64,000 bases of DNA, from NCBI GenBank assembly GCA_963827165.1, contig CAWGZR010000010.1, forward strand, positions 1 through 64,000. Direction: 5' to 3'. Under the pieces are notes generated by a model, which made no database searches, was not told the origin of the DNA, and saw only the letters and a list, made by a program, of their open reading frames with translations. Source of the stretch: Candidatus Bathyarchaeota archaeon. GTDB taxonomy: Archaea; Thermoproteota; Bathyarchaeia; Bathyarchaeales; Bathycorpusculaceae. This document shows positions 1 to 64,000 of this stretch, in pieces (the first letter of the stretch is position 1; every line of letters begins with the position of its first letter). Made by a program: the position numbers and the translations under genes.

Positions 1-562
1 CATCTGTCATTCTAAACTCGGAGGCAGATGAGTGCACGGCCTTGGATAGTCTAGAGTATTCTTGGCCAATGAGGGCTAGACCGGTGAGGTCTTCTGGTAC
101 TCCATCAAGTTGTGGATGGTTCGCGCAATATTCATAGGCTCGACTGTAAGATAACCTAAATTTCTCCTTTTCCCACAGGGCCAATTCGATTGGATGATCT
201 TTGTAATATATACATAAAAGAACGTTCTCTATGCAGCTTCTCAAGGATTTTAGTGCCACACGCCACGACCCAATCGAAGCTTGAACGTGTGACACCAGAG
301 CATCGTTCTGTGCCTCCACGAAAAATCGTGAGCTTCCGTCTGTTAGATTTGGTTCGACAACGGCAGCGCGCCATGCCTGTAGGGAAGTGAGGCGCTTATA
401 GCTATCCTGGAATCTTTGAAGGTTTGCTCGGCAGTGAGGCAAGTTGTTTGGAGAGGTCAGTTTGCCAATCTCGGAAAAATAACTCGTAATTGTTTTTTAT
501 TTCATCGGCTATGGTCATTTTTCATCAATATCGAAAGAGCTTTCATCAATTCTGGTGAGACA

Positions 563-907
563 TTAGCTTGTGGCTGCTTCTGTGCCTTCTCGACCAGCTT
601 GGCTTGAACATCTTTGTTTGTACTGAGGTAATTGAGAAGTTATTCCAACGACATCACGAACGAAGTCGGTAGGTTTTATTGGAACATCTATATCGAGCTC
701 CTTCAGAAGTACACGCCACTCGTTTTTACTGTACTCGGCCAAGCGGACAAGCAGAAGAAGGGCAGCAGGAGCATTGGCCCCGAGTGATGTCAGAGGCTTG
801 AAGTTCTCATCGGTCTGGATAGTGATGGAGTCAAGCGTGACATTTCCTAAATCGCGCAAAGCTCGGGCCAGTGTGTTAAGCGCTCGTGCTACATCGTGCG
901 TTTTCAT
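563..907 (-). CDS. hypothetical protein, translationally coupled to upstream ParA
   Basis: 114-aa ORF whose ATG overlaps the stop of the ParA C-terminal frame at 907. Confidence 0.6.
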   Translation of the reverse strand: MKTHDVARALNTLARALRDLGNVTLDSITIQTDENFKPLTSLGANAPAALLLLVRLAEYSKNEWRVLLKELDIDVPIKPTDFVRDVVGITSQLPQYKQRCSSQAGREGTEAATS

Positions 908-1715
908 TATTCTAATCCTAAGCGTACGTAAAGGTCATCAAAGACGGCATTGAATTCATCGATTGCCGAGGTATCACTTGTATCAAATATTGGCTTCCGA
1001 TCTTCGGCCGCTTTGCTGATAGCATTGCGGTCTTTAATCACTTGCTTAAAAACGAGATCACCAAATTCCTGTCTGATCGAGTTCTCAGTAGTGGCTCTGT
1101 GTCCAGCCGGTCTGCCCAACTCTCGAAATTACTATGCCTGCGTTTTCGAGCGGCTTGTCCAGGTCCTCGCTCAGCCTCTCAATTCTTCAGAGTAGCAGGC
1201 CGATACCAAGCGTTGACAAAAAATCCAATGAAACAGGGACGATGAAATGTGTACTGATGGCAAGCGCGTTTTAGAGTCGGAAGGGTCAAGTTGGGAGGGC
1301 AATCACAGATTATTATGTCATAGTTACTCTCTATTGGTTTAAGCGCCCTGGATAGTTTTGTTTCTCTAGCTACCGCGTTCGCTAAATCTAGATCGACGGT
1401 GAACAAGTCTAAATGGGATGGTATTAGATCGACGTTCGGGAATACGGATTTGCGGAGTACCTCGGCAGCCGTTTTTTGCTTGCCCTCCGAGCACGTATGT
1501 CTGGCACCAAGTAGGTCAGCGATAGTTCCATGTTTCTCGGCGTGTTTTTCCCACTGCTCTACGCCGATTGTCGAGAAAGTAGCGTTTGTTTGTGGGTCAA
1601 GGTCCACGAGCAATGTACGCAAACGTCTGCGACCGCAGTAGGCTGCGAAGTTAACAGATATAGTCGTTTTGCCAACTCCGCCTTTTAGATTGATAGCTGA
1701 TAAGGTAATTGGCAT
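907..1715 (-). CDS. parA: ParA/Soj family ATPase (frameshifted)
   Basis: NLKGGVGKTT deviant Walker A, VDLDPQTNAT, ICDCPP; C-terminal frame 907-1119 (IKDRNAISKAAEDRKPIF) completes the fold. Confidence 0.85.
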
Positions 1716-1761
1716 TTCGTTATCCGATTAGGTTCGTGAGATACTATGCAATTTGGTGAAA

Positions 1762-3232
1762 TCAGAAATTCTGTTTGAGCAGAAACTTCAAATCGATGTC
1801 AACGGTATCCTCCGCGATCCAATTCGAGGATTTGGAGAGGAGGAGGATGGGTGCCACACGATCAAGCAGTGGGTCTCCCTGCAAAGCCAGACGCACTTTG
1901 TCGGCCGGAAAACGGCCGAGTGTGGCGAGGGGCCATTTGGAAGGGTGATCGGCTGCGCGGACGGCAGCAATCACGCTGTTGAGCGCAAATTCACTAGCGA
2001 TGAGCCGAAGCACTTCGGATGCGCTTGGGGCTATGCGTTCGTCACCGGCAATCAATTCAGATATGAGGCTATCTATTACTGGCGCGGGCACATAGCTCCG
2101 ATCCCGCGATCGCATGAAGTACCACGTCCGGGTCGGCGTCACCCAGAAAGGGCAACAGGTCGTCATAGTGTTTGACGCCTGCCTTACCCGATCCCCAGAC
2201 TGCTGCCTGGCGAATTTCATCTCCGGCAAAGCGCGGGTCGGTTGGCGCGGAGTAAAATATTTCGAGCAGCAGCGGTTCGAAGTTCGGGTAAGATCAGCAC
2301 GGCTTCCATGCGCAGGTCTGCGCCGTAGTAGTCCAGATGAAAGTTTCGAGGCGCTCTTGGGCTTTAGATGATCCAAGAGTAGTTCCTGCGCCAGCCGCTT
2401 GAGAAGGACGCGAATTTCGAACTCGGAATCAAGTCGTTGTTCGATGGCGGCGATTGCCTCTCGTTTGGCATCAGGTCGAAAAGGAAGCGCCTTTACAGCA
2501 GCGTAGCGATCGACGGGGTTAGGAGCAGCGACGTCGGCCAGTGGCTCATATTTGTTATTTATGTAGGAATCGAGCCGCACCTGCCGCCGGGGCAACCCGG
2601 CAAGTATGGTCTCCTCTGCAACAAAGCGGTCCCCCGCCACGACATAGGGTGCTTTCCCCCGGAGCCGGAAGGTCTGGGGTCTTTGAGGGCGATCGGCGTC
2701 GGCATCCATCATGACGCGGATAGTTTCAGCGTCCACACTCAGAACGACGCCACTTCGTGAAGGTACAGTAGACGGCCACGTGCGATCGCGCTCAGCGCCC
2801 TCGGAAGCAGACTTCGGCGGCCCAAGTTCGGATTGATCTTCTGTTGCTTTTAGGTCGCCAACGGTGAAGAAGACGGCGGCGGCGGCGGGCTTTGGCGTCC
2901 CGTTGTTATCGAAGCAAGTGATGAAGGCTGAGAGATCATCATCTCTGAGGCCGGTGTTCCATTGACGCATGGGATTGCTAGGCGCATCGCTCATTCAAAT
3001 CTTGAGGTCCGTTTTGGCGCGGACTTCAACGCGCAACCCTGTCCGGACGCAAAGAATGTCAGGCAGGCGAAGGCGTTTGACCTTGGTGGACCAAATTTTG
3101 TTGGATGTGCAATAGCGTTCCAGCTCTATGGGTTCAAAGCCAGCCGCGCGCATTTGCGCCATGGTCTGTCGGGCACCGGCAGCACCCATGTTCAAAAACG
3201 AGGAGAAAGCTGGTGTCCGCTTTGAAACCCAT
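1762..3232 (-). CDS. putative PD-(D/E)xK nuclease with helical/HEAT-like C-terminus, in the REase position of a C-regulated RM system (frameshifted)
   Basis: Joined frames MGFKADTSF.../...RLPDILCVRTGLRVEVRAK.../MSDAPSNP...; follows the C gene, divergent from the MTase. Confidence 0.55.
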
Positions 3233-3302
3233 TATGCGCCCCCACAGGAAAAGTGGGGGTGGAATTCGACACCGCTGGTGAGGTGTATGCCAGTATGGGG
3301 CT

Positions 3303-3539
3303 TCATGAATTGCCCTCATCTGACAATAATTGTTCTGGCTTTACATTGAGGGCTTTGGCAATCTTCTCAATGTTATCTATTGAAACATTGCGTTCTGCGC
3401 GTTCAATAGAGCCAATATACGTGCGATGTAAGCCGGACTGATCTGCAAGTGCTTCTTAAACTGAGCCAAGCTTGTTGCGGATAAGGCGAACATTCTTCGC
3501 TAAAATCTCGCGCAGTGATGTAAAATCGGCTCCAGTCAT
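3303..3539 (-). CDS. RM controller (C) protein, XRE HTH; one in-frame TAA, probably a read error
   Basis: Manual translation: [65 protein letters not shown]; not in the ORF track. Confidence 0.85.
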
Positions 3540-3558
3540 GAATGGAGACTTGAAGCTT

Positions 3559-3590
3559 GATGACTTTTTAGTCTACAGACTATGCGTAGC
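3559..3590 (-). promoter_or_regulatory. C-box operator, PvuII-like
   Basis: Minus strand GCTACGCATAGTC-TGTA-GACTAAAAAGTCATC: two GACT..AGTC-type boxes with a TGTA spacer, about 20 bp upstream of the C gene. Confidence 0.8.
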
Positions 3591-3627
3591 AATTGACTGT
3601 TGCACACATTCCAGAAAGAGCGGGGTT

Positions 3628-4649
3628 ATGACTGAGACACTGATTTATCGCACTGCGTTGGGCGAGGCGCGGTGCGGAAATTCGTTAAACCTCTTGCAAG
3701 AGGTTCCGGACGGATCGGTAAATCTCGTTATGACGTCACCGCCGTTCGCGCTTCAGCGGCAAAAGGAATACGGGAACAAAGACCAGCATGAATATATCGA
3801 CTGGCTGTGTGAGTTCGCGGCGCTGGTGCACCGCAAGTTGCGGGATGACGGGAGCTTTGTGCTCGATCTCGGGGGCGCGTATCAAAAAGGCGCGCCGACA
3901 CGTAGCCTTTACAATTTCCGCATTCCGATAAAGTTTTGCGATGAGCTTGGTTTTTTTCTCGCCGAAGATTTCTACTGGTTCAATCCGGCGAAGCTTCCCT
4001 CGCCCATTGAATGGGTGAACAAGCGGAAGCTTCGGGCAAAAGATGCCGTACGACACGGTGTGGTGGTTCAGCAAGACGGAGTGGCCGAAAGCGGACGTAA
4101 CGAAGGTGCTTGCGCCCTACAGTGAGCGCATGAAGAAGTTGCTGAAAGACCCTGACAGTTTCTATTCGCCTAAAGCGCGCCCGAGTGGCCATGATATCAG
4201 CAAGGGGTTCGGGACAGACAATGGCGGCGCGATACCGTCGAACTTGTTGCAGTACCCAAACACCGACAGCAATGGGGGATACTTACGCGGTTGCAAGACG
4301 GTCGGCATCAAGGGCCATCCGGCCCGGTTCCCGCCGAAGCTGCCCGAGTTCTTCATCAAGTATTTGACTGAACCCGGCGGATCTGGTGGTGGATATTTTT
4401 GCAGGGTCCAACACGACAGGGTGTGTCGCCGAGGGGCTTGAGCGGCGTTGGCTCGCCTTCGATCTTAGCCGGGAATATCTAGCCGCGTCGGCCTTCCGCT
4501 TTTTGGAGGATGCAGACGACAGCGAGATTAAAGGGGTGTTCGAAGGTCTCATGCAAGGCAAGGCGTTGGCGCTGGAGCCAAAGCAGGGGGGCTTATGGAA
4601 TGGGCGCGCCAAAACTTCAAGAGCAGAGAAAATCCGGCCAGCTGCTTAA
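3628..4649 (+). CDS. N4-cytosine DNA methyltransferase, M.PvuII-like (2 frameshifts)
   Basis: [51 protein letters not shown] closely match recalled M.PvuII (beta class). Confidence 0.9.
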
Positions 4650-4891
4650 GACGCCGTTTTCGCCCTTGTTCGGAAATCTTTCATCCGATCAGATGGTATT
4701 GGGAGGGGCCGCCGGACGTTGCAAAAATCATGATTGAATAGCCGTGTGCAAACTTCGGCGATTTCAACAAGTTGGGCTGGCTAACAAGGCCGGTGCAATT
4801 TGCGGGTGGGATGCGACAGTGCACAAAGATCGCGGGGATGCTCGCTTCTTGCAAAAGCTCTACCTATTGCAAGGTTCCCTCGTCACATGCC

Positions 4892-6017
4892 CTAAAACGG
4901 AATGTCGTCATCGTCGTCGGGCGGCTCTAATACCGGAGCTTCTTCCGACGGAGAAATATTTGCGACGATGCAACTAGCGCGGTGATACAGCTCGTCAAAA
5001 GTGAGAAAATCTCGGGCGAGCGAATGTTTCGACGAAAAAGCTCAAAACACGCAATCTTGTCGTCGTTGCCACGGACTTGCGACAGATTTCCGATGACGAG
5101 GAAGCTGCGCGGCTCTACGGAGTAGATTTCGATGCCAGTGTCGTTGCCACTGGCATCTCCGAGACGGTCACGGAAGCGGTTCCGGGTAAACTCGAAGACC
5201 GTCTTTTGCGTTTGAGCAACCGCGCCAGACAGCTCGTTTGACACGGCCCAACAGCCCCTGCGGTAGTCCGTCCCTTGCAGAAGGTCCGTGTCGTTTTTCT
5301 TGATCTCGACGAGCACGTACTGGCTTACTTCGGCACGCGTTTGCATAAGTCCATCGGCGCGCTTTCCTGCCCGGTCGAAGGCACTTCCCGTCGTGGTGGC
5401 TTCAAGATTTGCGGTGACTTTGTTTTTTTAGAAACGTAGTTCAGCCCATGGCCGAAAATCCAAGAATTACTTTCAAAGAACGCTTGCCAATCGCGCTCGG
5501 ACAATTCGGCGCTGAGATTGGCTTCGAAAGTCGCGAGCGCGGCGCGTTTAGCGGCAACGGCATAAATGTCGTGGTGAAGGTCAGGGCTCGCGGCGAGCTT
5601 GTTGATGAGCTTCGGGCCTTCCGTGCTCTTTAGTAATGTTAGAAAGTATCAAAATCGACGTTTTGCCAGCAAATGCGGGCCTTTCCTGCGTCGCGCAAGT
5701 CAAGGCTCGCCAATATCGAAAGATACTCGGCATCTGCGCGATTTGAAAGTGATTTAAGACAATTTCTCCGTCCAGTTGCCACCCGAAGCGTTTATGGAAT
5801 TTGAGCTCATCCGCTTCAGCGTCGAAAAGTCGGCTCGCTCATTAACATAGAACACGGAAACGGCAAGCTTGGAGCGAGGGGTAACGTCGATTTCGCCGAC
5901 GACCTGTTCGCTTTCGCCGACGAGCGTGGCATAGGCCCCCTTCCCGGCCCTGTCCGGAAACGTGTACAGAGCATCGGTCTTGTAATTGACAAGAAACTGA
6001 ACATCTTCGTGCGGCAT
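4892..6017 (-). CDS. sduA: Shedu anti-phage nuclease (DUF4263), frameshifted
   Basis: GKRADGL..LVEIKK..SNELSGAVAQ..LVIG..FELFRRN..TFDEL across frames. Confidence 0.8.
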
Positions 6018-6031
6018 AAACAATCCTTCAA

Positions 6032-6582
6032 TCAAATCGTCAGTCGTGAAATCGTCCAGCCGGACACATTGTAAGTTCGCCCAATCTCCGCAAGTGTCTC
6101 GTCGCCATGATCACGCCGCCGGATCGCCTCGCGCTTCTGGTGATCGGTAAGCTTCGGCTTCCTCCCCATTTTCACGCCGTTCGCCTTGGCCCGTTCGCGG
6201 CCTTCGCCGGTACCGGCGCGGATCAGCTCGCGCTCGAATTCCGCCAACCCGCCAAGCACGGTCAACATCAAGCGCCCGTGCGCGGTCGTGGTGTCGGCCC
6301 AGGTGTCGTTGATGGGAACGAAAGCCCGCGCCCTTGGCGGTGATGGTCGCCAGCGTGTTCAAGAGGTCGCGGGTCGATCGCGCCAGACGATCGAGGCGCG
6401 TCACAAGTCAAGACGTCGCCTTTTTCAAGCGTGTCGATCGCCTGCGCAATTGGGCGCGGTCGGGCTTCGCGCCGCTCGCCGTCTCCTTGAAAGATCTTTT
6501 CGGCTCCGGCGGCGCGCAGTTGCTTCACCTGCGTGTCGAGGCTTTGGCCGTCCGTCGATACCCGTGCATAGCCGTATTTCAT
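6032..6582 (-). CDS. serine recombinase/resolvase, copy 1 (frameshifted)
   Basis: YGYARVSTDGQ, TRLDRLARS, AEFERELI, C-terminal HTH. Confidence 0.9.
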
Positions 6583-6589
6583 GCCTGAC

Positions 6590-6670
6590 TTATTGCACCT
6601 CATTTCTGCACGAAAAAAGCCCTTTTGGATCAAGCCTCTAATTTTTGTGCATAATTCTGAATTATGCACA
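6590..6670. promoter_or_regulatory. res site, copy 1
   Basis: Perfect inverted repeat TGTGCATAATTC-T-GAATTATGCACA (6646-6670) upstream of the resolvase; conserved in copy 2. Confidence 0.7.
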
Positions 6671-6683
6671 CCGGCTTATACGG

Positions 6684-7654
6684 TCAACCTTGTTCCGGCG
6701 TTTGAAGGAACCGAAGGAAGACAGTTCGTTTAGTTGAAACCCGCATGCCTGATATTCCCAGCCTGTTCCACATCGCACATTCTTTCGCGTCGTTGACATG
6801 TTTGCCTGGGGCACTGCTTGAGGGTTCTGGCTGCGGCGGCGACTTTGCAGGTGCTTCCTGAGAAGGAACTGTCAAAACTCTGAGTGTGGCTCGGCCGCCA
6901 GGATGCTGAGTTGCATGGGATTCAAAATCTTTGTGGCCTGCCGCTGTTTTTTCGTCGTATCTTTTTAAATCTTCTGAGGTGAAAGGGCCTTTTCCGGGAC
7001 TCAACAGTCTTCTGCAAATATTCCCTAATTTTAGAATGTTCTGATCCAATAAAGTTGGTTCTAATTCCATTATGCATGGAAGCATCAACATGAGCGGCCG
7101 TTTCTCGTACCAATGAAGAATTCTTCTCTTCTACCAATACCAAATCTTAATTCACCATCTCGATCCTTAAGCAGGTGAAAACGCCCATATGTAATTTCAC
7201 CTTTAGCAGCGAAGCCTCCAATAAGTTCTCGTTCTTCCCTTGCGCTATTTTCCTGTTCGATTTTTTTTTGCTCAACCATTCTTGGTGTTTGCAATCCGTG
7301 TTTTTCTAACGCTTCTATTATCAGTTCTTTATGCGGACCGCTGACGGTCTCCGCCAATGCCCCAAGCTCTTTAACTCGTTTTTCACGTTCTTGACTTGAT
7401 TCTTCGTTCGCTGATTCTGTTCCGCTCAAGTGGGCCATAACAACTAGATCGATCGCTTTTTCCGCATCGAAGCTATCGCGGGCATTAGCTAATATTTGAA
7501 GATGCTCTCGGGTAGCTTTAATTTGCCCATTCGAGGTTCCATTATCTTGTTGTCTCCATATTTCTTTGAAATTTTCAGTTGCAGTATAGTTCTTCCTAAA
7601 ATCACCGCTGACCATATCTTGCAATAAATCTGCAATTTTGTTGTTGTCTACCAT
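6684..7654 (-). CDS. AT-rich hypothetical protein (two overlapping ORFs, probably one frameshifted gene)
   Basis: ORFs 7085-7654 and 6684-7091 overlap by 7 nt; low GC. Confidence 0.5.
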
Positions 7655-7876
7655 CTGAAAAAGCCTCTTATTTAAAAAGACATTCGAATTATAGTTTTAT
7701 AAAGCAAATAACTTGTTAACGAACTTCGTTTGCCATGTGATTATAAACAATTAACTGATATGAAAGCAAAACAATACAGCCATTTTAACCAGTTTTTTCG
7801 CGAATTCCACTTCGACAACTCTTCAAACAAAGACCTGATTTCTGTGCGAGAATTTTGATTTATTCTATGGAGCCTC

Positions 7877-8329
7877 GTGCTAACGCGACCCATGAAAGTG
7901 CGAGAGACCCGCATGCGCTATCCGATGCCGGACTATCCCTGTGACTTCGAGCTTCCCGATGAATGGATTATTGAGGCCGGTATGGTTGGGTTTAAGCCGA
8001 CTGCCACGGCCTATCTCTCGACGCCCGACGCGGTGCTGGTGCCGCTCCATGAAATCGAACCGCCACACCGCAAGCACACCTGCCCGAAGGATTACCGCGG
8101 GTTTGATCGTGCACGGCTGATTGACGTCCTTAAGGGCATCGTGGCGGGAAGTGAGATAAAACCAGTTCTATTGATCAAGCTGTCCGCCGGCAATTCCGCC
8201 TTGATCCTCCCATATCGCTTCCGCGTTAGCGATGGGTTTCACCGCTTCTATGCGTCGATGGCCGCAGGCTTCAAATCCTTGTCGGCAACCATCGAGAATG
8301 AATATTTCACTCACTGGTCCGTTAGATAG
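7877..8329 (+). CDS. ParB/sulfiredoxin-like domain protein
   Basis: FRVSDGFHRFYAS resembles the ParB/Srx DGxHR motif. Confidence 0.55.
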   Translation: MLTRPMKVRETRMRYPMPDYPCDFELPDEWIIEAGMVGFKPTATAYLSTPDAVLVPLHEIEPPHRKHTCPKDYRGFDRARLIDVLKGIVAGSEIKPVLLIKLSAGNSALILPYRFRVSDGFHRFYASMAAGFKSLSATIENEYFTHWSVR

Positions 8330-8595
8330 TCGCCGCATTCGCGCTTAAGTCTCGCGTTGGCTTTGTCCCATTCGTTCATGGGCACGGTGTCGATGATGGC
8401 TTTCATCTTGGCGCTGCATGCTTCGGCTTTGAGTTTGCCGATGCCGTAGGTGCCTTGAATGGCGGGCAGGATCGCCGTGTTGTAAATCTCGAAGGCGAGA
8501 AGAATAAGCAAAAGCGCACGCGCGAAGCGGTTGCGCCAGATGGCGCTGGCGGCTTGCGCAACAAGCTCGCGTGTGGTCGCTGGTTGATCGGTCAT
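8311..8595 (-). CDS. small membrane-anchored protein (paralog 3)
   Basis: NR + hydrophobic helix + EIYN. Confidence 0.65.
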   Translation of the reverse strand: MTDQPATTRELVAQAASAIWRNRFARALLLILLAFEIYNTAILPAIQGTYGIGKLKAEACSAKMKAIIDTVPMNEWDKANARLKRECGDYLTDQ

Positions 8596-8599
8596 GGCG

Positions 8600-9181
8600 T
8601 TAATGGCGACCTAAAATGTAGTTGTTCATGATCGCGCCGGTGTCGAGATTGATGCGGTTACTCTGGGCCAGGTTGGCAAATTTTTGAGCCGCTGCCTGGT
8701 ATTCGGCGTTGGTGGCTTCAGCCTGATTGAGACGCTCGGCTTGCGCTGCACGCTCGCGCTCAATAATGATTTGTTGCTCCTTGATCGCGGCTTCCCCTTC
8801 CATCGCGTCGGCTTCGGCCTTGGCCTTCACCTCCGAATTGCCGGAAGTTTGGGCGGCGATAGTAGCTTCGGCGTCGGCGCGTTTCGCATCCGCCGTGGCC
8901 TTCTTCGCCTCGGCGCGCTGCTTGCGCTCGGCGTTCTTGGCGATCTCGGTCTCGGTGATGGATTTCCACTCCGCAAGCTCGGCCTCGGCTTTCTGACGAA
9001 GCTGGGCGTTGTCGGCAATGGCCTGCGTTTCGATGCCTTTTTGCGTGGTGATGAAGGCTGGAATGGCTCCCTGGTTGTAAAGCTCAAGCAGGGCAAACAA
9101 GACCGCAAAGAGCTGGACCCATCTGTTTTTGAGAAGCGCTGCGGGGATATCGCGCCAGCGCATAAGAGGTTGCTCGGTCAT
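8600..9181 (-). CDS. membrane-anchored Ala/Glu/Lys coiled-coil protein (paralog 2)
   Basis: NR + TM + ELYN, then AEA/AKA heptads. Confidence 0.7.
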   Translation of the reverse strand: MTEQPLMRWRDIPAALLKNRWVQLFAVLFALLELYNQGAIPAFITTQKGIETQAIADNAQLRQKAEAELAEWKSITETEIAKNAERKQRAEAKKATADAKRADAEATIAAQTSGNSEVKAKAEADAMEGEAAIKEQQIIIERERAAQAERLNQAEATNAEYQAAAQKFANLAQSNRINLDTGAIMNNYILGRH

Positions 9182-9787
9182 CAGCAGCGGCCTTGATCCT
9201 TGGCGTTGATTTTTTCGATCGGCGTTTTGCCGGGGCAGCGCGCCATTCCCCAGTCGCGAATTGTGTTCTCCAGCGTGGCGATAAGCAGCTTGTTTTTGCC
9301 TTCGGCCACATCGGCTGCGGCCTTGAATTTGCGCGCCGCGACGCGCGCGGCTTCGAGTTCGGAAATCGCCTTGCTGTGGCGGATTTCGGCTTCGTATTTG
9401 AGAGAAAGAGCCTCGGACCGGGTTTTGAGCTGGGCATTGCGCGCGGTCTGTATGGCCGTTTCGGCGTCGGATTGCGCTTTCCTGGCGTCCGCGTCGGCCT
9501 TGTCGGCTTCGCCTTTCAGGCGCTCGGCGGAATTGCGGGCGATCTCAAGTTGTGTGCGGGCCTGTTGTTCGGCCTGGCGCGCCTCGCCGCCTTGTTTCAC
9601 CGCTGCATTGGCGGCGGCGGCCTTCGCCTGGATCGCTTCTTCGGTCTTGAGGTAGCCGGTCGCGCCTTCGGTATAGATGGTGAAAAGCGCCGCGATAATC
9701 GCGATGCCCTTCACAATCCGGTTGCTGACCAAAGCCACGGAAACGCGAGACGGCGTGGATTCACTGCCGGTGCCGATCGTGGTCAAT
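9181..9787 (-). CDS. membrane-anchored coiled-coil protein (paralog 1); start approximate
   Basis: NR + TM + TIYT, long Ala-rich coiled coil; stop overlaps the next ATG. Confidence 0.65.
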
Positions 9788-10048
9788 ATGCAATTCCTTT
9801 GAAATAGATTTGCCCCGCTGACGCTAAAGTGCGTCGCGGGCTGGCGCAAGCTCGCCGCCTCCGAAAACTGGGGATGAAATTTTTTTGTTCGACCTGAAGC
9901 ATTCTTTCCCGGCCTTGCACGACATGGCAGTGCGGCAGGGACAACGAGCAACCGCGCCTTAGCGCGGTTTCCGCTGCGCGCCGATGGCCACCCTGACGAG
10001 GGAAAGGAGGGGCCGCGCCGAAGCGTGACGCCTGCCCCCGATCAACCC

Positions 10049-10984
10049 TTACGCCGCCTCCTGCATATCCTCGCGCTGCGCGCTGGCGCTGCTCTGCGGT
10101 TGCAGCCCGTGAAGGAAGTCAGCAGCCTTCTGCGCATGGCTGGCGGCGGTGAAGATCGCGCGCTTGTCGTCTTTCAGGACTCTCAACCAGACTCTGAACA
10201 TAGGCGGCGTGATCCTCGCGGGTTTCCGGCGTGATGCCAAGATCGGCGCATAAGAAGGCTGCGCCAATTTCCGCGACAAGCTCCTCCATAGCGTAACCGG
10301 CATCGGCAAAACGCTTGCGGCCTAGATCGCGATTAAGGCGGCTCTCGTGCCGCGTGGCGTGGATCGTCTCATGGGCAAGCGTGGCGTAATAGGAATTCAG
10401 CGTCACGAAACGTCTTCAATTCCGGCATCTGCACGATGTCGTTGCCGGGGCTGTAAAAGGCGCGGTTGCCGCCGTGCTGAATGGTTATTGCCGTGCTGGC
10501 GAAGAAACGTTCGACGGCGTCCAGTGGCTTTATGTCGGCGTTGAGCGGCGCAACGGTTGCATAAAAATGGGCGGGCAAGCCGTCAACCTGTTCGGCATTA
10601 AAAACCGTGTAGCCCTTCATGAAGGGTATTTTGTTTTCGACCTCCGCGCCCTTCTCGTCGGTGCCGGTCTTGGTGAAGGTGTCGGCATAGACCACAAGCG
10701 AACCTTTTTCGCCTTTGCGGACCTGTCCGCCAAGCTCGGCGGCCTGCTTGTAGGTTAGCCAGAGCGGGCAGCTATAGCCCTTCTCCATGGCGGCGGCCCA
10801 CAGCATCAAAACATTCATGCCCCGGTACGGCTTGCCCATCGGCGCGCAAAGGTCTTGAAACCGGCCCCGCCTTATGCCCGGCCTGCCACGGCTGCAACCA
10901 TGTCAGATTTCCGCGCTCAAGGTCGGCAATGATTTTGTTGGTCACTCGGCTGTAGACATCCAGTTTCTCGCCCATGTTGCGCAC
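10049..10984 (-). CDS. ardC: ArdC-like antirestriction ssDNA-binding/zincin protein (frameshifted)
   Basis: YRGMNVLMLW, WLTYKQA, YTVFNAEQ, LAHETIHAT, YAMEELVAEIGAAFL. Confidence 0.9.
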
Positions 10985-11379
10985 TCCCTACTGTGGTTAC
11001 TGAGGTGCAGGTGGAACTGCTGCTGCACCTCTGCCACGTGGCGAACGCGGGGTAGCAAGCGGAAAGGGTTGCTGAAGTTGCTTCAGCAACTTTTTTGGGG
11101 GGCACCCGCCCTTGCGGGGGGAGCCAAAACCCGAAGGGCAGCACCCTTGCAGCGCGCGAGGGCAGCGCCCTTAGAAAAGGGCCGCGTCGGCGGCCACAAG
11201 ATGAGCGTGAGGTGGCGTAACCGGATGGCGAAAACGCGAGGCGGTTTCGGGCGCTTCGCGCCTAGCGACCGGCCCGGGACACGACCAGAAAGTCTTCGGC
11301 CTGCCTTGACGGGGTCGAGCACCGTGCCAGGCTGAGCGCATGACGGGGCAAAGCTGAACGGTTGCGCTAAGGGTGGCGC

Positions 11380-12238
11380 GCTTCTCTCGGCGGTCGGCTC
11401 GGTGCGTAATAGATCGGCCTCTCCGGCTTTCGGCTTCTGCCGGTTCTTCCGCTCAGCGCGCTGCTGGTCTTTCAGGTTGCGCATTTCGAGGGTTTTCCGG
11501 ATGCGGAGCTTGCTCACGACGGCTGTGGCTTCGGCGGGGCTGAGATTGATCCGCGCCGCCGCGATCAGCGCGGCGTAATAGGCATGAAGGTCAGAAAGTT
11601 TGCCGCCGTCGCTGGAAGGCAGAATAATATCGCCGTCGCCGGTGCTGATGCGTCTTTCCTCGGCAGGCGTCGCGCCTTCGGAATTCCCCCCTCCATCTCC
11701 GGCGCGCGGAGCTGGCGAAGATGGCTCCTCCGGCTCGCTGAGTGCCTGGGGTCGGCTGTACGAAGCGGGATTGTGGAAAGCCCACGCCGCGCAATGCCGA
11801 AAATCGGCTAGACTTCGGCTTCCTCGTACTTGTTGCAGCTCTCGATGTGCGGGGGCACCGGCTCGCGATCGATCAGACAAATCAGCCTTGTCGGGGCGTC
11901 GGTGATCGTGCGCACGAAATCCGGCCTGACACTTCATGCAATGTGTCTCGCGGAAACTCTGAAACTTCTGCGGTTGCGGCTGGTCGATCATGGTGGGTCT
12001 GTTGGGAAGCGCGGGGTGAGAAAGGTTTCTTTCTATCTTCTGCCATCCAGCGTTGCAAGTCGGCCTGCGGATCGCGGCAAAGACCGAGATAATCATCCAC
12101 CATATGCTTCGTACTGAAGGACCGGCCGCCGCCGCGTCGCTTCGCGGCTTTTTTCGGAACCGGCTTGGGTGCCGGGTTCGTCGCGGCGCGTGCGACGGCC
12201 TTGAAGACGGGGCGTGTTTCTCCGGATGGTTCGCGCAC
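11380..12238 (-). CDS. hypothetical protein(s), probably frameshifted; ends approximate
   Basis: Protein-like segments MVDDYLGLC... and DLHAYYAALIAAARINL... in different frames. Confidence 0.35.
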
Positions 12239-12337
12239 GGGCGCAGCCGTGGGTGGCGTCGCGCGGTGAGCGTCGCTGAAATTCCCCTCCTGTAAAAGGT
12301 AAGACGTGCGGCTTGGATGGGCTGCGCTGCGCGTCTG

Positions 12338-14234
12338 TTACCGTCCCCGTCCACCTCCGCCGCCGCGATCTTTGCCGCGTTGCTGCGCGGGGCTCTTCGC
12401 GCCGGGCTCGAAGGCGGCACGTTGCGCCGTCTTGCGGTCGTCGCGGGCCAGCCGTTCTTTCACCTCGGGCGAAGCGTTCGCCTTTTCGTCGGAACTAAGC
12501 GTGCGGCCCGATTGCACGGCTTGCTTCGCGCGCGCCTGCGGACTCTCCTGCATCATCACATCGCGAAGCGCGCCTTTCGCGGCGCCGGCCTCTGTCCGCC
12601 GGTTGGCGCCGGTGCGGCCTGCCGCCCTCATGAACGTCGATTGCCGGTCGGCAATGCGTTCGTCGCGCCGCGCCAGAAGTTTGGTGCGAAGCTCACCGCG
12701 CTGGCCGTGTTCGAGATGCGCACGCGCCATATAGGCCACGGCCGCTTCCTTCGGGTTCTGCGGAATGTCCCGAAACCCAACCGGCGTTTTGGTCTTTGCG
12801 ACCTGCTGGTGAAGTCTCATCATCGCCTGCGCGGTCGCCTGCTGCGCCGCCATGCCTTGTTGGGCGCGGGACGAAAGGCGCGTGGCGGTTTCGGCGAGAC
12901 GCTCGGCCCGGAATCCTTCATCGACTCCAAGCCGCTCGGCGATGTGCTGGCGCGAAAGCGCCGCGCGCTCGTCGCGGTGCTGCTCGAAAAGTTCCTTGCG
13001 ATCTTTTTCCTGCTGCTCCTTGAGCGCGAGATACGCCTTGTTCTTTTCGGGGCGCGTGGCCTCGATCGTCGCCTTGCTCGCTTTGCCGTAAAGCTGCTTT
13101 TGATGCAGCTTCATGTCGGCGACGGCCTTGCTCCGCTCGGCGCGGTTTTTGATCGTGCGAACCTCTTTCCATTTGTCGGCGGTCTGCTCGTTGACGCTCT
13201 GGAAAGCTTTTTCGCGCGCGTCGGCGTAAAGCTGCTTGCTCCATGCGTTATGCTCGGCACGCTGCGCCTTGTGGAGCTGGCGCAAGGCTTCGCGGTCGGC
13301 CGCCTGCTGCCCGAACATCTCCTTGCGCTCGGCCGTCTGGTCGGCGCGCATCTCGGCCTTCTCGCTTTGCTCGCGCCGGTCGCGTTCGTTCATAGGCGCT
13401 CGCGGTTGCACAGGGAGAGGCTCGCGCGCGGGATATGGCTTCCGGCGCATGCGCGGGCCTGGTCACTTGCTCGCGCGCCTTGTTGGCTTCGATGATGTGG
13501 GCGTTGTGATCGGCGCGCCTGCCTTGATCGATGAGCGGATAAGGCACGATTTGCCCGCCGCGCTCTCGCTCCTGGCTCGGAATGTCGAGGCCCTTCTCGC
13601 GTATTTTCTGCGCTTGCGGGCCGACATGAATCTGCGGCTCCTTGTCGATGCCTTGCTCTTTGTAAGAGCGGTGATCGTAGCGAATATCCAGCCCGGCCTT
13701 TTCCATGCAGCGATTGAGGTGCTCGCACCAGGCCACGCGGATTTCCGGGCCGGTCATGCGCGGCGGCACCTTCCAGCCGCGCGCCTGCGCCTCCCTCACG
13801 TCATGAAGGCTGGTCGTCGTGCCGATGACCTTGCCGCCCTTCTCGCTCGTCAAATCGCGGTCCAGAAAGACCACATGCGCATGCGGGTTGTGCTCGTCCT
13901 TGCCGCTGTCGTGATGCGCCGCGCACCACGCGATTTTGCCCTTGCCGAGTTCGTGCATGAAGGACGCGATCGCCTCGTGCCGCTGGTCGCGGGATAGCTC
14001 GACCGGCAGCGGGATCATCAGCTTGTCGCACACCCGCGCATTCGGTCGGCCCTCGGCCATCTCCTCGAAAAATCCCCGCGTGCCCCGGCCCCCTTCCGGC
14101 ATGCGCTCCGCCTGAAACTCCGTCATCGCCTCCAGGCGCATGATGTAGCTCATGTGGCTGGTCGATGCGTTCGCCTCGTGCGTCGTCTTGCCGATCGCGG
14201 AGTGCCTGCAACCAAGGAGAGGACGGGTCGCCAA
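12338..14234 (-). CDS. mobA: MobA/MobL (MOBQ-like) relaxase with long coiled-coil tail (frameshift near 13450)
   Basis: HMSYIMR, LMIPLPVEL, HHDSGKDEHNPHAHVV (3H motif), RYDHRSYKEQGI, IHVGP; tail ends RGKDRGGGGGRGR. Confidence 0.85.
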
Positions 14235-14342
14235 TGCGTTACCTTTCTATCCAGTTTTTGCGCTCGGGCCGCCGGTGATGGGCGGGTTTTGGAAGGGTCT
14301 GCGGTGGGTCTGTCTGGCTTCTTTAGTGACGTGGAGCGTGCA

Positions 14343-14371
14343 GGGGGTGCTTGCCCCCATATGTGCGCTTC
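14343..14371 (+). other. candidate oriT/nic site
   Basis: IR GGGGG-TGCTTG-CCCCC followed by ATATGTGCG^CTTC, resembling MOBQ TAAGTGCG^CCCT; about 110 bp upstream of the relaxase. Confidence 0.5.
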
Positions 14372-14900
14372 TACAGATTTTTTCTACTTTTTTGCATCCT
14401 TAGTTTGGCTTGGGGTTCCTTAATTTTTCGTTAACGCCTCGGTCTTCAAGGGCTCGTCTAAGCTTCCCGTGGCAAAAATTCGGTCACATTTTTAAACCGC
14501 CGCTCGCTTCGCTCGCGCACCTCTCCGCCTCTCGTCGCCGGTCGTGCTCATGATGATGATGCTCAGGCCCGGCGGAAAAATGTTGCCCCTTTTTGGAAAA
14601 GAGTTGCCCCCTGCCCTGCCCCGGCGCGCTGCTCCCTGCCCCTCGTCGCCGGTCGGCAACGTAAAAAAAAAATCGGCTCGGCTTCGCCGAGTCTCTCTCG
14701 CTTGCGGCACCTGTCTGTTCACTCTCGTTGCGACGGCGGATCGGTTGCGAAGGACGGAATGCGGCGCTCGCTTCGCTCGCAAGTCTTCTACCCTGTGGGG
14801 GGCGCTGCCCCCCACACCCCCCGGGATATTTGAAGGCAAGATGATGGTCCATGCAGTGAGAAGAAAACCCGCCAAGCCCCGAAGGACCTGGCGGGGCGGG

Positions 14901-15211
14901 ATCAGCTCAGCCCGACATGTCGAGAAGACCGTGTTCCCGCAAATGCGGGTAGCAGTCAGAAGACGCCCGGCGAAAGCCCGCGCCGCTGCGGGGTCGGGGA
15001 AGTCTTCAAACGCATTGACTCCGCCTTCGCGGCAGTGACCGTAGACAGTCCAGAACTGGGCCTGTTCCGGTTCGACGGTTCGACGATCTCCTTGCCGTCG
15101 TCGGCAGAAGCCCACGGTATGGCATGGCTGGATTTCGAGGCCGTCATAGGCGCGGATGTCGAGCATCCAGTCGGGCGTCACAGCAAAGGCTGCGGTGATC
15201 GGATCGCTCAT
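14901..15211 (-). CDS. small hypothetical leading-region protein (frameshifted; 3' end approximate)
   Basis: MSDPITAAF...QFWTVYGHCREGG; ATG overlaps the upstream TGA. Confidence 0.5.
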
Positions 15212-15439
15212 GATTGCACCTCCTCGATGTCGCATTCGGTGACGTTCGTGGTGTCGCCGGTTTCGACCAGCTCGCCTTCGCTGAAAGCTTCCCGGCGCGC
15301 TGTCGTCCTCGTCGGCGGCGTCGATCGCGTACCATTCGGAACGGGTGACGGCGCAAAGGACGCGAAACCTCCTGAGCTTCGGAGCCTCGGCAGGCGCTTG
15401 CGCGCCCGCCTGCTCCGCATCTGTGCGGATGGTGCTCAT
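15208..15439 (-). CDS. small acidic hypothetical protein (frameshifted)
   Basis: MSTIRTDA...FRVLCAVTRSEWYAIDAADED / ARREAFSEGELVE...EEVQS. Confidence 0.5.
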
Positions 15440-15442
15440 GCT

Positions 15443-15670
15443 CTAGCCCTCCCCGCTCTTGGCCGCTTCGGGCTTCGGCTTCCATTTGCGGATGACGAGT
15501 TCCGAACCGTCGAGCGGCAGAAAGTCGAGACGGAGATTGAAGCCGTCGCCGTCGTCGTGCGGCCAGCAAGCGCCGATCTTCGTCCAGCGGCCTTTGCTGT
15601 CGGGCTCCTTGCGACTGACCGCGAACACCTCATGCGTCGGTGCCTTGGCGGATCGTGTGGGTGTGTTCAT
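15443..15670 (-). CDS. DUF736-like small plasmid protein
   Basis: WTKIGACWPHDDGDGFNLRLDFLP. Confidence 0.6.
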   Translation of the reverse strand: MNTPTRSAKAPTHEVFAVSRKEPDSKGRWTKIGACWPHDDGDGFNLRLDFLPLDGSELVIRKWKPKPEAAKSGEG

Positions 15671-15979
15671 GATATTTTTCCTTTCGTGTTTGTTGGCTCC
15701 GCGTCATGCGAAGCCTTGTGACCCCCGTTGGCAGCGCGAGGCTTCAGGACGCGCATAGAAAATTGGGGGAGACCGCGCCCCCTTCGGCGCGGGGGAACCG
15801 ATTTTCGTCATTGCGCGGCGTGGAGTGCGCTGTAGGGGTTCAGGTCACAAAGGTTTCGCTCGGAATGCGCGGGGCCTCTGCGAAAGGCGTGAACAAACCT
15901 GCGGACGCGTTTGCCGTGTGCATGGGCGGTCGGTCAAAGTGACGGGCAACGGCGTCGGCGCGCCGGTGATGGGGCGGTG

Positions 15980-17584
15980 ATGACCGGCGAAGATTTCGAG
16001 GCAAAGCTCAAGGACGATCTGCCGCGCGGGCTGAACCGGCCGAAGCCGATGCGCGGCAAGGACCGGGGCTTGTGGTCGCGCTGGCTCTCCGCCGATGAGA
16101 TGCAGCCAAGCGATGATAACGACTGGGTGACGGGCGACGGCCTGCTCGGCGATGCCTTCATGCTCGGCCGCCGGGGCGGGCGCGTGATCGGCTGGAAGGA
16201 TGACCGGCATTTAATGCTTGCCGCGGGCTCACGTTCAGGAAAGGGCGTGTCGCTGGTGATTCCGAATCTGATCTCGTATCAGGGCTCCATGCTGGTCATC
16301 GACCCGAAAGGCGAGCTGGCCGCCATCACGGCGGGCCGCCGGGGGAGCGGCACAAAATGCGGCGGGCCTGGTCTCGGGCAAGCGGTGCATGTGCTCGATC
16401 CCTTCGGCACAAGCGGACGGCCGCAAGCGTCCTTCAATCCGCTGGCGGAGCTGGACCCGGACTTGCCGGATGTCGTGGACGACAGCGCCATGTGTGCCGA
16501 GGCGCTGATCGTGCATGCGGAGCGTGACCGGCATTGGACGGAGGCGGCGCAGTCGCTCTTGCAAGCCCTGATCCTCGTCACGCTGCGGGAGCCGCCGGAG
16601 CGGCGCAACCTGCTCACGGTGCGCGCCCTGCTCACGCTGACCGACGATCTGATTGTGGATCAGATGATGGACTGGCAGAAGCGGCCATCATCGGCGAACA
16701 AGAAGCGCAGCGACGCGCTGGTTGCGATCCTGCGGGCGCAAGTGACCCATGAGCAATACGGGCATATCTGCTACGGCGTCGCCGAACATCTCGAAGGCAT
16801 GGGCGAAAACGAGCGCGGCTCGATCCTCTCCACGGCGCGCACGCAAACGAGCTGGCTCAACAGCACGTCGATCGGCAAGGCGCTCTGCACAAGCGATTTT
16901 CGCCTGGCGGATTTGAAGCACGGCAAGGCGACGATTTATCTCTGCCTGCCTGCGACGCGCATGGGCACTTATAGCCGATGGTTGCGCCTCTTGATCGGCC
17001 TCGCCTTGACGGTGATGGAACGAACCGAAGTCGAGGTGAAGCCGCCGGTGCTGTTCGCGCTCGATGAGTTTCCGGTGCTGGGACACATGACCGATATCGA
17101 AAGCGCGGCCGGGCAAATGGCAGGCTTCGGCGTCAAGCTCTGGGTGATCGTCCAGAATGTCGGCCAGCTGAAAAAGCACTATGAGCAAGGCTGGGAAACC
17201 TTCGACGCGAATTCCGGCCTCGTGACGGCGTTCGGCAACAGCGATAACGAGACCCTGCAATTTCTGAGCGGCAAGCTCGGCCGGACCGATATCGAGGAAA
17301 CGCGCCTGACCGGCGGGCCGTTCGAGGAGTTGAAACGAAGCGGCGCGTCTTTGGCGCGCGCGGACCGGCGCGAAGTGGCGCTCCTGGAGCCGCAAGAAGT
17401 GCGCCTCAATTTTGCGCCGCGCCGCAAGCGCGCGCTGGTGCTGACGATGGAAAACGATCCGGCGATTGTCGAGCGGTTCATCTATTACGCCAAGGAAGGG
17501 CCGGACTGGGAGTTGTTCCGGGGCCTCTACGACGACAAGCCGGAACGGGGGCGCAAGGTGGAGACGGATGGCGATCAGGCTTGA
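15980..17584 (+). CDS. virD4: type IV coupling protein, VirD4/TraG family
   Basis: AGSRSGKG Walker A, VIDPKGE, FNPL, FALDEFPVLG Walker B, IVQNVGQL. Confidence 0.9.
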   Translation: MTGEDFEAKLKDDLPRGLNRPKPMRGKDRGLWSRWLSADEMQPSDDNDWVTGDGLLGDAFMLGRRGGRVIGWKDDRHLMLAAGSRSGKGVSLVIPNLISYQGSMLVIDPKGELAAITAGRRGSGTKCGGPGLGQAVHVLDPFGTSGRPQASFNPLAELDPDLPDVVDDSAMCAEALIVHAERDRHWTEAAQSLLQALILVTLREPPERRNLLTVRALLTLTDDLIVDQMMDWQKRPSSANKKRSDALVAILRAQVTHEQYGHICYGVAEHLEGMGENERGSILSTARTQTSWLNSTSIGKALCTSDFRLADLKHGKATIYLCLPATRMGTYSRWLRLLIGLALTVMERTEVEVKPPVLFALDEFPVLGHMTDIESAAGQMAGFGVKLWVIVQNVGQLKKHYEQGWETFDANSGLVTAFGNSDNETLQFLSGKLGRTDIEETRLTGGPFEELKRSGASLARADRREVALLEPQEVRLNFAPRRKRALVLTMENDPAIVERFIYYAKEGPDWELFRGLYDDKPERGRKVETDGDQA

Positions 17585-18222
17585 TGTGATCGGCAAGGAC
17601 GATCAGGGCTTGCCGGTGGTGAGCTGGGAAGAGGACCGCAACATGTACGCGCCGGGCGGCGTCGGCCGCGAGCGCGTGTCCTGTTTCATCCGTCCGGATG
17701 AAACAACCGGCGAGCTGCAATTCGTGGCGGTCGGCGCGGTGCGCCACGGCGCTTATGTGGAAACGCGGCCCTGGCGCAAGCTGACAAGCTTCTCGGTGCG
17801 GCGCCGCCGAAACTCTCCACACGACGGCGCAACAAATGTCTTTGGTGCAGGCGCTCGGCGAAAAGAACCGGGCCGCGCGCGTGCTGCTGACGGATGGCGC
17901 GCATGTGGTGGTCGCGCATTTCGAGGGACGGGAAGGCTTTGACGCGCCGCTGAATTTGAATTGCGCCGATGCCTCGGCGGCGGAAGCAAGCGAGCTGTAT
18001 GCGATCCTGACGCGGGAATTTTTCGGGGACCGCGACACGGTGCTGAATGCCACGAAATGCCGGGGCGAATATGTCTGGCCGAAGGATGCGCCGCCCTTTG
18101 TCGCCTATACGCCGGGCAAGATCGAGCCGGTTTCGCCGTGGATCGTGCGGCTGATCGATCTGTCGATTGTCGCGGTGTTGGGACTGTTCGGCTTTGGCTT
18201 CTACTGGTTCGTGCTGCGCTAG
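17568..18222 (+). CDS. hypothetical protein with C-terminal TM helix (frameshifted)
   Basis: MAIRLDVIG... overlaps the virD4 end; second frame ends IVAVLGLFGFGFYWFVLR. Confidence 0.55.
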
Positions 18223-18679
18223 CGCGGCGGTCTTGTCCCGCTCCGGGCGGCTTGCTAAGCTGCACGGTACAGCCGGGGATGGCGATGACCGTGCAAGGTG
18301 ATGAAAATCACGAAAGGCCGCGTTGGCAAACTCGCGCTGGCCTTTTTTGTGTCGCCTCGGCCGCCCGGCGCGGCCCCAAATTCTGTCTCAGGCAAGCGAT
18401 AGGCTGAAAGCTACAAAACCGCCCTCGCCGCCAGAAAAAGCCTCCCTGCCCTCACCACGAGGCAGGACGATACCTTTTAAGCGCCACCCCTGCCCCACGC
18501 CTTCACTGCTAAGCCTCTTTGGCCGCGCGGCGGAGCGCGGCCCTAAAAGAAAATCTTATGCCGCCGTAAGGCGGCATTCCGCATCTCTTTGGTGAGGAGC
18601 GAAGCGACGAATAGAACAAAGTCGGCCGAAGGCCGTCCGCAATAGGCGTTCTCGAAATGACGAGTGGTTCGGGTTGGTG

Positions 18680-18784
18680 AGCGCTTCTTTTATTAAAGAG
18701 AGATTAGAAGAAGATTAGCACTTAATTACATACTTTATAAGTATCTGAAATTAAATGATAATTAGACTTTTTGTGAAAAAAAAT
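18680..18784. other. AT-rich DNA unwinding element of oriV
   Basis: Strongly AT-rich tract in a GC-rich context, abutting the iterons. Confidence 0.7.
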
Positions 18785-18970
18785 GTGCATCGAACGCCGT
18801 GGGTTTGGTGCATCGAACGCCGTGGTTTCAGTGCATCGAACGCCGTGGCAAGTGCATCGAACGCCGTGCCTTTGTGCATCGAACGCCGTTACTTTGTGCA
18901 TCGAACGCCGTGCCAATTTCGGGGGTTTTTTGGGGGGCTAGGCGGATGCTTAATGTGCATCGAACGCCGT
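18785..18970 (+). repeat. iteron array (oriV): 7 x GTGCATCGAACGCCGT
   Basis: Identical 16-mers at 18785, 18808, 18831, 18852, 18874, 18896 (21-23 bp period) and 18955. Confidence 0.9.
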
Positions 18971-18973
18971 GGT

Positions 18974-19807
18974 TTACTCATTTCGCGGTAAAGCGGCGCG
19001 GCGTGATACGGTCACTCGGTCGCCCTCGATGGTGTAGCTTTGCAAAAAGTTGAGGCGGACTAGCTCATCAAGAGCAATACGGCATTGGCGTTTGAAGCTG
19101 GCAGGTTGGGCATTGCGGCTGCCGGTGATCTTTTGCAGGAATGCGAGCTTTACGGGGTAAGGGTTGCGGTGACTGCTGAAATAGGCGTGCATAGCTTGAG
19201 CGAGTGGCTTGCGCCGCAATCTGAGGCGCTGCTGCCAGTCGATGGCGGTCCATTGGGTTTCGCCGTAAAGCCTGATGATGTCGCGGTTGAGCCTGACAAC
19301 GTAATGGCTGGTGAGTTCTTCCTTCGCGCCGCTCTCGACGAGTGAGCCGAAATAGGTTTTTCCGTCGTGCGTGACTTGAACGGCGCAGGCGGTCAGCCTG
19401 ATAATCGCGCTGTGTAGGGCTCGATGCTGCTCTCCGCCGGTGGAAAGCCCAAGGGCTTTAAGAAGACCGTAGGCGGTGAAAGAGCAGGAGTTGCCGAGGG
19501 GATGTTGCCGCGCGAGGTGAACGAGCGTTTCCCACACGGTTAAATCTTCTTGATTAAGCTGCTCGCCGGTGAACTTGACGGTAACGCCGTCTTGACTGGC
19601 AAGCGTAACCTCTTTCAAAAACTGCCGGTCTTTGCTTTGGATCGCCGAAAACAGGGCCGAACGCAGGAAGCTATTCGGGGTGCCGCGCTTCGGCTCCGGC
19701 CAAAGCGGTAGCTGGATGATCTGCGCGGTTTGACGTTGCGTGATGACCCGCCCCAGCCTTTCTAGGTTGCGATCAAGTTCAGAACGGGCGGCCTTAGGGT
19801 GGCTCAT
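18974..19807 (-). CDS. trfA: TrfA-family replication initiator
   Basis: QLPLWPEPKRGTPNSFLRSALF, FTGEQLNQEDLTVW; adjacent to the iterons. Confidence 0.85.
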   Translation of the reverse strand: MSHPKAARSELDRNLERLGRVITQRQTAQIIQLPLWPEPKRGTPNSFLRSALFSAIQSKDRQFLKEVTLASQDGVTVKFTGEQLNQEDLTVWETLVHLARQHPLGNSCSFTAYGLLKALGLSTGGEQHRALHSAIIRLTACAVQVTHDGKTYFGSLVESGAKEELTSHYVVRLNRDIIRLYGETQWTAIDWQQRLRLRRKPLAQAMHAYFSSHRNPYPVKLAFLQKITGSRNAQPASFKRQCRIALDELVRLNFLQSYTIEGDRVTVSRRAALPRNE

Positions 19808-20063
19808 GCAAACTCGGCTCGCGCTGATTCGGGCGGATACTGAGTTTGGCTGGTTTAAGAATGCGGCGCAAGCCGGTAGGCTTGCCCCTGCCCCGCACAA
19901 GGCTAGCCCTGATAAAATCCACAAATGTGGGTTTGGGTCTTTCCCACTTTGGAACATACCCACAGACGATCATTACCACAAACAAGCAAAACAACTTATG
20001 TAAGTTTACACTTACTCACGAATCTACTAAAGTGGTCAACCACGATTCAAGGAATGTGGCTTT

Positions 20064-20748
20064 ATGTCTTTCGTTATTTCTTTCCTTAATCAAAAAGGCG
20101 GCGTCGGTAAATCTACGCTTTCGATCAACGTTGCCGCTTGCTTTGCCCTTTTGGGGCAGAAAGTGCTTGTTGATCGACGCGGATAAGCAAGGCACGTCTT
20201 CGACCTGGGCCAGCTTGCGCGATGAAACGCCATTTCAGGTGGTCAGCATGGCGCGCGAGAACATGGCGCGCGATGCCTTAAAGCTGGCCGAGGACTTCGA
20301 TTTTACGATTATCGACGGGCCTCCTCAGGCCGAGACAATTTCGCGCTCGTGCATCGTCGCCTCGGATTTGGTGGTGGTGCCGATCGAACCGGGCGGCGCG
20401 TCGCGCTGGTCGTCCGATCTGACCGTGCGGCAATTGAAGGAAGCCGAGGAACTTAAGCCAACCCTCAAATGTGGGTTTGTGGTTTCCCGCAAAATCGGGG
20501 TGACGGTCCTGGGCCGCGATACGCGGAGCATGGCGGCCGACGCCGGTATCCCTACGTTCGAAACGGAAATCGAGCAGCGCGTCGCCTATGCGGAAGCGTT
20601 GACGATGGGAAAGACCATTTTCGAGTGGTCTGCTGGGCGTGGTCCGGCGGTGAGGGAAATTCAAACGTTTACCCATGAACTTCTGGACGTTCTCAATGAG
20701 CAAAACATTCGCACAAGCCCCAAAGCCAAAGCCGCAGCTAACGGCTGA
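20064..20748 (+). CDS. parA: ParA (ParF-like, type Ib) ATPase (frameshift near 20150)
   Basis: MSFVISFLNQKGGVGKST from 20064, then IDADKQG, IIDGPP, QRVAYAEA. Confidence 0.85.
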
Positions 20749-21037
20749 AATCATCACCGCCTTTGAGCGCGGCGGGGCCGGGCAGGACACACGAACCAAC
20801 ATTCCCCCAAAGGTGGAAAAGAGGGAACGTGACACACAAACCCACATTCCCGCAAAAGAAGGAAACAGGGAACCCGCGCCAGAGGGAAAACAGGAGCCGA
20901 TAGCGCGCTTGAGCGTTGATCTGCCGAAAAGCTTGCATCGGCGCTTTAAGATAGCCTGCGCCAAAGCCGACCTAAAAATGGTCGCTGAGGTTATCGACTT
21001 CGTTGAGCGTCGGACGCGCGAGCTGGAGCAAGCTTAG
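20696..21037 (+). CDS. ParG-like ribbon-helix-helix partition protein
   Basis: Disordered N-terminus, then ARLSVDLPKSLHRRFKIACA. Confidence 0.75.
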   Translation: MSKTFAQAPKPKPQLTAEIITAFERGGAGQDTRTNIPPKVEKRERDTQTHIPAKEGNREPAPEGKQEPIARLSVDLPKSLHRRFKIACAKADLKMVAEVIDFVERRTRELEQA

Positions 21038-21347
21038 ACGAAACCGGACAGCCTAATTCTTTTCGGGCAACAGGGGTTCAAGGCGCTTGATTTCATTTGA
21101 AACGGCTTGCGTGAGCTGATCGATTTTACGGAAGCTTGCCGGTCGGTCTCGGCGATCGCCGTGCTGGCGTCGGCGAGGTTGGCGGCGGCTTCCTTAAGGA
21201 AGCGCAAGGCGGCGGCAACAGCGGAATTTGTCACGGAACCCTCGGCACGTTCTTCGGTCTGGCGAATGTTGTACCATATGACCGTAAAACGGCAACTTTG
21301 CCGGTGCTGCGTTGCCTTTTGCGGGAATCACCTCGCACTGTCGGGGC

Positions 21348-21566
21348 ATGGAGATTACCCCGGCTCAATGCCGCGCCGCGCGCGGGCTTCTGAACTGGAC
21401 GCAGGGCGAGCTCGCGGCCAAGGTTGGCGTGGCCGTCAAGACCATCCGGGACTTTGAGACGGGTCGCCGGAAGCCGCACGGTCTTTCGCGCGGTGCGATC
21501 AAGCAAGCCCTCGAACAAGCCGGAATTGAATTTCTCGACGATGACGGCCTGCGCCTGAAAAAGTAA
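21348..21566 (+). CDS. XRE-family HTH regulator
   Basis: ITPAQCRAARGLLNWTQGELA..TIRDFETG. Confidence 0.85.
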   Translation: MEITPAQCRAARGLLNWTQGELAAKVGVAVKTIRDFETGRRKPHGLSRGAIKQALEQAGIEFLDDDGLRLKK

Positions 21567-21579
21567 GGCTGGCTGCGCT

Positions 21580-21960
21580 TTTTGTTGAATTCAACAGTCA
21601 ACAATTCAACAGGCTATCCCAAAGGCTAGCCTGTTTTCCGTGTTGCTATCCGGGCCGCTCGCGCCCCAAAGGGGCAGGGCAGGGGAGCTGCCGTTCTCCT
21701 CCGGAAGGGTGGCGGTTCTTCCATTCCTGAGTTCGTCGCCGTCGCTGGCCTTCAACCACGGCCTCGGCCGGGCCAGCGGCGGCGCGCCAGGATGGCCGCC
21801 GGGCTCCCTCCGGGGTGGCGGGCCTATTCCAAGATCAGAGCTTGAGCGGGCTTTCTTGCGGTTAGCGTTTGGGGAAAAGGCTATCCTCAAGGCTAGCTTT
21901 TTGGCTAGCCTCCACAATTGTTGAATTCAACAGTGTTGAATTGTTGTTTGTTGAATTCCT
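21580..21960. repeat. clusters of TGTTGAATTCAACA and GGCTAGCC/GGCTATCC motifs
   Basis: Both motifs repeated at 21582-21650 and 21878-21958, and again at 22952-23010. Confidence 0.65.
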
Positions 21961-22016
21961 CAGCGAACCATGAGACAGTGACTCAATCGGGACAATTGAA
22001 TAAGGGCCTAAGCCTC

Positions 22017-22958
22017 ATGCGCTGGGTGGTGACGGCAATCGCGGTGCTCGCGGTTGGGGGATGCATTGCTGCGTCCGCCTACATGAACTGGCTTTTCATG
22101 ACCAGCTTGGGCAAGACGGACACCGAACGCCAGGTGTTCGGCATGGTGAGCCTTGCCGTCTCGGGCTTTCTCGCGGTCCTGCCGGTGCTGATTATCTGGG
22201 CGCTACAGGGCAAGCGGTATCTCGCGGGCTTCGTCGGCATTGTGCTTTTCGTGGTCTGCGCCACGGTGTCGGGCTCGTCGGCGGTCGGCTTTGCCGCCTC
22301 GAACCGGAGCGATACGGTCGGCGCAAGGGATACCGTGACCGGCAAATTCGAGTCCGATCAGCAAGAGCTGGCCGATGCGGAAGGCAGGCTCAAGGAGCTG
22401 CCGCAAACAAGGCTAGCCTCTGTGGTGGCGCAGGATATCGAAGCCGCGAAGCAGCATCGCTATTGGCAAGCCTCAACCGAATGTCAGGCTAGCTCGGGCG
22501 TCCTGCAACGCGATTTCTGCGACGGGTATTTCAAGCTGAAGAAAGAGCTGGCTTCGGCGGGTGAGCGCGAGAAGCTGCGCGGCACGATCGACAAACTCAG
22601 GGGCGATATCAACACGCTGCGCGACAAGGGCGCGGGGCGCGAAAGCGACGCGCAGGCCGCCGTCATTGGCCGCTTGCTCGGCATCGGCAAGGGCAGGGCA
22701 CAGGAAGGCCTCGCGCTCCTGCTGGCCTTCGTGGTCGAGCTGATGGCCGGTTTCGGGTTCTACGTGGCAACCTCGCATCTGACGCACAAAAACGACGGGC
22801 AAGACCTCGATCAGCGCGCACGCGGAAACGGTAGCCGGATTATCGACGTGACGCCGGGCGATGTGCGCGTGGCGGGAACGGCGCGCCGCATCGGTGCGAC
22901 GGCGGCGGTGCCGCAAATTGCCGGGCCGCGCCGGATACAGCTCGGCAAGCGCGGATAG
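22017..22958 (+). CDS. membrane protein with coiled coil
   Basis: 3 N-terminal TM helices, coiled coil with a Cys pair, C-terminal TM. Confidence 0.75.
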   Translation: MRWVVTAIAVLAVGGCIAASAYMNWLFMTSLGKTDTERQVFGMVSLAVSGFLAVLPVLIIWALQGKRYLAGFVGIVLFVVCATVSGSSAVGFAASNRSDTVGARDTVTGKFESDQQELADAEGRLKELPQTRLASVVAQDIEAAKQHRYWQASTECQASSGVLQRDFCDGYFKLKKELASAGEREKLRGTIDKLRGDINTLRDKGAGRESDAQAAVIGRLLGIGKGRAQEGLALLLAFVVELMAGFGFYVATSHLTHKNDGQDLDQRARGNGSRIIDVTPGDVRVAGTARRIGATAAVPQIAGPRRIQLGKRG

Positions 22959-23038
22959 CCGAAGGGCTAGCCTGAAGGATAGCCTGTGGAATTGTTGAGT
23001 GTTGAATTGGTGTAAGTGAAGGCCGAAGGACGAAGGCG

Positions 23039-23830
23039 ATGACCTATGTGGTCCCGTTCATGAACGGGAAGGGCGGCACCGGCAAATCGACACTGGCCCG
23101 GTGTTACGCGGTCGAGGCGGCGAAAGGCGGGGCCTCCGTCCTCGTCGCCGATCTCGACGACGAACAAAAGACAACCGCGCTCTGGGCCGCGAACCGCAAG
23201 CGCAACGGCTGGCAGCCGGATATTCGTGTCGAGGTCGCTTCGGCGCGCAAGGCTTACGATCTGATCGGGCAAACCGATGTGCTGGTGCTCGATGCGCCCG
23301 GCTGGGCGGATGCGCAGACGCTGTTCGTCGCGCGCTGGGCAACCTTCACGGTCGTGCCCTCGCGCGCCAATCGCTCGGACGATCTCGCGGCGACGGTCGC
23401 GCTGCTTCACAAATTCTCGGCGGAGAATATCCCGGCCTGGCGCTTCGGCGTCGCGCTGAACGGTTTGCGCGCTGGCACCGCCGATAAGGACGATTCCGAC
23501 GCGCGGGCTTACCTCAAGGAAGCGGGCTATGACGCCTTGCCGGGCTTCATTCGCGATCTGAAGACCTATGAGGTCGCCATGCTGGAAGGCAAGGCGATCA
23601 CCGAAACCGATCGCGCCAATCTGAACGAGGAAGCGTACCGGCTGGCGGAAGGGATCGCGATGAGCGTGCTGGAAGCCGGACGCAGGATCGAGAAGGAGAT
23701 GAGTCGAGGCGGCGCAAGAACCGGAGAGAGGAGCATGAGCAGGGGGGACGCGGGCGATGACCGGCGACAAAGGCGGTGTGTTCGGGCGGCTGGCGCGAAA
23801 GGGGCTACAGGCTCCAATTCCGCGCCTTGA
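23039..23830 (+). CDS. parA: ParA-family ATPase (third copy; 3' end possibly frameshift-extended)
   Basis: NGKGGTGKST, ADLDDEQKT, VLDAPG. Confidence 0.85.
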   Translation: MTYVVPFMNGKGGTGKSTLARCYAVEAAKGGASVLVADLDDEQKTTALWAANRKRNGWQPDIRVEVASARKAYDLIGQTDVLVLDAPGWADAQTLFVARWATFTVVPSRANRSDDLAATVALLHKFSAENIPAWRFGVALNGLRAGTADKDDSDARAYLKEAGYDALPGFIRDLKTYEVAMLEGKAITETDRANLNEEAYRLAEGIAMSVLEAGRRIEKEMSRGGARTGERSMSRGDAGDDRRQRRCVRAAGAKGATGSNSAP

Positions 23831-24044
23831 GGACACGAAGCCAAATTTGCAGGGGTATGGCACCGGCCGGGCCGAAGACGGCCGCACGGCGCGGAAAACG
23901 GGCCGCACGGTGTATTTCAACACGGTCGTAAGCCCGGACTTCAAGACCTGGCTGAAAACGGAATCCGCACAGACGGGCAAGAGCATGGCGGCGCTGCTCG
24001 ATGACATGCGCGCGGCCTACATGGAAAAGCAGGCGAAGAAGTAG
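23757..24044 (+). CDS. RHH-like partition/stability protein
   Basis: RKTGRTVYFNTVVSPDFKTWLK...KSMAALLDDM. Confidence 0.65.
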   Translation: MTGDKGGVFGRLARKGLQAPIPRLEDTKPNLQGYGTGRAEDGRTARKTGRTVYFNTVVSPDFKTWLKTESAQTGKSMAALLDDMRAAYMEKQAKK

Positions 24045-24052
24045 GGGGCGGG

Positions 24053-24304
24053 GATGGCGGCTGTGGCGTCGGAAACGGGAAAGAGCAAGAGCAACCTGCG
24101 GCGGCATTGCCCGCGCCGGTCCTGCCGGCGCATGCCGTCGCGCAGAAACGCGATCAGCAACTCAATCTCAAGGTAAGCGCCGACTGCAAGCGCGTCTTCA
24201 TGGAGATTCAGCGGGTGCAAGGCTTGTCGGCCGCCGCGCTGTTCGAGGACATGGTTGCGGAACGCGCGGAACTGCTGGCGCGCGAAGGGCGGCTGGAGCT
24301 GTAG
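24053..24304 (+). CDS. second RHH-like protein (5' frameshift)
   Basis: RDQQLNLKVSADCKRVF...LSAAALFEDMV. Confidence 0.55.
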   Translation, partial: DGGCGVGNGKEQEQPAAALPAPVLPAHAVAQKRDQQLNLKVSADCKRVFMEIQRVQGLSAAALFEDMVAERAELLAREGRLEL

Positions 24305-24313
24305 GAGGCATTC

Positions 24314-24641
24314 ATGGGCGAAGTGGTATTTTTGGACGGCTTCGGCGAAAGCTGTGCCGGGGCATCGTGTTCTTGAAGGAACGGATTTGGAGATTGCCTA
24401 TAACCGGCAAGGCGATGATCTGATTTTGCGGGTCAATAAGGGGCCGGTGCAGGTCTTCCGGGTCAAGCTTGCCGGGGCGTTTGCGCCGATGCGCGATGAC
24501 GAGCTGGCGGCGTTCAACAGCGTGTCGCCGGATTTCGTGTTCACGATCGGCGATACGCGCGAGCGCATGTGGCAGCTCGCGCAAGGCCTCGGTCTCGATG
24601 ACGCGCAACTGGCCGCGTTGAAGGTGAAGCTTTTAGGCTAA
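24314..24641 (+). CDS. hypothetical protein (5' frameshift)
   Basis: AGGAGG RBS before ATG 24314; protein-like frame LEIAYNRQGDDLILRV. Confidence 0.5.
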
Positions 24642-24801
24642 GGCGGAAAGCCGATGAATAAATACAACAAGTGCGGCACATGCATTCACAACGAAAACAA
24701 CTGCTGCGCTCTGCGAGGCCTCCCGCTACAAGGGCTCTCCCGTCAAATCGTGGAACACATGCAGCCAGCAAAAAAACCAGCCCCTGAGCCAAGCCGAGCT
24801 T

Positions 24802-24993
24802 GTGAAGCGGCTGGACACTTGCGCCGCTGGCCTTCGTTGGCAGGCTGCGCGCGCGCCTGGTGAGTACAAGGATTATTTCGCCGATCGCGCGCTCCAGTGC
24901 GAGAAGTGGCTTGACGACGTGCAACGCGGCTGGCCCATCGATGCCGAGTATGTGGAAGGCGGCCTTCGCGAGTTCGAGGCGATCGCGCTCTGA
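24802..24993 (+). CDS. hypothetical protein
   Basis: ORF ending just before the terminator hairpin. Confidence 0.4.
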   Translation: MKRLDTCAAGLRWQAARAPGEYKDYFADRALQCEKWLDDVQRGWPIDAEYVEGGLREFEAIAL

Positions 24994-25007
24994 GACAGAA
25001 GGCTAAA

Positions 25008-25031
25008 GGCGGGAAGCCGAAGCTTCCCGCC
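25008..25031. terminator. hairpin between convergent genes
   Basis: GGCGGGAAGC-CGAA-GCTTCCCGCC, perfect 10-bp stem. Confidence 0.7.
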
Positions 25032-25039
25032 CTGCCTGG

Positions 25040-25402
25040 TCAATACTCGCTGGGCAACAGGATCGTGTTGTCGGTGAAGTAAAAGCTGATCTCGTCCAGC
25101 GGGAAATCGGTGAACTCAATCTTTTTCGAGAAGACTTTCTGCCCGTTGCCGTCCTCGCATGTGAGCCTGGCGGTGTGGTCGTCTTTCACGGTGAGCTTCC
25201 AGAGCTGGAATTCTTCGGCCGCGACTTTCTTCTTGTAACGCTGGGCAAGGGCGATTTCGTCGAGGAGCCAATAAGCGCCTCCGGCGTCGGCGACGTGTTT
25301 TGCTCCGTCAGTGAAAAGCACGGCGCGGTTAAGCGCGTGGCGATACCAAGTTTCGGAACCGGAGAACTGGCGCAAGTCGGCCTTCGTGAGAGTCTTCGTC
25401 AT
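25040..25402 (-). CDS. DUF6876-like plasmid protein
   Basis: LRQFSGSETWYRH..FTDGAKHVAD..AYWLLD..IEFTDFPL..ILLPSEY. Confidence 0.7.
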   Translation of the reverse strand: MTKTLTKADLRQFSGSETWYRHALNRAVLFTDGAKHVADAGGAYWLLDEIALAQRYKKKVAAEEFQLWKLTVKDDHTARLTCEDGNGQKVFSKKIEFTDFPLDEISFYFTDNTILLPSEY

Positions 25403-25959
25403 AGCTGTTTTCCCTTCATCGTGATGGGCTGCCGGAATGGCGGCCTCGATGCCGGGTCGTCCGCCCTTGCGGAAAAGCGGGCGGGTCAACAGGGCTTTAG
25501 CCCTTGCCGTAATGGGTCTCTAATTGCGGATGAGACGAAGAGCTGATTTTTTGAATAAAACTGCTGTCCGAAGACGTTGTTGTGTAAAGTTATGTAAGCT
25601 AAAGGGCGCAAAAATAGAGCTGGCCGTATCGGGAATTACGACCAAGGTTGATGTTTAAAAGTCAAATTCGACCGATGACTATCTTTAAAAGATCTCTGAG
25701 AGGGAGCCTGGGTCTCTTCGCGGTGTGATAGGCACGATTCGGGCGCACCATGTGTGCCGGCGCGCATTATAGGGTTCGTAAAGAACCGAGTGGTGCCGCC
25801 ATGAGAGGCCGCGATCGTTTGTACTGTGTTAGCGTACAATGATACGTCACTCCATTACACGCGGTCACCGACCCTTCCGTCCCCTCGCGGAGATACTTCC
25901 CAGCATCAGCCGAGAAGGTTTTTTAAGCGTAGAAATTTTTTAAGCAGATGCGGCTGGTG

Positions 25960-27038
25960 TTTCCTCCCATCTTGTTGGTGAAACGAAAATGAAGGCCGTT
26001 AATCCACATGCGGGGCATGATGAGCGGCCAGCTTTGCGAGCTACGGTAATTTGAGCTATTCTGAGAGCCACGCAGTTATTGCGATCCCGACGGCCCAGGC
26101 CTTAAGATCATGGACCATTTATAGCTGGACGCAGACAACGTGGTTGCCGCCTGAACCAAGTGGGTGCGGGTCATCGTATTACCGAGGCGCGAAATGCCTT
26201 TCCGGTGATCTATTTCACGCGACTGGTATTGCTTAGGCGTTAGTCCAAAATAGGCATCAATGTCATCGTTCCTGGAAAACCGTATGAGGCTTATCGAATG
26301 CCGTTACGAAGGAAAGTGCAACGATTGGCCCAACGCCAGGTACCGTCATCAATCGTCGGCAAACGGGATTGTTCTTGGCAACAGATATCGACTTGTCTTG
26401 TTAGCCTATCCAGCTGTTTGCAAAAGCGACTCCGTCTTCGGTGTGAAGGGATAATTCCATCGCGCAGATCAAGACCAAGGTTGGCAGCTTTGTAGAGAAC
26501 ATTCTCCGCAACATGGTCCCGAAATGTTTTCTCGCTGATATTTCTGCGCGGGCTAACGATCCCGAAAGGTTTAAGACTGCCGGTTATGCTGTTTTCCAGG
26601 CAAACCTTGTGCTTAACCAGATTGTGGCGAAGTGTGAGAAGCATCCTGTCGGCTTGGCTGAACACGGCGACGCTTCTTGACGGGCGGTATAAAATCTGGC
26701 ACCCATGCGAACAAGCTGAGCTTAACCTCGGGCATAGTTTTTGTCCACCTTGTTACGATGGGTTTGGCGAAATCGATGTGCCTGGAAGGCTTCAAGACGG
26801 AGGGCAGTAATCCCAAGTTTTTTCGATTTGTTTATGCAACCATCCACTGATGGCCCCCGGCTTCGGGACCGCTACTGATAATGGAATTTCACTCGAATGG
26901 TCTTGGGAAGCAATCAGCTGTGAAGTATCGCTCGCATTGCGTCAAAGCTTATCCTTCGGAGACAATACGTTCTTTAGCATCCACGACACAAATCGCCTTC
27001 TGTCGTTGTGATATATGCGGTCATATGTAGTATTCCAT
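25960..27038 (-). pseudogene. decayed IS110-family transposase; ends approximate
   Basis: Fragments across frames: N-terminal AICVVD, LENSITGSLKPFG, LMTVPGVGPIVAL, YFGLTP..QS; many stops. Confidence 0.7.
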
Positions 27039-27347
27039 GGTGCGAACCCTCTGTTTGGTGGTAGAAGAGGCACACTTGACTCTTCAGAGAAACCGTGCCT
27101 CATCCGCAACTACACTATGGGGGCAGCCCGTAGGGGGGGAAACCGTTCGGTGTTGATGCGCTCGCGCGCAAGGGCAGAACCGGCGGTATGAGAGGGCGTT
27201 GTTGCGGCGGGTGATGGAAAGGGAAACGGCGGCGGAAACGAAGGCCGTGGTTGCACGCAAAGTGGTTAAGCGGAAAGCTGAAGCTTCCCACCTAGTCGGA
27301 ATTTAATATTCGCTTGGCAACAGGATCGCGTTGTTGGTGGCAGTTCG

Positions 27348-30300
27348 TCATGCTTCCTCGGTGCCGTCGCCTGTCAGTTTCGGGTAGTGCCGACGATACC
27401 ATGTCGAAAGCTCGTCGCGTTCGCCCTGGGTGAGGCAGTAGATTTTCGCTATGAGGTCGTCGAGTTCCGCTAGTTTCGGGCGATAGTCGAATGCTGCTAC
27501 CTTCTTCTGCTCGGCCACAATGTCATTCACGATCGCAGCAATGGCCTTGGCCTCCGCGTCGTCAGGCAGGACGATAGGCAAGTCGTCGAGCTGGGCATGA
27601 ACGCCATGATTTATAAACGATTTGACGAAATACCGTAGGAGTGTCGAGCTAAGATTCCCAAAAGGAAGTCCGTTCCATCACGTCGCAGAATATATTTGAT
27701 CCGGTTTGATCAAACACGCCGCCATGACCAAGTCGGTATGTCGGGCTATAAATGCCTGTATTCGAAAAGCTGATGCCACGGCGAAAATAGTATTGTGGGT
27801 TTCTAAACACCGCACTCTTGTGGGCCTTCATCTCCGAAACGGCTTGCTTGGACCAGTCGATATAAAATTCTACCGGTCGCCAGAATACCGGTAAAAAGCC
27901 TCCCTCGATGTCCGATTGCGCCGGCTTTATCCGAGCGGGACGAAATACGGATCATTGCTCGGGTCGTCAATTTCGAATCCGTCGGCACGCTCGGTTTCAG
28001 TCATCGCGGAAAGGCTTTTCTCCGAGACGATCTGAGCCGCCGGAACCTCTTTATAGCCTCCTTTTGTGGCTCCTCCCTTGACCCCGGCAGCGGCACGATA
28101 AAAGCGACCATTGTCGCCGGACTGCAATCCAACCTTCACTTCCGCAATATCTTTGAGCTTCACCACCTTGCGCCCGCGAGCTTTCAAAACTCTCACTTCG
28201 ACCTTCGACCCGTCGGTCCGCATAAGTTCTGCTGTCTCGGCTGTCGGTGCTACGTCGGCCATAAATTCATAGAGCGACGCGAGGCCCTCGAATATCGGTC
28301 GCTAATACCGGTCCAGCGCCCCCTGGCGAACCGTGTAGCGCTTCGCAAGCACGTCTTCGAAGGGCCATTTCTTTTTCGCCGATAGGTCATCGAGGATGGC
28401 TGCATAAGCTGCCTTAAGTTCGGCTTGATGGTCGTAGGGTGCAGACGCCACAAATCATAAAACTGATATACGTTCGCTGCTCGTTCTGCCGCATCCTCGC
28501 ATCGCTCCAGCTCGACAATAGCCGGAAAGATGTCGATCCCCGGGAAGGTGGCGCGATGCAGCTTGACGATCCGACGACTTTACAGTTCGACAGAATTTCG
28601 TCCCGTAGCAACTTGTGAGTGCCGATTGTCAGGAATGATGAGCTGACGATATAGGTCAGGCGCTTTCCCTCTGGAAGGCGCTTAATCGCATTGACGATGA
28701 AATAGCCATAGGAATCGCGGCTGTTCAGAGCATAAACATCGTCATAGTGAGCGCCCTTCACGACTTTGACGCCATAGGGCGGATTACCAATCATGAGGGC
28801 GGGCGCGGCCGCACGTTCGCAGCTCGCACGGCGACTATTGGCTATCGTAGGTCGGCCTGGTCTTCTCGATGTCGAAATACAGCTTCGGATCGATAGTAAT
28901 GGGCTCGGAGCGAATTTTGGGTATCAATCGATCTGTCTGCGAGCCAGCGGTGACGGTCTGGCCGCCGCCTTCGCCGGGGCGAACGTTGTCCTTCAATTGC
29001 TCAAGGAAGGTCGAAAGTAGTGTGAGCTGCACGGCGAATGGATCGATGTCACGACCGAAGATATGTTCAAGTGCTTCGATGTGCGCGCTCTGTACATCGA
29101 ACACGATCCCGGATTTCTCGCTCTGGGCTTTTGCTTCTGCGACATAGCGGCGGTAATCTCCCTGTAGAAATGCCCTGACCCACAAGCTGGCTCTACAACC
29201 TTGTGGCCACGAAACTGCCCGAGAGATTCCGTTGTGCAAGATCGACCATGAAAGCGCATTGTCTCATCAGGTGTATAAACCGCGCCCAAGGTGGCACGCA
29301 GCTCGTCGTCGATAAGCTTTTCGTAGAGGTTGCCGATGACATTGGTTCGCTCTGTGGCCGAGCCGTAGATGATCGCGGTTCGTATGTCGATTTGGATCAG
29401 TTCTTGGCGTATGGCCTGAAATGTCGTGTCGGACGGCAGAAAGCGGTCGTAGTGTCGGGCGCTGAAGAGCTGGCCGTAGCGCTCCATGTGGACGTTGAAG
29501 CCGTAACGAAAAATGTCCTGCCATGAGACGCGGGCGAGGTCTTGCGCGAGGCGCTTGTAATAGCTGCGTGACGCACGAAAAGGCGCATAGCCTCGGTGCG
29601 GTCGCTTTTTTCCAAGGCGTTCAGCACCTTAAAGCCGAATAGGCCGCCGATTTGATCGTAGTCTCGGTTTGGGAACAAGCTATGAATAATGCGCGGCGTC
29701 TCCGGTCCCCGCGCAAGGTCTTCAATCAGCTTTATAAATAGGATTTTGATCGTGAAATGAAGGGCCACGGCTTGAATGGCAAGACGGATCGCGTTGTCAC
29801 CTGTCGCCGTAACGCCGATGAAGTTCTTGCGGTCCTCGATTATCTGTCGAAGGTCAGTTCCTGGCGCGTGGCGATAAAGATCGAATTTGCCGGTCGCAGG
29901 GTCGATGAAGAGAGCTGCGATGTCATTGTAGGTGTGCTGCTTGAAGCCGCAATAAGCCAGCAATTGAGCCTGGGTCAGAAGCTGTTTGACCTCGCCTGGA
30001 CTTTCAAGAATGATTTTGCCCGATCTATAGCAGGGATAGGGCATAGATGGGCTTACGGTCTGACGGATTGATCGTCGCTGTTAGATGATAAAACTGATGC
30101 TCGCGGCCATTCGACACGACCAGAAAAGGGACCGGCTTGTCGAAAAATTCTGAGGTCGCATAGGAGCGCGCCTGCTGAAAATCGCCGTCGTCAAGATCGT
30201 GGGCATGGCGCTTCGCCTCAAGCACGACGTACGGATAGCCGCCTGAAAGATAAAGTCCATCGTAGCGCCCCGTCTTCCCGGGCTCCGTCGCCAATGTGTG

Positions 30301-30506
30301 TTGCGCTTGATAATCGAGGCTGTCGGGGGTCGGGAACCGTGGGTCGCCGCCAAGTATGGGAGTATCAGCTTATCGGCCGTGTCCTGCTCGGAATAACTAT
30401 CGAAAGCTGATTTCATCAGTACAACTTTACTAGAAGAAGATTTTGTTTTCGTCTCTGCTGCGTTTTTGGTCGGTGTAACTTTCGAGGCTGGCACCACTTT
30501 CTTCAT
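27348..30506 (-). CDS. Type IIG (Eco57I-like) fused restriction-modification enzyme, heavily frameshifted
   Basis: RYDGL..VVLEAK..QARSYA nuclease; GAVYTP, EPACGSGHF, GRDIDP, IGNPPY; C-terminal TRD-like part. Confidence 0.8.
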
Positions 30507-30853
30507 TCCGCACGGTCTTCTTGTCCATAATTATTTTCTCTTCTGCAATGCTTTTCGTACATGAATACCGTGCACGCTCATGCATCGTCTGCTTTTAACA
30601 AGCGGTAAAGCACGCTTTCGGGGGCTTTGACATGCTTGTCTCGATCCGGCCATTGCAAAATCGGCACAAAATATTCCCCCTAGCGGTGTTGCTAGCAGGG
30701 CGGCGCTGGACAAGCAATGTGGGTTGTGGGGGGGGTGTGGATGGGCGGCGACGCGAATTAAGGAAGCCTGGCGCTGTGTCTCAGCCAGGAGATGTTCGTG
30801 CCGGGGCGGGGCGGATGCTGGTTGTTTCCTGCGTCTTGCCGATTGCAAGAAGG

Positions 30854-31296
30854 TCACTCGCTTCGTGAAACAGCGCTCACTTTGCGCTCGCGGACTTTAG
30901 CGATGAAGCTGTCCCTAATTTGCTGGAATAGGCCGTCTGGCAAAAGGCCAAAGGCTACACTGTCCAGGTCGTCTTGGCGCGCCGGGCGTAGGTCTGGTCC
31001 CGGCCAGATGAAACGGTTGGCTTCTGTTAGAACGACCCAGGACCGTTCGTCATCAAGACCAAGGCGGCGTTTTGTTGGGGGCCGGTATCTCGATCGCGTC
31101 GGCGGCTTTGGTGAGGTGGCGTGTGAGTGATCGGAAGAACTGTCACCGTCCGGTCATCGTTGTCTTCATCGGTGACGACCAAGATGATGGCGCAAGGACG
31201 ATCCTTCACGCCTTCTTCCTGGCCTTTTAGATGCTCTTCACGCCAGAGATAGCTGTAACGGACGACAAGTCCGGGTGTCGGTTTAGGAAGGGGCAC
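30854..31296 (-). CDS. PemK/MazF-like toxin (frameshifted)
   Basis: VVRYSYLW..EEGVKDRPCAII..VLPITHTPP; downstream of the antitoxin. Confidence 0.65.
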
Positions 31297-31297
31297 G

Positions 31298-31559
31298 CTA
31301 TCTCGGTTGCAGTTCGTGGTTGAAAGCCTTCGCGGCTTGCGGTGCGCGCGCGGCTTCAAGTTCCGCTATATCGGCCTCTGTGAAATCTTCCAAGCCGAGA
31401 ACTTGGCGCTCGCAGCGATTTACGGCGGCGATATTCATCGGCCGAAATCATGACTGTGGATTCTCGGCCATTGCGGGTAACGGCAACCGGCTGGCTCAAC
31501 GCTAGGTCCTGATAGCGCCCGATGTTGCGTTGAAACTCGGCCGCAGAAACCTTTTTCAT
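31298..31559 (-). CDS. Phd/YefM antitoxin (frameshifted)
   Basis: VSAAEFQRNIGRY..PVAVTRNGR..VMISADEY. Confidence 0.85.
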
Positions 31560-31849
31560 TGGCTGCATCACCTTCACTCCTTATGTACTTCATGCATCTT
31601 ACATGAAATGCATAACTTTGTCCAGTTTTATAGATCGCCAAGGCTGGCGTAAAAATCATAATTAAATAGCCATTAGCCAAAGGCGAGCATTCACAATGGG
31701 TTCTGGTGGCTAAGGAAACCGACGGAATGCACATGTGCCTCCAGGGCATGTTCCGCCTGATTCCGGTAGCGATACGGTGAAAGTCACAATCGAAAATCGT
31801 GGCGCTATATGGAGCCTGAACGAATGTCGATACGGTTCCTGCTCAGAGA

Positions 31850-32299
31850 TTATGAAGTTCCGCTTCTGTTTTCACTTATTATTCCATTTTTCTTTAACAG
31901 TTCAGCGGTTATCCCATCACCACTGGGTTGAATCTTCCCTGTAAATGTTCCGTCATAGACGAAACCGCAACCACAAGATGGGCTGTGTGATTTCAATATC
32001 GCCTTCTGAATACCTAAAACCTTGCATAGCGCCAAAGTATGTTTAGCGCCTAAACCAAACTCTTCACTCAAGTTTTTGCCGCTTTCACTAATAACTTGTC
32101 TTGTTCCATTCGAGGCGACACATATCTGACAGCTTTCCCTCGGAGTTGGTAGTCCAGCCAATTGTTCTGGACATGCCGGAAAAGCCTTTCCAGCATTGAC
32201 AAGTTCTCTAATCTTTTCGTGAAAACAATTGCTAGCGTTATATCTGCAATTAAAGCCAGCAAGGCAGGCGCTGACCAGATACATCCTTATTGCCTCCAC
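31850..32299 (-). CDS. tudS: DUF523 / 2-thiouracil desulfidase-like protein
   Basis: VSACLAGFNCRY, CPEQLAGLPTPRE, LKSHSPSCG. Confidence 0.85.
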   Translation of the reverse strand: MEAIRMYLVSACLAGFNCRYNASNCFHEKIRELVNAGKAFPACPEQLAGLPTPRESCQICVASNGTRQVISESGKNLSEEFGLGAKHTLALCKVLGIQKAILKSHSPSCGCGFVYDGTFTGKIQPSGDGITAELLKKNGIISENRSGTS

Positions 32300-32360
32300 T
32301 CGTTCAATTCGTCAATTGGCTGTGAGTGACTCCAAGTCCAAAGTTCGCACTACATATGGC

Positions 32361-33112
32361 CTAACGATCATTCTTGAACTGCGTTGTAAGCACTCTATTT
32401 GACACAGGCCGCGATGCTAAATTGGCACTCATCGCAATATAAGTATCAATATGCTCTCGTTTTCTATTAACATAATCTGCAACGTGTTCTTCTTTGACTT
32501 GCAATGGACGTTCTTCAAACAGACAAGAGCTGTCCAGGCTCCTTATGGGAACTCCAAGAGTTGACGCTGAACTTACTTCTCCTTGTCGTTCAAAGAGTAC
32601 AGTGGGCTGTAGTGCTCAATCCCGTAATCAGTGCACACTGAGTCCACAAAATCAATGTATGCCTTGGTTTGCTCTGGGTAAAACTCCTGCGCTTTTACAA
32701 ATCCATCCAGCAAAACATTAATCCCGTTCTCCTTCGAATATGCAATGGCAGCAGCAAGCATGCTCAACTTGCAACCAATGCAAGTATAGTCTGCTCCGTA
32801 TTTCACGACATCTTCGGTTGTCCTTCTTATAGCGATTTCCTGAAAGAGCGTGTATGCGGACAATGTCGCGTGCGCCTTAATTTTTCCAGGGGCTTCCAAT
32901 CCATTCAAATAATCTGTAGCCGTCTTCGTAATATCTGTATGAACATTTGCCCCATTATCAACAGTGATCAACGTGAGATCATGCCCTTTTTTCAAAAGTA
33001 GCGCTGCCAAAGTTTGAGAATCCAAACCACCAGAATAGAATAAACCTAAATTTTTTCCGTCAAGCTTTGGGAAATCACGCAGGCATGCGTTTATTTCTTC
33101 CATTTTGTGCAT
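32361..33112 (-). CDS. PP-loop ATPase, QueC-like superfamily (frameshift near 32575)
   Basis: LFYSGGLDS, CIGC, YPEQ, second frame SLDSSCLF ending at TAG 32361. Confidence 0.7.
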
Positions 33113-33351
33113 ATCAGAAATCCTTATTGGCCAACAATAATAGTTATTAAAGCTTCAACTTAATAAACTCTCTAGTTATAAACTTTGTCAAGTTTTTCTT
33201 ATGGTAAATGGCTACTTCAACAACGTTCTATGTAAATTAACCGACTTGATGATCTAAATTGGTATCTTGTCTATTAATTTAGACAGGATGGTTGTATATT
33301 TGCAGGCATGTTTATAATTGTTCGACACATTAATTTATAATTGGAATACAC

Positions 33352-33950
33352 ATGAAATATGTTCAGAACGTTTGTGTTTTCTGTGGCGCCAGCAAAGGCT
33401 ACGATGAAATATACATGGACATTGCCAAGGAATTCGGAGAACTGCTTGCGCATAATGGAATGGGACTTGTTTATGGTGGTGGTGGCAACGGACTTATGGG
33501 GGCGGTTGCCAAAGCCGCCTTGAATGCGGGTGGAAAACCTTTCGGGATAACCACAGACTTCTTGACGAGCTGGAGCCCGTTCTGCCCGGCCTTACCAATC
33601 GATAATCAAAACGAACATGCATGATCGGAAACGTGAGATGGCAAGGCGTTCTTGTGCTTACGTTGCATTGCCGGGGGGGGTTGGAACTCTCAAAAAGTCA
33701 TTGAGCAATTATCATGCAAAATTAGGAAGGCATGATGATCCAATAATCTTGATTAATTCAGGCGGATATTATGATCCCTTGTTGCAGGTGTTCAACCGGA
33801 TGATCAAGGAAGGATTTGCACGTGAAAGAGTGAATAGTTTGTATGACGTTTGCCGGAACACCCGTCGAAGCCATTGAATTGCTCAATACAGCACCGTTTC
33901 CTGAAAAAAAATTCAGGCTAACGAAGAGAAAGAACTTAATCGCGAAATGT
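33352..33950 (+). CDS. LOG family nucleotide phosphoribohydrolase (frameshifted; end approximate)
   Basis: VCVFCGAS, LVYGGG..GLMG, MHDRKREM, ALPGGVGT. Confidence 0.85.
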
Positions 33951-34053
33951 AGGGTCGTTTTATCGCAACCGAAAACTACGGCAACGCCCTCATCGGGCTC
34001 CTTATAAGAGTTGAGGCGATTTTTGGGAACCCACCATCGGCAAGATCGGCAGG

Positions 34054-34596
34054 TCATGCCAACCTCGAAATCGTCCAGCCGGACACGTTGTAGGATCGGC
34101 CAATCTCGGCAAGCGTCTCGTCGCCATGATCGCGCCGTCGGATCGCTTCGCGCTTCTGGTGGTCGGTGAGCTTCGGCTTCCTCCCCATTTTCACGCCCTT
34201 CGCCTTGGCGCGTTCGCGGCCTTCGCCGGTCCGGGCGCGGATCAATTCGCGCTCGAACTCGGCAAGCCCGCCCAGACGGTCAACATCAAGCGCCCGTGCG
34301 CCGTCGTGGTGTCGGCCCATGTGTCGTTGATGGAACGAAGACCGCGCCTTTGGCGGCGATGGTGGCCAGCGTGTTCAAGAGGTCGCGGGTCGATCGCGCC
34401 AGCCGGTCGAGGCGCGTCACAGTCAAGACGTCGCCTTTTTCGAGCTTGTCGATCGCGAGGCGCAATTGGGCACGGTCGGCGCGCGCGCCGCTCGCCGACT
34501 CCTTGAAGACCTTTTCGGCTCCGGCGGCGCGCAGTTGCTTCGCTTGCGTGTCGAGGCTTTGGCCGTCTGTCGATACCCTTGCATAGCGTATTTCAT
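34054..34596 (-). CDS. serine recombinase/resolvase, copy 2 (frameshifted)
   Basis: YARVSTDGQ, TRLDRLARS, AEFERELI; highly similar to 6032-6582. Confidence 0.9.
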
Positions 34597-34604
34597 GCCT
34601 GACT

Positions 34605-34686
34605 TTTATGCACGTCATTTCTGCACAAAAAAAGCCCTTTTCGATCAATGCTCTAATTTTTGTGCATAATTCTTGATTTATGCACA
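34605..34686. promoter_or_regulatory. res site, copy 2
   Basis: TGTGCATAATTCTTGATTTATGCACA at 34661-34686, plus conserved sequence towards the gene. Confidence 0.7.
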
Positions 34687-34851
34687 GTTCAAAAACAATC
34701 GCTCCGCCACGCCACCCAGTTTCTCGTTCATGCAAATGAATACCAACTAAAATGCCGTACTATTTGAGTGCTGTTTCCCCTTGGTCTTCATACTTTATTT
34801 ACTAACATGCAAGTAGATTTTCTACCGTTACTTATAGCAATGGAGAATAAA

Positions 34852-35304
34852 ATGCGTTTTATTTCGCTACGGAAAGCTGAAATCGCATTGTTGCTGGCAC
34901 TGTTGTTATCAGGAACGGCTCATGCTGCCGATACTCCGATGACGCTTGCTGGGGCTAAAAACACCGCTGCCGATGAAATTGTAAAGCTGCAAGCTGCGGG
35001 AGCGCCGGTATTCGACGTGCGGGTTGCATCGGAATATGCCGACGCGCACATCAAAGGAGCCATTAACGTTCCTTACCGTGAAAAAAGCGAAAAAGCAGTT
35101 AGTTTTGACGCGGGTCAAGACGAGTTTAATATAGCCAAGCTTCCCGCCGATAAAAGCGTTGCGCTGGTCATCTATTGCAACGGCCCAGAATGCTGGAAGA
35201 GCTACAAGGCATCGGTGGGTGCCATCAAGGCCGGATACACGAATATTCATTGGTATCGCGAAGGGTTTCCGGATTGGAAAGCCAAGGGCCTTCCGACTGA
35301 ATAG
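34852..35304 (+). CDS. exported rhodanese-domain protein
   Basis: Signal peptide (AHA-A), FDVR..EY..HIKGA, IYCNGPECW. Confidence 0.85.
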   Translation: MRFISLRKAEIALLLALLLSGTAHAADTPMTLAGAKNTAADEIVKLQAAGAPVFDVRVASEYADAHIKGAINVPYREKSEKAVSFDAGQDEFNIAKLPADKSVALVIYCNGPECWKSYKASVGAIKAGYTNIHWYREGFPDWKAKGLPTE

Positions 35305-35411
35305 CCATGCATAGCGTGTGAAGTGCTTTCCTCGTTACGGAAGAGGAGGCGTCTTGTCTGTCTCTCAAGCAGCACTGAGAGGAGTGTGTGTCAAACGATA
35401 TTGGGGGCTTC

Positions 35412-36360
35412 ATGCAAAATCTGAGTATTCAGAAAAAAATGCTGTTCGTTTTTGCGGCGCTTGGCATCATCCTTGTGACCATAGCAATGGCAGGGCTGTA
35501 TGGGTTCAAACGCTCCAACAACTCCCTCGCAGAACTTATCAGAACCACCTAACACCGCTTAGCAAGCTCGCACGCGCCAACGACTTGATGCACGATAGCA
35601 TCGAGCAACTGACAATCGCCTTAATAGCACGACCGAACGGGGAAGTCCAGATACCGATCGTGTCGAGACGAATTTGGCTGAAATCGATAAAATTACTCAA
35701 GATTATACGGAACACCTTTCAGACGACAAAATAAAGCAGGTTCAAGCATGGGTTGCGGAGCGCGATAAACTCGTTAAGAGCGGCTTCAGGCCCGCTATCG
35801 ACTATCTAAAAAATCAGACATTTAACGATGCCGAAGATACGATCCTGGGCGTTGCCGTTAAAAAGTTTGCAGCCGTTCAAAAGGATTTAGACGCCATTAT
35901 AGCTGATGAACTTAGTAGCGCGGAAAGAACAGATAAGGAAGCCGAACATCGCTACGATCTCACGAGCTCGATAGAATGGATTAGCGTTGCTTTCGGAGTC
36001 GGCCTCTGTGGCGTCATGGCCTTTTATGTCAGAAGATCAATTATGAAGCCATTATCGGCGATGACTTCGGCGATGAATGCTCTGGCTGGAGGTGATCTCG
36101 CCATCACCATCCCCTCAAGCGGACGCAATGATGAAATCGGAGGTATAGCGAAAGCGTTGGAGGTGTTTAAGGAGACGGCGATCAAAGCCAATGAACTTGC
36201 CAAAGCCACGGCCCTCGAAAATGAGGGAAAAGAATTGCGGCGAAGGAAAATAGAACAGTATATCGCAAAGTTTCAGGACGATATAACGCAAGCCATGTCG
36301 AGTTTGGCGACGACATCCGCAGAAATGCGCTCCACGGCAGAGAAACTGTCGGCCACTATG
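35412..36360 (+). CDS. methyl-accepting chemotaxis protein, truncated at the junction (frameshifted)
   Basis: TM, periplasmic 4-helix sensor, TM, HAMP (GRNDEIGGIAKALEVFK); cut before the signalling domain. Confidence 0.85.
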
Positions 36361-37208
36361 TGAAACAACACGGTGGTGACGTGAGAACACTCAGGCTTCA
36401 TGGGCAAGAGAAGAATTTAACAACCTCTTCAATTGCAAGAATTAACATGTTTTTACACGGTATTGAAGACTTCAAAATAATGAAAGAAGATACTCTCAGA
36501 AATCCTGTGTTTAGGGAAAACGATCAGCTAGCTCGATTTGATGTTGTTATCGCTAATCCGCCCTTCTCCTTGAAAAGATGGGGAGTTGAAAATTGGTCTA
36601 ATGACCCTTATGGAAGGAACTTTGCGGGGGTTCCACCGAAAACCAATGGCGATTATGCATGGGTTGAACATATGATAATTTCTATGGCGATGCAGACAGG
36701 GCGAATGGGCATTATTCTTCCCCATGGGGCTTTGTTTAGGGGTGGGGTGGAAGGTAAGATTAGGAAGCAATTGATTGATGCTGACTTACTTGATTGCGTC
36801 ATAGGTCTTGGCCCTAATTTGTTCTATGGAACTGGAATAAGTGCGTGTATTATGGTTTTTAGAACTAAAAAACAAGCTGCGAGAAAGAACAAGGTTCTCT
36901 TTATCGACGCTTCAAAGCTGTATCAAAAAGGAAGAGCTCAAAACTATTTGCTGCTTGAGCATGCCGATAATATTCTCGCTGAATATGAAGCGTTTTCTGA
37001 TAAAGAAGGGAAATCAAAGATCGTCACTATTAACGAAATTAAGGATAATGCGTACAACCTTAACATTTCACGTTATGTCAAAAAGAAAAGAGATTCTAAA
37101 AATATCGATTTGAAAGCTACCATGGCTGAGCTTGAAGTTGCATATGCTGAGTTCTTAAAATCTGAAGAACAAATGTGCTTACTACTTAAGGAGGTTAATT
37201 TGCTTTGA
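36361..37208 (+). CDS. hsdM: Type I RM MTase M1 (NPPF), 5'-truncated
   Basis: LHGQE, ARINMFLHG, ANPPF, LPHGALFRG. Confidence 0.9.
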
Positions 37209-38686
37209 CAATGACGCAGCAGGAACTGGAAAGTTACCTTTGGGAAGCCGCTAACCTGCTAAGAGGCGTAATAGACCCGGGAGACTACAAAAGCATAATC
37301 TTTCCGCTTATGTTTTTCAAGCGATTATCTGACGTTTACGATGAGGAATACGACGAAGCTATAAAGATTTATGGCGATGAAGAATCAGCAAAATTCCAAG
37401 AGAACCACCTGTTCCAAATCCCAGATGGTTCACATTGGAAAGACGTAAGAAAAACGCCGACCAATGTCGGACAAGCCCTAAGAATTGCAATGATTAATAT
37501 AGAAAAAGCAAACCCAGAAAAACTTTCAGGAATATTTGGCGACACCAACTGGTCAAACAAAGACCGTTTATCTGATAGAACACTAATAGATTTAATCGAG
37601 CACTTCTCCTCAATCAACTTATCAATAACCAATGTGCCTCAAGACGAATTCGGAAACGCCTACGAATACTTAATAAAAAAATTTGCCGAGGATAGCGGGC
37701 ATAGTGCAGCGGAATTTTATACTAACAGAACCGTTGTCAGATTAATGACACTGATCGTAGACCCTCAACCCGGTGAGTCAATCTATGATCCAACTTGTGG
37801 TTCGGGCGGTATGCTCCTCAACGCAAGATTGCTTGTTCAAGAGCGGGGAAAAGAGTATCGTGCACTAAAGCTGTACGGTCAAGAAATCAATATTATCACA
37901 TCAGCCATTGCACGAATGAACATGTTCATTCATGGCGTTCAGGATTTTGACATCGTGCAAGGAGATACCCTAAAAAGACCAGAGTTCATCGAAAATGGGC
38001 ACGTAAAACAATTTGACATTTGCATAGCTAATCCGCCTTACTCTATGAAGAAGTGGGACCGGGAAGCTTGGAAAAATGACCCATGGGGAAGAAACATCTA
38101 TGGAACCCCTCCCCAAGGGGCTGCTGATTATGCTTTCTTCCAACATATTATTTGTTCTCTTAAAGAAAGAACTGGGCGATGTGCCATACTTTGGCCGCAT
38201 GGAATCCTTTTTAGAGATTCAGAAAAAGCAATAAGAATAGGATTAATTGAAGATGACTTAATAGAGGCAATAATCGGGTTAGGTCCACAGCTTTTCTATA
38301 ATTCCCCAATGGATTCCTGTATTGTAGTTTGCCGAAAGAACAAACCTGCTGAGAAGAAAAATAAGATTATATTCATAAGAGCATACGATCAAATTTACAA
38401 AGAAGGGAACCAAAACTTCCTTGCTCCAGAAAATATTAAGAACATTTTTGATTGGTATTCTGAATTTAAAGAGATTCCGGGCAGAACAAAAATTAGTTCA
38501 ATAGAAGAAATAAGAGAGAAAAATTATATTCTCAACGTATCCCGATATGCAAAACCTGAAGACGAGGAAACTGATTCCTCGAGTCCGATTATTAGTGCGG
38601 TTATAGAGGATTGGGTAGCATCATCCGGACAAGTGAAGGCTTCTTTTAATGAACTTATTGCAACCTTAAAGGAGCTTGTAAAATGA
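37205..38686 (+). CDS. hsdM: Type I RM MTase M2 (NPPY)
   Basis: LWEAANLLRG, AEFYT, YDPTCGSGGML, ANPPY. Confidence 0.92.
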   Translation: MTMTQQELESYLWEAANLLRGVIDPGDYKSIIFPLMFFKRLSDVYDEEYDEAIKIYGDEESAKFQENHLFQIPDGSHWKDVRKTPTNVGQALRIAMINIEKANPEKLSGIFGDTNWSNKDRLSDRTLIDLIEHFSSINLSITNVPQDEFGNAYEYLIKKFAEDSGHSAAEFYTNRTVVRLMTLIVDPQPGESIYDPTCGSGGMLLNARLLVQERGKEYRALKLYGQEINIITSAIARMNMFIHGVQDFDIVQGDTLKRPEFIENGHVKQFDICIANPPYSMKKWDREAWKNDPWGRNIYGTPPQGAADYAFFQHIICSLKERTGRCAILWPHGILFRDSEKAIRIGLIEDDLIEAIIGLGPQLFYNSPMDSCIVVCRKNKPAEKKNKIIFIRAYDQIYKEGNQNFLAPENIKNIFDWYSEFKEIPGRTKISSIEEIREKNYILNVSRYAKPEDEETDSSSPIISAVIEDWVASSGQVKASFNELIATLKELVK

Positions 38687-39828
38687 GCAACGTTTCAAGT
38701 TGGACAACCGTAAGTTTCGGGGAAATTGCTGAACAAATAATCGAGCGAATTGATAACCCCAAAGACAGCGAATTGGTGGATTACATAGGGCTTGAACATA
38801 TAGACTCGGATAATCTGAGAATAGCTAATTATGGAAAAACCAGTGAGGTCGTGTCCTCAAAATTTGTCTGTAAACAAGGGGACATTGTTTTTGGACGGAG
38901 AAGAGCTTATCTGAGGAAACTGGCGGTGTCAGATAGAGACGCATTGGTTTCAACAGACGCCATGGTCATCAGACCTAAGAATAACGTTTCAAAAGAATTT
39001 CTAATCTTAACGATGCAAACAGACAGGTTTTGGAGCGAGGTAATTTCCCGCTCTGCAGGTTCACTCTCACCGAGGATTAAATGGAGAGATTTAAGCAGTA
39101 TAGAAGTACTTTTGCCATCGTCACAAAAGCAAGAGGAGATTGTTAGGCTAATTTTTTCAATACAAGGTAACCTTGAGAAGACTGAGAATTTTATTCAGAT
39201 TGCTGAGAAGCTCAAGAAAGGCTTGCTTGAAGAATTACTGACAAAAGGAATCGGCCACAAGAAGTTTAAGAAAACTGAACTCGGAGAAATACCTGAAGAG
39301 TGGGAATTAAGAAAAATTAAAGATATCTTGACTCTTCAATATGGTCAAGGATTACCAGAAAAAGAACGTAATGGGGGCCAATATCCTGTCGTTGGTTCAA
39401 ACGGAATTGTAGGTTATCATGACGCATTCACCGTTAAGGGGCCATCAATTGTGGTTGGCAGAAAAGGGGCAAGTGGCGAAGTAATATGGATTGAAAATGA
39501 TTGTTGGCCTATCGATACATCATATTTTGTTCAATTAAAAGACGGAATAAGAGTAGATTATGCTTTTCACTTACTAAATTCGTTGAATCTAATCGAGTTG
39601 AGTCAGAAAGGTGCAGTTCCAGGCTTAAATAGAGAAGATGTATATCAACAGTTAGTTGCAATTCCACCTCTTGATGAACAGAAGATGACTGTATTAATGA
39701 TTGACAAGGAAAACCAATTTGGTTTGGCTCTAAAAGACCATTTGAGCACAATGAAGGCACTAAGAAAAAAACTTACTAATTCATTATTATCTGGAGAATT
39801 GGCTATTCCGATGGAGGCTCTAAATTGA
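38683..39828 (+). CDS. hsdS: Type I RM specificity subunit
   Basis: Two TRDs separated by LLTKGIGH..KTELGEIPEEW; IPPLDEQ. Confidence 0.92.
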   Translation: MSNVSSWTTVSFGEIAEQIIERIDNPKDSELVDYIGLEHIDSDNLRIANYGKTSEVVSSKFVCKQGDIVFGRRRAYLRKLAVSDRDALVSTDAMVIRPKNNVSKEFLILTMQTDRFWSEVISRSAGSLSPRIKWRDLSSIEVLLPSSQKQEEIVRLIFSIQGNLEKTENFIQIAEKLKKGLLEELLTKGIGHKKFKKTELGEIPEEWELRKIKDILTLQYGQGLPEKERNGGQYPVVGSNGIVGYHDAFTVKGPSIVVGRKGASGEVIWIENDCWPIDTSYFVQLKDGIRVDYAFHLLNSLNLIELSQKGAVPGLNREDVYQQLVAIPPLDEQKMTVLMIDKENQFGLALKDHLSTMKALRKKLTNSLLSGELAIPMEALN

Positions 39829-42721
39829 CTTTTACTGAGCAAAACGCTGTTGAGAACTATGTCAGGGATTTGCTTGTTCCTTTGGGGTGGGTTTTTGTTA
39901 ATGCCTATGATTTGAAGAGACAAGAGGCAGATGTGTTATTGGAGGAGTCTGTTAAGGCTGCTCTTGAACGTTTAAACCTCCAGATAAAAGCTGATCCTAC
40001 CAAGGCTGAAGAAATCCTGTATCGACTAAGAGCCATTGTTCTTTCTGCTCGGGGCTCTGGTCTTGTTAAAGCTAATGAGGAGTTTTCTAAGTGGCTTAGA
40101 AACGAGAAGACTATGCCTTTTGGGGAGCATGGTGAGCATGTTTCGGTTAACTTGATTGATTATGGGGATTTATCAAATAACGAGTTTGTGGTTACAACGC
40201 AGTTTAGGTTTGTTACAGGTCAAGGCAGAAGAGCAGACCTTGTTCTGTTGATTAACGGAATTCCTCTTATTGTTGGTGAAGCTAAGACACCCGTTCGACC
40301 GGCAATTTCTTGGTTTGATGGCGCTCTTCAGTTAGAATAATATCAAAATTCGGTTCCTCAACTATTCGTTCCTAATGTCTTTATGTTTGCTACTGAGGGC
40401 AAGAGTTACCGTGCTGGCGCAGTTAAGCTTCCATTGCAGAAGTGGCAGCCATGGAAAACCACCAACGAATCTTCCAGTCTTAATGAAATCGAGAAAGCAG
40501 TAAAAATGATGCTGAGCCCTCAAGCAGTTTTAGATATTCTTAAAAACTTTACTGTTTTCAGCACCGAAAAAGGCGGCCAAAAAATCAAGGTTCTATGCAG
40601 GTATCAGCAGTATGAGGCAACAAAACAAATTGTTCAGAGAGTTCTGGAAGGAAAAATCAAAAAAGGCTTGATCTGGCATTTTCAAGGTTCTGGAAAGTCT
40701 ATTTTGATGGTGTACGCTGCCCAGCAGCTTAGAAAAGAACCTGCTCTTAAGAGCCCAACTGTTCTGGTGGTTGTTGATCGAGTTGATTTGAACTCACAGA
40801 TTGGCGCTACCTTCCATGCAGCTGATGTGCCGAATACAGTTATTGCTGAGACACGAGAAGAACTTCAGAGGTTGTTAGCGCAGGACACGAGAAAGATCAT
40901 AATTACCACCATCCAAAAATTCGGTGAGGCAGAAGATATTCTCAACGAAAGAGACAATATCATTGTTTTGGTGGATGAGGCTCATAGAAGTCAAGAGGGG
41001 GACTTGGGAATTAAAATGCGTGCGGCCCTTCCAAATGCGTTCCTTTTTGGATTTACCGGAACACCGATCAATCTTCGAGACCGAAATACTTTCTTAGCGT
41101 TTGGCGCCAAAGAAGACGCGTCTGGTTACCTCAATAGGTATACTTTCAAGCAATCAATCGAAGATGAAGCAACAATCCCTATAGACTTTGAACCAAGACT
41201 AGTTGAACTTCACATCAACCAAGAAGAGTTAGAAAAAGAGTACCGACCATGCTAGAAAATGAGGGAATAGGATACGAAGATAGAGATGGCATAATTCTGA
41301 CAAAAGAAGCCGCCAAATTTGAACACTTGGTTAAGTCGCAAGAACGCATCCAAAGAATATGTCAAGACATCTCCAATCACTTTAAGCAATACGTTGAGCC
41401 AACCGGATTCAAAGGGCAAGTGGTCGTTTACGACCGAGAATCATGTGACCTATACAAACAAGAACTCGACAAATACTTCGCTCCAGAAGAAACCGCCGTC
41501 GATATGACAGTATCGTCGACAGAAAAAGAATGGCTAAAAAAATATGGCATGAGTGACGATGAAGAGACAAAACTGCTGGATAGATTCAAAGACAGAAAAG
41601 ACCCACTAAAACTATTAATCGTAACCGCCAAACTTCTAACCGGATTCGATGCTCCGATCAACAAGGTTATGTATCTAGATAAACCGATGAAAGACCACAA
41701 CCTTCTGCAGGCAATATGCCGAGTCAATAGACCCTATCCGGGCAAGAACAGAGGTCTCATTGTTGATTACATAGGCGTCTTCGATAACGTCGCCCAAGCC
41801 TTAGACTTCGACCTAAAAGAAATGCAGCAAATAGTATCAAATATTGACAACATCAAAGAAGAGCTACCTAACGCAATGGCCGCATGCCTTGATCACTTTA
41901 AGACAGTTGATAGAACAGTTGAAGGTTATGAAGGACTCCTAGCAGCTCAAGATTGCCTCCCAAATAACGAAATAAGGGACAAATTCGCAGCAGACTACAA
42001 CTATCTAAGTAAACATTGGGAAACCATATCACCAGACCCCATGCTAAAACCTTATGAAAAAGACTACAAATGGCTAACACAAGTCTACGAGTCAATTAGG
42101 CCTCCTAGCGGCAGAGGAAAACTGCTATGGCATGCGCTTGGAGAAAAAACACTAAAACTAATCCATGATAACGTTACTGTTCAGGCAATCCGAGATGATC
42201 TTGATACACTGGTGATGGATGAACACATCTTAGAGCAGATTAGCGGCGGAGACCCAAAGAAAAAAGCCAAAGAAGTCGAGACGAAAATTGTGTGGAGACT
42301 ATACAAGCACCCTAACGACCCACGATTTATGGAATTAGGCAAAAAGCTTGAAGAACTCAAAGAGAAACACTACAGAAACGCCATCACAAGCTTAGAATTC
42401 TTAAAAGAACTATTGAAGCTAGCCCAAGAAACCGTTGCATTAGAAAGAGAGACAAAAGCTGAGCCGGTGGATAACTCAAAAGAAGCACTTACTAAATTAT
42501 TTGAAGAAGCAAAAGTCGAAAAGACGCCAGTTATCATACGGCAAATAGTCGAGGACATAGATGATGTAGTTAAAGTAACAAGATTTGAAGGCTGGCAATG
42601 GACAGTAAGCGGCGAAAGGGAAATCCAAAGAGCACTCAGAAAAACACTTCTAAAGTATCAGTTGCATAAAGAGCAGGAACTATTTGACAAAGCTTACAAA
42701 TACATAAGAGAACACTATTGA
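39825..42721 (+). CDS. hsdR: Type I RM restriction subunit with in-frame TAA (40338) and frameshift (~41250)
   Basis: RADLVLLING..EAK, WHFQGSGKS, DEAH, FTGTP, LLTGFDAP, QAICRVNR. Confidence 0.9.
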
Positions 42722-42731
42722 GAGGACTTCT

Positions 42732-43130
42732 TTGAGAATATATTTAACGCACTGTTGCGCGAAAAAAGACAATGTGTTCCGAATTAGCGGTGAAAAGATA
42801 GCTCCTGATAAGCTCTATATTGCTTTACCGATCAAACGCTTCATGGAAGAGTGTAAATGGAAAAAGGTTAATTGGGCAATTTTTTCAGACAAATACGGCG
42901 TATGGTTTCCAGAAGAAAAACACGAATGGTATGAGAAGGATCCAGACACTGTTTCGGAACAAGAATTTATGCAGCTAATCAAGAACTTCAACGAAAGGCT
43001 AGCCAAGCTCGACGAAATCTGGTTTTACTACAATCCAGGCCGATTTCACCCCTTATACGCCAAGCTATTGAAAGAAGTGAAAGTAAACGCTAAAATCACT
43101 CTATTCACCCATAAAAACCAAATAACTTAG
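42732..43130 (+). CDS. DUF6884-like protein
   Basis: HCCAKK..KLY..WAIFSDKYG..YE pattern. Confidence 0.55.
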   Translation: MRIYLTHCCAKKDNVFRISGEKIAPDKLYIALPIKRFMEECKWKKVNWAIFSDKYGVWFPEEKHEWYEKDPDTVSEQEFMQLIKNFNERLAKLDEIWFYYNPGRFHPLYAKLLKEVKVNAKITLFTHKNQIT

Positions 43131-43140
43131 GTCCGTAGTT

Positions 43141-43842
43141 ATGTCTGAATTATGCCGTTGGCTACACGAACAACTTGAACAGTTACCCACATTTCAGTAC
43201 CCCTTTAATGTTGACGTATTACCAGAAAATGGAATTTACTTCTTCTATGAAAAAGGCGAAAGTTGGGGGCATGACGGAACCAAGCCAAGAGTAGTTCGCG
43301 TTGGCACTAGCAAAGATGGCAATCTCAGAAAACGCCTTGCTGAACATTTTCTTCTTGATGAACGCAAAATGAGTTTTGATGCGTCCAAACCAGCGCCACG
43401 AGAAAGAAGCATTTTCAGGAAAAATATAGGCAGAGCCATACTGAACCAACGAAAAGATGCGTACCTCAAAATATGGGAATTAGACTTCACATCTCACAGA
43501 TCTAGAGAAGAGAACTCTCATTTGAGAAATATCGCGAAAGAAAAAGAGATCGAACCAGAAATTACTTCTCTATTGAGATCGACCTTCTCATTTAAAGTCA
43601 TAGAACTAATTGGACAAGCTCAACGCATGGGCAAAACAGGCCTCGAAAGCGCTTTGATCGGCACTTTTGCACATTGCTCTGTATGCGAGGCTACAAAAAA
43701 CTGGCTGGGAAGGTATTCATCAAAAACAGAAATCAGAAATGGCAAACTTTGGCTCGTACAGCACCTCCAAGCTAATGCAATCAACGACAAAGACAAAGCG
43801 ACAATACTTAAAGCAATAAAGCTCAGCAAGCCGTCGACATGA
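43141..43842 (+). CDS. GIY-YIG family nuclease
   Basis: NGIYFFYE..VVRVGT..NLRKRLAEH..SIFRKNIG..LES. Confidence 0.7.
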   Translation: MSELCRWLHEQLEQLPTFQYPFNVDVLPENGIYFFYEKGESWGHDGTKPRVVRVGTSKDGNLRKRLAEHFLLDERKMSFDASKPAPRERSIFRKNIGRAILNQRKDAYLKIWELDFTSHRSREENSHLRNIAKEKEIEPEITSLLRSTFSFKVIELIGQAQRMGKTGLESALIGTFAHCSVCEATKNWLGRYSSKTEIRNGKLWLVQHLQANAINDKDKATILKAIKLSKPST

Positions 43843-44050
43843 AAAAACTATAAGGAAAAACTATAAGCATTCAGTACTCGAAGGTTGACGGGTAGATAAA
43901 GATCCTGTGATCAGGGCATTTGAAGTCGCTTGAGCGCCTAAAAGTCTTTCTTTGACGAGGAACTTGCCTCGTGCATCTTTTAACTGGGCACTCGATTGTA
44001 TTTTCAGTCACCTTTAAGTGGTCCTTTAGGTCGGCGACACCAAACAATCG

Positions 44051-44740
44051 TTAAGCCTTCGTTGCTCGTTCTTGCGTTAGGTATTTTCGCCATTCTACAA
44101 CAGCTTTGAGACCTTCATTATGCTCTCTTTCCAAATAGCTCAAGAACTCGTCACGTTTCTTTCTTAACTCATAATCTTTTTCTATTACTTGCCAAATCTT
44201 CTGCAACACTTTCCATTGTTCGGGCAGACTTTCCTTCACATACTCAATTGGCTGGTCCATAAAAATTAAGCCTAAAACCGCAGAATCAAAAAAATCCAGC
44301 GGACTATTAGTTTCTTTTTGCGGGGTTCTTCCAAACGCAGTTAAGAAATCGATGCTGTATTGAATTATGTAACGTTGCCGCTCAAATCTTAATGCGTTCT
44401 TTAGCAGCAGAAAGATTTCTTCCTCGCATCCTGCAGTAACAAACTTGTCCCATTTCCTAAAAACCAAGAGCATATCCTCATGCGCTTTTGCAACCTCTCT
44501 TATTTCATTGAGGGTTATTTTCTTGCTAAGATACATGATTAAGCCGCTGAAAGTTAATGCGTAATAACGGAGTTCTTTTCCTTTGGGAGCGGTTCGCTCA
44601 AAACGCATAAAGACAAAGCCGTTTTTTACAAGTTGGTTTGTAGCTCTTAGAATGGTTGAGTAGTTTTTTCCAGCTGGCTCGGCCATTTCTTGGATTGTTG
44701 CTTCTTTGTGCAGTGCAAGATACGTTAAGGGTGCAAACAA
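44051..44740 (-). CDS. winged-helix DNA-binding protein
   Basis: ATIQEMA..YSTILRATNQLVKNGFV..RYYALTFSG. Confidence 0.7.
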   Translation of the reverse strand: MFAPLTYLALHKEATIQEMAEPAGKNYSTILRATNQLVKNGFVFMRFERTAPKGKELRYYALTFSGLIMYLSKKITLNEIREVAKAHEDMLLVFRKWDKFVTAGCEEEIFLLLKNALRFERQRYIIQYSIDFLTAFGRTPQKETNSPLDFFDSAVLGLIFMDQPIEYVKESLPEQWKVLQKIWQVIEKDYELRKKRDEFLSYLEREHNEGLKAVVEWRKYLTQERATKA

Positions 44741-44874
44741 AGATTCTGCTTTTTTCTAGACTTTCCATTACTTGAAAATTCATTATGCATTGATTTGCCA
44801 CCATCATGCATAAAAAAGGTTAATATAGAATATAAACGTAATCATGCACAAACACGCACAATGAAGGAACAAAC

Positions 44875-45081
44875 ATGCCTATAATCAGAAGCGTAATAGA
44901 CCTGGGAAACAGCAAAGCCGTTACCATACCAAAATCATGGATCACAAACGCAGAAGAAAAAACAGGAAGAAAAATAATAGCGCTCGCAATGGAAGTCGAC
45001 GGAACCATAACCATACAACCCATTTTTGAGAAAGAAACCAAACAAGAAATAATGAAACCCGCAACACCAAACGCAACTTAA
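44875..45081 (+). CDS. AbrB/MazE-type small regulator
   Basis: RSVIDLGNSKAVTIPKSW. Confidence 0.8.
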   Translation: MPIIRSVIDLGNSKAVTIPKSWITNAEEKTGRKIIALAMEVDGTITIQPIFEKETKQEIMKPATPNAT

Positions 45082-45124
45082 GCAAACTATCGGTCGGAAA
45101 CAAAATGGCTGGACTCACAAATCC

Positions 45125-45370
45125 TTGGCAAAGCAATGGAGGCTTGTAATGAATAAACAGAAGGGATGCTGCTATTGCGGTCAAACCTTTACTCCTAAAA
45201 ACAGTAAGGCACGTTTCTGCAGCACCCGACATAGAGTTGCTCAATTCCGGTGCCAAAGAAAATTTCAGCAAAACCGGGTCATTCGTCTTGAAAGCCAGCC
45301 AACAGCGAAATTTTCAGAGGATATAGAAGAGCTCAACAAATTTCGGGAGTTTCTAAATGGCAGGCGTTAA
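45125..45370 (+). CDS. small zinc-finger protein
   Basis: CCYCGQTF...FCSTRHR. Confidence 0.6.
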   Translation: MAKQWRLVMNKQKGCCYCGQTFTPKNSKARFCSTRHRVAQFRCQRKFQQNRVIRLESQPTAKFSEDIEELNKFREFLNGRR

Positions 45371-45665
45371 CCTTCCTCAGAATCGTTACTTCAGCGCTGC
45401 CAGAAATTGCACTATTTTGCACACAACAGGGACAGCTGCAAATCGTTACATAGAAAATCCTCTAAAACCCGCTGAATTTGAGGTTTTGGGAAACAGTAAT
45501 TTTGATTGGCTACCTGTTTACCAGCTCTCGTTGATACAGCTTGTAAATCGTTACCCATGTTTCGACAAGGCTGTCGAATTTGAGGGGACAACGCTTGAGG
45601 TTCTTGCAAATCGTAACCAGCCTTTGGGGCAGCTAATCCGTTTCAGAAGTAAGGAGGCTTTCTAA
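45357..45665 (+). CDS. hypothetical protein
   Basis: Overlaps the previous ORF in the same operon direction. Confidence 0.4.
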   Translation: MAGVNLPQNRYFSAARNCTILHTTGTAANRYIENPLKPAEFEVLGNSNFDWLPVYQLSLIQLVNRYPCFDKAVEFEGTTLEVLANRNQPLGQLIRFRSKEAF

Positions 45666-46023
45666 GTTGGTTGAGGCTTTGGAAGGAAAAGCGTTCCTGG
45701 CAAATCGTAATCGTTATGCTGCAATATCCCCGAAAAAGGCTCAGTTGTACCGCGCGAGGGATATTTGGGTATACGACTGGTAATTTGTGTAACGATTCTT
45801 AATTGTTATAGAGTTGACTTATCCCGACAGGGCGCAAAAATTGGGCTTCATGAAAATGCAAATTGTCACCTGGAGGTTTCATAACTCGATGATGGAGGCT
45901 CAAAGAAAGACATCAACCTCAAAGGGCAAATTTGGCGATGCCCAGTTGTAGAAACGAGCTTCTAATTTCTGATTCTAAGGCGCTCACAAACGACCCCAAC
46001 TAAACGGTACTGAATTCAAAGAA

Positions 46024-46362
46024 GTGATTTTTGTTCGGTATCTTGATCATGTTTTATACAATCGTGCTTCTGCTTTGGTTATGAAGCCTCAAGTTAGGAA
46101 GGCTATTGGCTGGTTGATCTATGAATGCGAGCAATACATTACGCTCACTTGGGACTCCGATGATGAACCGCCTACTCTGCATGGTGGCGATCCGAAAGCA
46201 TCCGGTCTAGTATTGCTTAAATCGGATATTCTTGAGCTAAAGAAGGTACCATTACAAAAAATTTCAGAGTGGCAATTAAATTCTCCAGAGGCTATAAGAA
46301 AAGGTGAGTATGCGTTCCGACCATCGGAGCGAAAAACTCAACAAAGGAGAAAGACAAAATGA
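46024..46362 (+). CDS. hypothetical protein coupled to the integrase
   Basis: ATGA overlap with the integrase start. Confidence 0.6.
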   Translation: MIFVRYLDHVLYNRASALVMKPQVRKAIGWLIYECEQYITLTWDSDDEPPTLHGGDPKASGLVLLKSDILELKKVPLQKISEWQLNSPEAIRKGEYAFRPSERKTQQRRKTK

Positions 46363-47783
46363 CCGATGCCATAACCGTAGCTCCGCTTATTGTAAGAAAC
46401 AGCCAGCTATCCATAGAAGAACTCAAAAAACTACCCTTCAAAATGACAATACAGGACGACATAATTCTCTTTGAATACAGCAAACGTGGCTTCAAACTAA
46501 GAGAACCGGTAACCGTAAATCTTCCGAAAGTCTTGGCCGCCAGAGAAAAAGGTTTAGTCGAATACATCTTCAATGCTTTTCTCTCAGACAGACCAGGACT
46601 ACTCCCATATGTCTTTGACAACCAAAGCCTCCTCAAAGTCTCAAGACACCTACTACGCCACTGCTCAGGGTCACCAAACACATGCCGCAACTACATTGTC
46701 CAAATCAGAAAATATGCCACATGGCTTGGATACAACCCAGACCTTATCATACAAGATACCAAACCAATCGGCGCCATCCCAGACCCCTTAAGAGTTCAAA
46801 GCCATACAGTATACCTAAACGACTACCTAGCAGTGCTACAAGATGACGGATTAAAACCTGGTCCAGTCAACAACTACATCAAAGCAGTCAAAACATTCTA
46901 CCGAATCAACGGAGTAAAAATCGATTTAACAGAGCCTCTCAGTAGACGAGTAACCTATAAAGACAGAGCACCAAAACCAGAAGAACTAGATAAACTACTG
47001 GAAATGGCCAACCTTCGAGACAGAGTTATTGTAACCTGCTTAGCCTTAGGCGCCTTTAGAGAAGAAACACTCTCCAAACTTCAATACAGACACGTCAAAG
47101 AAGACTTAGAAAACAACATAATCCCTATACACGTACACATCGAAGCAGATATTACCAAAGGAAAATACCACGATTACGACACCTTTCTTGGCACTGAAGC
47201 AGCACTTTATGTGAAACTGTACCTGCAAAATAGACGCAAGGGAACCTCAAAAGTACCGCCTGAAAACCTAACAGACGAATCACCCCTAATCCGCGATGCA
47301 ACCAAGAGCAACATCAGAGAAATAACCTCAAAACAAATCCGCCTACGAGTCCACAACCTCTACCTCAAAGCAGGCCTAATTAAAGTAAAAAACGGGCGAA
47401 TGTACGACCTAAGAGTACACAGCTTACGCAAATTCTTCAAAACTCAACTCTTAGCATTAGGCGTCCAACCAGACTACGTCGATTACATGATGGGACACAC
47501 AGTCGATACATACCACGACATCCAAAGCATTGGAATAGACAAACTAAGAAACGTCTACGCCTCATCCGGACTATCCATAAGAAAGAAAACCCAAATCAGC
47601 AAAATCGACACCCTCAAAGAAATGATTAGAGCACTAGGCATGAACCCAGAACAAATGCTAACCAAAGATGCCCTATCACAAGGAGCCGCCACCTACAAAA
47701 ACGCCGAAGAACTCCAAAACTACCAACTCCAGATGCTTAGCCAACAGCTACGGCAATTAATACATCAAGAGGCATCGGTATAA
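46359..47783 (+). CDS. int: archaeal tyrosine integrase
   Basis: AFREETL (R), TKGK (K), HSLRKFF (HxxR), MMGH..TY. Confidence 0.92.
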   Translation: MTDAITVAPLIVRNSQLSIEELKKLPFKMTIQDDIILFEYSKRGFKLREPVTVNLPKVLAAREKGLVEYIFNAFLSDRPGLLPYVFDNQSLLKVSRHLLRHCSGSPNTCRNYIVQIRKYATWLGYNPDLIIQDTKPIGAIPDPLRVQSHTVYLNDYLAVLQDDGLKPGPVNNYIKAVKTFYRINGVKIDLTEPLSRRVTYKDRAPKPEELDKLLEMANLRDRVIVTCLALGAFREETLSKLQYRHVKEDLENNIIPIHVHIEADITKGKYHDYDTFLGTEAALYVKLYLQNRRKGTSKVPPENLTDESPLIRDATKSNIREITSKQIRLRVHNLYLKAGLIKVKNGRMYDLRVHSLRKFFKTQLLALGVQPDYVDYMMGHTVDTYHDIQSIGIDKLRNVYASSGLSIRKKTQISKIDTLKEMIRALGMNPEQMLTKDALSQGAATYKNAEELQNYQLQMLSQQLRQLIHQEASV

Positions 47784-47806
47784 ATGTCCACCAGGTACCG
47801 TGATAA

Positions 47807-47820
47807 CCGTCGGACCCGCC
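47807..47820 (+). mobile_element. candidate att site (tRNA 3'-end-like) closing the element
   Basis: CCGTCGGACCCGCC 23 bp after the int stop; near-copy at 63901-63914 after an int remnant. Confidence 0.5.
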
Positions 47821-47915
47821 TCTGTTTGATTAAGCCCATTTATTTTCTTAATGTTACAGAATTCCGCGGTAGTTACAGCCAAGCCCGCGATTCAAGCCCA
47901 TCCTTTGCTTCTATG

Positions 47916-48572
47916 CTAAGCTTCGTAGGTTGTTGGGTCCGGCACGCCTGCTTCTATGAAGGCTTTTTTACGGTTTACACAAGATTCGCATCGCCCGCAA
48001 TGCTTATCATGGTCACGATAACACGACCATGTGGATTCCAGCGGCACACCCAATTCCGAGGCTTTTTTGATAACATCTGATTTACGCATGTCACTGAAGG
48101 GTGCTTGAATGCTGATTTCTTGGCACGTTCCTAGTCTTGCGGCTTTTTCGAATGCTTGATAGAATTCTCTTCGGCAGTCGGGATAGCAAGGTTCGTCTGA
48201 GCCTTGAGCACCATAAAAAACCTTGTCCGCCCCCACGGCGACGGCGTAGGCAACTGCAGCAGAGAGAAAGATGGCGTTTCTGAATGGCACGATTATGGGT
48301 TGTGTGAACTCTGATGTTATAGGAATGTCTGTATTGCAGAGTGCAGTAACGTCCCCAAAGATGTTCTTGAGGTTAGATAGGTCGATTATTTTTGTTGAGA
48401 CATCTAGCGTTTCAGCGATTTTTTGGGCACTTTCGGTTTCTTTAACTGCGATTTGTCCGTACTTGAAAGTTATAGGGTAAAGTTGATAACCCTCTTTTTT
48501 GGCCCAGTACGCCACAGTAGCGGAGTCTGGTCCACCACTGAGAACAACTACACATTTTGTTTTTTGAGTCAT
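47916..48572 (-). CDS. queC: 7-cyano-7-deazaguanine (preQ0) synthase
   Basis: SGGPDS, YGQ, VPFRNAIFLS, YPDCR, TWSCY..HCGRCESC. Confidence 0.95.
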   Translation of the reverse strand: MTQKTKCVVVLSGGPDSATVAYWAKKEGYQLYPITFKYGQIAVKETESAQKIAETLDVSTKIIDLSNLKNIFGDVTALCNTDIPITSEFTQPIIVPFRNAIFLSAAVAYAVAVGADKVFYGAQGSDEPCYPDCRREFYQAFEKAARLGTCQEISIQAPFSDMRKSDVIKKASELGVPLESTWSCYRDHDKHCGRCESCVNRKKAFIEAGVPDPTTYEA

Positions 48573-48618
48573 GTTTCTTCACTTTTCCTAATTTTCAGTT
48601 CAATGTCTTTGTTTGTTC

Positions 48619-49116
48619 TTAAGTTGAGAACCATTTTTGGAAAACCCCTGTTCTTTTTAGAACTTTAAATAGCGGCCACCCGATGAGCACAGTTGCAACA
48701 GAATTTCCAATTGCTATGTATAATATGGTAATAAGCAGCGGCATTTGGTATAGGTAAGATAACATCCATCCAACGGTTGCGCCTAAAACAGCGGAATAAG
48801 CGAGGCAGGTTCCAATTACAGTATAATCATTTTTTGTTCTTTTGTAAACATAGTAGACTACAAAAGACATGACAAATGAAGGTATCGTGTTCAGCAGGTC
48901 AAGCAAACCGTCGGGCGAGAAAATATTACCTATGAAGACTCCAAGCGTGTGGCCCAAAACGCCAGGTAAACCCAACAGGGGAACTGCAGCAACCATTGAG
49001 TCTGCAATGCGAACTTGAATAGGCCCGTAAGATATGCCGCCCAGAACAATAACGAGCGCTGCATAGAGTGCAGCGTATATGGCAATTAGAGCTAAATCTT
49101 TAGTTTTTATCTTTAT
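48619..49116 (-). CDS. queT: QueT (DUF988/COG4708) queuosine-precursor transporter; apparent ATA start
   Basis: Frame extends past the ORF-track start: IKIKTKDLALIAIYAALYAAL..ISYGPIQVRIADS; GGAG 4 nt before ATA, in-frame stop just upstream. Confidence 0.85.
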   Translation of the reverse strand: MKIKTKDLALIAIYAALYAALVIVLGGISYGPIQVRIADSMVAAVPLLGLPGVLGHTLGVFIGNIFSPDGLLDLLNTIPSFVMSFVVYYVYKRTKNDYTVIGTCLAYSAVLGATVGWMLSYLYQMPLLITILYIAIGNSVATVLIGWPLFKVLKRTGVFQKWFST

Positions 49117-49190
49117 GTTTCTCCCTACTCCCGGGTTTTATTTTGGTTGGCGGAACGGGTAGGAGACTCCACTCACCCGCCAATTGCCTC
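49117..49190 (-). ncRNA. candidate cis-regulatory leader RNA (riboswitch-like) of queT-queC
   Basis: UUGGCGG/CCGCCAA stem, loop contains UCUCCUACCCG complementary to the SD region CGGGAGUAGGGAGA, A-rich linker; TATA-like TTTTTA at 49211-49216. Confidence 0.55.
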
Positions 49191-49541
49191 TTTGAATTTA
49201 TAATCTTGCCTAAAAAGCTTTGGGAAAGTGTTTCCATTTTTCGGTAGGCGGGTGTTTTTAGGCGTTGACTCGTCTCATTGATTCTAGAAACTTTGGGTTT
49301 TACTAGATATGCCGTGACTGGTGGATTTTATCGAGCCGAAAATCTTCCAATATTATACAATGACCCGCGACGCGCTAAAAAGTACTTGGGAGCCTGATAA
49401 AGCGCATGCGGAAATAGCGAATTAGCGAAAGAAGGAGAAGGAAAAAGAATTACTTGAGTGGCTCATCGCACACCGGCAATAGTCAAAAATATAGCCTGAT
49501 AGTTAAAAGAGCTCCTGAAAAGACCGGTAGCAGTTCGGGAT

Positions 49542-50450
49542 TTGGAACTAGAAACAAAGTTTAACTATCAACATGCGAAAAAATTAGGTGATAACATCAT
49601 GAAAGACGAAATTTGTAATGTATTGGATGAGGCAAATTTTTTTGAACAACGAGGATATGATAAAACGTCGTCTCAAATAGTCTCATTAGCTAAGGCAGTT
49701 GAAAATGGCCAGGTCACATCGGTCAAAGGCATCTTGGACGCTGTTATCAAAATTGGCGAAAGCTTCAAACTGGAATTTGAAAACGCCAATCCAACCGGCA
49801 AAGACTACCGACGAAAATGCTACCCTCAGGCGCAACTAATCGTTTTTGCGGGCTTAATGGCTGTTGATAGGGAGCAGACGCCTCCGTCAGATTATTTACT
49901 TGAACTATTAAAGAAAATGAACCAGCGAGACGAATACGTAAACTCCTTAAGTAAATCCCTCGCCGAACTTTTCCAGAAAGAAAATCGAACTTCCGAAGAA
50001 AGCCTGAAAATGTTTAGGGAGGCGTGCTCAATCTATGAGCAAGCTATTGACGGAGTTTTCTCCTCTGCTGTGAAAATCCTCTATTTTCTGATGGAGAAAA
50101 TGGGCGTGGAAATGCCAAAATCAAATGAGACCGGCACAGTTTGGGATGCATGGCATAGTTTCGAAAAAGCTAATGTCGAAATGCCCGTCTTCTTAGAAAG
50201 CTGGCCTGAAAAAAGCTCTATTAGAAATGCAATCGCCAATTCTCAAAATGAATACGACCCAATACTGGATAGAGTTCATTTTGTGTCCAAAGACAATGCA
50301 GGAAAGATTACTTATGAGTCACCTGATAGTATGACTTTTTCCGATTTTTTTGCAATTTGGATGCAAATAGGCGATGCCGTAGATTCTTTAAGATATTCGA
50401 TGCGTCTTTATGGAATCTTCCAGTCTCTTGTGATTGCTTCCAATCCATAG
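49542..50450 (+). CDS. hypothetical helical protein
   Basis: 302-aa open frame. Confidence 0.7.
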   Translation: MELETKFNYQHAKKLGDNIMKDEICNVLDEANFFEQRGYDKTSSQIVSLAKAVENGQVTSVKGILDAVIKIGESFKLEFENANPTGKDYRRKCYPQAQLIVFAGLMAVDREQTPPSDYLLELLKKMNQRDEYVNSLSKSLAELFQKENRTSEESLKMFREACSIYEQAIDGVFSSAVKILYFLMEKMGVEMPKSNETGTVWDAWHSFEKANVEMPVFLESWPEKSSIRNAIANSQNEYDPILDRVHFVSKDNAGKITYESPDSMTFSDFFAIWMQIGDAVDSLRYSMRLYGIFQSLVIASNP

Positions 50451-50541
50451 TTTCAAAGCATATTTGATAGGATGCTAGTTTGGCTTGTCGAGGGAAAAAT
50501 ACAAAAACTCATGCTTTCACATTAGACTTCGGTGATTTGGT

Positions 50542-51075
50542 TTGGCGCTTGATTGTTTCTTACCTGGAAAATCAATTTGGATAGATGCAGCGGGGTGGAG
50601 CGACCTTTTGTTAGGAGTAGTTGTCGGCGCACTTAAGCCTCCGGACCAAATGGTTATGGAACGTCGAATCCCAATTACCTCATTTCAGCCCCCCAACTTT
50701 AAGAACAAGAAATACTTAGCTGACGCCATAAAAATTGCAGATGAGATTGTTGCGGTCATGCAACCTGACAGCGAGACTTGCTTTAAGATTTGCTCAGAAT
50801 ATGTGCTTTCAGGCGTGATTGTACATTTGGAAAATTCAGGATTCAAAGTCCAAAAAGTCGAGTCGCCACTTACGCTCAAGCAGATGGTTGAAGCAGGCTA
50901 CATACGATGGTGCGAGGAAAAAGGCGTCCCCAGAGAAATTCTCCATGAGAAAAGACGGTTCTGGGGATTTCTAAAGTGGGTTGGTGAAGCGCCTCATTTG
51001 AGGGAGAGCCTGGTGAAGACGGGTTGGGCAAGCTGGGAAAACAAGTGGCGCGAAGAAATGCACAAGAAAATTTAG
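50542..51075 (+). CDS. hypothetical protein, possible RNase H-like fold
   Basis: IWIDAAGWSDLLLGVVVG resembles the RNase HII first motif. Confidence 0.55.
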   Translation: MALDCFLPGKSIWIDAAGWSDLLLGVVVGALKPPDQMVMERRIPITSFQPPNFKNKKYLADAIKIADEIVAVMQPDSETCFKICSEYVLSGVIVHLENSGFKVQKVESPLTLKQMVEAGYIRWCEEKGVPREILHEKRRFWGFLKWVGEAPHLRESLVKTGWASWENKWREEMHKKI

Positions 51076-51205
51076 GTCACGCAGTTGTTTGCTAAACAAG
51101 TTTCCCAACGTAATGCATTGAAACGATAAAGTCGGTTGTTTACTTGAGCCTGGCTGGCTTCCCATATGTAAAAACTTTTTTGCTTGTATGAAATTATGGT
51201 AAATT

Positions 51206-51469
51206 ATGACAGAGCAAATTGAAGACGTCATCAAGGTTTCATCTAAGGGTCAAATCGTGATTCCCCGAGAGATTCGCAAGAAGTTGGGAGTTAAGGGCGG
51301 CGAAAAAATTTTAGTCCTTACTCGTGACGGAGATATAGTTCTTAGAAAAGCTAAGGAACTATCCCTTGACGATTTAGGTGAGAGGATTGACAAAGTAGTC
51401 AAGGAAGAATGCATTGACGTTGATAAGCTTGTGTCTGAGGCAGTTGAGTGGGTAAGAAAGTCAAAGTAG
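51206..51469 (+). CDS. vapB: AbrB-type antitoxin
   Basis: VSSKGQIVIPREIRKKLG. Confidence 0.85.
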   Translation: MTEQIEDVIKVSSKGQIVIPREIRKKLGVKGGEKILVLTRDGDIVLRKAKELSLDDLGERIDKVVKEECIDVDKLVSEAVEWVRKSK

Positions 51470-51867
51470 TCTTCGACACGGACATTTGGATTTCAATCTT
51501 TATGGAAAAGAGGATTAGAGACGAGTTTTCGAGAGTGAAGCAAGATCTTGATGTTTACATCAGTGAAGATATTGGGCTTGAAATATCAAAAGTTTTGCAA
51601 TTTCCAAAAGTGTCAGAAATTCTGAAAAAGACCGGCGTACGTGAAAAGGAGGTCTTACGAATTCTCGCGGCTAACTCTAGGAAGGTTGAGCCTAAGCTGA
51701 AGTTGCATGCCGTGAATGGAGATGCTGAAGATAACAGGATATTAGAATGCACTTGGGCAGCTGAGGCAGATATCATCGTTTCGGGAGATAAGCATCTTCT
51801 AAAACTTGACAGGTTCAAAAAGATTAGAATACTACCGCCCAGAGAGTTTTTTGACAGCTTCACTTAA
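51448..51867 (+). CDS. vapC: PIN-domain toxin
   Basis: VVFDTDIWIS..EDNRILEC..IVSGDKHLL. Confidence 0.9.
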   Translation: MGKKVKVVFDTDIWISIFMEKRIRDEFSRVKQDLDVYISEDIGLEISKVLQFPKVSEILKKTGVREKEVLRILAANSRKVEPKLKLHAVNGDAEDNRILECTWAAEADIIVSGDKHLLKLDRFKKIRILPPREFFDSFT

Positions 51868-52073
51868 AACTACCTCCGCTTAGCCGTATCCAACTCTTCG
51901 CTCATTTGCCCACTTCAACGCCATGTACCCGACAAAATCGGCTTCTGCGTTAACGTAAATAGAGAATGACGTTTTTGAGGGCTTCGCAGAGATGAAAGTA
52001 TTGAAGTTAGACAGTCTATGCAGCATCCGGATTAACCATAAGAAAGAAAACACAAACCAACAAACTTGAAGCA

Positions 52074-52139
52074 CTCAAAGACATCATGAGAGCTTGGGAA
52101 TGAACCTAGATCAATTACTAACAAGAGGCGCCATCTCAG
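52074..52139 (+). pseudogene. short remnant of the integrase 3' region
   Basis: CTCAAAGACATCATGAGAGC-TTGGGAATGAACCTAGATCAATTACTAACAAGAGG resembles int LKEMIRALGMNPEQMLTK. Confidence 0.55.
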
Positions 52140-52318
52140 TTTGGAATGACATAATTTATATGACTCATCCAAATTAACACAATAACATGAATTCAAAAGC
52201 GGTTGGAGAATTCAAACAAAAATTACTCGTAATAACTAAGGAGACGTACATTGCGCTCCAAAGGAGAGAAAAACGATAGATAGTTGGTCTTTTGCTGTTA
52301 TTTAAGAGGTGTGAAAAT

Positions 52319-52417
52319 ATGAGTAAAAACAAAATAGCCTATGTTCACTTTATAGTAATTTTACTAGTTGTGATAGTTATCATTTTGATTCTAATTCTAC
52401 TTAAATTGATATTTTAG
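52319..52417 (+). CDS. 32-aa single-TM small protein
   Basis: GAGGTG SD, MSKNKIAYVHFIVILLVVIVIILILILLKLIF. Confidence 0.5.
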   Translation: MSKNKIAYVHFIVILLVVIVIILILILLKLIF

Positions 52418-52592
52418 GCGCTGAATTGATAGCGCGCAAGGAGTAAGAGAGGAAAATGGTGTGGAAAGGGAACTTTCTTGAAGAAATTGAAGGGTTTATG
52501 GGGAATTTCTTCCAAGACTCCTCGTTAACTACTAAAGCCCAATTGCCGCAAAAACTAATGAATATGGTCTAATAGCCATTTTCAACAATGCG

Positions 52593-52931
52593 TTATACAT
52601 TCAAGCTGTGAATTTTACTAAGTAGCGACCTGCAATCTTCTAGCCCCTTCTCAGTTATCTCCACAACCTGATGCGTGCCACCCCATCCTCTGACAGAGTT
52701 GATTCTAATTAGGCCAGAAGATTCCATCTTTGCCAAGTGATTCTCCAAACTGCCCTTTCCCAACCCTACGAAAGAACGCAACTCCACAGAAGTCAACTTC
52801 TTGTTCATGGCAAGCAGAATCAAAATCAATATTCGGGTCGATGACTTGAACGTAGGGTCATTTAGCTGCTCGTTCAATGATTTAATTGTGTCCGTGGGGG
52901 GAATTTTGGAGTTGGGTTGTTCGTCAGTTAC
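52593..52931 (-). CDS. ArsR/MarR-like wHTH regulator (start approximate)
   Basis: TRILILILL..LGKGSLENHLAKMESSGLI..ITEKG. Confidence 0.8.
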   Translation of the reverse strand, partial: VTDEQPNSKIPPTDTIKSLNEQLNDPTFKSSTRILILILLAMNKKLTSVELRSFVGLGKGSLENHLAKMESSGLIRINSVRGWGGTHQVVEITEKGLEDCRSLLSKIHSLNV

Positions 52932-53683
52932 CAATTTGGAGGATCCTCCAGAGAGTTGGGAGGTTTCCGCCTGCGTGCATGTGCAGAAGCTAAGATAAGA
53001 ACGAGCAAAAAGACTACCCAAAGAATCAGGTAAAAGCCCGCATTGGCTTTCAGGAGCGAAACAACAAAACCCCCTAACGTGTAAATAATTAATGCTGACA
53101 CAACGACTATGCTTTCTTTTGGTAGCCGCTCAGGGAATGAACCTTTAAGCACAAAGAACAAAGGAAACACTGTTGTGGCCAAAAGTCCGAATCTAAAAAC
53201 CAAAAATTCGTGGCGGAGCAAGAAAATTGCGGCAAGAATCGGCAAATAGTAGGCCGTCCAAACCAATGCGATCCAAGAAGGCCTCAGCACTTTTGTCCAT
53301 ATTGAATCCCCAATTTCTCTGCGTACAAGCATGGAGTTATAAGCCTTCTTGAAAATCCAAGCAACCATGGCAGCTCCCAGAATACTCACTGCAGTGTTAA
53401 CCACGATCGCAACAACAAGAAAATAGTCAGCTGAAAGCCCAAGGATTAGGAGAATCAAGGGCAGAAAAGGTATGAGGACAATTTCAGCGGCGACTGCAGC
53501 GTAACAGAGCCCCCAGGCTCTCTCTAGTATGTACCGTTCTATAACTAGAGCTTTTTCTGCGACCCGCTTAATTTGCTCCGGTGAAACGTCCTCGACCACA
53601 TTTAAACGCCTTTTTCTATATCTGATTGCTACGACTCTTTTGACTTTTATCTTAGAAGTACAAATTTTGTACCTATGAAACAT
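52928..53683 (-). CDS. polytopic membrane protein (true start probably about 53600)
   Basis: About 6 hydrophobic helices. Confidence 0.75.
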   Translation of the reverse strand: MFHRYKICTSKIKVKRVVAIRYRKRRLNVVEDVSPEQIKRVAEKALVIERYILERAWGLCYAAVAAEIVLIPFLPLILLILGLSADYFLVVAIVVNTAVSILGAAMVAWIFKKAYNSMLVRREIGDSIWTKVLRPSWIALVWTAYYLPILAAIFLLRHEFLVFRFGLLATTVFPLFFVLKGSFPERLPKESIVVVSALIIYTLGGFVVSLLKANAGFYLILWVVFLLVLILASAHARRRKPPNSLEDPPNW

Positions 53684-53744
53684 TATTTATGCAACATTGA
53701 CATATAATGGCAGCAATCGGCGTTTAATACAAGGAGTAATTGCA

Positions 53745-54662
53745 TTGATAGACACTGACAACCTTACCAAAAGATTCGGAGACATAACAGCAGTAGACAA
53801 CCTCACCCTTCACGTTAACGATGGCGAGGTTTTCGGCTTTCTCGGCCCGAATGGCGCGGGGAAAACAACGACCGTCAGAATGCTTTGCTGCCTAATATCT
53901 AAGACGCAAGGAAGCGCCAAAGTAGGCGGGTACGAAATAGATAACAAAGTAGACTCCTTGAAAATCCGAAAAATGATCGGGTTAGTTCCCGATAACGTCG
54001 GGTTATCTGAGAATCTGACGGCTTACGATAACTTGGACTTTTATGGAAAAATATACGATTGCACGGAAGCCCAAAGAAAAGAGAGCATCCATCGTTTCCT
54101 TGAGATGTTGGGACTTTGGGAAAAAAGGGACGTTTTGACAGGAACTTTTTCCAAAGGCATGAAACAAAAACTCGCCATTGCCCGTGCACTGATTCATGAC
54201 CCACAAGTACTATTCATGGACGAGCCCACAGCAAATTTAGATCCTGAGGCTGCGAAAACAGTCAGAGAATTCATTCTTCAACTGAAAAAAGAGAAGAAGA
54301 CTATCTTTCTTAACACCCACAACCTTGACGAGGCACAGAGAATCTGCGACAGGGTTGCAATAATGAATACAAGTCTTAGGGCAATCGGTACCCCGCAGGA
54401 CCTTGAACGATCCGTTAGCGGCAGGAAGACAGTTATCGGATTAGAGCAGCAAGCAAACGATGCAGTTTCGGTGGCACTGAAAAAGCTGTCGCTCAAGAAC
54501 CTGTCCATCGATGGCAACACGATAACATTTGATGTGGAAGACCCAGACAAAGAGAATTCACCAGTTGTAGGGGCTATAGTGCTGGCGGGCGGTCATGTCC
54601 GATCAATCAATGTGGTGGGCTCAACTTTGGAAGATACCTATCTAAAACTTGTGAGGAAATAA
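53745..54662 (+). CDS. ABC-2 transporter ATP-binding protein
   Basis: GPNGAGKTT, FSKGMKQK, DEPT, H-loop. Confidence 0.95.
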   Translation: MIDTDNLTKRFGDITAVDNLTLHVNDGEVFGFLGPNGAGKTTTVRMLCCLISKTQGSAKVGGYEIDNKVDSLKIRKMIGLVPDNVGLSENLTAYDNLDFYGKIYDCTEAQRKESIHRFLEMLGLWEKRDVLTGTFSKGMKQKLAIARALIHDPQVLFMDEPTANLDPEAAKTVREFILQLKKEKKTIFLNTHNLDEAQRICDRVAIMNTSLRAIGTPQDLERSVSGRKTVIGLEQQANDAVSVALKKLSLKNLSIDGNTITFDVEDPDKENSPVVGAIVLAGGHVRSINVVGSTLEDTYLKLVRK

Positions 54663-54663
54663 T

Positions 54664-55407
54664 ATGAGACTCTCGAAGGCGTGGATTGTAGCAGCCAGGG
54701 ACTTCAAAATATTTAGGCGAGTAAAAAACGTCTGGACCTCAATTATTATTTTCCCAGTTGTTATCTCAGTCCTGTTTCCGGTGATACTTGAGTATTTAAA
54801 ATTAAGGGGGAGCCACGGACTCGCAGCACCGGGTGTGCTTCCAAATCTGCTTAACTCCTTTTCCTTCTTTTTAGTTATAGGAGCAGCATACGTTCCCTTG
54901 GGGATTGCCTCATACAGTATAGTGGGAGAGAAAGTCGAGAAAAGCCTGGAGCCACTTCTAGCAACCCCCCTTACTGACGGAGAAATACTGCTTGGAAAAG
55001 CCATTTCCGCAATTATTCCAACTTTAGTAGCAATGTATGCGGCTGCAGCAGTCTTCATGGTAGGAATTGATGAGGTTACTTTCCATACGCTTGGCTACTA
55101 TTATTTTCCAAACGGGAACATCGCCACTTTGCTGTTAGTTCTGATGCCAGTCGCCATCGTTATGAGTGTTCTATTTAGTGTGATTGTTTCCTCTAGAGCT
55201 AATGATGTGCGCAGCGCTAGCAGTTTTGGAATTTTTATACTCTTTCCCCTTTTAGGCATATACCTTCTCAGCGAGACGAGCATAATAACCCTTGACGTAA
55301 ACAGTCTGCTCATAATCTCAGGGGTTATCTTAGGGGTTGATGCGGCGCTGTTCTTTATCGGCACCAAGACTTTCCGAAGGGAGGAAATACTGACAAAATG
55401 GAAGTAA
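54664..55407 (+). CDS. ABC-2 permease
   Basis: GEKVEKSLEPLLATP..LLGK, 6 TM. Confidence 0.9.
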   Translation: MRLSKAWIVAARDFKIFRRVKNVWTSIIIFPVVISVLFPVILEYLKLRGSHGLAAPGVLPNLLNSFSFFLVIGAAYVPLGIASYSIVGEKVEKSLEPLLATPLTDGEILLGKAISAIIPTLVAMYAAAAVFMVGIDEVTFHTLGYYYFPNGNIATLLLVLMPVAIVMSVLFSVIVSSRANDVRSASSFGIFILFPLLGIYLLSETSIITLDVNSLLIISGVILGVDAALFFIGTKTFRREEILTKWK

Positions 55408-55485
55408 AGACTCTCTATCTATGCCGAGGTGTGAAAAGCGGAATTAATCAGAGGTCCTCGTAAATGGAAGAAGTGAATTGTAAAA

Positions 55486-55611
55486 ATGGAGGTGAGGGTA
55501 ACGTCGGAAGTAACTGTTGTGATAATTATCGTTGTAACCGTTGTTATTATGGTGATAGGTTATTTTGTTATAGGACCACCTGGTAACCGCAGATGGAATA
55601 GAAAGAAATGA
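55486..55611 (+). CDS. 41-aa single-TM small protein
   Basis: MEVRVTSEVTVVIIIVVTVVIMVIGYFVIGPPGNRRWNRKK, positive-inside tail. Confidence 0.5.
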   Translation: MEVRVTSEVTVVIIIVVTVVIMVIGYFVIGPPGNRRWNRKK

Positions 55612-55829
55612 GAAAAAAATACAGGACCTCCTTGTCTAACAAAGCCCCGCTGTAGACACAAAGTTGCTCAAAAAGCGTGAAAGGGCACCGCAGGCGCAAG
55701 GGTTGAAATTTAGCCATCTGATAAATAATTTTTTCCGCTGTATAGTAGCGGACGGAATTACGGAGTAAAATGGAAATAAAGGCAATTATTTGCCGAGAAG
55801 TAAAAAACAAAATTAATGAGAGGTGAGAA

Positions 55830-56084
55830 GTAACGACAAAAGCCAAGTTTGAAATAGGAGAGACTGAAAAACACACTATCATTGTTAATGCGAGCACGCT
55901 TCTAAAATACATCAAGATAGAAGTGGATGGCGAGAAAGTTGTTAATGAAGCAAACTTTCAGCCATTGGCAAAGAAGTTCCAGTTGGATGTAGGAAATTCT
56001 GAAAAGCATCATTTGGAAATCAGCGCTGGACCGTTCTCGCCTATCACATTATTCGTGGACGGAAAAGAAACTCAAAAAACCTGA
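55830..56084 (+). CDS. ~84-aa beta-rich protein with internal duplication, no canonical start
   Basis: GAGGTGA SD then VTTKAKFEIGETEKHTII..VDGEK / KFQLDVGNSEKHHLEI..VDGKE. Confidence 0.55.
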   Translation, partial: VTTKAKFEIGETEKHTIIVNASTLLKYIKIEVDGEKVVNEANFQPLAKKFQLDVGNSEKHHLEISAGPFSPITLFVDGKETQKT

Positions 56085-56606
56085 AAGTAAATGCTAGCCT
56101 AAAAGGTTGAAATTTAATTAAATTAACAAGGTGGAAATAACCAAAATGGAAGAGAGAAAGGTTGAGGTGGAAAAGTTATGCTACCGGAGTAGTATTGCTT
56201 ATTGCTGGAGTTATTATTAAGCCGTAAACAGAAAAAACCAGCGAACTTACCGAACGGCGCACCCTGAGCACGACCTCAACCGCAGGTGTCAGCGCCCATA
56301 TTGCGTCTATTTTTTTCTTATTCTTAAGTCATTAGCAGAATCGAGATTTAGTGCAAAAGGCGGTCGTACAAAAGCCCTTCCCGTCGGACCAGTACAAGAC
56401 AATTCAGCATCTGAGTAAAAACCACTGGGACGAGAAAGATATCGACTTATAGCCAGTTAAGCCTCGCCCGGGCGCTCCACAAACCGCTTTCAAGCAATAG
56501 TAATGCAAAAAATCAACCGCTGGCTAGAAAAGGGCTAGGGCTTGTTTAATATAGGCAGGATAGCGTCTCAAACTATTCCCAGCAGGAATGTGGAACTCTT
56601 TTGCAA

Positions 56607-57671
56607 TTAATGTTTGGCATAGTAGTCGGCCACTGCTCTGAATGATTCTTTGGGTTCCCAAGACATGTCTGGGTAAGTGACGCCGCGTCGTTTGCCTTCA
56701 TAGTACTTGACTAGGCTGCTGCTTGCCATGTCCAAGTCGTATTTTGGGTCGTCGCTGTATGGATCGATTTGCGAGACAAATTGGGAAATAAAGGCGCCGT
56801 CTACGCCTGCACTATCTAAAACAGCAAGATTATCGACTATTTGGTTGGCTTGCCACTGTTCATCCCTCACATGGACACCTACAAGATGTGACTTCACAAA
56901 GCGGCCTACCAAGGGCACTTGATGCAGAAACTGCGATTTGAAATCAACCATCCTCTTGACACCCAATCCAGCTGGATCAAGCAACCCTTCCGATCCTACT
57001 CCAGCATGGGTGGTTGAGCATCCGAACTCAGTTATGACGAGCGGTTTGCCATAGGCGAAGGCAGGCTTTAACATGTCAATGTACTGATTTCTCATTCGTT
57101 CGACGCGGTAATGGTCGACGCCAACGTAGTCGAAGAGGCCCCAATCCACTGCCTCCCAGACAAGCGAGCAATAAGTGACTTTACCGCGGAAAACGCTTCT
57201 AACAGCATCATTAGCCTTCGTTAGAAAAGCGTTGAGCAGCTTGTTGTGCGCCCCAGTCTTAACAATGGACCCGAAATCTGGGTTTTTGATGCGTGAAACG
57301 AGGTATTTGCCTTTGATGATGCCTTGCATGAAAAGGGTTAACTCTGAGCCGACGCTGAAAACCAGCTTGTCCCCATAATTCTGCCGCAGAGACTCAGCCG
57401 CCCCCGCCGCTTTTGTGACATATGAAAGTGTCCGCTCCGGGCTCTTGTCCCACATCAAAGGCGACAGCCAAACCTCCAGCCCCTGCTTCAAAGCGTCTTC
57501 AGCTGTAGTCGTGAGCCTGTCGATGCTTAACCCGCTGATTCTTATTGCGTTGCAATGCAGGTCGTTTTTGATGATTTCGATTTCTCGATGCACAATTTCC
57601 GAGTCAAAGTGTGGGCGCCAATTGAAAGCCATCACAGCGCCAACATCATAGCAGACTCCCTTAATTTTCAT
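56607..57671 (-). CDS. glycoside-hydrolase-like TIM barrel protein
   Basis: KGVCYDVG, DLHCNAIRI, VGSE (acid/base), ITEFG (nucleophile). Confidence 0.75.
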   Translation of the reverse strand: MKIKGVCYDVGAVMAFNWRPHFDSEIVHREIEIIKNDLHCNAIRISGLSIDRLTTTAEDALKQGLEVWLSPLMWDKSPERTLSYVTKAAGAAESLRQNYGDKLVFSVGSELTLFMQGIIKGKYLVSRIKNPDFGSIVKTGAHNKLLNAFLTKANDAVRSVFRGKVTYCSLVWEAVDWGLFDYVGVDHYRVERMRNQYIDMLKPAFAYGKPLVITEFGCSTTHAGVGSEGLLDPAGLGVKRMVDFKSQFLHQVPLVGRFVKSHLVGVHVRDEQWQANQIVDNLAVLDSAGVDGAFISQFVSQIDPYSDDPKYDLDMASSSLVKYYEGKRRGVTYPDMSWEPKESFRAVADYYAKH

Positions 57672-57673
57672 TC

Positions 57674-58690
57674 TCAGGTCCCCTCGGTTTTAATCTCATT
57701 GTTATGTCCCATCAAACCCTTACTGTATTTTTGCCATAGACGTCGGAAAAAAAGAATCAAAGCAACGTCTAATATTAGTACAAGAGGCAATTCGATTTGA
57801 CCTACTATTCCACCTATTAAAAATGGAAGAATAATGCCGAATGACAAAGCAATCAATTGCTTCTCGTTGTTTCCCTTACCTATTGCCTTCAATATGTAAA
57901 CCAGAAATGAAAATTGAATTACGATCATAAGAAACAGGTCAACACTTTGAGGGATACTGTTGCCGAACACCAGTATAAGCGCTAGCGAGACAAATGCCAA
58001 CGCACCAAACGCGCCTACGGCAAGGGGTTTTGTAGTAGGATTCTCGTTTTTCGGGCGCATGAAATCAGTTGGCGCTTTGTAAGCGAGTACAACTAACGCG
58101 GCAATAATGACTATGCTTGCAATAAGGGCGGTCCAGCCCATCCAGAAATGCTCAACATGCGCGGTAATCAGTAAATTCAAATATACATCGATTCCTAGGA
58201 TTGCAAACGTTCCAGCTATAGCTCGTCTGGAGTTAAGCAGACTTTTCCCTTTGGTATTTGGGAGTGCCAGCCCAAGCAAAAGCAGTGGTAGAGCGATGCT
58301 GAAAACCGCATGGTATGGAACAACAAATGCGACATATACCCAGTTTACTCCATGCCAATACCCAGGGGCTGGTATAGGGCCTTTAGGGTTAAATAAAGTG
58401 CCAAGAGCAATTCCTTCCTCTAAAACTCCGTAGGCGGCACCAAGGAGAAGTACAGATGCCCAACCTTTTTTCCAGCGAATGGCAGCTTCCCGAATGAGAA
58501 GGGCGCCTGGGAGATACAGGGCTGAGTTGATTAAAAGTCCGAGGATAAATACTGGCGGAGAAAAGACCAAGTTGGCGATTGGACTTGAACCCGCAACGTA
58601 CTCTATAATACCAGGCGTTAGGAAGAAAAGACAGAGAATAGGATGAGAACGCAGAAAACCCAAGATGCGGCTAAAAAAAGAGGTGGGCAA
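57674..58690 (-). CDS. polytopic membrane protein
   Basis: About 10 TM helices, AYGVLEEG motif. Confidence 0.8.
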   Translation of the reverse strand: MPTSFFSRILGFLRSHPILCLFFLTPGIIEYVAGSSPIANLVFSPPVFILGLLINSALYLPGALLIREAAIRWKKGWASVLLLGAAYGVLEEGIALGTLFNPKGPIPAPGYWHGVNWVYVAFVVPYHAVFSIALPLLLLGLALPNTKGKSLLNSRRAIAGTFAILGIDVYLNLLITAHVEHFWMGWTALIASIVIIAALVVLAYKAPTDFMRPKNENPTTKPLAVGAFGALAFVSLALILVFGNSIPQSVDLFLMIVIQFSFLVYILKAIGKGNNEKQLIALSFGIILPFLIGGIVGQIELPLVLILDVALILFFRRLWQKYSKGLMGHNNEIKTEGT

Positions 58691-58735
58691 CGTCGCTGAC
58701 TCCTTTTCGATCCATTTTCTTCTTTTCTCCTGACC

Positions 58736-59335
58736 TTAAGGCTTGAAAATTCGCAGAATTATTTTTGCTTCGGGAAAATGGAACTTAGCATCCTTCGGAT
58801 CAAGCATTTCGGCTCTTTTAATCAAACCCCTAACGAAGGCGACCAACGCAACCAGAAGCTCGTCAGGGTCGTCTTTTACGACTTCCCCCGTCGCCTGCCC
58901 CTCGACGATAAGCTGCCGAATGGCACCCTGGAGTTCTTTGCCGTTCCTTTGGACGATTGCCCTTAAGTCAGCTGGAGTGTTTTCGTCTTCGAGGGCGTTA
59001 TACATTATTTGGGATATTCCAGGGTTTTGACGGCTGACTTCAAGCATGTTCGTGATTAACATCGTGAGGCGCTGACCCGGGGTTCCTTGGACTTGGTTGA
59101 CACGTTGGGCTGCTCCACCGCCTGCTTCCGCGACCTGCTTTATGAGGGTGGCGAAGATTTCTTCTTTGCTTTTGAAGTAGTGGTAGGCCAGGCCTTGGCT
59201 GATTTGGGCTTTCTCGGCTATATCAGTCATGGTTGCGGCGCGCCCTTTCACTGCAAAAACGGCGCTGGCAGATTCCAAAATATTCTTTATCGTTTCAGTT
59301 CGCATCTGCTCGTTTTTTTGCTCGTTTCTTGTCAC
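58736..59335 (-). CDS. TetR/AcrR regulator
   Basis: ATMTDIAEKAQISQGLAYHYFKSKEEI. Confidence 0.92.
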   Translation of the reverse strand: MTRNEQKNEQMRTETIKNILESASAVFAVKGRAATMTDIAEKAQISQGLAYHYFKSKEEIFATLIKQVAEAGGGAAQRVNQVQGTPGQRLTMLITNMLEVSRQNPGISQIMYNALEDENTPADLRAIVQRNGKELQGAIRQLIVEGQATGEVVKDDPDELLVALVAFVRGLIKRAEMLDPKDAKFHFPEAKIILRIFKP

Positions 59336-59371
59336 TAATTATCCCTCACTCAGTTCACCATTCAACTGACC

Positions 59372-59400
59372 ATAATTGAATGAATTGTTCAATCAATTAT
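59372..59400. promoter_or_regulatory. probable TetR operator
   Basis: ATAATTGAATGAA-TTG-TTCAATCAATTAT, 13-bp arms with 1 mismatch, between a TTAAATA TATA-like box and the tetR start. Confidence 0.7.
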
Positions 59401-59638
59401 TTAAGAGCTCCGGGTTATAACATAAATCCACTGCAAAAGCGATGTCTCGACCAGCTTAACGCAACTTTGGTTATCTTTTGGGCTATGGCGCTAACTAGTT
59501 AAGCTTAACGTTCAGCATGCGAGTAAAGAGTAAGTTTTCCCACAGACTGAAACCTTGACTAACTTTTAGTCGCTTAGTTCAGAAGTCTTGACAAAAAATC
59601 TTTTATCTAACTCACACCCAAACGAAGACTCGATAACA

Positions 59639-61042
59639 ATGAAAAAGCCTCTAGCAATAATACTCCTTACAGTCTTAATCCTGTCCTCCTGTGCAATCTT
59701 GAAGCTAACGTCGGCTGATCCTCTTCCCGGCCCGCCAATATCAAACGCATACATCCACAGTGATGGAAGCGTTGACCCCTCAAACCTGCCCATACAAAAA
59801 AGCGGCAACACCTACACCTTTACCAACAGCATCGCCAACTACACCCTTGAAATTCAATGCAGTAATATCACAATTGACGGGGCAGGCTTCACACTTCTCG
59901 GAAACGGTATCTACTGGTACCAAGCCATAACCGTGACCGATCAAAACAACATAACAGTCAAAAACCTAAGCATCTCCCAATTCGGGTGGGGCATATACCT
60001 CTCAAACAGCGATGGCGATACCATCAGCGGCAACACCATAACCTGTTCAAACTGCATATACATAGACCCCTCCAGTGAAGACCAGATTATTGGAAACAAC
60101 CTCTCCACAGGATACGGTGTGCAAGGGCTAGGCTCATGGAACCAAATTATCAACAATGCATTCAATAGCGAGCTAAGCGGACCAGGGCAAGGTGCGGGAA
60201 TAGAAATGGGCTGCAACAACACCCTCATCTCAAACAACGTCTTCAATGATGAAGACAGCATCCAACTTGGATCAAGTTACTCAGTAGAAAATAACGTTAT
60301 CTCAAACAATACCCTAACAAACGGTGTGTTTGGCATAAACCTAGATGCGTGCAACTGCACAATCTGTCAAAACATAATTGAAAATAAAGTATTCAATGAA
60401 CAATCGGGTGAAGATGGTGGTGGGGGCAGCATAAACTTGGGCAGTGGCAGCTTTTACAATTCAATATACGATAACCTCTTTGAAAATGATTCCTACGGCA
60501 TCTCTCTGGGGTACCAAATAGTCAATAATTTTTGGAACAACGTCTCCAGCAATTACATTTACGCGAACAATTTTATTAATAACACAAGAAACGCCGATGT
60601 CGTTCAAGGAACTCCGGTGAACTTCTGGGATAACGGTAGCCAAGGTAATTACTGGAGTGACTACAAAGGCACGGATGCCAATCATGACGGAGTCGGCGAC
60701 ATACCCTATGTGCTAAACGGTAACAACACTGATTATTACCCATCTATGGACCCAATCAACATCTATGCATCTCAGTCTCCTCCAGTGCCTACTCCTCCAC
60801 CAACTTCTGAACCCACAGCCACACCAGCACAAACCGCAACAAAAACTACCCAACCCACTGCAACCTCCGCCTCAACCCGAACCATAGCGCCCACACAAAT
60901 ATCCCAAACACCCACAAACTTGCCTGCACAACAAACCTCATCAGATTACACACTAATCACAGTAGTATCGACAGTAGCAATCGTCGGAGTCTGCACAGGT
61001 CTATTCCTCTTCTACAGAAGATCCAATTTGGCACGGTATTGA
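59639..61042 (+). CDS. NosD/pectin-lyase-like beta-helix surface protein
   Basis: Signal peptide, N-x-I repeats, GNYWSDY..DGVGDIPY..DYYP, Pro/Thr linker, C-terminal TM. Confidence 0.9.
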   Translation: MKKPLAIILLTVLILSSCAILKLTSADPLPGPPISNAYIHSDGSVDPSNLPIQKSGNTYTFTNSIANYTLEIQCSNITIDGAGFTLLGNGIYWYQAITVTDQNNITVKNLSISQFGWGIYLSNSDGDTISGNTITCSNCIYIDPSSEDQIIGNNLSTGYGVQGLGSWNQIINNAFNSELSGPGQGAGIEMGCNNTLISNNVFNDEDSIQLGSSYSVENNVISNNTLTNGVFGINLDACNCTICQNIIENKVFNEQSGEDGGGGSINLGSGSFYNSIYDNLFENDSYGISLGYQIVNNFWNNVSSNYIYANNFINNTRNADVVQGTPVNFWDNGSQGNYWSDYKGTDANHDGVGDIPYVLNGNNTDYYPSMDPINIYASQSPPVPTPPPTSEPTATPAQTATKTTQPTATSASTRTIAPTQISQTPTNLPAQQTSSDYTLITVVSTVAIVGVCTGLFLFYRRSNLARY

Positions 61043-61055
61043 AGGAATACAACGA

Positions 61056-61933
61056 ATGAAGGCAGGTGCTTGCAAATGCTTGCTTTGCTTGGTGGCAATA
61101 TGCATGGCTTTTGCCGCTTGCTCAACATGTTTGCCCTCAACTGCGGCGCAGACTTCTTTTGCATTAAGTTCTCCGTCATGTCTGCAATCGATCGCTATGC
61201 CCATTGAATATGTCAATTACACAATCTCCATAATTAATGGAACCTTATGGGCAACAGTTGACGGAGACTTTCCCATACAAATCCCCTCAAGTCAAGTTGG
61301 ACAAGCCCTCCCAATGCTCTACCCTACGCCTCCTGGAACAACCAACATCTCCATTAAATTAGACGGGCAAAAAATAGACTACAGCAACTACACGCAATCC
61401 TACCCTAACATGCTCCATTACACCTACCTAGGCAACTGGCCAATGATAATCTGCATTCTTCAGCCAACCTCAAACAGTTTTACCATGACCATCCACTACC
61501 AACACCCAATAATGCAGGCTAACGGAACCTACCAGTTCCTTTACGACCTAAACATAAGCCCCTACCTATCAAGCGATTCCAACCAATCAACGGCACACTT
61601 CACAGTTTTTTTCCAAATCAACGCCTCAGATATACATGCTTACACAGTGCCAGGCGACAGCTCAGTTGCCGAGACGGCAAACGAACACCCATCAACTTTG
61701 ACACTAGCAATGTCAACGGCGTGCAAGGGATTACATTTAGCATCACTTCGACCTATTCCAATCCTGTTCCAGGGGACGAACTAATAACCTTCCAAGAAAC
61801 ACAACTACAAATCCCAGAGTTCACCCCAACGGCAACCGCATACCCGATCATCGTTGGAGCAGCAACCGCCACATTCGTAGTCACCTTTCACAAAAAAAGG
61901 AGAGAAGAGAGCAAGGAAAATTCGCTTTCATAG
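61056..61933 (+). CDS. surface protein with PEF-CTERM-like sorting signal (frameshift ~61680)
   Basis: Signal peptide; second frame ends IPEFT + hydrophobic stretch + KKRR. Confidence 0.7.
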
Positions 61934-62046
61934 TAGCTATCCCTATCAGATTTGAGCTCCTGATCTTTTAAGGATTGAAAAATTAGAGATAAAAAGTTCA
62001 AAAGGCGGCTGTAACGCGTCAGTTTCCGGCAGAACTTTGCGTAAAA

Positions 62047-62385
62047 ATGTTAGATAGAATTAAAGGCCGAAATGGAAAACAAGTCGTTAACATTCAGCAG
62101 AATAATGTTTTTCAGTATCAGGTTTCTAAGCCTCGCAGAGAACCGTACGATTTGAGTTGTGTAAAGAAGGAGTATCGGAAAACAATCAGCAGTGTTCTTT
62201 TTGAGGCCTACGTTCTCAACAAAGCCAGAGACTTAACCCGAGAATTTAGCTATATGGACTTCTTGCAGATTAAAAATAACGCTTTCCGTCGAATTATACT
62301 GCGGCTGAGGCGGAAAGGCAAAATTGTTGCTAATCCAGAGCGTACTTTGCCGAGGTTTTATTTTTTGGCTGAGCGATTAAGCTAA
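62047..62385 (+). CDS. basic wHTH-like hypothetical protein
   Basis: FRRIILRLRRKGKI..PRFYFL. Confidence 0.5.
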   Translation: MLDRIKGRNGKQVVNIQQNNVFQYQVSKPRREPYDLSCVKKEYRKTISSVLFEAYVLNKARDLTREFSYMDFLQIKNNAFRRIILRLRRKGKIVANPERTLPRFYFLAERLS

Positions 62386-62686
62386 GATTCGCCAGATGGG
62401 AGAACAATATAGTAAAACATTTGTTTACAAAGCGAGAGCGTGTGGGTTTTATGGCGAAGGAAAAATCTGCATTTGCTAGGGTAAAATCTTCACCCTAAGA
62501 ATCCTAAAGACTATTTTTGCAAGACGAGGCTTCGCGTAGCCTTCTACAAACGAAAGAAGAGCCAGCGAAATCAGGAGGCCAATGCGCTTCTGCAGCAAAT
62601 GCATGAAATGCTCATTATTTTTTGTATTGTACGTGTGTGTGCGTTACCACAAACTTTTTAATATATAGTCGCTGATACGTTGTATC

Positions 62687-62768
62687 TGCGAGTAAGTCCT
62701 ATCCGAGGCAATGATGCCCGCAGTTGTGGGATGGGAGTACTAGGATAGGGGTCGCACCTTTTTATTTT
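62687..62768 (+). ncRNA. candidate structured small RNA convergent with DUF3800
   Basis: TGCGA/TCGCA and CCTATCC/GGATAGG stems, inner hairpins, TATA-like box about 25 bp upstream, T-tract end. Confidence 0.55.
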
Positions 62769-63415
62769 CTCCACAGATACTTGAATGAGCTGACTTTTTC
62801 CTCAATTATTCTCACATACTCATCGTTCTGATGTTCGTACTTTTGGAAGTAGGCCCCTGCAACTGCATCTGCTGCTTGAAGAATAGGTTCACGTTCGGAG
62901 GCAACGTGTTCTGAGGAAATGCTGTCAGGAGAAAACGCTGTCCCTTTTTCAAATAACAAGTAACTTGCTTTGTTTTCTACGTAAGCATTAAATTCTTTTA
63001 TCCTCCAAGTTGGAAGACTCTTATCGAATACCATATGTATTTTGTTGCCGGCCACAATGCTGGGCAGCAAAGACAGCATAATATTGTGAACAACGCACCA
63101 GTTATAAAGAACAGTCGGATCATCTCTTAAATCTGCTTTCACATAAGCTTTGTTCATGACGACCACTCCTAAAGTAACGTCGCAGCTGGCAACCTTTTCA
63201 AGCACATACTTTCGGCAGTCGTCATCCATGCGCGAGAATTTAAGTTCATTTCGAGCAAGCGAGTACCCCTTCTTTTGATGTAGATGTTTTAAAATTCGTC
63301 TAATTTCTGTTCGCATTCCCTGAGGTGATTCGCATTCTAAATAAGATACTACAAAGAACTTTGTCGACTTGCCAGTAAAGCCAAGGTCGCCGGATTCATC
63401 AACGAATACGTGCAA
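62762..63415 (-). CDS. DUF3800 (RNase H-like) protein
   Basis: VFVDESGDLG, ELKF, VFD, LQAADAVAG. Confidence 0.85.
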   Translation of the reverse strand: MHVFVDESGDLGFTGKSTKFFVVSYLECESPQGMRTEIRRILKHLHQKKGYSLARNELKFSRMDDDCRKYVLEKVASCDVTLGVVVMNKAYVKADLRDDPTVLYNWCVVHNIMLSLLPSIVAGNKIHMVFDKSLPTWRIKEFNAYVENKASYLLFEKGTAFSPDSISSEHVASEREPILQAADAVAGAYFQKYEHQNDEYVRIIEEKVSSFKYLWRK

Positions 63416-63640
63416 ATGGTTTCTTCGCCTTCCAGAGCTAGGGGTTCGGTTGGTAATCTGTTTTTCGCTTAAAGTTTAACACCCAATGTAAAAAAATGAA
63501 GGCTTTTGGCGATAACCAAAGCAAAAGAAGCACTGTTTAAACCTAAATATTTGACGCAGGCAATTAAGAAAGAAATGGATGAAAAGGACAAAACCGAAGG
63601 ATAAGATCAAACATCCAAAGCATATGAATAGATAAACTCA

Positions 63641-63914
63641 GAAACGTCTACGCCTCATCTGGGCTAGCCATAAAAAAAGAAAACGCAAATCAGCAAATTA
63701 GACACACTAAAAGAAATGATACGTGCATTAGGACTAAACCCAGAACAACTCTTAACAAAAGATGCCCTATCACAAGGAGCCATACCCTGCAATGATAATG
63801 GAGAACTCCAAAATCACCAACTCCAGATGCTTAGCCAGCAGCTACGGCAATTAATACACCGAGAGGCGTCGTTATAAGTTTTTAATCCGTATCATGAAAA
63901 CCGTCGGACTCGCC
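63641..63914 (+). pseudogene. diverged copy of the integrase 3' end plus att-like tail
   Basis: Aligns by eye to 47547-47820 (LKEMIRALGLNPEQLLTKDALSQGA..QLQMLSQQLRQLIH), ends CCGTCGGACTCGCCA. Confidence 0.85.
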
Positions 63915-64000
63915 AAGCTATTTTTTGTTTTTAAGCTGAAATGATTTTCAGGTCAGAAATCTTACTGAAGTGTTCAATATTGCGTGTGGCAACGCTGGAT

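Follow-up and report, generated by a model that had tools for sequence, protein, structure and literature searches.

The known systems closest to the leader described here are the preQ1 riboswitch classes, which are reviewed in PMC11625349. Class I (preQ1-I, RF00522) comprises about 34 nt and forms an H-type pseudoknot with a short G+C-rich stem P1, an A-rich loop 3 and a helix P2 that involves the 3' tail at or beside the Shine-Dalgarno (SD) sequence. The 3' strand of P1 is preceded by UC or AC with the specificity C, and the riboswitch acts translationally on queT and que biosynthesis genes (PMC11625349). For class I, the accessible part of the review names only bacterial phyla, and the word 'archaea' occurs nowhere in the review (PMC11625349). 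Class II (preQ1-II, RF01054), confined to Bacillota in the same account, is located upstream of queT (COG4708) and controls translation only. It adopts an HLout pseudoknot of the helices P1 to P4 with an embedded hairpin, and the whole SD is bound by an anti-SD within the aptamer. In class III (preQ1-III, RF02680), reported from Ruminococcaceae and metagenomes, about 100 nt upstream of queT form five helices, and a second pseudoknot helix, set apart from the rest of the aptamer, arises between a loop anti-SD and the SD of the 3' tail. Thus, as far as this text goes, both class II and class III control bacterial queT by pairing of anti-SD and SD (PMC11625349). For archaea, the accessible part of a survey from 2017 gives TPP and fluoride riboswitches as the only ones commonly reported, and both are also present in bacteria (PMC5473149).

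The queT leader and the described riboswitch classes

The leader described here is located on the minus strand at positions 49117-49186 of the window (the whole 64,000-nt stretch of bathyarchaeal DNA that was analysed). It contains a stem P1 and a loop complementary to the SD-bearing 3' tail (Table 1). The minus strand was identical to the letters on which the original prediction of a 7-deazaguanine riboswitch had been based. Its perfect 7-bp stem, the A-rich linker behind this stem and the downstream genes queT and queC, in that order, were all recovered. Most likely, the leader represents an archaeal class of riboswitches that is new and responds to a 7-deazaguanine such as preQ0; there are no binding data. 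We interpret it as an H-type pseudoknot that is stabilised by its ligand, preQ0 or a close 7-deazaguanine, and then turns translation off. Ligand binding and switching are inferred, and we estimate the probability of this interpretation at roughly 0.65.

Table 1. Features of the queT-queC locus, in the order of the minus strand
Feature	Positions	Strand	Basis
Candidate archaeal promoter	49211-49222	-	BRE-like A-rich AAAG (49221-49218) and TATA-like TTTTTA (49216-49211); function inferred
Predicted transcription start, few bases 5' of P1	49186-49190	-	Inferred from TATA spacing; no mapping data
P1 5' strand, UUGGCGG	49177-49183	-	Partner 49147-49153; core GGCGG/CCGCC covaries
J1, GUGAG, unpaired, conserved	49172-49176	-	Base counts in alignment A8
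Variable loop segment, UGGAG in the window	49167-49171	-	Length and sequence differ among orthologues
Anti-SD, UCUCCU	49161-49166	-	Partner 49120-49125; RNAduplex, both-side changes in A6 and A8
P2 5' strand, CCCG	49156-49159	-	Partner CGGG 49130-49133; RNAduplex
L2, UU, between P2 and P1 3' strand	49154-49155	-	A8 counts
P1 3' strand, CCGCCAA	49147-49153	-	Partner of P1 5' strand
L3, A-rich linker, 3' end AAAACC	49134-49146	-	A8 counts; upstream part variable in length
P2 3' strand, CGGG	49130-49133	-	RNAduplex, pair counts in A6 and A8
SD region, GGGAGA, 3' strand of anti-SD helix	49120-49125	-	RNAduplex, pair counts in A6 and A8
Probable queT start codon, AUA	49114-49116	-	AUG, UUG or GUG at the same place in orthologues
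queT, ECF-type S component	48619-49116	-	PF06177, E 1.2e-23
queC, 7-cyano-7-deazaguanine synthase	47916-48572	-	PF06508, E 4.8e-65; TIGR00364, 201.4 bits (cut-off 150.3)

A search of both strands of positions 48900-49450 (551 nt) with cmscan against the 4227 families of Rfam 15 gave no match at E <= 10. The preQ1-I, -II and -III models were thus not hit, in agreement with the earlier remark that the leader does not follow the preQ1 consensus sequences. Seven related loci gave no preQ1 match in Rfam either, only unrelated ones under the gathering scores. In its outline, the archaeal motif nevertheless meets the description of the class I pseudoknot (P1, A-rich L3, P2 with a 3' tail at the SD), and it likewise precedes queT and que biosynthesis genes, whose regulation is inferred in its case. 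In contrast to class I, it measures 60-70 nt, carries a separate anti-SD helix of 5-8 bp in a long loop 1 and does not possess the specificity C; the window reads GUU-CCGCC. With class II it shares the position upstream of queT and the complete pairing of the SD with an anti-SD of the aptamer. Unlike class II, it has no P4-like hairpin, its alignments did not reveal a conserved fourth helix, and the Rfam model of this class does not match it. The pairing of a loop anti-SD with the tail SD recalls class III, but neither an Rfam match nor the length of that class nor five helices were found; the archaeal motif only contains P1, P2 and the SD helix. It resembles the TPP and fluoride riboswitches as a cis-regulatory RNA of archaeal leaders and differs from them in that, among the matches listed, it occurs only in archaeal records (save two chance bacterial hits, see below). 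One general criterion for riboswitches, a conserved and covarying leader in front of functionally coherent genes, is fulfilled, whereas the other, selective binding of a small molecule with ligand-dependent control of the genes, is inferred here. Our literature search, whose scope largely excluded subscription journals and supplementary motif lists, did not turn up any description of a preQ or queT riboswitch from archaea.

The likeness to class I raises the possibility of a strongly diverged and enlarged preQ1-I riboswitch, in which the same H-type pseudoknot gained the anti-SD by a long insertion into loop 1. Apart from the common outline, it is favoured by a smaller second leader type in the same genus that shows hallmarks named for class I in the accessible part of the review (PMC11625349). 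We consider it unlikely, because Rfam recognised neither leader type, the hallmark UC/AC is replaced by GUU in all but a few members, and the motif is twice as large as class I. The second leader type itself exhibits UU after the 5' strand of P1, AC before the 3' strand and an A-rich L3, and has the tail AAAACC(C)GG in common with the main motif. In Rfam it yielded no preQ1 match, only unrelated ones below the gathering scores. That it is class-I-like is no more than an impression resting on the features named in the review, without any result on membership.

Predicted transcription start and structural covariation

The QueT frame contains no ATG, GTG or TTG upstream of the Met codon at 48996, which leaves AUA as the sole candidate for a suitably placed start. 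Position 1 of the Pfam QueT profile aligned to residue 7 of the frame beginning one codon after this AUA. In 97 of 124 orthologous loci, the automatically called start codon lay 4-14 nt downstream of the SD region. The TATA-like TTTTTA, already pointed out in the original prediction, is situated 27 nt ahead of P1 and turned out to belong to a conserved box with fixed spacing. When 120 distinct upstream regions were compared relative to a GCGG anchor, they showed an AT-rich box at -35 to -29 and an A-rich patch at -41 to -38, and in 63 of them a TATA-like hexamer started at -36 to -33. In archaea, the distance between the centre of the TATA box and the transcription start is usually about 26-27 nt. 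Applied to the box of the window, and supported by the conservation of this box, the usual spacing predicts a start that precedes P1 by a few bases, as had been suggested. Assembled contigs of two metatranscriptome runs were compared to positions 47800-49500, but none of them lay on the leader. Contigs without differences covered 48388-48629, 48738-48910 and 48758-48916. As such contigs can show neither a start nor the strand nor a single transcript, they are silent on the 5' end and on co-transcription.

When folded alone, the single sequence did not surpass chance (131 nt, z -0.06; 85 nt, z -0.57). This result is uninformative because nested folding is blind to a pseudoknot. The feature goes beyond chance since it is conserved and covaries in other genomes. 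Three alignments were evaluated: A5, a gapless MAFFT alignment of 24 sequences; A6, comprising 96 distinct sequences, for which 78 of 98 rows came from a pattern fixing GUGAG, CCGUU and AAANCCCG; and A8 with 57 sequences, none of them retrieved by the pattern. In A6, 98.8% of the cells paired as opposed to 91.9% in shuffles, changes on both sides were detected in 8 of 14 pairs, and 78 double-change cells faced 13.5 +/- 3.2 in shuffles, while slid controls reached only 45-61% pairing. A8 gave similar values (97.8% versus 90.2% of cells; 62 versus 15.5 double-change cells). The covariation of stem P1 and of the loop-to-SD pairing, which had been proposed as a check, was observed in A5, A6 and A8; all computational tests named with the original prediction turned out in favour of it. 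The inner pair of P1 was GC in 81 and CG in 15 of 96 sequences without a single mismatch, and the outer pair varied between GC, AU, GU and CG. In A5, columns 23 and 53 contained CG 18 times and UA six times, again without mismatches.

The six pairs of the anti-SD/SD helix were formed in 97.0-98.2% of the cells (A6, A8), with both-side changes in all six pairs in A6 and in five in A8. The covariation reaches past the SD core, as CCUCCU/AGGAGG is exchanged for CCUCCC/GGGAGG and even UCCGAC/GUCGGA occurs. The CCG/CGG pairs of P2 were formed in 99.0-99.4% of the cells and scarcely vary. Variants do exist, e.g., AUCCG with CGGAU (locus L020), and in six of the 57 diverged members of A8 the partner CGG is absent and AA is found instead. 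For the window, RNAduplex predicted pairing of CCCG with CGGG and of UCUCCU with GGGAGA at -13.3 kcal/mol. Since this duplex is predicted to be stable alone, it could form without ligand, which counts against the proposed riboswitch, as do the loss of the CGG partner in those six members and the variability of J1 after its first two bases. Across the loci, cognate loops and tails gave a mean of -16.79 kcal/mol and non-cognate ones -15.13 kcal/mol, and none of 10000 permutations reached the observed value. It should be noted that the alignment of the pseudoknot columns in A6 and A8 relied on a model containing those pairs, which shifts the counts in favour of the structure. Neither P1 nor the gapless A5 is affected by this bias. 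The shuffle statistics are inflated by kinship of the sequences.

One element of the original prediction did not hold. The extended hairpin, in which GGGUGAG was to pair with CUCCUACCC, revealed no covariation, and the P1 variants with G-to-C exchanges break its pairing. GGGUG and YACCC paired in 90.2% of the cells, whereas shuffles gave 89.7%, and a value as high was reached by 94 of the 500 shuffles. We therefore rejected the hairpin as a supported element; as a competing fold it is still possible. Several unpaired bases were strongly conserved in the 57 sequences of A8. J1 begins with G (56) and U (57) and varies thereafter (G 49; A 30 or G 17; G 43). In L2, the first U was present in 51 sequences (otherwise CU in five and AU in one) and the second in all. 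At the 3' end of the linker, AAA was found in 56-57 and CC in 55 sequences. Altogether, eight to ten unpaired positions hardly vary across the class.

Distribution and associated genes

The leader was found in front of 25 QueT orthologues of the same genus and is kept across the whole class, which meets the conservation check proposed for orthologous queT leaders. In the genome of the window, the covariance model R1 gave a single strong match (90.7 bits, E 8e-23). R1 matches were present in 95 of the 151 genomes and 53 of the 79 genera of the class sample, and in 28 of 151 genomes sampled from the phylum, including 15 that fall outside the class. The named records with the motif nearly all belong to Bathyarchaeia, plus Methanomethylicus, and most genomes harbor one copy. 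Scanning all species genomes with a pattern produced at least 119 matching stretches. Among the matches listed, R1 confirmed 78 of 80 loci and rejected the other two, which are bacterial chance matches. We took as noise two weak R1 matches, of 19.2 and 15.2 bits, in the genome of the window itself, the match L207 (21 bits) and the tRNA-like match L240, behind which there is no QueT.

At 130 loci, the gene after the motif encoded QueT (115), an ECF-S-like membrane protein (8) or a QueE-like protein (4), while the contig ended at three. QueC followed next on the same strand at 58 of these loci, and even among the low-scoring matches QueT was behind 31 of 32. As the motif also precedes QueE-like genes, it is tied to 7-deazaguanine metabolism beyond QueT alone. 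The ECF-S-like membrane protein of about 230 aa could not be assigned to any Pfam or NCBIfam family and showed no BLASTP likeness to QueT. The sole lead came from the ESM Atlas, in which it matched clusters named ECF S component. A QueE-like gene is lacking in 40 of 41 genomes of the genus, which retains queT-queC; upstream of the only QueE-like gene (genome G016) no motif was found, a point against the proposed riboswitch.

Proposed mechanism and biological meaning

According to our model, the mRNA would begin a few bases before the GGCGG/CCGCC stem P1, this start being inferred. The loop closed by P1 would present the anti-SD stretch followed by CCG, and the tail behind the A-rich linker CGG followed by the SD. 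Pairing of both would create an H-type pseudoknot burying the ribosome-binding site. The putative ligand pocket, which is deduced from the conserved unpaired bases, may consist of GU of J1, the UU before the 3' strand of P1 and AAA-N-CC at the linker end, placed at the P1/P2 junction. Binding of a 7-deazaguanine, most likely preQ0, is supposed to stabilise the pseudoknot and thereby to shut off translation of queT-queC, and elsewhere that of queE or the second transporter.

Instead of a small molecule, a protein (a regulator or a pathway enzyme) might bind the leader and stabilise or open the SD-sequestering pseudoknot. The conserved unpaired bases would equally fit a protein site, prediction gives a pseudoknot that is stable in the absence of ligand, and the survey cited above reports few riboswitch classes in archaea (PMC5473149, accessible part). 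On the other hand, no candidate gene for such a protein is conserved beside the motif, whose neighbours are only QueT, QueC, QueE-like and transporter genes. P1 combined with an A-rich linker and an SD-bearing helix of the tail is the architecture of small pseudoknot riboswitches, as far as the review is accessible (PMC11625349), and bacterial queT is under riboswitch control. We therefore regard protein binding as quite improbable. Similarly little credence can be given to a riboswitch for another ligand, i.e., guanine or a different purine, 7-carboxy-7-deazaguanine (CDG) or an archaeosine-related base further down the pathway. The genus retains queT-queC nearly always without a QueE-like gene, so that the imported compound may be CDG, and the base before the 3' strand of P1 is U and not the specificity C of class I. 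However, the regulon of QueT, QueC and QueE converges on preQ0, it is usually the product of a pathway that exerts feedback control, and the invariant C residues at the linker end could pair with a guanine-like face. Finally, a ligand-independent element, be it a constitutive translation damper, a 5' stabiliser of a membrane-protein mRNA or a thermosensor with the SD masked by a 16S-like anti-SD, is just as unlikely: the predicted stability of the duplex, the natural complementarity of SD and anti-SD and the lack of covariation support for any alternative structure would suit it, but a simple mask needs no near-invariant unpaired positions, the motif occurs once in most genomes and only at 7-deazaguanine genes including that of the cytoplasmic enzyme QueE, and the covariation exceeds the SD core.

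The preQ0-sensing pseudoknot thus remains our preferred interpretation. Whether it also represents the first riboswitch class restricted to Archaea and adds a fourth to the structural classes for 7-deazaguanines, with preQ0 rather than preQ1 as its ligand, is in our view evenly balanced. The same applies to the proposal that this class, widespread in Bathyarchaeia and present in Methanomethylicia, governs salvage of a precursor (possibly CDG) for archaeosine by queT-queC where a QueE-like gene is missing. Bathyarchaeia are among the most abundant archaeal lineages, and preQ0 is the precursor of archaeosine. If the interpretation is correct, archaea would have evolved metabolite-sensing RNAs of their own that are common in a very abundant lineage, and a new small fold would join the RNAs recognising 7-deazaguanines. 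SD-dependent control of translation would operate in Bathyarchaeia. The locus raises testable questions on transport, namely whether QueT and QueC salvage CDG and what the ECF-S-like protein imports. In-vivo tests may be within reach, because the motif occurs in Methanomethylicia, of which cultured members exist. A riboswitch at this position would provide a first handle on the regulation of archaeosine precursor supply.

The queT-queC leader and its conservation

The minus-strand sequence quoted in the original prediction was identical to that present in the window. For this leader, RNAduplex predicted the pairs CCCG/CGGG and UCUCCU/GGGAGA between loop and tail with -13.3 kcal/mol. Folding of the window leader alone was no better than that of shuffled sequences (z -0.06 and -0.57), and the start codon was 93% unpaired in the ensemble of nested folds.

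Protein searches of the window's own genome and 60 relatives (61 in all) revealed QueT in 51. All 25 close QueT orthologues of the same genus possess the leader, with changes clustering in one loop segment and the linker, and diverged versions precede two distantly related QueTs encoded in other families of the order (L026, L027). A covariance model (R1) was built from these 27 leaders with P1 as its sole structure. In the window's own genome it gave one strong match at exactly 49117-49186 (90.7 bits, E 8e-23); two weak matches were taken as noise. When applied to an even sample of the class, R1 matched 95 of 151 genomes, which represent 53 of 79 genera; most of these genomes gave a single match. 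Thus, the leader is conserved in front of orthologous queT genes, as the original prediction demanded. In a sample of the phylum 28 of 151 genomes gave matches, 15 of them outside the class in four families (9/15, 3/3 and 2/2 genomes, and one genome in the fourth). The onset of R1 noise is marked by a tRNA-like sequence (L240, G054:C21:10305-10353; 22.6 bits), which is no member of the motif.

A search for a degenerate pattern, with each prokaryotic species represented by a single genome, yielded at least 119 stretches. R1 confirmed 78 of 80 loci among the pattern matches listed; two bacterial ones (Caulobacteraceae and a Ruminococcus MAG) lacked this confirmation and were rejected. The named records among the matches listed were nearly all Bathyarchaeia or Bathyarchaeota. 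Others came from Candidatus Methanomethylicus V1 and V3, a Methanomethylicota MAG, some MAGs labelled Nitrososphaerota and two labelled Promethearchaeota or Promethearchaeati, the last two labels being unconfirmed.

Coordinates of the leader and associated features (window positions unless a contig, C, or locus, L, is named)
Feature	Position	Strand	Remarks
P1	49183-49177 with 49153-49147	-	UUGGCGG with CCGCCAA; perfect 7 bp enclosing a 23-nt loop
Loop		-	GUGAG at start; UCUCCU-A-CCCG-UU at end
A-rich linker	49146-49134	-	3' of P1
Tail	49133-49120	-	CGGG-AGUA-GGGAGA; AAC, then AUA (49116-49114) follow
TATA-like box	49216-49211	-	TTTTTA; counterpart of the AT-rich box
queT	frame opening at AUA 49116-49114	-	PF06177, E 1.2e-23; profile position 1 at residue 7
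queC	3' of queT	-	PF06508, E 4.8e-65; TIGR00364, 201.4 bits
302-aa ORF	49542-50450	+	no Pfam family; divergent from queT
Tyrosine recombinase	46359-47783	+	474 aa; PF00589, E 1.1e-6
Two small overlapping ORFs	51206-51867	+	87 and 139 aa
Membrane protein, ~230 aa	L043:1571-2275, L047:809-1498, L049:1568-2266, L117:3871-4569; also L044, L076, L108, L116
Second leader	L028:1444-1491, L029:1444-1491, L030:1993-2040, L192:157-204, L193:39-86, L194:162-209
Second leader, decayed copy	C5:863891-863939 (L209:1501-1549)	-	R3 match, 49.4 bits
Near-cognate codons at the start position	L054, L058, L140 (AUA); L119, L120, L138 (ACG); L098, L104 (CUG)

Covariation of the stem and the loop-tail pairing

The core of P1 is GGCGG/CCGCC. 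Among 96 distinct sequences its inner pair was G-C in 81 and C-G in 15 without any mismatch, while the outer pair occurred as GC, AU, GU or CG. In the pseudoknot the anti-SD stretch of the loop pairs with the tail SD and, in most cases, CCG of the loop with CGG at the tail start; an internal loop lies between the two helices. The alignments contained the pairing variants CCUCCC/GGGAGG, CCUCCU/AGGAGG, GUCUC/GAGAC, CCACC/GGUGG, UGCCUCC/GGGGGCA, CUUCC/GGAAG and UCCGAC/GUCGGA. The three CCG/CGG pairs hardly varied; six of 57 diverged members had AA instead of CGG, which brings the SD helix directly up to the junction.

MAFFT aligned 24 sequences without any gap; here 99.1% of the pairing cells were complementary versus 93.8% in shuffles, and one pair of the SD helix was CG in 18 and UA in six sequences without exception. 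Alignment of the 96 distinct sequences by R2, a model holding the pseudoknot, gave 98.8% versus 91.9 +/- 0.3%. Both sides had changed in eight of 14 pairs, double-change cells numbered 78 versus 13.5 +/- 3.2 expected from shuffles, and the covariation score was 0.231 versus 0.103 (slid controls paired to 45-61%). Since 78 rows of this set stemmed from the pattern scan, the count was repeated on the 57 sequences obtained by protein homology or covariance model only. Here, values of 97.8% versus 90.2%, 62 versus 15.5 double-change cells and 0.277 versus 0.134 were determined (slid controls 44-60%). The pseudoknot columns of both sets were fitted by a model already containing these pairs, and relatedness among the sequences inflates the shuffle statistics. 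An alignment-free check was made on 122 distinct loop/tail combinations from 130 loci: cognate duplexes averaged -16.79 and non-cognate ones -15.13 kcal/mol, and none of 10000 permutations reached the observed cognate mean. The data corroborate both the proposed complementarity of the loop to the SD-bearing tail and its covariation, together with that of the stem, across orthologous leaders.

Some unpaired bases are also highly conserved. In the 57-sequence set the first two bases of J1, the loop bases right after the 5' strand of P1, were G (56) and U (57), a U immediately before the 3' strand of P1 was invariant and preceded by another U in 51, and the linker contained AAA (56-57) and, after one variable base, two C (55). 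The tighter invariance of unpaired bases in the 96-sequence alignment was partly imposed by the search pattern. The rest of J1 varied (GUGAG, GUAGG, GUGGG, GUGGU and others). The conserved unpaired bases flank the P1/P2 junction, P2 being the helix of loop CCG and tail CGG. In small pseudoknot riboswitches the ligand site lies at this junction, and we infer that these bases form a ligand pocket.

Candidate promoter, probable start codon and genes behind the motif

Comparison of 120 distinct upstream regions showed an AT-rich box 35 to 29 nt and an A-rich patch 41 to 38 nt upstream of the GCGG anchor; 63 of these regions had a TATA-like hexamer beginning between -36 and -33. The position of the TATA-like sequence noticed originally is thus conserved among orthologues. 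The transcript start just before the stem remains an inference from the usual archaeal spacing, which would put it near 49186-49190, a few bases 5' of P1; it is unmapped. The region of about 320 nt between queT and the divergent 302-aa ORF is the site of this promoter candidate.

No ATG, GTG or TTG was found in the QueT frame of the window upstream of Met 48996. At the position of its AUA orthologues have AUG, UUG or GUG, the closest ones AUG. Inspection by eye disclosed near-cognate codons (AUA, ACG, CUG) at about ten loci; L138 has ACG where L085 has AUG, a QueE-like gene being located behind both. These codons could be weak but used starts, or could reflect gene decay.

An HMM built from eight Pfam-confirmed QueTs identified QueT directly downstream of the motif in 115 of 130 loci. 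Among the other 15, a membrane protein of ~230 aa was encoded in eight and a QueE-like radical-SAM enzyme in four, and in three the contig ended. QueC came next on the same strand in 58 of the 130 loci, among them three of the four that encode the QueE-like enzyme. For these four enzymes every best NCBIfam match was to a QueE model (E 1e-25 to 1e-31); the matches were full-length but below the curated cut-offs. For the membrane protein no Pfam or NCBIfam family was found; the ESM Atlas clusters closest to it bear the name ECF transporter S component (score 0.94), which is a lead only, and the protein is a candidate for a new 7-deazaguanine importer. Of 32 low-scoring model matches fetched for an unbiased view, 31 preceded QueT and the remaining one was tRNA-like and false. 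In four two-copy genomes with both loci readable, both copies precede QueT paralogues.

Beyond the operon, the tyrosine recombinase gene ends 133 nt from the converging end of queC and may mark an integrated element. The two small ORFs, judged by eye only, resemble an AbrB/SpoVT-type antitoxin and a PIN-domain toxin.

Relation to preQ1 riboswitches and possible ligand

A 2024 review (PMC11625349), in which the word archaea does not occur, divides the preQ1 family into three classes; the distributions given in its available part are bacterial. As originally suspected, the motif does not fit the preQ1 consensus: in cmscan it was not matched by the Rfam models of any of the three classes. According to the same part of the review, class I RNAs form an H-type pseudoknot of ~34 nt, in which loop 3 is A-rich and UC or AC precedes the 3' strand of P1. 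In class II the entire SD is sequestered within P3, and in class III the tail SD pairs with an anti-SD located in a loop. The outline of the archaeal motif is that of class I and its SD logic that of classes II and III, but the motif is twice as large as class I, has UU at the position of the class I specificity C, and is simpler than the other two. For classes II and III, the part of PMC11602147 at hand describes recognition of preQ1 by one C and one U above a floor made of a U-A-U triple; the archaeal motif also offers invariant U, A and C residues, which is a resemblance only. Because outline and SD logic are shared while the models fail, we treat the motif as working like preQ1 riboswitches without belonging to any of the three classes.

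Six genomes of the genus have a second, shorter leader, GGUAG-UUU-CCG-UAUAUAAC-CUACC-UUAAAAAACC(C)GG, in front of a paralogous QueT (~33% identity). This leader is almost invariant, too much so for a covariation test. It has a 5-bp P1 (GGUAG/CUACC), whose 5' strand is followed by UUU and whose 3' strand is preceded by AC, an A-rich loop and a CC(C)GG tail; these match the class I features named in the accessible text of the review (PMC11625349), and Rfam models did not recognize it. Its model (R3) matched a decayed copy in the window's own genome with mutations in P1 and CGG, behind which ~30 codons of the QueT-paralogue N-terminus are left before the frame enters another gene in antisense orientation.

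The window's genome (94.5% complete) encodes QueC, an archaeal-type TGT and a QueD-like PTPS adjoining MptA/FolE2. QueF was not found in it, nor was QueE, for which nothing beyond generic matches to the radical-SAM core (31.5 bits or less) was obtained; one of the top matches (C8) was NrdG. A QueE-like match (E <= 1e-15) was present in only one of 41 genomes of the genus (G016), which has neither a QueT match nor the motif upstream of its QueE. The other genomes keep queT-queC, arcTGT and the QueD-like PTPS. The retention of QueC and QueT without QueE suggests salvage of a precursor still needing QueC, possibly 7-carboxy-7-deazaguanine (CDG); this is untested, and CDG is not mentioned in a 2024 paper on Q-precursor transporters. 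PreQ0 is favored as the signal, since archaea insert preQ0 into tRNA, as stated in the portion of PMC5372724 available.

In the window no terminator-like U tract was found 3' of the motif, making control by translation the simpler reading. When the ligand is scarce, P1 would be formed and the tail free or breathing, so that the 30S subunit could reach the SD. Abundant ligand would dock at the P1/P2 junction and lock the loop to the tail, by which the SD would be buried and translation of queT-queC would drop. Such a negative feedback fits genes for uptake and synthesis.
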